From NCBI GenBank assembly GCA_020536535.1, contig JAHLWZ010000729.1, positions 1-64,000 on the forward strand: a DNA stretch of 64,000 bases, given 5' to 3'. The number at the start of each line of letters is the position of its first letter. The stretch's first letter is position 1. Below are positions 1 through 64,000 of this stretch, one piece after another. The position numbers and the translations under genes were made by a program. The notes under the pieces are model-generated. The model saw only the letters and a list, made by a program, of their open reading frames with translations. It searched no databases and was not told where the DNA came from. Source of the stretch: Pelomyxa schiedti. Lineage: Eukaryota > Protista > Evosea.

Positions 1-899
1 GTGACATCGTACCTGGTTATGCATTTGAATGAAGGGTATCGTATCCAAGATGTGACACCCTGGTAAAACAGGATTTGGTTGTCATTTTCGCCAGACAATA
101 CGCCAACGGCTTGCCGTTCCCGGCACAGGTACGCGGCAGCAGCGTGTATTTTATGCACGAAATGTACCTTCAGTAAACGCGGTTAGGTTCAATCAAAAAC
201 CATCACCCTTCGTACTTCAATTCCGGCTTCCGTAAAGGCTTCGAAGACGACGAGCAACACGAAAGGGTGCGTGCCGTACAAAACAGCGGGGAAACCCCTT
301 GGGTGAGGAACGTTGCAGTGATCGCATCTTTGAGCAGTAACTGGGGCAGAGGCGGCGGCAGAGGCTGAGGAACAGGAAGTGGCTGGTGCCGCGGGTGCCC
401 TCTTGTCTTTGGGCCTTTCTAGGCGCTCCCATAACGATCTTTGGCGAGAGGGGTTGCTGGGGTCTTGTCGGGGTCCAAGAATTGGAATGCATGACATTGT
501 CAAGTAGCCGAAGACTTTCATCTGCCGCAACGCTGTGCACGTTGCATCCTTTTGCCAACAGCCATCGCAACATCCTTCTATTGGGAGAAGCACAATTGGA
601 GTCAGTGCTTTTTGCGTCATTTCTGACAGAAACGATGTGATTTTATCTTGAATGATGCCGAAGTCCGAGAAAGGACCGTTGGTGAAGGTCCAGGCAAAAA
701 TCAGGCTGGACCCGTCCACTATAACGGGGGAGACTGTGATAGGCGCAACAAAATCGTGTTCCTGCACCTCAAAATCACTAACAATCTGTTCACAACCTAT
801 GCTTGTGTGATGAGACGCACTAGTCTATAACCACTACGCTACGTCGAAACAAACAAACAAACAAACAAGAACACAAGAACCACCTCTCAACGGTAGCAT
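1..899 (-). CDS. 5' part of a PIN-fold XPG/Asteroid/FAM120-like protein (apparently intact copy, runs off the window start)
   Basis: Spliced reading MLPLRG|CEQIV...VIVDGSSL...EAGIEVRR|VHFVHKIHAAAAYLCRERQAVGVLSGEND resembles the XPG-N/XPG-I layout; the acidic EAD motif is degenerate. Confidence 0.55.
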
Positions 900-1138
900 T
901 GGTAGCAACACCGCGTACGAGCTAAAAGTAAAAAAAATGGAACTTTGATTTTTTCGGATCTCAACATATTTTTTGGGACGCATGCAGAGCACGCTACTCG
1001 TCTTAGGTCCACATAGCCTCTACGAAGTCCACATACAACCGCGGGAGTCCTTATCGTAAAACATACCCCACATAATCCCGTCCAAGCGAAACAGAAACAG
1101 AACAAAACCGATTTTCATATTTGAACCTTATGTGGGAA

Positions 1139-1210
1139 CGGCGCGTAGCTCAACGGTAGAGCGCCTGGAGAACAGGGTTAGAAGTGTCGGTTCGACTCCC
1201 ACCGTGTCCG
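1139..1210 (+). ncRNA. tRNA-like Pol III unit or tRNA pseudogene without a canonical anticodon arm
   Basis: A box TAGCTCAACGG, D arm GCTC/GAGC, B box GGTTCGACTCC, partial acceptor stem, T10 run 10 nt downstream; the anticodon region is only CCTG-GAGAA-CAGG. Confidence 0.75.
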
Positions 1211-1469
1211 TATCTCACAATTTTTTTTTTCCCCCTTTTTTGGCTGTGGTTTGGGGATGTATAATACACCCCCAAACACCACAACACCAGAGAGATCCGC
1301 TGCTGCTGCGTGCCCCACCCAAAAGTCTTTTCGCTTTGCTCAATCTTTTGGGTGGTTACCGTTTTTTGGTGTTTCCAAGCGGCCTTTAAACTTCTTAGTT
1401 TGGCATGTCTTGGTGGAAAACTGTAGCTTTTTTTTTTCCTCTTCCTTTTTGGCTCTACTCATGTTTTTT

Positions 1470-1584
1470 TTACTCTACTGTCACAGTGACCTGCACTTCA
1501 TTGTCGTCATCTGCTACTTTTGGTGGCAAAGGGGATACACGGGCACTGAAACCAGGGCCACTTGGTGTGATGGTAACCTGCTCG
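1470..1584 (-). CDS. Duplicated 3' end of the CAP-domain gene (see 37073-39308)
   Basis: EQVTITPSGPGFSARVSPLPPKVADDDNEVQVTVTVE* is the same as the C-terminus encoded at 37073-37187. Confidence 0.8.
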
Positions 1585-1684
1585 NNNNNNNNNNNNNNNN
1601 NNNNNNNNNNNNNNNNNNNNNNNNNNNNNNNNNNNNNNNNNNNNNNNNNNNNNNNNNNNNNNNNNNNNNNNNNNNNNNNNNNNN
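1585..1684. other. Assembly gap (100 N)
   Basis: Run of N. Confidence 1.
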
Positions 1685-4681
1685 CCGCCTCCCCCACGCC
1701 GCTCCCCCGACTCTGCCTCCGGCTCCAGCTCCCCTACCCCGCCCCCGCCGCCGCCGCGAGACAGCGAGGCCCCGCACCCGCCCCCGCGCGGCGCGGACTC
1801 CTCTGCCCTGGCCCAGCCGCCGTCGCTCCCTCGTCGCGGGAGCGGGGCTGCGGAGCCGGCACCCCCTTCGCTCCCACGCCGCAGTGGGGGCGATTCTTCT
1901 TCTTCCTCTGCGGCGGCACCTCCTCCGCCTCCACGAAATAGTGGGGACTCGGCGGCGCCGGCTTCTGCTAATACACCGAGGAAAAACACCTCTGAAAGTG
2001 GCGCTCCACCACCTCCTCCAAGGTCTGATTCTGAGAAAATTACCAGACCTGAGAAGTCCAGCAGGTCCGAGACACACTCTCGGCACACTGATTCCCACGG
2101 AAAACTGAGCAAAAGTGAGCACTCCCATTCCAAGTCTTCAGCTCCTGAAAAGCCACCCAAACCCGAGCTTCCAGAAAAGCCACCCAAACCAGAACTGCCG
2201 GAGAAGCCTCCCAGACCCGAGGCTCCAGAAAAGCCACCAAAGCCTGAAATCCCGGAAAAACCACCAAAGCCAGAAATACCAGAAAAGCCACCAAAGCCTG
2301 AAATTCCGGAAAAACCACCAAAGCCTGAAACACCAGAAAAGCCACCAAAGCCAGACACTCCAGAAAAGCCTCCAAAGCCTGAGCTTCCAGAAAAGCCACC
2401 AAAACCTGAAATCCCTGAAAAACCTCCTAAGCCTGAAATACCACCAAAACCTGAGCTTCCAGAGAAGCCACCAAAGCCTGAAATCCCGGAAAAGCCGCCT
2501 AAACCTGAAATACCAGAAAAACCACCAAAGCCTGACCTCCCAGAAAAACCACCAAAACCAACCCTTCCAGAGAAACCACCCAAACCAAGCCTCCCTGATA
2601 ATACAGACCCTGAGATGGCAGATCAACCAGACCCTGAGATTACTGAGACAGAAGATGTTGCTGAACAAGCACCTCCAGAGAAACCCTTAAAGCCTGAACC
2701 TCCAGAGAAACCACCCAAACCAGAACTTCCAGAAAAGCCCCTCAAACCTGACCTTCCAGAAAAGCCTCCAAGGCCTGAGCTACCAGAGAAGCCGGCCAAG
2801 CCTGATCTTCCAGAGAAACCACCGAAACCTGACCTTCCTGATAAACCTCAAGCAGAAGAACAGAGTGAAAATACTTGTAAACCAGTTCTTCCAGAAAAGC
2901 CTCCAAGACCCGAGCTTCCAACAAAGCCAGAATCTTTGCATGAAGAGTCAGAAAATCCTTCTGCTTCTGAAGTCGATACTAAAGTAGAGAGTAAAACAAA
3001 CGATCTTAACATTGCAACCCAGAAGACCGACGATAATGTCCCACAAAGTGTAAATACTGAATTGCCCTCTGACTCTTCACCTTCAGCGGAAACAGACCCA
3101 ACACAAACTCAATCAGACACAGCCGACCCCAATAACACCCTCTCGCCTGGTTCCTTTGATATCAGAAGTGAAGACGCCACCAAGACTGCAGGTGATGGGG
3201 TCGAGCAATCCAAAGAAAAGCCAACCTCTCCTTCACTTGAATCCGAACATGAAAAGACCCCTCCTGCAATGCCATCCCGCGACGGTGCTCCTCCGCCAGT
3301 TCCCTCCCGCGATGGTGCCGCACCACCAATTCCATCACGGGACGGCGCCCCACCACCCACACCGGCGCGCGATGGAGCCCCACCACCCACACCCGCACGT
3401 GATGGACCCCCGCCTACTCCAGCACGTGATACAGCAGCACCAGCATTACCCTCAAGACAAAGTTCTAAGATCACACCCAAAAGCACCCACGACCCGTCCG
3501 CCACTTCGCCGAGTCTGGTTGCTGTGGAACCTGCTCTCAACCCTGATGGAACACCATTGGAACCTGTCGAGGAAGAACCTGTCGATCCTGTGCAAGTTGA
3601 AGCCGCCATTAATATTCAACGTGTCTGGAGAGGTCACCAGGTAATCGCTTTCTCATTTTCAGATCTCACCTTCTTTAGGCACGTCTCCTGCGGAAACAAT
3701 TGTATCAAGAACGTGGCTGGTTGTTAACAGCAAACTCTACAAGAATAATGACCGGAAGTGTATGTGGTAACTTATGAAAACTATTCTAAGAAAGTATACA
3801 GGTAGCAGCTTCCAAACCAAAACTGGCAGGCCGTCGTCCACCCACTCGAGGCCACGCTAAAACCATCGTTTCCAAACCTCAGTCTGTACCAGATGTATAC
3901 TCCATTTTATGCTCATGCATTTGACTAATCAGTAATTCAGCCCGCACCACCAGCCCCTGATGATGATTCTCAGGGTGGAGCAGGCTCACAAACCTCAACA
4001 CCACGACCTCGTTACAGGGATCCAAACAACCCAATGGTGGGAATGGATGTAACTCAAGCTCTCGGCAAACTGAAGAAAGTGGATAAGCCCACTCCATCAC
4101 CTACTCCTCCACCACGGGAGGAAACATCTGGTCAGTTGTTTGGACCCCGAGGTTAATCCCACTCCATAAAACTCAATCACTCACCAAAACCCCCAACAGT
4201 TGTTACAAAACCTCATGCCAGTGCAAGTCCAAATCCCGCTCACCCAATGGCAACCGCGGCCCCTCCTGCAACAACCGCAGCTTCTTCTACAACATCCACC
4301 TCTGCTTCAGCTGCTCCTCCGCCACCCCCACCAACTCCCGCAGAAGAAATTGTGAGAATGGAAGCAGCACAGCAATCAACAGTCCGAAGGCTACTGGACA
4401 AACTGATTGGAAAACGGGCATCCCCACAGGAGCTTGTAGAGAGGAATATCCTGAAACCAGAGGACAATCCCCTTAAAGCTTCAGCAGCATCCGGCTCAAG
4501 TGCTACTACAGCATCAACAAGTCCTCAGCCTGGTGAGTCTGAGAAGGAGGCCAAGGCCAGAGTGAAACGCGAAAAGGCGGAGGCCGAAAAACGTGCAAAG
4601 GCTGAGGCCAAAGAACGCGCAAAAGCAGAGAAGGCCCGCAAGAAAAAGGAGAAGGAAGAGGCTAAGAAGAAAAAGACCTAA
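1685..4681 (+). CDS. Proline-rich actin-regulatory protein with IQ, CPI-like, WH2-like and RPEL motifs (5'-partial, multi-exon)
   Basis: Frame open from the gap to 3640; AAINIQRVWRGHQ|AR (IQ), KPKLAGRRPPTR, ALGKLKKV, LDKLIGKRASPQELVERNILK (RPEL); Lys/Glu-rich tail. Confidence 0.75.
2146..2930 (+). repeat. Coding tandem repeat, 27-bp unit (PEKPPKPEI/L)
   Basis: Many copies of CCAGAAAAGCCACCAAAGCCTGAAAT-like units. Confidence 0.95.
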
Positions 4682-4967
4682 AGTATCTGCTAGATAGGTA
4701 TTGTTCAAGCCAATCCCAATCTACCACAAGCCAAAGCCAAATCCTTTGAATGTATTTCTTCTACATACCTTTGTTGAGCACTAGCTCACCTCCTAAAACA
4801 AAGAGGACAGTGCCCTGTTGTATCAGCATTTTCCCCTTGTTTATTGCCGGGGCATTAGACTTTCTATTGCATTTTGGGTTTTCTAATTGCTGCTTCGGGG
4901 AAAAAACTTTCGAAAAATCAAAAAGCTTTGTTCGCAACAAAAAGAAAGCAAAACCAGTACAAGCCAC

Positions 4968-7900
4968 ATGCAACGGGTTCAGATCCACCCTTTAATTCAG
5001 GTCCCCGATCAACTGCCCGACAACCCCACGTACAAATTCGACAGATCTTGGTTGCTTCCTGGTACTTCTATCACCAACAGCACACCCTAAAAAAAAAATT
5101 CCGTTACCATTGAACAACACCTGCTTTCGTTATTCTCTCGTTATTTTTTTCTCGCCACTCACATAACTTTTTTGGCAAGGTCATGTGGTAAACAGATACA
5201 ATAATGTTGGTACCATGATCGTGGCCCATGTCCAACAGAAGAATTCCAACTCAGTGCCAAACAATAGCCAAGTGTGTAGAGGGTCAAATTACGACATGGC
5301 AACATGAATGGCAATAACATCGGTTTAAGGTGGTTGGCATGGCGTTCAATTTCCCTCAAATTATCACTTTTCATCAAAGTGATGTAATTCAAGTCTACAA
5401 CATTGAGTCGAAGCAATGCGACCAGTACCAGCAAGTATACTACTAACACTTGCACCAACAAATTGAATTCCCAACAGGAAAGAGACAACATGAGTGGAAC
5501 ACGTTGTGTTCTTGCCGACAACAAAGTTATCATAGGGGTGGGGATGAAGAAGCTTATGGTGTGACTACAAATCGTTACTTTTTTTTTGTTTTTTTTTATC
5601 CTCTTTAAAGATTTGGGACCGTGATACCATGCTACGAGAGGCACCCAGGTCCGTAGAGTTAGAGGGTGCTCCTGCCATAACAGTTTGATTTTCAACTTTT
5701 TTTTGTGCACCCCAATTACAGCTTTTCTCAATATAGTCAATTAATGACCAAAAATCCGCCATACTCCCAGAAAACAAGGTCCTTCTAGTGAACAATAACC
5801 CTGGAGGACACCTTTTCCAAGTTTGTATCCAATAGACACACTGAGCTGCTCATTTCCATTGTGCAGGTGTGGGATTACATCAAAGGAGAGCTGATTCTAT
5901 ATGCTGAAAATCCCAGTAAAGCTGAAACTGCTTACACCTTCACTATGTACAAGGATATTATCGTTACTAGCGTAAAAGAAACACTTCACATTTGGAACCT
6001 GGCACCAAAAGGGTTTGTAATTTCCATGTTTCATATGCTTTCCTTATGTACTGGAAGAGCTCTACATCCCGTATCTGTAAAATTTCCTGAGAGCATTGTC
6101 ACAGCTGTGCATGTTGACAAGCATTTCTTAATAGTTGGAGACAACTTTGGGAGTATATCCATGCATGGTATAGATGGACGACTTATTTATCACTTGAACA
6201 GGTTTTACCCTTTCCTTTGTGTTATGCAACTTTAATGATCCCAGAGTTAAGCACGCAAGTGAAAACACAGTTAAAGATGTGGAGCTGACCAAATTATCTG
6301 CCCTCTTCAAATCTCGGTACGAATAAGTGTATCTACCAACCGTTCACTTTTATCTTCAGTGTTAACCGTATTCAACGAGTTGGACGCTGGGTTGTCTGTG
6401 CATTTGAGAACTCCAAAGTTGAAATATTTGACATTTTCAGTGCGGTAGGTTTTATTTCATGAATCCTGTTTCATTTTCATTCATTCTTGTTCTGTAGAAC
6501 CTGAGCTCCGCCTGTGACTCTTATGTGCATCAAGTTCCTGCAGCAGTACGTGACTTTGTGCTACATGAGTCAAGAATATATTTGTCTGTGACAGTGACTG
6601 GAGACCCAAAAACTCCAGCTGCTAAGACAGCCAAACACAAACCTGAGATTGTTATTTGGCTTCCTAAATTGGAGTTTGAAGGTCAGTTCCAAGGAAAAAC
6701 GCGGATAGCTCATCATATTCAGGTTTTGAGATGTATGCAGACAACCCTGATTTAGGTGTTTGCTCAGCTATTGAGATTCTTGTCCATGTATTTCCAGAGT
6801 TGAAGCCAGTGTCGTCTTATTTTCCGTAGGGGTGCGCGAAGTTAAGAAAACTTCTACCAAAACTTGAAACGAGCATTCGCCCTGACGATCTAAAACCACT
6901 GGACAGTACCTTGGGACAAATTATACCATTAATTAATGCAGTGGACTCTGTATACTTTAAACCCAACGGCGATTTTATTTACTTTGCATCACAGCTTCAA
7001 AACCAACACGGCCTCTTGTTACCATTCTTGATTTTCCAGAAAGTTCAGGAAGACATTGATAGCTATGAAAGTTATATCCAAAAAATAAGCAGAGTAAGTG
7101 GATATTATTAGGATACATTATCCTCCCTTGAAGCTAAAGATAAATTCCCTCTGCAGCTAGGTGTTGCAGCGACAGTCCGACTCGGAAAAATCCGTGAGAG
7201 GTTGGACGAGGTGAACGGCTGCTTGCAACGCACGGTACAGATGATGATAAACACCGCGGAATTCTTGGGTGACGTAAAGAAACGTGTCGGTGTAACCAAA
7301 CCAAGTGCAGCTGAAAGTGGTACTGCTTCCGCAGAAACTGCTTCCAGGTTAATGTATGTGTAAGTCACGTTTTATTAACTGCTTGAAGTGAACTTGTCGT
7401 ACCAACAGAAGATTCAGCAGGGGCAAAATCCAAAGCATCCCTAAGGAAGAAGAAACTGGTTTGCCCCACTTCCAAAAACAGTTTTGAGTTTTGTTTTAAT
7501 TTCGGATAGGGGGCAGACGATGACGATGCCGAAGATGCCATTGATGATGTTTATTCTCTCTAATTAGTAATAACACTCACCCACAACAGTTGCTTACTGA
7601 TGTGATGGAGAGCCTGAATGGAGTATATGAGACTTTGGGAGACCAGGTGGATCATTACGATCAAGTTTGCACAGACAACACACCCGAACCAGATAAGCTT
7701 ATGCCGATGCTCAATATCTACAGCAAGCTCAAACAGGCAAGAGTTTTACCACACAAGGCTACTTCTGACCCTCAAACAGATGACGGAGGATGTGAAGGAA
7801 ACCGCGAAGACTGTTGGAGAACTGCACGGTGACGACGCCTCTGGAGAGTGGTGGGAAGGTGGAGGCAGTTATGACGAGGAGCCACCCGCACCAGCAACAA

Positions 7901-8010
7901 CAGTTGCTCCTGCAGCCTCAGCGTCCACAACAGCAAGCAGTACAACAACAGTAACAACAACAGCTACAACAACCACGATTCCCACTACATCTCCAACACA
8001 GGCTGAATAA
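4968..8010 (+). CDS. WD40/beta-propeller protein with helical C-terminal region (many introns)
   Basis: Exons IQVYNIESKQC, IWDRDT, QVWDYIKGELI, LHIWNL, VTAVHVDKHFLIVGDNFGSI; stop at 8010. Confidence 0.65.
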
Positions 8011-8111
8011 TGCTAGGGTTTGGTTATTCTAATAGAAAAGAAGCTGTGCTTATAACTAACTTTTTTCCTTACTTGTTGTAATATGGTATACAAAAAGGGT
8101 ATTGACAGTGG

Positions 8112-9635
8112 CTAACTTTTTTGTTTCAGTCCAGCGTCGTTGAGGAAGTCCGCAAAATACTGCGATATCTCATCATTAGAAGAAGGAGTAAGTACCCAGC
8201 CTTCAGCTTCATCCTAAAAAGTACTTGTTGGGTGTTATGGAAGAAGGAGAGGATCCAGACTCTTTGTGTGTGGGCTCTACACATTGGGCATGTTTCGCTC
8301 TTTTGCATCCTGAGTGGTGTTGAGTTGAGTTACATTTTAGAGTAGAGAGAAGTACCAATCATCAATGCATTGCTTGCAAAATGAGTGCGTGCACTCTAAC
8401 ACAACAGATGACTGGCGTTCCATGCATATGACACATTCATCATCTCTGTCTGGTGCTGGTGTTCTACGCGGTTGTGAGATGCACGGAGTATGAGTAGAGT
8501 GACAGTACATATTGTGTTTCGCCTCAGATTCATGGAACACTTTTATTTTGCTGTACAGTGTAATAAATTGCTTCAAAGTTAGGCTGGCACTGTTCTTGGC
8601 TTTGAATTTGAGACTGGCCTGGAGAAGCAAAAAAGAATGAGTATGGAAACGCTACATTTATGAATGTACAACAGCCCCTTACTCAGTTAGGTACCGGGGA
8701 GTCAGGGGCACCCTCTGGCAACGGAGGATAAGGGTATTTCAAGGGAGGCTCCCAGTGTGTGGTCTTGGTCGCGTGGTTAAGGTAGTATGGCTTGCTTTGC
8801 TTGGGTGCAATTCTCACCTCCCACCCTGTGGGAAGTACTGGTTTCTAGGGATGCCTAAGCACGACAATAACACAAGTACACCTCACTTTTGTTACAGATA
8901 TATGGACAAGTGACCGCCATAATCTTGGAAACATTATGTCCTTCTGATCTTTAGGCATCAACGTGAATTCAAAGACACAGTGACTGTCGTCCTGGTGATT
9001 TTTCGTTCTAAGTGAAGTAAGCAAAGGGGTGCAGGCTTGCACAACAGAAAAGCTACATGTTATTCAGCTCGTTAACCTGTTCAGCCAATTCATTGTAGGT
9101 CTTTGGAGGCCCATTATTTACAGCTAAAGAAAGGAACACCATTAGTATTTTATCCAGTGTAATGCAGGTTTTTATGCATCACTTTTTTTCGGGTGAATAC
9201 GGAAATTCCGTGTTTGGGTTGTTGTTGCGGTACATGAATAGACAAACAAACAAACAAAAAAAGAGCAGAGAGTTAGAAGGAGAAAGGGAGGGAGAGAGTA
9301 CTAGGCTAGACTAGACTATTAGTAGCAGTAACCAACACAGCACAACAGAAAACCAAACCAAACCAACCATGGGGCGCAGGTGCGGCGGAGCCAGTCGTCG
9401 AACTCGCTGCAGTTCCGCCCCCTTCCTGCTGCTGCTGTTGTTGTGCACTCTCTCCTGTGCCGCCGCCACCGCCGCCGCCGCCACCGCCACCATCACCGCC
9501 GCCGCTGTTCGTTGTTGTAGTGACCGTGGTGGTCGTGCCCGTGGCACTCGTGGTTTCTACTGTCGCACCGCTGCTCGGTGCCTCCCCGTTGTTGGTGTTG
9601 TCATCCTCTGGGGCCTTGGACGTGTCTGCTCCCAT
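8112..9635 (-). CDS. RNF141: RNF141-like RING E3 ligase with N-myristoylation motif and an inserted WW domain
   Basis: MGADTS start; [13 protein letters not shown]; ECVICME...[20 protein letters not shown]; tail EGWVLT...ISQY; WW exon [31 protein letters not shown]. Confidence 0.8.
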
Positions 9636-9908
9636 CGCGTGTTATGGAGGCTTGCCTTGGTTTTTCGTCTTCTTCCTTCGCCTCTTCTTCGGAGATTGTG
9701 CTTCGTTTCTGGAAAGAAGCGGCAGCTTTCCATCGTTCTCTCTCCGCGTGATCGCCTTGACCTTGCACCAAGCCAAGAGTGGTGCATTGAAGTTCATTGG
9801 CTCAGATTTGCCAGCAAATTGGGGGAAGAATGGGGACGGGGGTGGGATCAAAACGATAAAACAAATAAAAACCCAACGAGTGCGGCGTGACGAAGAATCG
9901 AACAAACG

Positions 9909-11844
9909 ATGGGTTGTTGGCGTCGGGGCGGTAGAAATCTGCAGTTGCTGGATGTTGTCATATGCTTGTGGGCAACTGCAGTCTTGATTCCCTCGACCTC
10001 GTGTGAGTGCCTCTCAACTGCCTGCTGTTCCACTGATTTTTAAAAATCCACTCCTTTTTGGATGACTTTTCTCAACACTTTTTCTTTTCCCCCCTCCCTC
10101 TCAGCATTTGATGACACGTGTGAATTATGTGACCCTGGATACTACTCACCACCTGGTTGTACAACTCCCGTACCATACATATTTCTTCGTAGCTTATCTG
10201 TGTTCAGAGTGCAGTCAGTCACCAAACGGTTCATGCCAACCAGGAAGTTGCAAGCCAAAAAAAGCCTGTGAACCATGTTATCCTGGCTACTCCGCACCAA
10301 ATTACGGCAGTAGTAATTGCACTGCATGTACCGCTGGGTCAGAGGCTCCAGACTATGGAACTATTAATTGTACTTTGTGCCAACCTGGATATTATAGTCG
10401 GAAAGAGGGTACCAGTGATGTAATTTCACTTGTCATTTTCGTCTTCATATAATATATGTGGTCCTCTAGTCGTAGTAACTCCATAAAACAGTGTTCGGCC
10501 TGTGATCCTGGCTACCATGCTAGTGGAGAAGGTATTGTGCTAGAGTGTTGGAATTCCCTGTTCTAACAGTCACCTCATCACACCGCAGGATCGTCGGAGT
10601 GCCTAATGTGTGGTGCTGGTCAATATGCGCCAGAGGGCTCTCCGGAATGTAGTTCTTGCTCACCAGGTTCCTACAGTGCTGCTGGCGCTGGCGCCTGCAC
10701 TGCTTGCTCCCCAGGGTAATTCCTACACCTATAGCCACAATTCTAATCAAGTCTAGGACGTACCAACCGCAGAACAGCTCAAAGCAATGCTTGGATTGCA
10801 ATCCAGGTTGGTTGACAAGAATATCCTCCATTTTGAGAAATCTATAAGATTTGCATCAGTGAGGGATACCTCAACACCATACTTCCCTCAAAACGATAAT
10901 TGTTTACACAAAATGCAGGGACCTATGCGTCAGGTAATGGCTCCACGTTATGCACGGACTGTGACCCAGGGACATACAATAATCAAACGGGGAAGTCTCA
11001 GTGCGAGTGAGTGGAAACTCCACAACGAAATTTGAAAAGATAAGTTTCCTCAACATAGAAATTGTGGCCTGGGCACATACTCTGCAATACAAGGTGCCCT
11101 TAATTGTACAAATTGTACTCCTGGGACGAGCTGTGGTATTTCAGGCTGTGCCACATGTGAATCTTGTGATGATGGTTGGTATCAATCACGTGAGGTGAAA
11201 ACTTTTGCATCCCGAATTGCACACTTAAGACCCACCAGGGACAGGCTGGTTGTTTTCCTTGTTACGCGGGGACTTATTCAAATGAAAACGAAACTGATTA
11301 CCTTTTTTGTAAGACCTGCCCTGCAGGAACCTATTCTGATGTAACGTATGCAAGGATTAAATTTTTCCTCTCTCGTCTGACATTTCCTTGCGGCCATGTA
11401 GGTATGCATCATGTGTCGACTGCAGTCCAGGGTACTATTCAGCCAAGAATGGCTCTGCTTTTTGCTCACCCTGCGCATCCGGTACAAATTCCCTCGGCTC
11501 TGCTATGTAACTAAAATAACGGCAGGGAACTATTCCAGTGACTCCGCTAGTACAAGTTGTGCAGAATGTGGAAATATGATGACTTCAGCAGAAGGAAGTG
11601 CTGTATGTAAAAAACAAATAATTTCTGAACACTACTAATTCCAAAAACAAAAAAGGGGTGCAAACCCACAGTTCAACTATGGGTTATCATATTTGCGGGA
11701 CTTGTAGTTGCGATTGGAGGCATAGGTGCAACAATGTGGCTTGTTGTGCGATACAAGAACCGGCGTGCAAAGACCACCCGCCTGATTGAGATTGAGAACA
11801 TAGTTCCATGTCCTGAGGATGGCCCTGTGTACAGGGGTGATTAA
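9909..11844 (+). CDS. Type-I membrane protein with Cys-rich CxxCxPGxY (GCC2/GCC3, ephrin-receptor-like) repeats
   Basis: N-terminal hydrophobic leader, repeated CxxCxPGxYS, TM segment LWVIIFAGLVVAIGGIGATMWLVV, short basic tail. Confidence 0.8.
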
Positions 11845-12041
11845 TAGGATCACCAAGAGCGTTTGTTACCAAACGGTTCAAATACCTTGTAACTTTCTTT
11901 TTATTTTTTCGACTAATAACAAAACCACTTTTTTTTTATCCACAGCATAGTAAATTAAGAACGGAGTTAAGAGGATTTCCTGATACTAGTATTAGAAGGC
12001 TAAATAGCCAAAAACCAACCTTGTTTCTGGGAACTTCAACA

Positions 12042-13847
12042 TCACAAGGAAGATAATGGCCAGGGAGCTGTGCATACTGGACATGCTTGTGTGATTCTCA
12101 TCCACCGCGATATACAGTGTGCATGAAACACATGACCACATACACCGGCAGCAATCCCACACTGTGCCGCTTCACCATTAGAGTGGTCTGATTGTTCTTG
12201 GAGAAGCCTCCCTCCTTGTTCCTGCTCCTCATCACCGCTGCAAACAATGCAGCTCTGCAACATGGTGTTGTAGCATATGGCACAAAGCTCCGGCTGGGTG
12301 TTGTATTCGGCCACGATGTCAAAAGACTGGAGTCCCAAGAATGGGCAATCAGAAGGTGAGCCGGGTGCCTGGCTGCGGTCGTGTACCCTTGCGGGTGAAG
12401 GCGGGATGGAGCACATTGTGTGAATATTCATTACCGGGGGTTCACTGCGTATGGAGAACTGTGTGTTTAGATAGAGAGCGGTTTCGTGGTTGCAGTCCAT
12501 TCCATAGAGAAGGCTGGCATTAAGGAGCCTGTGAATGCTAGGTATCAACAATGAGTCTGGTTTGCACCACCGGCGCAAGTCGGACAGTGTACAGCCACCC
12601 TGTGTGTTGGTTTCCTCTCCCGTTACTGTCTCAGTGCTGCCACTTGCGTGGGGGCCTATGCTCTTAGAACAGGCATGAACACAAGACTGCAACACACAGA
12701 AATCCACAAGTGGCAATCTCAAGCCATACTCAGCCCCAGGCCTTGGTGCATAAGTAGCCACAACGCTTGTAAGTAAGGAACTTACAGTCAAGTTTTCACC
12801 GCAGCAAGACCGGCACAATCCCCCCACGCAGGAAACAAATGATACAACTCTCCTGTCTGACCAGCTCACGGGTATGTGCTCCAAGATGATCTCGCCTCCA
12901 TCAAACGTGAAATTCGCCGATGGCGTCGCGGCGGTGGAAGGAGGCTCCTGCGGGGTGTCATATCCTGAGGCTTGTAGGAGGGATTGTGCAAGGTGCGGAG
13001 ACTTCCGCTGAGCCCTTTTGGGCCTGGAGCAGAGTAGAACCACACTTTGCAAGGAGGCACCGAGGAGAGAGTCTGAGGATAGGGAGCAGGCTTCCATCCT
13101 AACCAGGATTGCGCCGTGGGAAATTTTGAACGGGGACGAAAATGCCCTCGTGCAGATGATAATGGCCCTGCCGCATTCCCTGAGGTTAGCGTAAACAGGT
13201 AGCATTGGCATGTCTTGCAGCAAGGCACCTATTTGCTTCCACGCGGCCACGCAGCACACAGAGGCTCTGCTTCCGCGAGGCAGAGATGCCATTTGCCTGG
13301 CCGCGTATTTCACCGCCAGGAGGCAAGAGTCCCTCTTCTTCCTGTGCAGGAACCAGGCGCATTCCATTGCCGCGGTCTTGAGCCCCCGATCCACATCGGC
13401 CGCGGCGGCCGGTTCCGACTCTGGCGACTTGGGCTTGGGCCCCGACCCGGCCAGGCACAGCCGAGAAATGTGCACGAACGCGCAAAGAGCCGCGCAGGCG
13501 CCGTGGGAGCGCGACTTGAGAGACAGAATTGCCCGGCCAAGGTCGCCGTTGTGGACGGCCTCGAGGGCCATGGTCAGAGCTTTGGCGGTTGGGAGCAGGC
13601 CATACACCAAGGCACAGTGCCGGTCCTCGGCAGTCTGTTGTTGCGGTGAGGGCGTTGGCGAAGTGCGATTGTGGGAGGGGCCACTTGGTGTGGTTTTTTC
13701 AGGTGGGGCAACGAGGATGGCGCGGTGAGTGGCGTGACAGCAGATAGACAGGTGCTTGATGTCACGAAGGCTGAGGAAACTCAGGATGGTGCCCAGTGCT
13801 CGGCCTCTACCAGTAGGTTTATTTACGAATGCCTCAAAGTCCACCAT
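12042..13847 (-). CDS. Single-exon 601-aa protein with F-box-like N-terminus and Rbx1/APC11-type RING-H2 C-terminus
   Basis: ILSFLSLRDIKHLSICC; CAICYNTMLQSCIVC...CGIAAGVCGHVFHAHCISRWMRITQACPVCTAPW. Confidence 0.8.
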   Translation of the reverse strand: MVDFEAFVNKPTGRGRALGTILSFLSLRDIKHLSICCHATHRAILVAPPEKTTPSGPSHNRTSPTPSPQQQTAEDRHCALVYGLLPTAKALTMALEAVHNGDLGRAILSLKSRSHGACAALCAFVHISRLCLAGSGPKPKSPESEPAAAADVDRGLKTAAMECAWFLHRKKRDSCLLAVKYAARQMASLPRGSRASVCCVAAWKQIGALLQDMPMLPVYANLRECGRAIIICTRAFSSPFKISHGAILVRMEACSLSSDSLLGASLQSVVLLCSRPKRAQRKSPHLAQSLLQASGYDTPQEPPSTAATPSANFTFDGGEIILEHIPVSWSDRRVVSFVSCVGGLCRSCCGENLTVSSLLTSVVATYAPRPGAEYGLRLPLVDFCVLQSCVHACSKSIGPHASGSTETVTGEETNTQGGCTLSDLRRWCKPDSLLIPSIHRLLNASLLYGMDCNHETALYLNTQFSIRSEPPVMNIHTMCSIPPSPARVHDRSQAPGSPSDCPFLGLQSFDIVAEYNTQPELCAICYNTMLQSCIVCSGDEEQEQGGRLLQEQSDHSNGEAAQCGIAAGVCGHVFHAHCISRWMRITQACPVCTAPWPLSSL

Positions 13848-14075
13848 TGGTTGGTATTTTTTTTCAACTATTATTCTTGGAAGAATTCTAAGATACCTTC
13901 TTAAAAGGGAGTGGCAAGTTGCGGCCGCCTTCTCCGTGTGCTACAGCAATGTAGCTGGAGACGCAAGTTGTGTGTGCATTTAAACAATCCCACACTCTTT
14001 TGAGTGGCATCAGAATGGTTTCGGTGTGGGGGAGAGAATCGGTACCAAGAAAAGTAAAGTAATGTTTTAATTGTG

Positions 14076-16613
<2,538 letters not shown>

Positions 16614-16827
16614 CTTGGGAATACGGTCGCGTGTGTCGTTGGTTGAAGCGAAACGATTGTTTTGAACTTTGGAAAAATGGCAGAAGAAAACGAAGGAAGG
16701 GGTTTGTTTCTTTGTTTTTCTGTGTGGTTGGTGTTGAGGGTGTGAGTGTTCGCTGTTGGGCGAATCACTATCAATATTGAATGACTATTGGTGTGTGTGT
16801 TGGGGTGTGTTGGGTTTTGTTTTGGGT

Positions 16828-19113
16828 TTAGGGGTTGTGTGTGGGAGTTGTGGTGGTTACAAGGGGAGAATTGCTGGGTGGAGTTTGTTGGGCTTGTGGG
16901 TTTGCTGGGAGTTGTTGTTGTTGGGTTGGTTGCAGTGATTGTGCGGGTGCAGGGGTGATGGCCATTGGTTGTTGTTGTATTGGTGTGGTTGTTTTAGGGG
17001 CAGGGGCAGGCACAGGAGCGGTTATGGGTTTGGGTGCGGCTGCAGGAACCAGAAGCGGTTCAGTTGATGATGGTGGTGTGATTTGAACTTGCGTTGGTGT
17101 TGGAGGTAGTGCTCGAGTGGGTGTTAAAGATTGAAACGGCGCCTGTATGGGCCTTAGTATTGGTGAAGCCTTGGGACTGGGTGGGCTTGTTGGAGTTTCC
17201 GGTGTAGGTGGGGAAGGCACTGATATGTTTAACTCAGGGGTTGGGGTGCGATGAGGGGTGAACCCGGAACGGGACCTCGAACTCATCCTGCTTGGTGTTG
17301 AGAAACCGGAATTTAACAGGGGAGGTGAAGAGGCTGCTATTGACGCCAGTGTGGAGGAAGAAAGGGACTTGGCCTTGGCGAGTTGTGTCGAGAGGGGTGG
17401 TCGTGGAGCTGCAACTGGTCCCAGTGGCGTTAGGTTTGGGGGTGATGGCGAGTTTTCGTGGGCAGGTACTGTAGTTGGTAACGATGATTTACTGGGGGTA
17501 ATTGGTGGGCTATTTGGTGTGACGGGGCTGGCTTTAGGCACTGAAGGAGAAAGTGGTGGGGATAATGATCTGGTTGCAGGAAGGGTGTCATCAGGAGAGG
17601 GTGTTTTGAGAGGTCTGGTTCTCGGGACAGATGTTGATGCTGCTGCAGTGGCAATTGCGTTGGCAGAGTCAGTTGTACTCTGGGAGGTTTCTTCATCGGA
17701 TAATTCGTTCTTGTTTTTCTTGGGTCTGCCTCGTGGCCTTGGTTTCTTCTCAGTTTCATCAGGGAGGGGATTTTTGCGTGGTCTCCCACGCTTTCTTGGC
17801 GTTGTTGAAGGTGGGGTTGTTGTACTTGTTCCACTGGACTTCGGAGGAGTGGTTGATGGTGTTTTTGGGGTTTTAGGTGTTGCGGGACTTTCAGGGTTTT
17901 TCCTTGGCCTCCCTCTCTTCCGTTTCACTTCATTCTTCGTATCTTCAGATGGAAGGGGATGCTTACGGGGTCTTCCACGACCTCTCTTGGGAACTGGTTC
18001 GGTACTTTGAATTGGATCCATGAGTAGAGCCACACTGAGAGGTAATTTCTTACCAGTAGGGGGAAATATTGAGGCCTTGGTTGGGGCTAGGTATTTTGAT
18101 TGATGGAGTGTGGAGGCCAGATTTGCCACTGCAGTAAGCTCAGGTGCACAGGAAGTTATTACTGCTGAAGTAGGGGCCACGTTCACCTGCAGACTGCTTG
18201 TATAACCCTTTTTTGCATCTGAATCACTTGACAGGCGTACAGGAGACGGAAGTACATTGCTATGTGTAGACTTCAATTCTGGAAGTTGCTTTGGAGGGGA
18301 GACTCCAGAAGACGTTCTTCGGCGCTTAGTTGATTCTACAGGTTGTTCACCGTAATCATCATCTTCTTCGTCCTCTTCCACTTCATCATAGTCATCATAG
18401 TCACCACTGAAGTCATTGTCACTATTTCCACCGCCTTCACCGCCTCCATTATCTCCTCCTCCACCAGTGCCACTACCGCCAACATTGGAGGCACCACTTG
18501 AACTTCCAGATGATCCACTTGAGTTCGTGTTAGTGCTTGTAGAAGAGCTACCTCCAGAAGAAGTGGGTGCAACACTCGAACCACTCTCGCCCCCATCATC
18601 GCGAGGAATCCCAGTTATGAAGTACTCATATTCCTCGTTCCACTGTTTGTTGTCCAACCGTGATTCAAAGGAAGCCCAACGGTGCAAAGCATTTTTATTG
18701 TTATCTGCATTGCAGTACAAAGAGATGTGAGATATTTTCCTGCGAGATAAACAATAAACCTTTGAGTATCCTGGAAACAGACTGGCGTAAACTAAAGCAC
18801 TCAGGCTTTGCGTAACCTATGGAAACAGGGCCCAGTAAAAATGTGATGTCCTCAACACATGAATACAACACCAATGTTTTAGTACTATTAATTGCCTGAC
18901 AGCGTTTCCTTTTCAGCTGTGATGCTTTCATGGTGTCACAACGTTACAAGAGAAAAGGGATAAAAAAAAAACCCAGTAGTACACAAAAGTGGGGAAAAAA
19001 AAAAAAAAAGAAACAAACTTGAGGGGAAAAAAAAAAAAAAAAAAAAGAGGACGAGAGAAAAACAAACTTCTATGGATCGGCTCCCTCCGATGAACAACGA
19101 TGGACACCGTCAT
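16828..19113 (-). CDS. AT-hook DNA-binding protein, largely disordered
   Basis: Four AT-hooks (KRGRGRPRK, KRKRGRPRK, RKRGRPRK, PRGRPKK), acidic patch, Pro/Ser tail; short 5' exons from MTVSIVVHRR. Confidence 0.8.
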
Positions 19114-19325
19114 CTTTTTTTTTTTTTTTTTTCTTTTTTCCCTGCCCCATTTTCCGGCTTGTCCAAAAAAAAAAAAAAAAGAAAAAGGAAAAAGAAGAAA
19201 CATGTGATGTTGGTTGAATGGTTCCCGATCTGTTATCTGTTCCATAACCTGACAGGAGAACCTACTGGCGGAGTGCAAAAGGGAAGGGATCCCACAAGTG
19301 AGGGCTGGCTCCTGAAGAGTCATAC

Positions 19326-21919
19326 CTAGAAGATGTCGTGGTAGAGGAGCAGGGCCTGGTGCAGTTGCAAAAGTCTATTAGATCCCGCAAACCACGACAG
19401 CTCGCCGGGGTCGTACTCTATCTCAGGCTTGGTGACTTCTACATTGAGCTTCGCGATGAGCTTCCTCTCGGCAAGGAGAACCAGCCCTGGTACCGTGTAG
19501 GCTCGTGCCAGTGTGATTATCTGTTGAATGTATTATGGGTTTGCTACTCGTTTTGCTATCTGAACAGCTTGGTGGGGGCTTTTTGTTTTTGGTGTTTCTG
19601 GGAGAAAAGATTGCATACATCCATGAGGTCTTGCATTGACAGTTGGTCAGTGGAAAGCTTGTCAGTGTAACAGTAATGCAGAAGGCATTTGAGTGGTGTT
19701 TCCTTGACACTCAAAGTGATGCAATTACCAAGGGAGCCTGTTTAGTTTCTGCGGTGAGAATTTTCGTGTTTCGTGCATAGAGGAATGGTTTTGGGAACCT
19801 GATATGAGCTTCTTTAGGAATGGAACCCTGGCATAAAGAATCAAGGCGTGTGCCCTGAGGGTGGTTCCCTCCACGCAAATTGACAGATCCTCAGTGGTAG
19901 CATCATTTTCAAGAGAGGCTATATCAGAGGCCTGTGAGCCTGGTTTTACAATCTTGAAAATTGTTGCTGTTCATACCAGAAAAGAGGGTACTGGTTCGAC
20001 AATTTCTTTCATATTAAAGGGAATAACGATAGAGGGGACCTCAAAGGAATTGTACAAGTATCGGGCAATTGGTGCGCCAGATTTGACGTAAAGCATGCTG
20101 TCTTTGATTTCCTGGGCAGTTCTTTTGAATTACGTGATGTGAGATTTGAGGCTGTTCATTACTCCACCCTCCTTTACCTACAAACATTCCACACGCGTAC
20201 ATCACGAATAAGCCCAAGAAATGGATTGGAATTGTCAGAATTCTTTCCAATAAGCATGGAAGAATCTGTCCGTAAACTTGGAGAAAAGAACTTCCCTTGG
20301 TGAATATCACACTTGCCGTTGACATAAAATCTATTTGTTTATTTGTATACCCCGAGTGACTACGGTCCTGGTACATACCGTACAGTTTCGTCGGTGGCGG
20401 ACCAAGTGAAAGCCACATGCACCCACTTCTCCGCAAGAGGGAAAGGATGCGGGATGTCTAAAGTATGTTTCATTGCGGCCATACTCAAGTTCACTCTGAG
20501 CGATTCCTTGAATATTCCCAAGGAAAATCCGTCACTTGGTGAGATCCCACCTGTGTGTGCTAGGTAAGAAGGGGGGAAATGGCGTTGCAAGGAAGCTTCT
20601 CGCATACCACAGTGCAGAAGTTGCATGCCAAAGGTGTTTCCGAAAACCTAATAAAAAATTAGAAGAAAAAAATTAACATTGTTACGTACCCCAACATCTT
20701 CCATCCTGAACCATGTTTCAACAGTCAAAGCCCTTGTTTCCGTGAAGGGGCTCCTTCCCACACTGAAACCAGTTCCAGAGAACTTGGCAGCCTTCACCAA
20801 TAACCGAAACTCGTCAGAGGCATCGCCACATTGACCACACAAGTCTTGAGGCGTGGAAATTGCGGAGCCGTCCCAGTTGCGGAGGAACAGAGGTTTAACA
20901 AGTGTTTTAGTCTCTGCGTCGTTCCACAGGTACCGAAACAGTACACCCTCTGGAATTGGCAATTGGATCCCCTGCATGCTTGCAAGTATTTGCTCGGAAG
21001 TCCTTTTGGATATTATTCAAAATGTTAAGGCAAGCGGCACAATTAACAAATAGTTACCTTGCAACAGTCCATATTCGTACATCACGAATAAGGCCCTTGA
21101 AGTCATGACCAGGGATGCCTACGTTGGTGCCAATACCCAGTTGCTGGGCAGTTGGAATAAACGGGTCTCGAAATGTGCCCGATCTGGACTGCCTTTGTCC
21201 ATTCAAGTAGGACCTTTGTAAATACTCAATACTCGATGTATGTGCAATGTCTGGCTTACACAACGTTGTTGCCGTCCCAAGTAAAAGCAGCGTGAGTCCA
21301 TGTCTCCATAATCGAGGACACCCCTCGGGAACCAAAACCATTATCTACTATTGTCTTGGTGGTATTTTGGAGTTCAATCCTCATATCTTAGGGGAACAAA
21401 ATTGAGGGGAATGGGAAAAAAGGTGAATAAAGACATACTGCCCTCATACAAGAAGAGTGAAAATCCAGGTGTAGACCAGCCTCCCCCACAATTTACAACA
21501 TGTTGGCCACTTCCTCCACTCAATGTGCTACCCTGGGTGTTTATTGTTGTTATTACTTGTGGTTGATGGATGTGTGAACCGAAATGAAACGAAACAAAAC
21601 GAAATGAATGGGAGTAAATACCGCACGAAGTTTGAACCAAGCTTCAACAGTGAGGGCGGAGCACTTCCCAAATGGGGGTGAAATGGAAATGGGGTTACCA
21701 AACTCGACACAATAGTGTCCCTCTGGTGCTCTAGTTCTATTGTGAGAATTCACTGGCAAAAGGGTCGCGATAGAATTGTGCGCACAGAAGTGCGTCTGCT
21801 GCCATGAGTACGAAAATGTTGGTTTTTATTTTAACCGTCGAGAATGGTTCCCGTCTGTGGATTATGATCTTCTACATGAGGGATTACTGAGGTCAGAACC
21901 GCCTTGGAAGATGTGGCAT
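19326..21919 (-). CDS. Two LamG/concanavalin-A-like domains plus C-terminal BTB/POZ
   Basis: ALTVEAWFK, FKGLIRDVRIWTVAR, ALTVETWFR, WVHVAFTW; BTB DLSICVEGTTLRAHALILYARVPFLKKL...LLHYCYTD; start codon tentative. Confidence 0.7.
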
Positions 21920-22193
21920 ACAGACTTCCCCCGACTGGCAACAACTAGGGGCTCCAAGCCTACCAGACGTTTCGCTTCAGGAACTGGTACCAGATGAAAC
22001 TGCAGTTGCTCTAGCAGATAAAATGAAAGCTGTCAGGGGGCACCCCCAACGAATAAAAATGAAACGACGTGCCCTGGGGTGTCGTGGGGTCGGAATGATT
22101 TTTAATGAGGCGTGGAAAATGTACTCCAACAAATCAATATAGAACAACAAAGCAGTAACAAAGCAAAAACCCAGCGTATAGTACATAAACAAA

Positions 22194-23661
22194 ATGGCAT
22201 CAACAGCAACACCCGCAAGCGGTGATGTTCAAGTTCTTCTTGTCAGTGGTGGGTCCTACGCCCCGAACAAAAAAACCAATGAGCTTACATTAAATATTCA
22301 TTAAATATTTACTGGTAATACCTTAATTTCAAATATATTACCGCAACAAAGAATAACCATGTTTATTAGTTATTGAAGCCTCTGGGATAAAGAGCACCAA
22401 TGTAATTGGAAAGCAGTCGGACTCCTTTGTGACTGTTCATGTTAACGAGAAGTTGGTGGCCCAGACCAGAATAGTTGAAGGCACTCTGTCTCCCAAATAC
22501 AACGAGATCCTAAGGGTCCCGCTATCTGCGAATATCATTCAGGACACTGTGCAGATATTTGTATATGGTTCACACTGGTGGAGCAACGAATTTATTGGCC
22601 GAGTCGAAATTCCTGCTCCCATTGTTGCTCTTATTCTGAACTCCGCTCAGCGTGACACTTGGCTGAAACTTCTACCTCCTCAGAGGTGCATTGACCCAAA
22701 GAACCGGTATCCCGGCTTCATCCACCTTGGATTTGCTGTGGACACATCCGGCGAACCTGTTCCTGCCCCGCTGCAGTCCCAGACCTCGTCTTCTCAAAGA
22801 CAGGCCTATCCTGCACAACAGTCCACACCCACTCTACTGAGTTCGCCAAAACCGAACCCGTTACAGTGTGTGGCAGAGTGCCCCATTTGCGGCATTATGT
22901 ACCCTCAGAGCATTATCGAGGAACATGTTAACTCCTGCATTGAGGAGAAGCACTGCGACAAGCCAAGCGAGAAGAAGACCGAGGAATCTATTTATCCTCC
23001 CCCATACGTCCCTCCACAGGGCCCCACTGGCTCTAATGCACCTTCAGCTCCGTTCTCCCAGCCATGTGCCTTCCCTCAGATGTATTTCCCGGGGCAACCA
23101 CAACTTGTAACTCAGCCGCAACTGACACAGTTATATCAGCAGCTAGTGCCCTTACCTGCACAGCAGCCTGAACAGCCACTGGGACCCCAACAATTTTTCG
23201 CACAGCACCCGCAGATGATACAATCCCAGCAGCTGCTACAGCTTCAAGCACAAGCGCAACAGCAACAGCAGCTACAAGCGCAGCAGCGGCAATCACAGCC
23301 GCAAATGCAGCCCCAGCAAGAATCCACACAGCAACAGCAGCAGACACTAATCCAACTTCTCCCGCAACCACCACAACAAACCCAAGCCCAAGCTCAACAA
23401 GCCCAACTCCAACAACAAGCACTGATTCAACAATTCTTACAAGCTCAGGCACCCCCACAACAACAAGTCCAGTCTTACATACAACTTCCTTCACCTCCCC
23501 CGGTTCAATTGATGCTCCCACCACAAACCCAGAACCAAACACAAACACTCCCACAACAACAAGCACCATTATATCTTGGTCCCTGTGGATACACTTCCTC
23601 TCCAACATCCCCTTCCCCCTACGGAATCCCACAACCATACACAAACCAGAAATTACTTTAA
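22194..23661 (+). CDS. C2-domain protein with UBZ-type zinc finger and Gln/Pro-rich tail
   Basis: VLLVS|VIEASGI...SDSFVTV...QTRIVEGTLSPKYNE...EFIGRVEI; CPICGIMYPQSIIEEHVNSC. Confidence 0.8.
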
Positions 23662-23787
23662 AGCACCTCACTTTTTGACTGTAAAAAACCAACGCACCAC
23701 CTTGTGAGACTGAAAATAAAATTTTCTTTCTTAGTTTGTTTATGCTCTTTCATCTCAAATATACTCCTGGCCGAATGTGTTTTGGGT

Positions 23788-24824
23788 TCAGAGAGTGTCT
23801 GTGTGAGTTGCTGTTTTGAAGTACTGCTTGACAGATTCCATAGACAGTTCAATACCAGTGGTTTGGAGATGCGGTTGTAAGTTGTGAGTGATTAGGAGGA
23901 TGTTGCGCATCACAGGCCGGATGATGTTATCCATAACTTGTTGTTGTGGGATATATTCACACATTCGCTGGAAAAGCTGTGGTAGTATAGTCTTGAGGGA
24001 TTCTTCTAGCTGCTTGCTTGCTTGTGCAATTCCCTCTGTGAAGAGAGTTAGGGCGGGAATGACATTATTAGAGAGGTTGTACCAGATGCGGTTGATTTGG
24101 TTTGTTGTGCCTTGGCAAGCAAACTTATCAACCCTTGGGCAAGGTGTGTGGTGGTAAGCATGATAAGCTGCTCCGCTGTAGTGGCGATAGCCCTGTCCAT
24201 CTCCTATTATGTGATTTTTCGAGCTTGTTTAGGGCACCATTTAATGAGTGGGAGACCTTCTTGCTATCAATTTTATTAGTCTTCACTTGTGGCGCAAAAG
24301 TACCCAAAGAAAACAGAGAGCTAAAGCCTCCCGAGAGAACTTGTTTCAATTCAACTTTTTTTTTCCCCTCTTAGTTGAGAATTGGAGCTTATTTGTTTGT
24401 TTCGGAACCTGTTATGTGTGAAAAGTCAAGGTATCCCTCTGTATATGTGAGTGTGACATCGAAAGGAGCAATTTGCTCTCGGAGAATCAGCAGCTGTTGA
24501 AATAAAAATAGTACTCCATCAAATTTATCCTACATAATGAGAACCGAGGATGTTATATTGCACAGATGGGATACCTTTCCAACGACCATTTTGCTTGCTC
24601 TTGTTAGAGCTTCCACGCAAGCAGAAACAGCTTCTTGAGCTAGACCCTCGAAAACGACTGTCTATGAATAAGTGTGAGTTTAGTGTATAACCGGGGAAAA
24701 AATACCTCAACGGAAAGGTAGAGCTTTGAGAGCAGCGTTAACGAGGCTTGAAGAGTTGGGTACCATTTTTCGTACTGAATTTGGCCAAGTGCTGTAACTG
24801 TTTCCCCTTTACTAGCATTACGTT

Positions 24825-24880
<56 letters not shown>

Positions 24881-26892
24881 CTTGATATATACCTTCAGTC
24901 ACAATTGAAAGTTTGTCAGGGTAGTTCAGATCAGAGTCACTAGGAGTAAAGAGGGTGATGTGGTCCCTGATGTGCCTTTGAGCAAGGTAAACCAAACGTT
25001 CTTGGAAGTCTTGTTGCAGGTTGACTAGAAGTTTAGACACAGGCTCAAATACTGCCGAGCTTCCAGTGGTCTTGTCAGGCAGATCGAGGTTTTCCACTAT
25101 CTCGTTCTTAAGCATGTGAAGTACTGTACAGAGAGTGTCGAAGTCGTGGGAATGGATGAGGGTGGAACGAAGCACGTCATATAAACATCTACAATAGTTT
25201 TGGACAATAACACTGCAAAGAGTTCAGCACTGAAATTGTCACACATAGTTACAATACATGACATTGGCTGTGTCAGTGCGAAAAAATGTGTTGTATAAAT
25301 CGAGTTCGACATGTGAAATATAATTAACATAGGTACATGAGAATTGTGTCTGGGATAGTTAGACCGGGAAAAAAACTGAGAATAGTTACAATGTGGCTCA
25401 GATTTGGGCCAGAACAAATCCGGGAAAAAACTTTGGAAAACAGTGGAAATAACGAGTTGCGCTGTTGAACATAACAATTTTGACATTCCGCAAGAAATGG
25501 TCTGAACCTAAAAGGCTTGTGTGAAAGAAGAAGTCGAGGAGGTTTCACTACTCTGGTGTGGCTGAGCTTCTCTTTTCTAGCTCTGAGCAAAGGGGGCGCA
25601 AGACTGGAGCAAGAACCGAAAACTGCCTCATTAATGGTGCTTCATTTATGTCGGCAATATTCATGAGCGAATCGCCCAACGGGTCAGTAGCTTGCATATG
25701 AGTCTGGACTTGTGCACCAAGTGTAGTGAGACGGGTTACAACTTCTGCGCGGAGCATAGACATAGCTTTATTTTGCACTTGTTTGAACTTGGAGAGGTAC
25801 ACAGGAGACTCCCTGAAGTTGTACTGAGGTGGGAAAGTACCCAATGAGACTCTACAACAAAAAAATTGCTAGAAATAAAGTTACCTACATTCTCAACGAG
25901 AAATGCAATACAAGAATCCAATTTTGCAAGTTGAGTAAAAAACTCAGGGTTTGCTGCAGTAAGACTTGGGTTGTGCAGGAATTGAATTGTAAGAGGTTCA
26001 AGCTCATCAAAGTGTGATTTATATGCTTCTGTGATTTTCAAGAACTCTGAAATCCATTGCTAAAGAATAAGTGTAAAGTTTTATAGAGTGCTTGCGAACT
26101 TGCTGTTGCTGTAGACGGTTGCACGCCTCGTGGAGGGCATGAGACTTATCAGAGGTGTTCTGATAGGTTTCCATGATGGAATTGTAATTTTTATTCCAGC
26201 TATCAACTTGGGATATCATGTCCTTTATGCGCGAGTGAAAGTGCTGCAGCTGTTCCAGTGTATCACTGGGGACATTTAGTGATAAAGGAAAGTGTTATGT
26301 TTGCTTTTTACATATGCGGGCCACGGGGTTCGCAAGTAGCTCTATTTTCATGAAGCCAGCGGTAAAACTGCTCTGTTGAGTCCAACGTGCTACCAAAGGG
26401 ACTTGGCCCAGTGGTATTTACGTTTTTAGTGTCATTATCTTGAGATTGAGCCTCTGCAAGAAACTTCTCAAGGTTAACTTTTTATTTACTATGGGTGCGG
26501 GTGAAGGCTAAAGAAGAAGGGGGGTGGAAGAAAAAAAGAGGAAAAACCCCAAAAAAGAAACACACTTTTGCCGGCACTGGTCGCTCCACGCACATCCTGC
26601 CCACCATCGAAGCACATTTCTCACACTGCGGGGAGACCTCAGAGTTGGCCAAGAACGTCTGCAGCACAGCCAGCTGGCCCCCTGTGCCGCCCCCCGTCGT
26701 CGAGGCAGACGCAGGAGACGGCGAGGGCGCCGCTGCTACTCCCATGGGAGACCCACGAAGGCTCACGGCCGCCCCCGCCCCCGGCACGTGGAACACCGAC
26801 CCGCTGGACGTCAGCGACGATGACGACGACGCCCCAGTCCCGGTCCCAGTCCCGACCCCAACCGCCCCTGACGACGAAAGCACTCCTCGCAT
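23788..26892 (-). CDS. COG3: Conserved oligomeric Golgi complex subunit 3 (Sec34)
   Basis: [66 protein letters not shown]. Confidence 0.9.
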
Positions 26893-27035
26893 CCCACTTG
26901 CAAAGTCCAGTGGATGATGACTCGACCGTATCGGTTTCTTATCGAGCCCAGTCAGATCGGAATCAAATGTCTCAGTCCAAGACTGAGGAGTGAGGGGCGC
27001 ACAACACCGTAGAATCACGTGTATATAAATTTTAT

Positions 27036-30000
27036 TCACAATCTTTTGTGGACATAGGGTGTTGGGGTGTATGGTGTTGTTCCTCCTGTGGAACTCACTT
27101 TGGCTTTTGCTGCCTCGTTGGGCCTGATGACAACGTATGGTGTGTTCTGTGCCACTGGCTGTTGCTGTTGCATTTTGTTCGTTTGGGTGAAATTGAAGCC
27201 GGAATTGGAATTGGTCTTGGAAGGAAGCTGTGGTTGTGGATAAGCAGGGTTTGTTGTGATGGTTGTTGCTGCCTGGGGAACTCTTTGAGGTGCGTGGAGT
27301 GGTGGAAGGAGCCTCGGCGTGGTGTTGGGGGGGCCCGAGTATTTGTTGTTGCTGCCGTATCTTGCAGGAGTTGATGTTGCCACTGATGATGCATTGTTGC
27401 TGCTGTTTGTGATGGCCGCTGGATTTGTGGATGGTCGGGTGGATGAGGGTGGGAATTGGGAAACCGAACGCGGTGAGGGGGAGAATGAAGGTGGGAGGGA
27501 TGATGAGGTGTTGGTGTTGGTTGCTTCGACGCCGCGAGAGTGTGCCGATCGTGAGGTTGAGAGTTCCATCGGAGATTGGAGGGCTCTAGGTACAGATAGT
27601 TATATGTGTGAATGTGAGTGGGAAGCTGGTTGTTTGCGCTTAGGAAGACTTACCTGCGTAGTACAAATACAGCCATTACTGCAATGGCGGCCGCTCGTAG
27701 CCGGTGCCTTGGTCTTTCCGGGGTTTGTACACCAGCATGGGAATTTGCTAAGTCTTGAAGCCGCGTGTTGATAAATTGGTACCTTGAGAGTATGGGAAGT
27801 ACAAAGAAAATGTGTGTGGAATGGAAAACGAGTACACACTGGTCCTCGGCTATGCTCACTCTCTGTAAAAGGTAATACTTTTGATCAAGCAAGTTTTGTC
27901 TATTGCTGAGATTAGAGGAGGTCATCGATATGGAGGAAGAAACATTCGCTTTTGCTGTTGTAGTAGTTGTTGCTCAGAACTCTTTAGGCACATTAGTTTG
28001 TGTCATAAAAAATACAAGTAATCACTTGAGGGAGAAATCATACAGAAACTCTGTTTCTTAGTTCTAAGCATTCTTGCCCCGATTCGCCAGAGTGAGAGTT
28101 CTGTGAGCCTCCTGGACTGGGGAAGATTAAAAGGAGGGACTGTCACTGGTACACTTTACCCTGAAGTACTGTTTATTCTGGCGACGCGCTGTTCAAGTGC
28201 TGTATGTATGTCTTTTAAGTTTTGCATAGCCCCATCTGGGATTTCAAGTTGCTTTTGCTTCGATCTCACTTCTTGGAGCATCCTAAATTGTGTTTCTTTG
28301 GAAAGAACACTGAGTTATTACCTAAAAAATTGGTTGCGCTCTTTGGAATACTTCAGTTTGCATTTCTTAAATTCTGAGAATAATGAATTTCTACGATGTA
28401 TTTGCATAAAATACCGGACTTGGCTTTTTCTAAGTTATCTGTCCAGTGTTGAGCAAAAAGAGAAAACATTCAAACAAACCTGAAAGATCTTGATTTTGCT
28501 GTAATACACGGGCATTTTCTTCCTTCAACACATCAAAACTCTCCTTCAATAATGACAAGTCAACACTACATATTCTATGGTACAAAACATACTTGGAGTG
28601 CCTCAAGAGCTACGGCTGAGAGGGCCTGTTTTTGCCCTGTTTTAGCTTCATTTGATAGAGCAGCACGAGTTGATGCAGAAAACACTTCAGTGTGCTTCTT
28701 TACATTCATTGAACTCTTTTCACTATTTCGGCTGTTAAAACAAAAAAGACGTGAGGAGAAGTACCACTGCAGTGAGTCGCGCTCTGCCTCCAATTCTCCT
28801 CTTAACCTTTCTAGTTGCTGCCTTTCTTCTGACAAAGCCACTCTATCGTTAGTCAGTTGCTGCCTCTGGATATCCAGCCTCAATTTTTCACGCTCAATTG
28901 CTTTCCGCTCTTGGTTACTCCAATGTTTGAAGTCCGTTTCTTGCTGCTGGACCTGGACAGCGTGCTCCACAGCTGTATCTACATCCTTTATGGCAGCATC
29001 TGCACTACGTACTCTTCCTTGGAGGGTACTTTGTTGCTGCTCCAATTCCGCTCGCTGATGTTCTAAATTTGACTGCACACGAGACATTGCATCACACAGG
29101 TCTTGAAATTGTCGTAAACTGGAAAGAATGTCATCGGAATTACCACGCAGGCCAGCACCGATTACTTTTGAGACAAGTGGGCTATTTCTCATGTGGTGTA
29201 TAGTCTCACGGAGGGCTTTATGTGCCTCAAAGAGTTCCGTTTTCAAACGAAGAAACTCTTCACACACTTGTGATACAGATCTAGGTCCCTGAGTCCTCTT
29301 CTGCGAGCTTTGTTGTATGACCGCTTCGAGAAGCTGAGAATCGGATTCTAACTTGATTTCTCTGTCACGCAGCAATGTTCTAGTTTTATCTAACTGGGCT
29401 TGATTACTACCCATAGAGTCTTGTAGATGCCTGAGGTGGTCACATAGCTGGGAGACACTACTTGTGTTGACTTTGTTATTAGAAATAGCAGCAGTCACAG
29501 TACGCAATTCTTCAGTAATTTTGTACAGAGAATGTTGGGCTTCACTTTTCTGGGTTTCTACTGAGTCTATCAACTTTTGGAGTGCAGAACACAAGTCAGT
29601 CACAGAGGTTGAAGGTGAAATGCTAGAAGAGGTTGCATTGCGAGAAATGACTGTTTCAATAGCTTGTATATCACGAGATAAGCCAACACGTTGTGATGCA
29701 ATATCCCTTTGTGCTTTTAACACTGCAGATTTTTCCCTGTTCACCTCATCGAGCCAGGCTTTTATGTGCTCACATAACTGGGATAAAGAACAGTCTTCTC
29801 CAGGATTCCAGCCAAGTTCTGGTAAAGACAAGCCTGTTTGAGAGGAGACTTGAAGTACAAAATCAGATAGTAACTTCTGATTGGTTGTTGATTGGGTGGC
29901 TGCCTCTTTGGCGGATATAAGTTGCATTTGTGCATCGTACTGTGCACTAGCAAGTTGCTCACACATCAATCGAATTTGCTCTAGTTGTTCACTGATTTGG

Positions 30001-33000
30001 GGTGGCAGATCACCAAGGTAATTTGAAGGAAGTGTGCAAATGCCTTTATTACTGTTGACTTCCCCAGCTCCACGAGTATGCTGTATAAGGAGCTCTGATA
30101 ATATCAACTGAACTGCACTGCACACTTTTGTCCCGTTGGCATTTGTATGTTCTTGGGGTGTGGATAGGAGTTTCGTATTTACCTCCTCTAATTGTCTCTT
30201 TTTTTCTTCGAGTTCTTTAGACATTTTTGTTAGTTGGTCTCTTTGCTCCCCAGCACTCTTTTGGGTAATACTGGCTTCAAGTAAGTTTTTTTTTTTGGCT
30301 TCTAGCTCGGCACATTCATCACGCATTTGTACGACCACAGCATACAACTCACTCCTTTTTTGATTTAAATCGTGAACTGCCTTCTTTTGTTGCAATGCAG
30401 ATCGTCTGAGTTCTGTCAACTTTTGCTCAAAAAGTGCTGCATCACCAAAGGAGGCATGAGGAAGAGATGGTACCATATTCATCTCTTGGACTTGCCGAAG
30501 TACGGATTCATTTTGCGTTTTAAGCTGGACCATTCTAAGGGACCCTTTTTAAAAGTAATATCCAATTAAAAATGGGCTATACTTGGATTGCAATGAGATA
30601 AAGCAATCTATAGCACTTGCCTCTTTCCTTTTATTCCTGAGAAAGAAGAAAGAAAGGAAAAGAAACATACAATCTTGAGGAATTTGTCCGCCTTGTTTTT
30701 GTTGCCCAGAAGGGTTAGATGGCGAGGGGAGAAAAGAAGTACACACCCTGGCATCTTGACAATTTCTGCTGAGTGCTCAAGTAAGTGAACTTGGTCTTGA
30801 GGATGTGGATGTCTTTGAAGCCTCACAGGGTTCGAGAGCAGGGAAATTTCAGTTTTATTGGTCTTTGTATCGACTTCTTGGGGAACAGAAGCATTCTGTT
30901 CACTTTTAACATTTCCGTATTCAGAATCGGTTTGGTGATCCTCTTCATCTTCAAAAATGTCTTCTACAATTTCTTCACTCTCTGTTGTCAGTGAAAACTT
31001 TGTCTTCTGTGGTTGAATAGCTATATCCTCCAGGTTTTGATCCGACGGTAATTGTTCTGTAGATTTTTGAATACCGTTCTCTTGAGGTGAATTGTTTGTG
31101 AGAATACGTTGACTGGAGTTACTTGGAGAATTGGTTTTCACCTAAGTATGTAAATAGGAAGGGCTCAGAAAAGTGATGGATAGAAACCTTCTGGAAGGAG
31201 TCCTTGTGGGGTGAACTTGGTTCTACTTGTTGTGACGGTTTCATATTTATCAATTTTGGCTGCTGAACATTTTGACCAGCAAGTTGTGGCAACTTGGTTC
31301 CAGCCTTCAATTCAATCTGAGGTACCTAGAAAGATGTCCTTACTGGAGATGAAAATAATTCTAAATACCTGATTGCAAAGACTTGCTAGAGTTGGAGTAA
31401 TTGGTTGGCCATTATGCGGATAGAGTTTCTCAGGTGGGTTGCTGGATGGTATTGTTGAAGTAGAAGTAGTGGTTACGGGAGTAGCAGGTTCTACATCAGA
31501 TCTGTGGGGCATTTGAAGGACGGGATTCTGGGTATTTGGAGATTCTGCATCTGAAAGTACAAAGTCACTTTCTTGGTTATCATTAAGCTGTTGCTCTGGG
31601 CATTCATCGTCACTATTTAAACCACTGTGTGGGCTCTGGGCACCACCAGATTCATACGAATAATTAGGGTTCATGACACCTGGGCCATCATTGGAGCCAT
31701 CACCAATACTCCCACTAGCTCCCTCCAATTGAATTGTAGAGGCACCTTCATCACTGGGTCTACGAAGAGCGTTGTCATTATCACCATCATTAGACTCACC
31801 TTCCCAACCACCATCCGTAGAATGATGACTTGGCAGGGCATCATCACTATTCTCACTGTTATTCTCAACAGGTGCGCTGCTCCCATCAGTTTCATTTGAA
31901 ACACCATCATCTTTGAAACTTCTTTCAAAGTGATTTTCGTCCTTGGGAAGTTTTGACACAGGATTGTCTGCCTCCCCATCACTCAAAATTAGTGCATTGT
32001 CACTCCCATCACCACAGTCACTATAGACTCCATCATACACAACACTGGCGCTGCCACTGTAACTACCATTTGCACAGTTGCCATTTAAACCATCACCACT
32101 GGCGTTGCTGTTGCCCCCATATGCATCATCTTCGTTGCAGCCTTCACCACCTTCAGAAGTGTGGGAATCTGAATTGGCTCTATCATCAATCGCATCCGTT
32201 ATTTCCGCGGGAGCATTAAGCTCATCATATTCTGGTTCTCCAGAACTTGTAGGGTGGTCTTCTTTCCCGGTGTCACTTGAAAATGCATCACTATTGTCAT
32301 GGTCACTGGGTTCAAAGGTGTCATGTGTGGATAAATCAGTGGATGGAACTAACACTTGGAAGGAATGAGTTTTCTTTGAATTTGATGGGCCAGAATTTGC
32401 ATCTGACTGGATGGATGAGCTATTCACTGCAGGAAAACGAGAGTTGTACTTGCTAGCAGGGAGTGCTGAGGTTGGTACTTGATTCTTGATGTTGGGTGGA
32501 GTGGATGCTGCAGATTGAGTAGGAAGGCTCCTTGGTTGGTTGTCTCCAGAGGGACTGGTTGTTCGTGGGTCAACTCGACTTCTTTGGTGTTGCTGCCCAG
32601 CTAGTTGATAATCATCTTCCACTGATGCAGAGTTCTCTTCCATGTCTCCGTTGTCTCCTTCCTCCACACTATATTCCCCACCTTCATTCCCGTACTCCTC
32701 ATCGCCTGGGTCACCACCCTCGTTTTCCTCGTAGTACTCACCATCACTTTCATATCCCGGCTCCCCACTTGCGGGTTCATTTTCATTTCCTTCATCTGTT
32801 ATCGCATTCGCATTGGTCCCCCGTTTCGATTGCCGGTCCTCTGCCTCCTCCATCGAAGCCCGCTGTTGCTGTTGCTGTTGCCGTTCTTGTTCTTGTTCTT
32901 GCTGCTGCCGAATTTGGTTCTCATCAGTTGGAGACGAATTCCCGCCCTGCGATGGCGGTGCTGACCGTAGTTGCTGCGTCAGTGCTCGCGGTGGTTGGGA

Positions 33001-33480
33001 AGCGGGGGCGCGGGCCCATTCGCGCCTCTGTGTAGTTGCTGCTCCCGTCGGCGCCCGCGCCGTGCCGCCCGTGGTGGCGGTGCTTGCGCTTGTGGGGGAA
33101 GTGGCACCCCGACCCGAGCCCGAGGCCGACCCCGAGCCAGAGGTAATCGACGGTGCGGAAGCCGTATCTCCCGCGGAGCCCCTCGTGCCCCCGCCCACTG
33201 GTGCCGGCGGCGCTGTGGCCGAGGTAGGTGCCGAAGTGCTGGGCAGCGCACCTTGGTGCTGCTGCTGCTGCTGTTGTCGTTGTTGCTGCTGTGGTGGTTG
33301 TGTGGGTGCTGCTTCCTTTACAGTTGGGCGCCCGTTTTGCTGAAGCGCGGCTTGCGGCGGTATTTTGGTGGCTACAGTTGGTTTTGTTGTTGGTTGCTCG
33401 GGCGTGACCTTGGGTTGTGGCCGACGCCCAGGCATTTCAATAGGGGCCAATTGGCGCCCCCCGCTTGGTCCTCGCATCAT
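27036..33480 (-). CDS. Large hypothetical protein: acidic/disordered N-terminus, long coiled coil, S/T/P-rich tail
   Basis: Co-oriented long exons 31312-33480, 30608-31141, 28575-30533 (heptad-like) and 27036-27569, separated by short intron-like gaps. Confidence 0.65.
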
Positions 33481-33727
33481 TGTGGGGTGGTCTCGTTGCA
33501 AACGAGCGCGGCTGCGGAGCAAAAACGAAAATCACGGTTTCGGCCGAAAAAGGAATTCGACAGAAAGTTTGTCAAGTGGGACGAAAGCGACAGCGTTCCG
33601 GTTTGTTGATTTTTTTTATTGCCCACCGGTGTTTTGCAAAGCCAGTCACGTGTGTGGAAGGCTTAGGTTGGCGGTAGATACAATGGCAGTGTTGGAGGTA
33701 CACTGTAGTGCTCGGTGAAAGAGGTAT

Positions 33728-36174
33728 TCAGTGACGGTCGGCAGAAGGTGGGTGGGGTGAAGGTGTTGGGGTGGTTTGGGCTTGGTTTTGTGGATTGGAA
33801 TTGCTTGTACGTGATCCAGGCAGTTCAGTGTTATCGGATTTACCAACTTGCTCTTCAGCGGAATTCGGTTGTTCGGCGGAGGTTCTTCTTGGTTCCGGAG
33901 CAGGCCTCAGTGATACAGAATGGGGAGCTCCGGGGTCTTGTCCTTGTCTGTGAAGGGCGACAACGGACTTGAGGAGGTCGAGCAAAGTCTGACCTTTGCA
34001 CTTGATCTTATTCGATTTAAGGTACTTCTTCACCGGCTTCTTTTTCAATTTGTTTTCAGCTTCATTAATGAATGCTTCAGCTACAATGAACAAAAATGAG
34101 GAGAAAGAATGTATAGTAGGCGCTGCTGACACACATTTTAATAACTGCAGAACTTCCTTCTGTAAAGTTTCTTCCTCCTGCAACTGCTTAGCAATCATTT
34201 CAGTCTCCAGTTTGTTGAACTGGGGTACATATGGGGGCCTTGGCCTCTTCACAACAATTTTAGGCAACTTGTTACCTGTAGGAACCGGGAGTACAATGGA
34301 AGGTGTTGGTAGTGCTGCTGTAGGTGGAAGTGGTTCAGTTGACTTGCTTGGCAGGCGGGGCAAGGAAGAGACCTCAGCGTGAAACTGTTCTGAAAGTATC
34401 TGAACTGCTTGTTCATCACCCCGAAGAAGGCGTTCAGCAATTTGGATGGCCTTACAAAGCAAGGCGGGACTCTGCACTTCTTCCTCAGTGTGATGTTCAA
34501 ACAACACCAAATTTTGGAACAGAGAGAAGGTGAAAGTTTGTGCCAGCTTCATCCGGCCTAGGGGGTGCAGTAGGGCTTGATTTGTGGCAGCAGTAAAGTC
34601 CATGCCTCGTAGAAAAAGCTGGATTGCACGGAGGTGTTTGGGACAGAGAGGGCGGGAGCAGCTAACACCAGAGTTGGGCAAAAGAACTTGGGCCACTAGC
34701 GGATTTAAGCAGCATCTGGGAATTGAATCCTTCAATAAGCTCGTAGTCACAAGAGCAGCAGCTACAACGCCACCATAAGGCAGCACAGAGAGCCGACGCA
34801 GTGTGGATTCCAAATGCTCGAGGTGCTCGGAATATAGCCAATCATGCAGGGAACTAATGGTCTTCAACTTACAGGGAGTAATTTCTTTGTGAATCAGAAG
34901 ATCTTGTGAGTGAAAATGAGATTATTGAGTGCCTTTTGAGTACTCATACCTGAAAAGGAGATACTCTTCTGCATCAGGTGCTCGTGGGTCTTGGGGAGAG
35001 CTGCTTGTAGAATGTTGAGGAATGGAACCATGAAGCCATGGGATGGCTGAGTCCCGGGTTCTGTAAAGGCTGCATCTTCAAGGACAATACCAGAGCAAAC
35101 TTCCCAGCACAGAGGTGCCCATATGTTGTGCTGTGTGAGGAAATCACTATGCAGCGGACAAAGCCTCACGCGCATCTCCTCTAAGCTTTCCGGAATATAA
35201 TGTTCAAATAAGTAACGAAAGTGTGCCTGATGCTTGTCGAAAATTTCGGGTGTACATCTACTCTGTAGGTAAGAAAGCATTTGGTGGCAGGAATCCCCGG
35301 AATCCCCCAAAGATGATGGCCTGTACTCCCGGACAAATGCCATCAACGCGTTGGGAGTAGTGGGCAGTGATCTTCGAATATCTAGACACCCAGCAGAGTT
35401 TCCTGATAAAACTGCCAAAAGAGCTGTGTGGTATGGCTCCAATGTCAATTTGGTGCACAACTCCTCCCTGGCGGCTATAATGAATGTCACAAATTAGGAA
35501 GCAGATACAAAGTGACATCGTACCTGGTTATGCATTTGAATGAAGGGTATCGTATCCAAGATGTGACACCCTGGTAAAACAGGATTTGGTTGTCATTTTC
35601 GCCAGACAATACGCCAACGGCTTGCCGTTCCCTTAAAGGCTTCGAATACGACGAGCAACACGAAAGGGTGCGTGCCGTACAAAACAGCGGGGAAACCCCT
35701 TGGGTGAGGAACGTTGCAGTGATCGCATCTTGGAGGAGAAGTAACTGGGGCAGAGGCGGCAGAGGCTGAGGAACAGGAAGTGGCTGGTGCCGCGGGTGCC
35801 CTCTTGTCTTTGGGCCTTTCTAGGCGCTCCCATAACGATCTTTGGCGAGAGGGGTTGTTGGGGTCTTGTCGGGGTCCAAGAATTGGAATCATGACATTGT
35901 CAAGTAGCCGAAGACTTTCATCGTGCACGTTGCATCCTTTTGCCAACAGCCATCGCAACATCCTTCTATTGGGAGAAGCACAATTGGAGTCAGTGCTTTT
36001 TGCGTCATTTCTGACAGAAACGATGTGAAATGATGCCGAAGTCCGAGAAAGTACCGTTGGTGAAGGTCCAGGCAAAAATCAGGCTGGACCCGTCCACTAC
36101 AACGGGGGAGACTGTGATAGGCGCAACAAAATCGTGTTCCTGCACCTCAAAATCACTAACAATCTGTTCACAAC
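33728..36174 (-). pseudogene. PIN/Asteroid-like gene, copy with a disrupted 5' end
   Basis: 3' exons are open (REELCTKLTLEPYHTALLAVLSGNS, H3TH-like; then a 379-aa ORF). Relative to copy 1 it lacks the ATG exon, has a 10-bp frameshifting deletion near 36028 and a ~110-bp deletion near 35631. Confidence 0.55.
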
Positions 36175-37187
36175 CTATGTTTGTGTGATGAGACGCACTA
36201 GTCTTTTACCACTTGTTGATTTTTTCAGCTCAACATATTTTTGGGACGCAACCAGAGCACACTACTCGTCGTGCTTCCACATATCCAGTAGGAATTCCAC
36301 ATACAACCGCGTAAGTGCTTATCCAAAAACATACCCCATAGAATCCCATCCAAGCAAAAGCGAGACAGCAACAAAACCGATTTTCATATTTGCAACCTTG
36401 GACCCAGAGTGAATACCCTCCCATTAAAAGGAGGTTCCTTTTTGCAGCCATCGTCCACCTGAGATACCAGCAATATGACCCACCTTGAACAAAAGTATAA
36501 CCGCAGCCCCACCTTCAATTAAACCAGTATAACCAGTAGCCGTCAAACCTCCGTCAAACCAAACACACAACAAAACAAACAAAGCATCACGCAAACCAAA
36601 AAAATAACCCAACACAACGCGGTAGCAGACACCTACACCACCACCAATCCCCCTCAACCCCCTCTGTCGTTCCCAGTATAAAAAGTTCGTAATAAATGCC
36701 CCTACATGTGGGCTTAATTCGTTGCGTAGCTCAACGGTAGAGCGCCTGGAGAACAGGGTTAGAAGTGTCGGTTCGACTCCCACCGTGTCCGTATCTCACA
36801 ATTTTTTTTTTCCCCCCTTTTTTGGCTGTGGTTTGGGGATGCATGATACTCACCCCCAAACACCACAACACCAGAGAGATCCACTGCTGCTGCGTGCCCC
36901 ACCCAAAAGTCTTTTCGCTTTGCTCAATCTTTTGGGTGGTTACCGTTTTTTTGGTGTTTCCCAGCGGCCTTTCGATGCAAAAAAGCATAGACCCCTTTTG
37001 GTAAACTTGTATGTCTTTGCGGAAAACTGTAGCTTTTTTCCTCTTCCTTTTTGGCTCTACTCATGTTTTTTTTTACTCTACTGTCACAGTGACCTGCACT
37101 TCATTGTCGTCATCTGCTACTTTTGGTGGCAAAGGGGATACACGGGCACTGAAACCAGGGCCACTTGGTGTGATGGTAACCTGCTCG
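35512..37187. repeat. Copy 2 of the duplicated segment
   Basis: Direct match to 1-1584, with an extra ~305 bp at about 36400-36705. Confidence 0.95.
36720..36791 (+). ncRNA. tRNA-like Pol III unit, second copy
   Basis: Identical to 1143-1210 from GCGTAGCTC onward; differs only at the 5' acceptor strand; followed by a T run. Confidence 0.72.
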
Positions 37188-39308
37188 CCACTAGTCACAA
37201 ATGGTAGCGAGAGCCTTTGCCCATAGCTCACTCTTCTCTCACCTGTAGAGTGTTAGCACAGCCACTTTTTTTTTTTTGAAATATTTTCACCTGTGGCTGT
37301 TGGCTCAGTATGGGACAATTCCAGAACAACGGTTGTCTTTACAGAGTCCTTTGTTGTTCAGTTGAGAAGAAATGGAACAAAGGGAGGGTAGTGTACTTCT
37401 TGCAACAAGCGCAATTTAACAGAACCATCAAATTTACAGGGTGTCACGCCCATGACAACAGAATTTCCGTCTTGCTTCACTGACACTTGCACCTAGGTCG
37501 ATGTTAGAATTGGCTGGCAAAAAGCATGTATACCTGTGCCGATGTAGTTTCAATCTTGGGAAGCGATTGCGTGTGAACGAGTTGATCCTTTTCAATGTTC
37601 GCTTCCACTGCGAGCTTATTTTTCATGATGTAGGCTTTAAGTTTCCCATTTGAAATTCTGTACAGTAAAACATTAGAAGGCATCAGAAGAGCTTTAATAT
37701 ACTTCGGCATTAGGGAACCCACAGGGAAATAGAAAGGAATTTGCCATCCAGTTCGGGAATCGGGAGTGCTGTGCCCAAATCAGTTTGCTTGGGAAACAAC
37801 AAAGTAGTTACCAAACTATAATAGAGGATCCCTTCTTGAAGACAGTGTAAGACTCAGGGCCAAGGGGTGCATCCATCTCCACCCAGTAGGCTTCAGCATT
37901 TTCTATACAAATGAGTTTATTACAATAAGTATGCCGGAAAACCAGATATTGTCTTGGGTGTGTCAGATTTTGGGGGAGATGGAGTAGGTGTTGGAGTTGG
38001 GGTGGGAGTAGGTGGGTTAGTTGGTGTGACAGCTGGAGTCGAGGCAGGGGTGACTTTGGGTGTAACAGGTGCAATAGTGGGAAGAATGCCGGGTGTAGCA
38101 GAAGGGTTGGTATCAAAGTCACCTGCCAGTATCAATACAGCCATATTCCCATATTTTGAGTGAGGACCCACAGAAATGCCAGCCTAAAGGAAGTAAACAT
38201 ATTACCACAGAGTTGTTGCACAGACCACTCGGCAAGATATATCAAACAAACGAGTGCGGTCAACTTTTTTGGACTCACCATCTGAAATTATCAGCTGTAT
38301 AATATGTTAAACTTTTTATTATTTTCTTTTGCTACAAAAACCTGTGCAACCACATCAAAGGCGTTAAGGGCACCATAGGAGAAGAGCTCAAAAAGCTAAG
38401 GAACAATCAGTGGAAGAACAAAGTCTTGCTCGAAGTACCCTTATTCTCCAGGCACCATATCTGGTGTACCTCTGGGAGGGTGTGGTACCATCAGACATTG
38501 TGTCATTTGTCTCACCTTATCAGAGAGCTTAGAAACTGAAGTTGTAAGCACGGAAGAACCTCTGGGGCCTGCATCAAGGACCAGGTCTCTTGCAGAGTGT
38601 GATAAAGGCTCACAAAATGTGAGAGGTTCTCTGGCTCCTGCACGACGAAGGAATGCTATAGCAGCGTCAACTGCCTCAATTCCATCCGTTGTTTCTCTCT
38701 CGCCTACACCCGATACAATTTGCCGCTTACCTTCGACGATTCAGTCCAAAAAAAAAAGGCACAAACACACAAACCTCTAAATGTGTGTAAAGTTGTAAGA
38801 ATACGATCTGCAAACGCCGCCGGTGCAGTGCGAGCTGCATTAAGCTCTTTGAATACATCTTCTGCAGTGAATTTTGGTGCCACCAAAGTTTTATTGGCGA
38901 CAGCCTTCGATACAGCAGCAGGTCCCTGGGTAGTATTTTGTTTATGTTATTAAGATTGCATATTAACGTACTTGTGCAGCAAGGCCAAAAAGCTTGGCCA
39001 TTCTTTCTTCCTCTCTTTTATTTTGTTCTTCAGTTGCCTTTAGACCTCTGTCAAATGGTAGGTGTTATCCACCCATCAGTTATTGTTATTTTTATTTTTT
39101 TATTCTTATTTTTCATTATTATGTTGAACCTATCGTCAGTGTCGCCGGTTGGCGAAGACGCCGAAGTTGAAGTGGCCGTCGGTTTAGTTGTCAACGGCTC
39201 TCCGCACGTCATACAAAACTATTCGGTTCATGTTAGTTGGTCGCGTCGTTGCGTAGGGTGCCTAACCTTTCCCGACGCCGCTGTAGCGTGACATCCCGTG
39301 CAAATCAT
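37073..39308 (-). CDS. Zinc-ribbon + CAP/SCP domain + PT linker + HSP20-like C-terminal region
   Basis: MICTGCHA...K|FCMTCG; VFKELNAARTAPAAFA, DGTTPSQRYTRYG, GISVGPHSKYGNMAVL; beta-rich tail YGQRLSLPF (HSP20-like call tentative). Confidence 0.7.
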
Positions 39309-39636
39309 TTTTTATTTTTATTGTTTTTCTTGTGTTTGCGGAAAGAGTGCAGTGCCCCTTCAAAAGTTTTTCTCGTCGCTGGCACTCGGGAGAGGAAGAA
39401 TACCGACCTTGCGGCAGAGTGTACCTTCGCACGCAGAAAAGGTAGAACCGAGAATTCATTCTCCACGGAACCACAAGGAAAGTGTATCGTGGGAATTGTT
39501 CAACTTCAGTGAGTAAATTTGGTTGTTTTCCTTGATCAACGGCAGGTAAAAGCTCCAGTTTTCCCCCCACAAACAAAGTGGTGGAGTTGAGGGAAAATTA
39601 GTTGAAAACAAACAGGAAAACAAAGAGAAAATTAAC

Positions 39637-41424
39637 ATGGAGTATCGCGTTGTGTTTGTTGACTCGCCAGAGAACCCAGACAGGGCTCTCAGTGTTTCCT
39701 TGCCACCAGCGGTACAACCTCAAAAAGCGTAATAGATAGATTTTTTACGTCCGGTTTCCAAAGGCATCACTGCAACAACTCCTGGAGACTGTCGCATCAA
39801 CCGTGGGGTGTTGCCACTCCCAAATGAGTGTTGTTGTGCGGGGAAGACATCTTAAGAGCAGAAATGACTTGGTCTCTGCTTTGGTGCAACCTCGTGGTAT
39901 GGACGTTTTAGTACAAGTTGACGAGAATGGATTGAATTTATCCAGCGTTCAGACAACATCTACGTTATACATAAGTCAGTAACTCGCCCAATCCTCACGA
40001 GAAACCTTTGCATGGGAACCATTCTGACCAGAAGTAAGGCTGGCATAAACAGCCAAGAGGTTGGGAGTTGTCTGCCTTCTCCATTTTCACTTTGACACTT
40101 AATCACAGGCATGTGCAAACATTGTCTCAGAATTGGCCAAGACCTGTACATTAGAATCCTGTGACTGGCGCACTGTGTGCCCCTTAGTTGTATCATTCCC
40201 TTGTTTGCTGATTGACTTGTAGGGGGTGGATGTAATTCAATCTTTTTATCCACGGCCTGAATGCAAGGAGAGACAGCAAGTAGATTGCAGCATGAAACTT
40301 CGTATGCTTTTCTCAAAGGTATGGGGAGCTTTACACCTTATAAAGAGCAAGCTCTGCATGCAACCTGCACTTCTCTTATCAGCATTCGGCAAAAATTAGT
40401 CTTTTTGTCCCAGGTTCTGGAAGGTCCAACAAACGAAGATCAATCACAGTGTGATCCCTTACCCAATAACTGAGGATTTAATAAGTACAGGAAGGATGCA
40501 GTTGATTTGGGAGAACAATGTCATCAACTGGCCTCAGTTCTTTCTATTTTAGCAACAACCCTGGCTAGCTTCTCCTCATCTACGATGTCAAGTAAATCAT
40601 GTAATGCCGGCATTTACAAAGCACCTTTTGGGGTTGTCTCTATACACACAGAAGTATTTAATTCCAAGAATGAGCATAATGTAGGCTAACTCTATCTTAC
40701 CCCTTCTCACTGGTTGACTGCAGGGTAGAAGGGAAGATATTTCAAGTATCGCTCCAAAGAGATCTCTCATTCCACCGACTAAAGGCATTGTATGCATACC
40801 CCTAGCCAATAGTTGTTTTTTCGTTTGGTTAAGGGAAAAATAGGAAGAAATGGAGGAGCATGATCACACTTGCTTCATCTATGATTGCTCTCAAAATGCA
40901 AAAGCGGTCGTTATGCAAATGATCCTTGGAACGCTTGCACAGGGCAACAGTTTACTCCTTGTGCTGCAAGCAGCTTTCTTAAGAGATGTATTCAATGGCC
41001 TCTCACAGAGAGGAGTGGACACTGGTACACTCTTATCAACAAATAGACTATCTATTCTGGATAGCTCAGTTTACCTCCATGTAAGGTTCATTGTGTTTCC
41101 AAAACCACCAATCAATTGACCTTCCAGGACCAACCTGCAGAGGAAAGAGTTACCTGGATAAAGGAGAATGCTGAGCACATCCTGGCAAAAAGTGGATGTA
41201 ACTCTATCTCAATTGTGGGGGATGTAGGATACCCTACAGACAAGCCTGAGAATGTCCAACAGATATACGAGCAGCAACTATTATCTTACGAAACTATTGT
41301 AACAAACGCGCTATACAAAGTCCTGCCAGCTGAGTGTATATGCCTCTACGAAAGAGCTGCCTTTCCTCCCCAATTCCTTTCCAAATTGATATTGGTGCAT
41401 GAGTTTGAACTGGAAGAATATTGA
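39637..41424 (+). CDS. Multi-exon protein with possible ubiquitin-like N-terminus and C-terminal MEDS sensory domain
   Basis: KGI|EEMEEHDHTCFIYD...GNSLLLV...ISIVGDV...LLSYE...CICLYERAAFPPQFLSKLILVH follows the MEDS pattern; internal exon joins partly uncertain. Confidence 0.7.
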
Positions 41425-41529
41425 TAGGTGCCACACAACATGAAAAACGAATTTTGTATAAAGTAAACTGCATCCTAATATAGTTGCAGAAAACACTCTT
41501 TCTTTCCTTTGTTTGGTCAGTATTTTTGG

Positions 41530-42447
41530 TCAGTGGTTTTTCAGCCAGGCACGAAACGAATTCACAAACGCTAATCGAGTCCCACTCATTCCAGCAGCCA
41601 CAGCCCACCCAGGAAGGCTTCCCCTGAACAAATGAGAAACAGACAATGGGCAGAAATACCAACCTCAGATCGGTGCAAACAATCTCTGTTATCTCGGTTG
41701 TGTTTGGGTCCACCTCTCTGAATATAACGCCAGAGGGGTAATTCTTTGCACGAACTGAACCTTTTTGAAAGGAGATGAGTATACTTTTTAAAAAGTAGTC
41801 TTGGGGTACCCTGAGCTGGAGTGAGAGATACACCCTCATAAGCTTGAGAACAAAGCACAGCGGCGCGACAAGTGGGATATGATGAAAGTGGCGGGACATC
41901 AGACATAACCCGGCAGTCCACATAGTCACGGGAAGATATCCACCCTCCAACAGCTGGATTTGTTACGACATGAACTATATCCCGGCGCCAAGTTCTCCCT
42001 GAATGAGTTGCGCAAGGGTCTATAGTGTAAATTGATTCCAGAATCTTGAAGGTATTGTCCAATTCTTGATGACTGACAGGATCTGCACCAGGTTAACCGG
42101 AAAGTAGCTAAAAAAAAGGGAAGATTCTTAACCCCACAGTGACTCAAGAACTTTGTTCATGGGAGCATTCAACAATGCAACTGTCTTGAACGTTGAAGGG
42201 CGTGGCTCTGTTCCAGGCCTAATATCAGCCCTGCTTACAGTCACACCATCCTGTGCAATATCGGTAAATCTCAATGCATGTATCAATAACAGTTATTTGT
42301 GGTGACCAGCGGATAACACACCCCTGACTTAACTACGGACCAAATGTCAGCCCTCTGCGCCTTCGATATTAATTCGTCAATTGTGGCCTGGCACAGATCG
42401 CACAGATCTTCCCCGGTCCATGATGGAAGCGCAGGCAATTTACTCAT
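41530..42447 (-). CDS. START-domain lipid-binding protein
   Basis: GWISSRDYVDCR, VRAKNYPSG, TDLR|GSLPGWAV. Confidence 0.85.
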
Positions 42448-42582
42448 GTCAATGTGCCAAGGTGTAAGACGAACTGGAAAATACGATAAACGGAAACACT
42501 TTTTTCCGAAAAAATGATGATCTGCCTGATGAAAAGAGACAAGGAAAAGAACCATAAAAAGATACAAAAAGGCTCTTCGCAG

Positions 42583-45611
<3,029 letters not shown>

Positions 45612-45730
45612 TTTAGGCAGAAATGTAACACCAAATTGATAATTGAAAAAAATGAAAAACTTTATTTTCATTTCGAGGGAAGAGTGATAGGAATTGTACA
45701 GAGAATGGATTGCGTGAGGTGGGTGACTAG

Positions 45731-47206
45731 CTACACCTTGAGGGGTTCACAGGTGGGCAACGGCGAGGGTGAGGGTGAGGCATTTGTGCCGGAGACTGAA
45801 GAGTGGGTGACAGTGGTTGGGTTTGCTTCAGTGGAAGGTGTGCCGGTTGTGGACTCGATAATCTGGGTGAGTAGTGCGCTAAGGTCGTCGTGACATTCAG
45901 TGTTGGCGTTTTGGGTGGCAGTTGCGGCCGTGTTGTGAATTTCAGTGGAAGTCGGTTGTGTGTCACATTCACAAGGAGTTGTAGGAGTAGTGATATGCTG
46001 GTGAACGCGTGATTTCTTGTTTGAACGTACCGTTAATCCTAAAGATATTAGTACGGTATGAATAAAAAAAAAAAGGTGAAACCTTGGTGATCGTCAATGA
46101 CCTGCCCAAGATCTTTCGGAGGTCGTTTCCTGGCAGTATAACCCTGTGTGTTAGTGTGGAGTGCGTGAGGGGAGAGGGGAGGCGTGTTGGGAGAAGAGGG
46201 TTGGGGGGTGTTCTGGTCCTTTTCTATAACGAATTCTTCACGAAAGGCACAATTTGGAAGTTTAATGGACTCATCCAACTCGGGCACAACTGGAGTTGAA
46301 GGAGGTGGAGGAGGAACACTCAGCGCAGGGGAACTGCACCCTGGCACGCAAAAGCCTTCTATGAGTTCATCCACCTCTCCAGTTCTTGTTGAACTGGGAA
46401 CCAAAGCTCCAATCTCACTTACAAATTCATCTATCTCTGCAAATTCGCCAGCTGCTATAGGAGTGCTTCCGTCCACCTCTTCAACAACGACTGCTGTAAC
46501 AATACTTCTCTCATCTTTCACACTGCCCCCTTCAAGCACTTCCTCACAGGTACCAAGTGGTGTCTCAATATTGGCTGTGGGTTCCGCGGTCGTTAGAGTA
46601 GCTGTGACAGTCCGGGCCAGTTGAACCTGTTTCCCTAAGAAGACATCAGAACTACTGCCGCAAATCATTTAAGGACGCACAAGTATCCAAGAGCTTATTA
46701 AAGGTGACAGTAAAGTTTGAAGCACCAGCCTTCAGCTCAATTACAAGTGGTGGCAGTTCAGTGTTACCTGCATTCAGGGCTTCCCAAAAATGTACCAGAA
46801 TGGACATAGGAATTTGCTGTGATGTTGTTTAGTACGAAGGAAGGAGGGAACAAGAAATTACTTCAGCATAGGACAAGCCAGTTCTAAAGGACAGGCCCAA
46901 ACCCGGAAACACCAATGTTACGTCGGAGGCAATAGAAAACCTATCCTGCAAAGCGCGCATGAAAGTGGCGACGTTTTTGTCAATGAGATCGGCGCGGCTC
47001 TCAAACAGAAGAGATGCGTTCGCGTTCGACGTGGAGTCGCTCGGTGGAAGAAACACTGAGTACACACCACCAAGATACGACAAAGAAATGTCGGGAATTG
47101 CTGCACGGAGAAACAGGAAACAAGCCGTAAGACAAAAAAAAAAAAAAAGCCAGAAAAGAAACCATTCGGAACCTTCAATAAGATCTGTCTCGAAAGCGTC
47201 CAACAT
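45731..47206 (-). CDS. Hypothetical protein, N-terminus reminiscent of DUF2420, acidic low-complexity tail
   Basis: YLGGVYSVFLPP...FMRALQDRF...LVFPGLGLSF...PPLVIEL; domain call from memory. Confidence 0.5.
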
Positions 47207-47558
47207 CGGTGAACAATAGTGTAGTGCGGCTCACTATTTGTTGTCGTAACTCTGACTCGTATTTTTTTTTTTTTTGTTTTTATCTCCCTTGCCTTTTCCA
47301 GATTCTCAGGGTCTGGCCCTACGGAGTGAATGAGAAGAAGTCGATTCTTGTACCCGCCAGCGGGTACTCCCCTCGTGATCTTTTTGGCTCGTAAACAACC
47401 CACATTGTTGGGACGGCCCAAAAAAAGAAACGAGGGCGGGGAGCCCATAATGTCGCGCACTTTCAAAACACTTGGTTGCCAGGCAAGAAAATTCACAAAC
47501 GAAGGTGAGGTTTTTTTACCCTGGCTTCTAGACTCACGCCCCTCTGAGTCGAAAACTT

Positions 47559-48152
47559 TTACAGTAACATCCTCATGTCGGTGTTGTGGCCCTCAGGCGA
47601 CCAGTAGCCGTCGCCGTAGGCCACGAAGCCGTGGCGTTGGTACCACCGCACCGCCCTGCCGTTGTTTGTCTGCACGCCCCCGAGCAGCACGAGGCTCCTG
47701 CACCCCAGCGCCGACCTGCAGAACCCCACGACGTGCGGGAAGCACGCGGCGGCCACCCCCCGCGACTGCCACTCGTCCGCGACGCAGGGCGCGAACGCCG
47801 CGTCGGCCTCGCCCAGGCTCGCCCCCGCGCGGTAGTAGCGCGCCCGCGCGTGCGCGTCGCACCCCAGGCCGATGGAGAAGTACGCGACCACGACGACGGC
47901 AGGCGGCGGCGGCGGCGGCGGCGGTGCAGTGTGGTCCAGGGCCTCGGTCACGTCCAGCGCCACGAGCGAGGTTGCTTGGGGGTCGTGGCAGAGGGACGAC
48001 GCGGTTGCTTGGTCCAAGGCGTGCGGAGCAAAGAACTTCCTGGTGGCAGTCGACAGCGACGCGAAAAAAGACCCCAGTGCGGGGGAGTGATCGGGACGCA
48101 GGACGTGCAGCTGCAGGCGCGAGGAGGGCCCGCAGGGCACTAGGGCTATCAT
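47559..48152 (-). CDS. GNAT N-acetyltransferase, intronless, bacterial-type
   Basis: Motif A FAPCVADEWQSRGVA; LLGGVQTNNGRAVRWYQRHGF. Confidence 0.88.
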   Translation of the reverse strand: MIALVPCGPSSRLQLHVLRPDHSPALGSFFASLSTATRKFFAPHALDQATASSLCHDPQATSLVALDVTEALDHTAPPPPPPPPAVVVVAYFSIGLGCDAHARARYYRAGASLGEADAAFAPCVADEWQSRGVAAACFPHVVGFCRSALGCRSLVLLGGVQTNNGRAVRWYQRHGFVAYGDGYWSPEGHNTDMRMLL

Positions 48153-48304
48153 TTTTTTTTTTTTTTAATATCTTTCACCATCCATCTTTACGTGGTTTCG
48201 TTTCTTAAGGTTCGAAAGGGCTTAATGTGTTTATGTTTTTTCCCCCAGCTCGTGGGTTTTGCCCTCTTTTGTGGATGAAGCACAGAGCAGGTTATGAGTT
48301 AGAG

Positions 48305-51300
48305 CTAGGAAGAAGATGACGAGGATGAAGACCTCTTTTTCCTCTTTCTCCGGCTTTTGATTGTGGTTGACGATGAGGAAGTCGAGGAATTTGATGCACG
48401 TTTCTTCCTGTCCTTCTTTGAGTTCTTCCCACGAGATTGTGTCCCCTTTTTTTTCGGCATGTAAATGGCCTTTTTTTTGGGTCGTCGCTTTCGTTTGGGC
48501 TTTGTTTGTTGTGGGGACGAGGATGAGGATGAGGATGAGGATGAGGATGAGGATGAGGATGAGGATGAGGATGAGGATGAGGATGAGGATGAGGATGAGG
48601 ATGAGGATGAGGATGAGGATGAGGATGNNNNNNNNNNNNNNNNNNNNNNNNNNNNNNNNNNNNNNNNNNNNNNNNNNNNNNNNNNNNNNNNNNNNNNNNN
48701 NNNNNNNNNNNNNNNNNNNNNNNNNNNATGAGGATGAGGATGAGGATGAGGATGAGGATGAGGATGAGGATGAGGATGAGGATGAGGATGAGGATGAGGA
48801 TGAGGATGAGGATGAGGATGAGGATGAGGATGAGGATGAGGATGAGGAAGAAGTGCAAGCCTTTGTTGTGGCTTTTCTACTGGAATGGCGTTGTGTTGCC
48901 GAGATGTCATCATCATCAGGGCTGTCATTGTCTGTGGGACTTTCCTCCTTTGCTCTCAGTGATGACATGGGAATGGGTGGCAGTGGCTTCTTGAGCCGGA
49001 ACTGTTCCACTCTGGAATCGTACTTGAGAAGTGCAGCCAAAGGTGGGCTGCAATTCAGCACTGACCCTTTGTTTGCACTTGGCGGTGGGTTCTTGAGGAT
49101 GTACTTGAGGGCCTCTTCTGTTGATGGGCGTTCATCAAACAGTTCCTTAGAGAGGAGTTCCGCCCATTTCTTTACTTCCGCACAACTCTCTGGGTGGGTC
49201 TTACAGAAAGGGGCTTGGCTTAGCATTTGTCCTAGCATATACACATCAGATTTGGCACTGCACTTGCGATCTATGGGTTTTTCAAGAAGGCGCACAGTTT
49301 TTGAGTGATAGGTACCAAACTCGGCAGCATATTCCAAGTCGATCAGAAGCCAGCTATTTGTATCTGGGTTGAACACAAGATTCGCCCACCTCACATCACG
49401 GTGGGCAATTCCGAGGCTGTGAAGGCCTGCCAGGCCAAATAGAGTGCTCACCGCAGCTATGAATAGCTCCAATTCATTGGTTGGGTGCCGAGCATCACCA
49501 AGTGGCGCTAGTGTTACTTCTAATTCTTCTGCACTCTTGGTTTTCTTCGTGTCCCTACTGCCCTTCCTCCCACTGCTGATAACTCTTGGGAAGTGCACAG
49601 CATGAATTATGAAAGGCTTCAATGATTCTTCGACATCTTCTTGTAATCGTCTGTAGACTGAGGAAAATGTTTCAACAGAGAAAGTAGAACTGTGCAAGTG
49701 TCAGTTAGAGCACTCTGATTGGCACAACAAACCAAGTGCGTGATATCCTCTTGTGTATGTACCTATTACTCTTTAAGGTCACCACACAATTTGATTCTTC
49801 TTTCTTCAGTATGATATCTGTAGTCACAGGTATCTTTTGCGTACCATAAGTGTACATTGCGTTTTAGGTATTGACAATGTTACATACCCTGTGAAATACA
49901 TCAAATGTTTTTATCAAACGGCAAACATTGATAGCAAAAATGAACATTTGCAGCTTATCCTATGTGATGAATGTAAGGTTTGTACAGAAAACAGAAATGA
50001 AAACAAACATTTTCTTGAAGCATATCCAGTGACGGCCCCAGCTGTTCAGTGACATATTGTTTGTTTTTTCCTTTAAAGCACACACAGGGCTGAAAAGTTG
50101 CCCCAGAAGTTGCATAGGTCACAAGGTACTTAATGAAAGTAGCCTCAAACCAGGGATCTTTACGGATCTTCTTCCTTAACTCTTTTTTTGGTTTCCCTAG
50201 TGGGTGGACTGCACATTTTTCTTCACCTTCTTTATTTTTGAAAACAGGAGCTCACCTTTGACCATAAGTTTCCCATCAAACTCAAACCACCAGTCTGCTC
50301 GTGTTCCCGCCACAGATACAGATTTTTCTGTTCTGTTCCTTTGTGGTGTTTTGCTTCTTGCTGCCACATCAGGATTGTGCTTCCTCCATTGGTGAAATGG
50401 TTCTGCAAAGTATTTCTCAATCCAGCCAGCAAGGGAAGCCTCTGAGCTGTCTGGGATGCTTTCTCTTCGATATTTCAGTCCAGAATAAACCTCACACAAA
50501 CCAGGGCAACTCCTTGCCAGGTCAAACTGGAACACTTTTGGGAACCTTTGATGCAACCAAATCTCTGAAGAATCAGAAGAAACAGCCAAAGGGGTATCCA
50601 ACAGGTACTTTTTGAGTTCTGCTCTTACAGGCACCTTATCAAAAGGTTTTATCAGAGCATCAATTATTTCTTTTGTCACATCCTCTTTTTGGAGTTACAT
50701 AACACTCAAAAAAGAAAACATAAACCTTGAGATGACAATGTGTCAATCAAATCATCCTCTGATGTAATTGATAGCATTGTCTCCAATGCTTCCTCACACA
50801 TATCCATACCATTTATTTTCTTCATAAACTGCTGTTTTGCCAGAGGAGCGCAATCTTGCCTAATAATAAGAGAATACAAACGCTTTTTCTTTTGGGAATT
50901 CAATGAAAGTGGAAAGAATTCACTCATACCTCTGCTGTAAAAAGCTGATGAAGAAACTTGGATGCTGAAGGTGCAACCACAAGAATTGGCACCAAAGAGA
51001 TAAGATTTGCGATGTTTTCAGTTCTAAGGGTCCAGAATTGAACTAGAAGTGTTTTGAAGTCACAGTTCAAAGATTTCATCTAAAAAAAAATGAGCTCCAG
51101 TGATTTCGAAAGGATAACCTTATGATTGGCCAAAGCCAAGGTTAAGCCATAAGAATCTTTACAGAGGAGCAGTTCCCTAGTGAGTATGACAAGAGATTCG
51201 AGATTTAAATCATCAAGGAATGAGGTGACTTCCATAGGACAACAAGTGTTGATCTAGATTTGTTAGAAATGATAACTGAAAAATAAATGACTTGATACTT

Positions 51301-52098
51301 TATATTCCACCAGGAATTTTGCTGCCTCCAGCGGAGAACTCTCGTATCCTTGAAGATTTTCGATCAAGCACACAAGAGACTGAACGACCAAGCTGTCAAC
51401 AAATTTTCTACTCACTGTGAATCCTAAAGTATCCTCAATCTGTGGTGCACATTCAATTTTCATTTCAATCAGAAAGGAAGAACCTGATGACAGGCAAATA
51501 GCCTTAACACTTGTAAAACGTCATAATCAGCACTATTGTTAGATGTCTGGGTGTGCAGCAAGAAAGTGCAGATTGCAGGTACAGCAACTAAATTGGAGGA
51601 AATTTCCTCAGCAACTCGCCGAACGTCACTGTTAACAGGAAGATGAGTGGAAACGGAGTGCCACTTGGCATGAATAGTTTCCCGCTGTTCTTGGGTGAGA
51701 TGTTTGTCCCTCTGCTGCATGGTATTCACACGGGAACCAACTTGGGAACACCGCGGCTTCTTTTTAGTGGGAGGTGACGGTTTGTTGCCGGACAGTTGGG
51801 GAGGGTGAATGTTAACAGAAGTCTTTGGAGTAGTAGTGGCTGGAGTGCCTAGCACTGATTTGTGTTGTGGCTTTGGCGAATGGCCTGCGACATTGCCTCC
51901 TCCTGTTGTGGAGCTCTTCTTTCCTTTTCTTCCACTTAAATCCTCAATATTAACACTGCAAGCATTCGTGGTGCTCGCTGTTGACAAATCGCCACACTTC
52001 ATCTGAATCTGTGAGGTAGGTAGACACGAGGAGTTGTTGAACTTGTAAGTTACCGCTTCAATTTGGTGCCAAGCGACTTGTCCTCGGTGCACCGACAA
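48305..52098 (-). CDS. Crinkler/CR-type effector: SAM-like header, REase-like domain, protein kinase, poly-Ser/basic tail (start uncertain)
   Basis: DLNLESLVILTRELLCKDSYGLTLALA (SAM-like); RADWWFEFDGKLMVK|GEEK...PKKELRKK; LAGLHSLGIAHRDVRWANL, LLIDLEYA, SDVYMLG; the Ser frame across the gap stops at 48305. Confidence 0.7.
48518..48848. repeat. (GAGGAT)n hexamer microsatellite spanning an N gap (48628-48727)
   Basis: Perfect repeats on both sides of the gap; encodes poly-Ser on the minus strand. Confidence 0.97.
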
Positions 52099-52174
52099 GA
52101 GTGATCTAATTTGTCATAGGATAGAAATGAACTGATGCTAATTGAGCAAATTAGAAGAAAGCCGACAGAATGGC

Positions 52175-52589
52175 CAACACAAGTTGGGGTTGACAGTCAA
52201 GGATGCACGAAGGGGGGAACAATCAAAGAACAGCTTCGACCTCGAAGGTGGGCTCGAATCACACCTTCGATTCGAGCCCGGAACCAAGTAGGTTCGTCGA
52301 CTGGGGGACTCAGAGATTGGATGGTTCCTTTAAAAAACTTCATTTTTTTCTTCCGGAACTACGACACACATGGGGCAACAATCCTGTTGTTGGAAACACT
52401 TGGCTGTTACTTCCCACATGCTTCGCCGGATTGTGTGCGCGACTCACTGTAGTTAAGGCGACCAACTTTTTGATGAAAAGGAAAAAAATAACTGGTTCTT
52501 CGGCGAAGGACAAAAAAGTCGAAGAATTCGACTTCGAAGCTTTATTCGTGCATCCTTGTGGCATTGCCATGAATGACCAACTTGTGTTG
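52175..52589. mobile_element. Candidate MITE-like or fold-back element with multipartite terminal inverted repeats
   Basis: 52175-52187 is inverted at 52577-52589; 52198-52211 is inverted at 52545-52558; 11-bp perfect hairpin 52250-52279. Confidence 0.4.
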
Positions 52590-52659
52590 ACACAGGGTTT
52601 CGAAGCCCGTTTTTTGGTCTCAAGACAAAAAGGTGCAGGATCAACTTGGAAACAATAGG

Positions 52660-54803
52660 TTAACAAGTTGATTTTGGAGGGAGAAGGTGCACTCTGGAGG
52701 GGTTTGTGCTGTTGGGTGTGGTACTGGTTGTTGTGGTGGGGGCTGTTGTGGATGGTGCTGTGTTGGCGCGGTTTCGTGGGGGTGGTTTGGGGGGTGGTGT
52801 GAGCCTGTGTGGGGGTCTGCGGTCTGTTGCTATGGTGTGTGATTGCTTGTTTGCATTTGTGGGTGGTGAGGTTCTCTTCTGTTGTGTGGAAGGACAGGTG
52901 TTTTTTCTTGGTGGTACTGGCGGTTTGGTGGTGGCTGTGCTTGGAGTGGTTGTGGCTGGTTTTGTTGCCGTACCAGTCACGGCTGTTGTGGCTGCAGCTG
53001 TGGTTGTGCTTGTGAATGAGGGGGTTGTAGCTACGGAAGGAGGAGTTGGACTTGCTTTAGGTTTGGTAATGGTTTCTACACTTGGCCTGGGAGGTACTCT
53101 TGAAGTAGGATAAGCCGGGAGGGTCCCGGAACGTGTTGGGCGAAGTGGAAGTGTAGCTGACTGTGTAGCGTTAGGTGGAGGGGAACGAGGCATAGGACGC
53201 GGAGGCGGTGCTGTGGTAGGTGGTGTAGATGGCGTGCCTGTGGATGGCGATGTGGGCGTCGGTGAGGGTGGAGTGGGGGGAGTCGGGGGCTGAGCCCTAC
53301 GGGGGGGTGGAGGCACTGGCCTGTTTCTTGGGGCAGTAGGGCTTGGTTTGTCCGTAGTTGCAGTTGTTGTTGGAGTTGGAGGCTGTGGTCTGCTCTGAGT
53401 TGTGGCTGGATTTACTTCTGTGGAATTGTGAGTAGTTGATGACCTGCCAGTTTTCATTATTTTCCCAGGTGGGGGTGCATTGGAGGATGGGGGGCCTCTT
53501 GGAAAAGAGTTCGCAGGTGGTTTTTGACGGTTATGTTGCATGGTTGATGCTGCTTGATGCGACGATGCAGCAGTTGAAGGTGCTGAAAGAGGGGATGCAG
53601 TAGGCGTTGTACATGATGCGGTGGAGGGTGTTGAAGGAAGGTTTTCTTCCGAGAAAACCTTTATTTCACTTGGTTGAGAGGAAATAATTTCTTCTACAAT
53701 TCCCTGTTTTGTGTAAGAATTAGACAACACGAATTATAACAAACCGCAAATATTGCTTCACTGTGTTCAATGCAAAATTTCACGAGTTCGATAGAGAACC
53801 GTGAATCTTGTATAGTCAGAGATACATCTTGTTGTTGTGGTCTCACTATGCCTGGACCAATAACTTGGAATGGTTAACAGTGTTTCTTGCATTAGAAGGG
53901 AGACCCTACTTAGCGCTAAGTTTTCAGGGCGCATTTGATTTTGCGACGAGTACTTTGACACTTGCTTGAAAAACGTGAATAAGTGCTTCACAATTGCCAC
54001 GCGGTGCCTATTTAATGTTGACATTGACATTTTGCTTTGACTTGTGAGTGGGTGTGTTATTTTTGTGGATACGATAATATGTTGGTTTGAAAAGGGTGTC
54101 AATTTGTGCATTACTGTTAGTGTTGGGGGTCACCAGGGCAGAAAAAGGAGAATCTGCCTAAGTTTTCTTATCTTTACTTCGTTTTCAGTAATTCCTGATG
54201 AGAACTCAATAAAGGGTCAACTTTCAACATAGTTAATCACCTGTTACTGCTATAAACATGTCATACTGTAGAAAAAAAATTACGACCCAAAAATGGTAGA
54301 AACGGGAGGGGGACAAACGAGTTCAGAAGTCATCAACGCATCTGGCAGTTCTCTACAATAAACTGAATTAAGGGTGCATGTACAAATTTGGATATGTGAA
54401 TAACCTTAGCCACAACTTCAATAAACACGCAGCCAAGTGGGGATCTTTCGCCGCAAGTGTGCGCATTAAATCCACATGCTCACCGGAATCGTACCGTGAC
54501 TTTATATTTTGAACTGAGTTTATACTAGCCGACTGCCTAAAGATCCCTTCTGTCTGCAAAAACCACAACCGTTAATACGAAAATAATAATAACAAAACAA
54601 ACATAGAAGACAATAAGCAGCAGTGAATTGCAAAAGAGGGCCGGGGCGGGGGGACGGTGACACACCGATAGAAGGGTCTCAGAGACAGGCGAGTCCAAAA
54701 ACAACTTTGTTACATCTCCCACCACCCACGGAATAGCATCTTCCTCGTGGAATTTGCCGTCGGCCCGTCGCGGAGGCGGCTTTACGTCTCTGCCGAACAT
54801 CAT
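52660..54803 (-). CDS. RhoGAP with long Pro/Thr-rich C-terminus
   Basis: IPWVV, TEGIFRQSAS (arginine finger), DPHLAACLLKLWLR|ELPD, NQMRPENLA. Confidence 0.9.
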
Positions 54804-54973
54804 TCTCGTTACAACTGCAGGTTTTTTACCCTTTTCTCGCAATTTTTTTTTGTTTCTTTTTTCTCTGTCGTCGCTAGTTCTCTCATTTTGAAGATTGCGT
54901 TCCATAAAGGCCAGAGTTCAGATCTGGATAGTGCATGCGCCCGAAACAAAAGATTGGATCTCAAAGCTGCCAT

Positions 54974-56406
54974 TCACAGGTATTGGAGTACTCGCGTGAG
55001 ATTGGTTGTGTAGTCTCCTGTCCAATTGATGCTGAAGGTAGAATAAGGCCGAGAATTAAGGAAGAGGGTATCAACCTGTTCAGGCAGACACAGAGTTCAT
55101 ATGGGGTTATTAGTGGTTTATGAAATTGGTTTGCCTGGTTCCTCACAGTATTAAACGTGCAGGATAGTACAACAAAAACCTTTGGAAATGTTGGGAGTAG
55201 TGTCAGGGGAAGGGGTTTACTTACATCCACGTCAGGAAAATTCGCTAGTTTGTATTCATTTATTGCTCCAACAGATAAAACTATGCACGATTTTCCTGCA
55301 CCCTCTATTATTGAGCGCAGAGGTGCAATTGCTTTTTCAATGGTTGAATTGGCAGGAGATGTCACTAATGCAACTGTAGATGCAGATTGTAGTGCCTTGA
55401 TACCAATTGCGTAACGTCGGGAGACGATTCTACTTCCATTTGCCTGATTTGTAGTTCCAGTATTGGGATTGTAGCAAGTTACCTGATTTATCTTTTAATA
55501 TCACCTCAAACTACTGACGTACTTACATTCATCATTGGAAAGTTCAACAGCAAGTTCTCAAAAGTACGGGATTCCGGAGAACCAATAAATACTATCTGAG
55601 AAATCGGACTAGGTAAGACTGCCCTCCGACCACAGAAAGACCAGACAGTGCAGCTTGTATCAGTACTGTTGTCTGAAGTGGCACCCTGAGGTAAGCGATT
55701 TAGGGGTGTCTCTCACAAGAAAAGTACAGTGCATGAAGATGACATAATATCATTATCAAGGCTAGCAACGATAAAATTGGGTCTACTGAGAAGCGCGGTT
55801 TTGAGTTCTGCACAGTGATGCAGGTAGGGAGCATCTGGGAAAACGAGGCAACAACCGGAATCGATTTCCACTCTTGAACAGAATGAAGTGAACTCGGAAC
55901 AATTCAGAGGAGAGTGGCCAAAGACATAGAATGTAGGAATTTTCGATTTCCTAAGTGTTCAACGATAGTCACGAACCGAGCGGAAAGGAGTTCAGAGACC
56001 TACCAACTCAAGCAAGAGGTGCCGAATAATATTGCAGCCGTAGCGCCAACGTGAGCAGCAGCAGTCTGGTACAATCGTCAAGTGACGCCCATTGGTTTGT
56101 TATTTTGGAGTGGGAAGTGTGCCTCGTCCACGCAGCAGGTGACAACTGGGTCCCCGATCAAATAAACCTACCCGGTGTGACGCAATAGCAACTGCGTTAG
56201 TGACGGCATCATCACCACATAACGAAAGGCAGCAGTGGCACCTCAGGCGCGAAACCAGCAGACGAGCGGACGGCTTCCTCGAGCTCTGATACAATCCGAG
56301 GGCCCTGCGTGAGCTGCTCCGCATCGGCAAACTGGACACAGACCCTACGGTACCCACCCCGCGCCACAAACTCCACGGCACTCGGCGGCACAACAATCTT
56401 CTCCAT
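54974..56406 (-). CDS. DPH2: Diphthamide biosynthesis protein 2
   Basis: YRRVCVQFA, CCVDE|TAAAHV...GTSCLS, VGAINEYKLANFPDVD|VFVVLSC, FHKPLITPYEL, WTGDY; exact 3' end uncertain. Confidence 0.85.
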
Positions 56407-56483
56407 TCCCTGCCCCGGCTCTGATTTCGTCGGATCTGATCGCCAACAGGTTGGTTTTTTTTTTTTTTGTGTGGCAGCGACAA

Positions 56484-59400
56484 ATGAGCCAGGCTTGGTG
56501 GGAAGGTGGCAGCGTGTCGTCCTCCGAAGAAAGTGGCGACGACGACCCCTTCGCGGCGGCCGACAGGGACTTCGATGTGCTGCGCCTCCCTGACCGGGAG
56601 CCAGTCGCAGCCTCCCCGGCGCACCCTGTGCCCTGCACCCGTCCCTCTTCGTCACCAACTGCTCTGCCCCCGGCGTCCAAGTCCGCCCCCTCGACGCCGC
56701 TCTCCAGCCACACTGCGTGGTCGTCGTCCTATTCGTCGTCGTCATCCGCATCCGCGGCCACACGCGCTACAATGGGGCCACCCACGCACCACGTCGCAGT
56801 GGGGGGCACGCCAAAGTCGAGCCTCCAGACCTCCACCAACAGCAACAGCAGCAGCAACAACAGCAAGCGTTGGAGTCCTGTTCCACCAACTCCCAAAAGA
56901 ACCTCTACCTCGCCGTCGCCATCTGTATTACCTGCGTCACGTAGTGGCACTACCACGGCAGCGACTAGTAATACTACCGCGAGCAGCATTAGCAGGAGCG
57001 GCAGTACGGTCCAGCAGAATCAGCAGCAGCAGCAGCAGCAGCAGTCCTGTACCCCTGTGACTGTGAGCGCCAGTGGGGGCACCCATTGCAATCCAGTTGA
57101 CATTGTGTGTGTGGACTCTCCTGATTCCCCGGGGGCGCCTCCGCCTCCCCCACCTCCGCCTCCACCTCCTTCTAACCCGCACCCGGCTCCTTCATCGGCA
57201 TTGGGCGGCGCTGATTTCAAGAAGCCGCCGCTGACTGAGGAGCAGAAGGCACGGATGGAACAGAACCGGCTCGAAGCCATTAGGAGGAGGCGACTTCTTC
57301 TAGAAAGCCGTCAGCAACAGCAACAGGAACCGCAACAGGCGAATCCACTTCCTGAACCTAAGCAGTGGTTTGAAATGCAAAAACCACAGAAGAGTTGGAA
57401 CAATCCTTCTCATAATGCTATCATGATGGAGGCTCAGGAGCAGTACAGAAAGCACCAACAGTTGCACAACATGTGCATGGTGCAGGAGAGACAACTCCAG
57501 AAGAGACCTGGCAGTTCTAGCGGCTACAGTGGCTGGGTTGTCAAGGCAAAGCACATTCAATTTGACTCCCCAGTCAAGGATATGAAGATTAAGAGCCAGT
57601 CTTCAAAACAACCAAATCTCCCAAGCCATGGGCTGGACCAAGTCCTGGCGGATTCTGCGAGTCGCACTTGCCCACAGTCTGACAATAAGCCTGTGTGCCA
57701 TTGTGATCCAGGTTGTTGTCACTCAGATGAAACACGTGGAAGCCTTTCACATACAGGGGCAGATATTCACACAGATGCAGACCACGCCCCACCATTAGAC
57801 CCTGTAGATTGTACTCATGTTTTGGGTGATGGAGAACCCACAGCTATCTCTGGAAACACTGGTAATATAAACGGTGATACATCCTATGACGTGTGTTCCA
57901 CAACAACCTTCCCACACTGTGATGACCTCTGTGCTGATGAAGATAACCGTATCCCACATACTTCTGGCAACGAGGGCACTCCTGACAGTGATTCTGGTAA
58001 AACCAAGATAACTACTGCTTCCCCCACAAACCGTCATCGTGGTGTAAGTTTAGCTGCTGCCTTGATTCGAAGTCACAAGGCACATAGAACTGAAAATGTG
58101 TTAGATACCCCTCTCAAAGGGCTCTCGAAAAAACTACTGTCTTCCCAGACTCCTACCTCTTCGTGGCAACTAAAAAAAACACCCAAGGCATCAAAATATG
58201 GCCTTCTGAATCACTCTAACACCGTTACGGATGACCCCTCACTTCTTCAACCAAGTACAATATCACCACCTCCTCCAAAGAAGACACGTCTGGGGGTAAC
58301 TCCCCCGGACACCCCTCAGTATGAAGCTGACCTCTTCACTTTACATCGTTTGATTTCTTTCCAGGCCTGCAGATCACTGGGCAGAGTTCCAGGAGTTTGT
58401 TGCCATGTCCACCCTTCATCATGTATATATTGCACTTTCATGGGACCCTGATTGTACAAGCTTTCGGAACAAACATACGGTTCACACATTAGTTCCCACT
58501 CCTACCTAATAAGGTGCAGGGTACAACAAGAGCTGATTTTGACCACACTCAAGGTAGTAATATACTGCCTCTTCATTGCCAATATTCTTTACCCATACTT
58601 CAGTTATTTCATTCCTCATGGACTCTGGTACAGAAAGAAAACTATTCCATTTACCTCTCAAATCAAAGAAACCGTCTGTCACTTCAATTGCGTTTGTAAC
58701 GTAACCTATCCAATAGAATTGTTCCTGTAGAAACCCGCGTGTCATTGTTGCAATCTCTTTTCAGTAATGAACACATACGCAAAGTCTGCTATTGTGCACA
58801 AGATGTTTTCAAGGTGATAAAACACTTTGGTGTCCCAGGTACATGACAAGAACTTGAGTATTGACGGTCTTAACTTTGGAAAGGTCCCTGGAAAAACTGC
58901 CAGTGTACACTTGTGGCAGGTACCATATATTCATTCTCCCCTCTCCTTACTGTTACTATGTACCAGCCTGGGTGCTAGAACCTGATACTCCAGAAGAAGA
59001 TCTCAATTTTGCAGAATTGTGTTACAAATTTCTTCATAAAACTGATGAACCAGATGCAAATCACTTTACCAATCTCTCCAAACTCGCTCCTGGTAATAAA
59101 CCTTCATTCCACCAATTTAGTGTGTCATCTTGAATAGATATCTCCCTGTGCAAATCACTTATGGAGGTACTGAACCAGAAGATGGCCACGAACAATCTTG
59201 AGGAAGTATACAACCGAGAAATGGAGGTACAATCTATTTAATTTGAATAGAACTCAACATAATGGCGAAAACAGTTAATTCCTGTACTTGCAAGTACGGT
59301 TTTCCTGTCTATACAAGAGGCACTAAAATATTCACGAAGGTATGGAACTCTATGGCATTGGGTTTGACAAGCGTAGTTTGGGTTGTTACCGTGAAGAGCT

Positions 59401-61215
59401 TGAGGTTAATGAATACTACACTTCCTTCCTAAATTTGATAATAGGGTCGGCTGCAAGAGCTCACCTTGCAGGCCCAACAGTACTCCACTTCCCCTGTCAA
59501 CCTGGGTAGCCCAAAACAGGTGGCAAATATACTCTTCGAGCGTTTGAATCTTAAATTACCATCAAGTATGATGCTTTTTGACTCACCCGTATTTACTGTT
59601 GCAGGTGCAAAAACGAACTCGAAGTCGAGTACATCCGAGAGTGTCCTAACTCTCTTAGCCCCCATGCATCCCTTTCCTAGACTTGTAATGGGTTTGTAGA
59701 GCCCCCTATTTGCAATGCTAACTAAAACCTTTAGATTATCGCCATTGCCAAAAAATTCTATCCAACTGGGTTTTAGCTTTAGAAGCCAAAGCAATCAAAG
59801 ATGATGTGTGTCAAGAGAGAATCTTTTTTAGCACCTCATTATGTAGAATCCAGGTTCTTGGAGAATTAAAACTCAATGGAGTTCTATATCGACTGGGACG
59901 GGAAGACTGGCCTCCTCAAACCCCGTTAGCCCTATCTCAACCCTGAGGCCGGACTAACTTTTCCTTTTACAACAGAACTTACAAAATCTTCCCAGGACAG
60001 TGTTCAAACTAAAACCCTCGTCCGATATTGGCACCCAAAACGAGATTCATATAAATGTCCGTGACGCCTTTGCGTGCACTGAGGGGTAGTTTTTGTTAAC
60101 ATACCTGGGCTAACTCTTTTTGCAGGAAAATTTTTGTTGTGGCAGATTACTCACAAATAGAATTGCGTGTTCTTGCTCATGTAAGCAAAGATGAGTATTT
60201 GATCAATGCTTTTACTGCAGGCAACAATTATGACATTCACAAGTCAGTTGCCAGCCATATATTCGGTTCCACCCCAATCTCATTTTTACCTTAACACAAA
60301 ACAGGTAAGCAAAAAGATGAAATATCTGATGAAGAAAGAAACCGAGCCAAGCGAATAGTTTTTGGAATTCTTTATGGAATGGGTATATTTGACTATCTTC
60401 TATTTCTTTCTTCATTCTCCAAAACAGGTCCCCATACATTGGCTTCGTTACTGAAAGTCCCAATGAAAACTGCATCTGCCTTTATTCAATCTTTTCTCAA
60501 CAAGGTAATTGGAGCACAGTCTCCGTTCTCCCTTTTAATTACTGGTTCCAGTTCCCTCGTGTATCTTCTTTTATAAAAGAAACTCGCTCACAAGCGAGGA
60601 GGGACCAATATATACAAACAATCACTGGCACTAAAAGAAACTTTGAAAAAATAAACACGGCAGCAATGCGTGCACGCTGCGAAAGACAGGCAGTAAATTC
60701 CGTGATACAGGGTAGTGCTGCAGACATTGTAGTGTTAATCCTACTTTCCATAATACTGCTGACGTGATCGTATAGACAAAATTAGCTATGCTCAAACTAA
60801 GCTCCGCCCTTTCATCGATTCCGCAAAGTGAACTCGTTTTACAAATTCACGACGAGCTTGTGGTAACCACCCTCTCACCACAAAAACCACAAAACCAACC
60901 AACAACACACAGATTGAGGTTCCCAAAGAATCCAAGGACGCGGCGGCCGAAATCCTAAAGAGTAGCATGGAGACCGCGCTGCCTCTGCTAGTGCCCCTCG
61001 TGGTTCACCTCTCCACCGGCACCAGGTGGGGCTCCCTTGTGCCCTATAAGCCACCGTCATCCTTGCCTGGAGGAGGAGATGGAGATGGGGATGGGGATGG
61101 AGAAGGGGCGGGAGCCTGCGCTTCCACAAGCACAAGTGCTGCAGCAGTCGATGACCCCGACGACGATGACGACTTTGCCTTGCGTTTCCTGCACTCTGAC
61201 TTCGGGGACGAATGA
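56484..61215 (+). CDS. POLN: Family-A DNA polymerase, Pol nu/theta-like, no helicase domain visible
   Basis: [22 protein letters not shown]|[19 protein letters not shown] (motif A), [15 protein letters not shown] (motif B), [24 protein letters not shown] (motif C); orthology to POLN not established. Confidence 0.82.
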
Positions 61216-61328
61216 TGCCCTCTTTGAGGAAGGAAACAACACGAAATTCAACTGCAGAAAAATCAACCAAATTTCGGGCACTTATTTTCGTCCAGTAGGA
61301 CCCCATCACAATTTTCTAAACAAATTGG

Positions 61329-62332
61329 ATGCAAGGAGCAGCGAGGAGCGGTGGGGATGTAATAAGCCTGCACGGAAAGTGCTTGCGTATATGGAGAGAC
61401 GAGGAAGCCCATGTGAGGCCTATGTTGGTGAAATTGACTGCCGAGAGGCGGGCAAATTTGCCAAAGTGGTCGTCATTTGTGTGCGTGTGTCTTCTTTTTC
61501 CTGACCACGGTGGATGCATTTTTTACTTTTTTTTTTTTTTCTTTCTTTCTTTCTTTCTTTCTTTTTGAAAGGGAGGTGTATGAGAGAGCGGCGGTGTTTT
61601 TGATGAGAATGGAGTGCCCTAGAGTGTTAGACTTATTGGGCAGGAGTCACGAGAGAGGAGGGAGTTCTGAGGTTGAACCGTGCAAGGAAGAAATTGATTA
61701 CATAATGACGGCATTCACTGCGATATTCGATGTGGCAATTTTAGAAGACTCGCGGGTTTCTTTCCTTTTCGGTGCTCTCATGTTATCCTAACATAAACCA
61801 AGGAGGCTGTGGGAGATATGCAAGACGTTTACTTAAAAGAGGAATGGTTTGTCAATAAGCAGTGGCTGGATCATTTCAATGACCTACTTTCTCGAAGTAC
61901 GTTCTCTCATTACGTTTCCTAGTTACTCATTGGGTCACCTAATCATAAACACTCCAAAGCCTAGTGAGTTCAGGACAAGTACACCTCGAACCGTTGAATA
62001 CCTTTCTCGATGGGCCTTATCCTTCACCACCTCTGCGGTACGCGAAAGAAGAGACCCTAAGCTACATTCACGGCAATTCCCGAGACAGAATCACAGTTTG
62101 TTTTTCCTCCCTCTAAATCCCAACAATACGATTCACAAGATACAAATAACCTACTTGCAAAATTCTCACCACCCTAACTACTTTGTAGATAGCACCTGAC
62201 TACACACCCTGGGATGAGATTTTCACAGTTACCGAAATAGTTAGAAAGCGTGCAGCCCCACCTCCAAAACAAGAAGCCACAGAGTCTCCCATTTCTACAG
62301 ATAGCAAAAGAAGAAGGTGTGGTCTAATGTAA
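61329..62332 (+). CDS. Hypothetical protein ending in a polybasic CaaX prenylation signal
   Basis: Five exons join in frame through GT-AG introns; ends DSKRRRCGLM*. Confidence 0.6.
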
Positions 62333-62417
62333 ACAAAGAAGAAAAAAAAAAAAAACACAATACAATTTTATTTGCAGTAGAGGGAAAGTGGGAAATAAAT
62401 AAAACAAAAGGAAGAGG

Positions 62418-64000
62418 TCAGACAGCACCACACCAGCTCTGCTGGAATTGGCGTGGAGGGTCATCTGACGTCGTAATTGTAAGCAGCATCACATCCTTGT
62501 CATCCATTCCAGGCCAGATTATTGTGGGAAGCTTCACATTTCTTGTGTGGTTGGCAGGGAGCCGAGGTCAAGTCACAGGTGGAAACTGCCACCACTAGAA
62601 GTTGATGATGAAGTTGCTGTGGAGGCGTTGGATGATGAGGTGTTGGTACTGTTGCTGAGTGTTGGGTTGTGTATGTACGGTCCGTACCCCGATTGGGCCG
62701 GCAAAGGGTTTGGTGAATAGTGAGCTGTGGGTGGTGTACTGCCGAGGACAAGGGCGCCGTCACTGCTGTCCTTCTTCGAGAATTTCCAGAACCGGTGTTT
62801 CTTTTCAGGTGGTGTGTCTCGGTGAGTGTGAGGCATTTTCACATCTGGGTGGCCTTTGGGCTTGTTAGTGCTGTTGATAGCTCCATCTTTTTTCTTGTGG
62901 TGCGAGGAAACTGGGGCAGTGGCAGTTGTGCTACTGTTTGGGGAGCCAAAGCTGCTTGCACTGCTGGCGGGTGAAGAGAATGCGACGGGATTTGAGTGTG
63001 GTGATAGTGGAGGAGAGTTCTTGATCCCCTTTTTGCTCGAGTTCGGAGTTGCCGATGGTTTGGGAAAGAGTGCCTGGTATTGCTGCTCTAGCAGCATACG
63101 AAAATGGGTTTGAATCTCCTTCTTCAAAGTACTTTTTGGAAAAAAGTTAGCTGAATGCTTGAGAAGAATTTATACCTGTTGGCGTTGCCATCTAAGGAAG
63201 AGACATAGTAATAGGTAGCCCAAACAAGTTGTTTGTGAACGTTGATAGTTTCGGCAAGTTCATTCTAAACATAGTGAGCAAGACTTTGCTTATTGTGTTT
63301 TGATACGCAACTGATATTGCCTTGTTACTAGCAGCATACATATCAAACTGTAATTTGATTTTTTCCTTTTCCAACTCAAGTTGCTTGTTACGGCGCTCCA
63401 GAGCCGCGATTTGCTCCTGGAGATTTGTAATATTGTTGTTGCTCGTATTTGTGTCCGGGAAGCCAGGAAGATGTGGCTTCGAACTTTGCTTGCCAGTTTC
63501 GGATGAGAGATTTGGTCCGCGCGTTGATGCTATTTTAGTGGTTGGTGTGTTAGTGAAGGATGAAAGACCAGACCAAGGTTGCGCATAGTTCTCGTCCTTT
63601 GATAGAAACTCACACTTCTTTTAACTTCCGCGACATCCATTTGCATTCTGGCTTCCTACATAGAATAAGGAGCTTTTCGAGTGAAGGGTTAGAAATGGAA
63701 AGAGAACATGTCGGTGCAGGCGGAAAAGGGGGTGTTGCAGGAGGGCTGCTGCTGAAGGTCTATCCTCGGGATTTTTTATAAAACACTTCCTGAGAAAGTC
63801 TTGCATTTCCTAGCCGAAGGTTATTAATTCTCCATTAATAATTATATGATGAGACCAGGGAAATGTCGGTTGGAAGAGGGATTTCTTCCTGTACAATCTT
63901 ATACATTGCGGTCATTGGTGGTGATCTTTATTAAGAGAGATCAGAAGTGTAGTAATGAATGCTGGAATTGAACCCATAGAAAGGTGGCGATCCAGAAAGT
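62418..64000 (-). CDS. 3' part of a STE/MAP3K (Cdc7/SepA-like) kinase, 5'-partial
   Basis: PPFYG..HPMTAMYKIVQEEIPLP...MQDFLRKCFIKNPEDRPSAAALLQHP, then coiled coil and Ser-rich tail; last exon tentative (alternative stop at 62573). Confidence 0.75.

Follow-up and report, generated by a model that had tools for sequence, protein, structure and literature searches.

A MEDS domain joined to a ubiquitin-like N-terminus in a lineage-restricted protein family of Pelomyxa and Mastigella

The MEDS domain (PF14417) is known from prokaryotic regulators such as DcmR of Methylobacterium and EtnR2 of Mycobacterium NBB4 and from methanogen kinases such as MA2082, and the prokaryotic signalling proteins that carry it (kinases, HTH regulators, proteins of the anti-sigma RsbA type) have a kinase, PAS or DNA-binding output. 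The sensing of small hydrocarbons by this domain is worded as a prediction or hypothesis in the relevant portions of PMC11197473 and PMC11507031, while excerpts of PMC5847659 label it an inactivated KaiC-like ATPase and also count it among the output domains of some archaeal regulators. Excerpts of the PF14417 literature that touches on eukaryotes place the domain in archaeal proteins. Among the matches listed, the accessible main texts on the domain and on DcmR do not describe MEDS families of eukaryotes, and in the listed literature on Pelomyxa, Mastigella and Archamoebae MEDS had no occurrence. For the N-terminal part of the protein analysed here, the closest described systems are the ubiquilin, Rad23 and midnolin shuttles and BAG6 (BAT3/Scythe), which has an integral N-terminal ubiquitin-like domain (Ubl), BUILD and DUF3538 (PF12057) and, after long central regions, a C-terminal BAG domain. 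Excerpts of PMC11734626 and bioRxiv 10.64898/2026.04.24.720685 describe the Ubl and BUILD of BAG6 as a client-binding platform and predict that BUILD and Domain II fold together.

Here we examined a window of 64,000 nucleotides from Pelomyxa schiedti, in which one gene encodes a Ubl, a helical domain and a MEDS domain in succession, an architecture that we did not find described in the literature searched. The gene model was built by mapping the GenBank protein Pelo_9288 (P0001, 405 aa), the one longer protein matched by the last exon, onto the window and then adding one upstream exon. The result is a single forward-strand gene at 39637-41424 with 10 exons and 450 codons plus stop; P0001 is a suffix of this frame, without residues 1-45 of the 450-aa model, and the sole stop is the terminal one. 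Each of the nine introns is GT-AG and measures 42-56 nt, and the available part of PMC8887013 gives 7.43 introns per gene, 98.41% of them GT-AG. The locus is nuclear and eukaryotic. Its features are the following:

39637..39711, + strand: exon 1, first two Ubl strands; outside the GenBank model, aligns with the paralog N-termini (49.7 against 13.5 bits)
39764..39896, + strand: exon 2, Ubl helix and later strands
39953..40059, + strand: exon 3, last Ubl strand (to about 39975) and an MGT/CGT motif at 40012-40020
40109..40174, + strand: exon 4, middle helical domain
40223..40301, + strand: exon 5, middle helical domain
40346..40448, + strand: exon 6, middle domain, long helix 1
40491..40680, + strand: exon 7, middle domain, long helix 2 and beta-hairpin
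40724..40789, + strand: exon 8, linker preceding MEDS
40844..41080, + strand: exon 9, first half of MEDS; invariant His 40865-40867, Cys 40871-40873, Tyr 41072-41074
41081..41127, + strand: intron 9, within MEDS; 47 nt, GT-AG, phase 0
41128..41424, + strand: exon 10, latter half of MEDS with Asp 41221-41223, Glu 41290-41292, Cys 41341-41343 and His 41398-41400, ending in the stop at 41422-41424
39682..41352, no strand: joint found in sequencing runs that skips 1671 nt in frame, leaving 38 codons plus stop

The start at 39637 had been proposed in an initial annotation of this DNA, and comparison with the paralogs agrees with it. On a profile made from the N-termini of eight paralogs, without the gene itself, the N-terminal 85 residues of the 450-aa model reached 49.7 bits, and none of 500 shuffles attained this value (464 were scored, the best at 5.8 bits), whereas the annotated part alone obtained 13.5 bits. 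From these scores we judge that the GenBank start of Pelo_9288 lies 45 residues too far downstream. The MGT/CGT motif of exon 3 is common to five Pelomyxa paralogs. As for the intron within MEDS, which the initial annotation had put at about 41081-41128, its GT-AG borders and position were right and its end was one base off, and the ubiquitin-like peptide that this annotation quoted as WETVASTVG was a misreading of the frame, which gives LLETVASTVG.

Searched with P0001 (E<=0.001), a set of 1.84 billion cluster representatives yielded 122 matches, 19 of which belong to one amoebal family: five named proteins of P. schiedti, ten named proteins of Mastigella eilhardi (from a Trinity assembly) and four unnamed fragments that scored 70-92 bits on the eukaryotic MEDS profile against 26-41 on the prokaryote-type profile. 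An additional search supplied a sixth P. schiedti paralog. The family thus numbers at least six Pelomyxa and ten Mastigella genes, lower bounds since the counts come from protein collections, and the partners of MEDS in it are the Ubl and the helical domain. The remaining 103 matches show a prokaryote-type layout, mostly with MEDS ahead of PAS, GAF or kinase domains; this label rests mainly on the layout, 12 of the 103 having been looked up by name. In this search the family has a narrow eukaryotic range, all 15 named eukaryotic matches being from Pelomyxa or Mastigella, the genera that form the Pelomyxidae according to an excerpt of PMC9010356. Four Mastigella Trinity ORFs (P0010, P0037, P0127 and P0134) hold Ubl, middle domain and MEDS in one frame, from which it follows that the fusion is transcribed in a relative; the initial annotation's joining of the Ubl and MEDS in one protein is borne out in these relatives. 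Apart from P0123, whose model is probably merged, the family members showed no domain of a kinase, of a DNA-binding protein or of an enzyme. We consider that the lineage-restricted Pelomyxidae family is real and that its anatomy and membership are firm.

Several database records of family members differ in extent. The GenBank model of P0123 (KAH3759008.1), named beta-galactosidase, consists of a family member and about 970 further residues, whereas P0003, the 257-aa product of a 978-nt contig, ends directly after MEDS, which is why the P0123 model probably merges two genes. Two other proteins, P0015 (Pelo_16017) and P0128, are recorded without a Ubl, with the helical part and MEDS only, and are either true short forms or truncated models.

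The C-terminal domain had been identified as MEDS in the initial annotation from its residue pattern, and Pfam agrees. Exon 9 alone matches positions 1-69 of the PF14417 profile (E 2.8e-5), 41128-41421 alone matches positions 87-160 (E 5.1e-5), and the spliced protein P0001 reaches 47.4 bits (E 2.4e-12; cut-off 29.8) over positions 1-160 of 161. The elements of the pattern (HxCxxY, GD, YE, CLY and the final His) are all present in the sequence, and P0001 carries the MEDS-conserved residues H236, C238, D339, Y361, E362, C379 and H398. Four of them (H236, E362, C379 and H398 in P0001 numbering) are found in all 16 eukaryotic MEDS domains and are kept in 146, 144, 147 and 148, respectively, of 148 prokaryote-type domains, and position 339 is acidic (Asp/Glu) in 16 of 16 eukaryotic domains. 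Eukaryotic and prokaryote-type domains are 20-26% identical, and several residues conserved in prokaryotes have been lost, for example Glu 246, Tyr 267 and Trp 342, which occur in none of the 16. Retention of His, Glu, Cys and His at this level of identity indicates that the site is still under selection. Like DcmR, EtnR2 and the methanogen kinases, the amoebal protein belongs to the MEDS family by its profile score and coverage and by the four residues. Its MEDS is C-terminal, however, whereas the domain begins within the first 57 residues in all 103 prokaryote-type matches; the 16 amoebal proteins all end 3-15 residues after MEDS (4 residues in the product of this gene), and the kinase, PAS or DNA-binding output of the prokaryotic proteins is without counterpart. 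Against the NF041045 model the amoebal protein scored 16.3, below the cut-off of 210.

For the fold we made an AlphaFold2 model of the full-length paralog P0005 from a 58-row alignment (pLDDT 82.8, pTM 0.56). Because P0005 aligns with the protein of the window over residues 18-447 (26.5% identity, E 2.7e-39), it can stand in for it; a single-sequence fold of P0001 reached a pLDDT of only 35.9, and the fold attributed to the product of this gene is therefore one of homology. Residues 278-467 of the model match KaiC (Z 13.7, rmsd 3.4 Å, 167 aligned residues), and KaiC, FlaH and Elp456 all lie at Z 13-14, the inactive Elongator Elp456 subunits at 13.5. The amoebal MEDS is accordingly predicted to have the RecA/KaiC fold common to iKaiC, KaiC, FlaH and Elp456, with about 10% identity to KaiC. 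Unlike KaiC it lacks Walker A: the MEDS of this gene has no GK pair, and the Walker A pattern was matched by two of 168 MEDS rows. A prediction of a MEDS homodimer with zinc scored 0.00 with the alignment not used, and carries no weight either way.

The N-terminus, which the initial annotation had called ubiquitin-like, forms a beta-grasp in the P0005 model (residues 7-80). Residues 4-84 match ubiquitin-like domains at Z 12-13 and rmsd 1.2-2.4 Å, the rows including ubiquilin, midnolin and the BAG6 Ubl, and the N-terminal family profile matches the Ubl of ubiquilin-3 (E 8.4e-6); together with the paralog profile score of this gene, these results support that description. Pfam found no match to ubiquitin (PF00240) in the exons of this gene or in P0001, the best paralog scoring 25.2 against a cut-off of 25.4, and neither exon 2 alone nor P0001 gave anything significant among PDB sequences. 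The Ubl is highly divergent among the paralogs (14.6-48.7 bits in leave-one-out scoring). The product of this gene has no GG behind the Ubl, which makes the Ubl an integral one like those of the shuttle factors. With the ubiquilin, Rad23 and midnolin shuttles the amoebal protein has the Ubl fold in common. Ubiquilin-3 and midnolin top the Foldseek list, and the midnolin Ubl is 26-27% identical to the amoebal one in the structural overlay, but these rows are tied with plain ubiquitin, so that rank assigns no family. UBA and STI1 domains were not found in the amoebal protein, and the Catch domain of midnolin was unmatched, only the Ubl being aligned in a comparison made with the full-length P0005 model.

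Between Ubl and MEDS lies a helical domain of about 150 residues that the initial annotation had overlooked. In the P0005 model it comprises four helices (residues 111-225) followed by a hairpin at 231-244, and the middle region of the product of this gene scored 52.8 bits on a paralog-only profile, the best shuffle reaching 6.4. Ahead of the ESM result we had guessed a resemblance of this domain to the N-terminus of BAG6. The top named ESM cluster was indeed BAG6, at 0.75 (a value below 0.9 being a lead only), with PF12057 on 16% of its 76 members, and just three of the top 10 named matches agreed. Pfam gave PF12057 in one of 13 family rows (E 0.14) and no match in the other 12, and the N-terminal family profile, run on 7997 candidates of 500-2000 residues, brought up none at E<=1, which is weak evidence. 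Coiled-coil matches of the helical bundle were rejected as generic, designed coiled coils scoring as well or better. Like BAG6, the amoebal protein begins with an integral Ubl and continues with a helical domain, at most a putative homologue, but it has about 450 residues and carries MEDS in the place of BAG. On these results the middle domain weakly resembles BAG6, and we assign the protein to neither the BAG6 nor the BAG1 family.

The protein pairs a domain of sensor type, whose conserved site is polar, with just two output modules, an integral Ubl and a helical bundle, and has no output of the kinase, DNA-binding or enzyme kind. This leads us to favour, tentatively and at somewhat under an even chance, a ligand-gated adaptor of the ubiquitin-proteasome system, composed of Ubl, helical middle and a C-terminal MEDS likely taken once from a prokaryote. 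Under this mechanism, MEDS would bind a small molecule or metal-ligand at its conserved residues, as has been proposed for DcmR and EtnR2, and binding would alter the packing of MEDS on the middle domain. Client proteins would be bound by the middle domain in the manner of the BAG6 N-terminus, while the Ubl would dock on the proteasome or on an E3 ligase, and the paralogs would differ in ligand or in client. The ligand may originate from the anoxic habitat or from the endosymbionts. Points against the adaptor are the BAG6 signals, all below threshold, the lack of a Pfam ubiquitin match in this gene, the prokaryote-conserved MEDS residues missing from all 16 domains, the two members recorded without a Ubl, and an unspliced RNA contig on this copy. 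After this adaptor we rank, in descending order, a ligand-free iKaiC scaffold, an adaptor that is not proteasomal and a copy in decay.

In the scaffold reading the amoebal MEDS would bind no small ligand and would act as an inactive KaiC-like module for protein interaction, in which the conserved residues serve structure or partner binding. In its favour, the fold is KaiC/RecA-like and also matches the inactive Elp456; the classification in PMC5847659 mentioned above points the same way, and a PDB search returned no solved MEDS structure or bound ligand, only weak KaiC-family matches. Yet the invariant residues (His, Glu, Cys, His) are all polar and are common to eukaryotic and prokaryote-type MEDS over 164 rows, in contrast to a surface that has mostly drifted, and the MEDS proteins DcmR and EtnR2 regulate genes for dichloromethane and for ethylene and epoxide, respectively. 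We hold the scaffold to be rather unlikely, though it is the strongest of the competing explanations.

Many Ubl domains never touch the proteasome, and this counts against a proteasomal adaptor. MEDS could sense a ligand while the Ubl and the bundle act as a generic signalling adaptor or as a BAG1-like Hsp70 co-chaperone module, which we place just behind the scaffold. The match of the N-terminal family profile to human BAG1 (E 0.0014) spans positions 13-129 and extends beyond the Ubl, BAG1 of Arabidopsis is among the rows of both fold searches, and the divergence of the Ubl among paralogs would also suit such a role. The BAG1 form of this explanation is weakened by an rmsd of 17 Å for the structural match, by the generic nature of the helical signal, which designed coiled coils equal or better, and by the Pfam BAG domain being absent from every family member scanned.

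Even with a functional family, this particular copy might be decaying or nearly silent, an outcome to which we give a low probability. The only contig of an RNA run on the gene (40372-40646, depth 5.4) is unspliced through the predicted intron 6 with its in-frame stop, while introns of neighbouring genes are spliced (13 RNA-confirmed introns of 40-49 nt among those listed, as CT..AC joints). Homology speaks for intron 6, since splicing it gives the length seen in the paralogs, and the contig may be pre-mRNA, a retained intron or DNA. That most of the gene lacks RNA reads in run X1 does not speak for silence; a single shallow run is weak evidence, and contigs cannot show absence. The joint that skips 1671 nt also bears on decay. 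It occurs in two of four runs (X3 and X4, one sample, no library record) at depths of 7.2 and 36.1, with imperfect short homology at both ends, and the depth of X4 is 51.9 to its left, 32.2 inside and 38.8 to its right; it may be a deletion allele or an amplification chimera, the uneven depths fitting a chimera as well as an allele. The intact form was seen in all three DNA-like runs. Decay is further opposed by a frame that is unbroken across 450 codons once nine canonical introns are removed, by the retention of all four invariant MEDS residues, and by the full-length similarity to paralogs (28% over 455 columns with P0123).

With regard to its origin, the 16 eukaryotic MEDS domains fall on one side of a branch supported at 100/97 in an IQ-TREE analysis with 50 prokaryote-type rows, hand-picked from 148 across the FastTree clades and with a bootstrap not fully settled, and they group at 94 in the FastTree analysis with all 148 rows; nine fragments of <130 residues, four duplicates and four isoforms were left out. 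Pelomyxa P0003 pairs with Mastigella P0004 (100/85), which places the gain of MEDS and at least one duplication before the split between the two genera. The eukaryotic clade has a long stem and is nested in no supported prokaryotic group of this unrooted tree, whose rows do not knowingly include MEDS proteins of the symbionts of P. schiedti. A long-branch grouping is possible; the N-terminal domains common to the family support the eukaryotic clade independently of the MEDS tree. The narrow eukaryotic range beside the broad prokaryotic one makes a single old transfer from a prokaryote likely, in keeping with the horizontal acquisition suggested in the initial annotation. A methanogen donor, by contrast, has no support so far from the phylogeny. 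The P0087 scan of species genomes gave 61 loci, none in a genome titled methanogen or Syntrophus, and MEDS matches occurred in eight of 301 genomes of an archaeal phylum.

Vertical inheritance of MEDS from early eukaryotes with loss elsewhere seems quite improbable: the long stem outside any supported prokaryotic group would allow it, as would searches that reach only E 0.001 with one query, but among the 122 matches the 15 named eukaryotic ones and the four fragments belong to this one family and the other 103 are prokaryote-type in layout, and losses would be required in all other sampled eukaryotes. An origin of the MEDS exons in prokaryotic contamination, or in a second gene that the prediction fused to this one by mistake, is hardly credible and largely refuted, for although no spliced RNA covers the junction in this copy and GenBank probably did merge P0123 with a neighbour, MEDS is broken by a GT-AG intron sized like the RNA-confirmed ones nearby, the contig bears COG3, RhoGAP and RING genes, and the Mastigella ORFs contain all three parts in one frame.

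In the window, 103 of 149 long frames were scanned with Pfam, and the matches include COG3, RhoGAP, RING and kinase genes. Upstream of the MEDS gene, in head-to-head orientation, lies a minus-strand neighbour (37026-38773) with a Pro/Thr-rich exon and 11 RNA-confirmed introns of 41-48 nt among those listed. Downstream, in tail-to-tail orientation and likewise on the minus strand, lies another (41475-42400), in which RNA confirms introns at about 41623-41662 and about 41759-41807; neither neighbour had a Pfam match in the frames scanned. Further exons encode a protein kinase (PF00069, 43046-43986), a carboxylesterase (15717-16784), a GNAT acetyltransferase (47562-48164), a diphthamide synthesis protein (54964-55494) and a family A DNA polymerase (60393-61212). 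A multi-copy repeat at 36370-36820 reaches a depth of 126-208 in X3 and X4, where the surrounding sequence has about 15-50, with many loose ends and a 329-nt skip, and a repeat of at least 100 letters at 48519-48627 is present in many copies. Position 42859 is A in all four runs and G in the window.

The initial annotation had envisaged an anaerobic amoeba with methanogenic symbionts as the host, and P. schiedti is such a species: according to the available text of PMC10579272 it needs its methanogen and dies once methanogenesis is blocked. That text makes no mention of MEDS, the link of the family to the symbionts is circumstantial, and the metabolite sensing envisaged in the initial annotation is not supported so far. 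A domain described as prokaryotic, with a predicted ligand, here occurs in an intron-rich, expanded family of both Pelomyxidae genera, where it is wired to ubiquitin-type machinery and not to a kinase or DNA-binding domain. With 16 divergent domains the functional site of MEDS is narrowed to four residues, so that the question of the ligand can be tested, and a natural ligand-gated degradation adaptor, if real, would be of interest to makers of inducible degradation tools. The family also provides specific, small and probably soluble candidates for host sensing in the partnership between P. schiedti and its methanogen. As a speculation that we consider unlikely, pelomyxids may have converted a metabolite sensor of prokaryotes into a family of ligand-switched proteasome shuttles, built of a Ubl, a BAG6-like client domain and MEDS, that would read molecules of their intracellular methanogens and bacteria and respond with the degradation of chosen host proteins. 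If this were true, the amoebal MEDS family would serve the host as its sensor in an obligate endosymbiosis with archaea.
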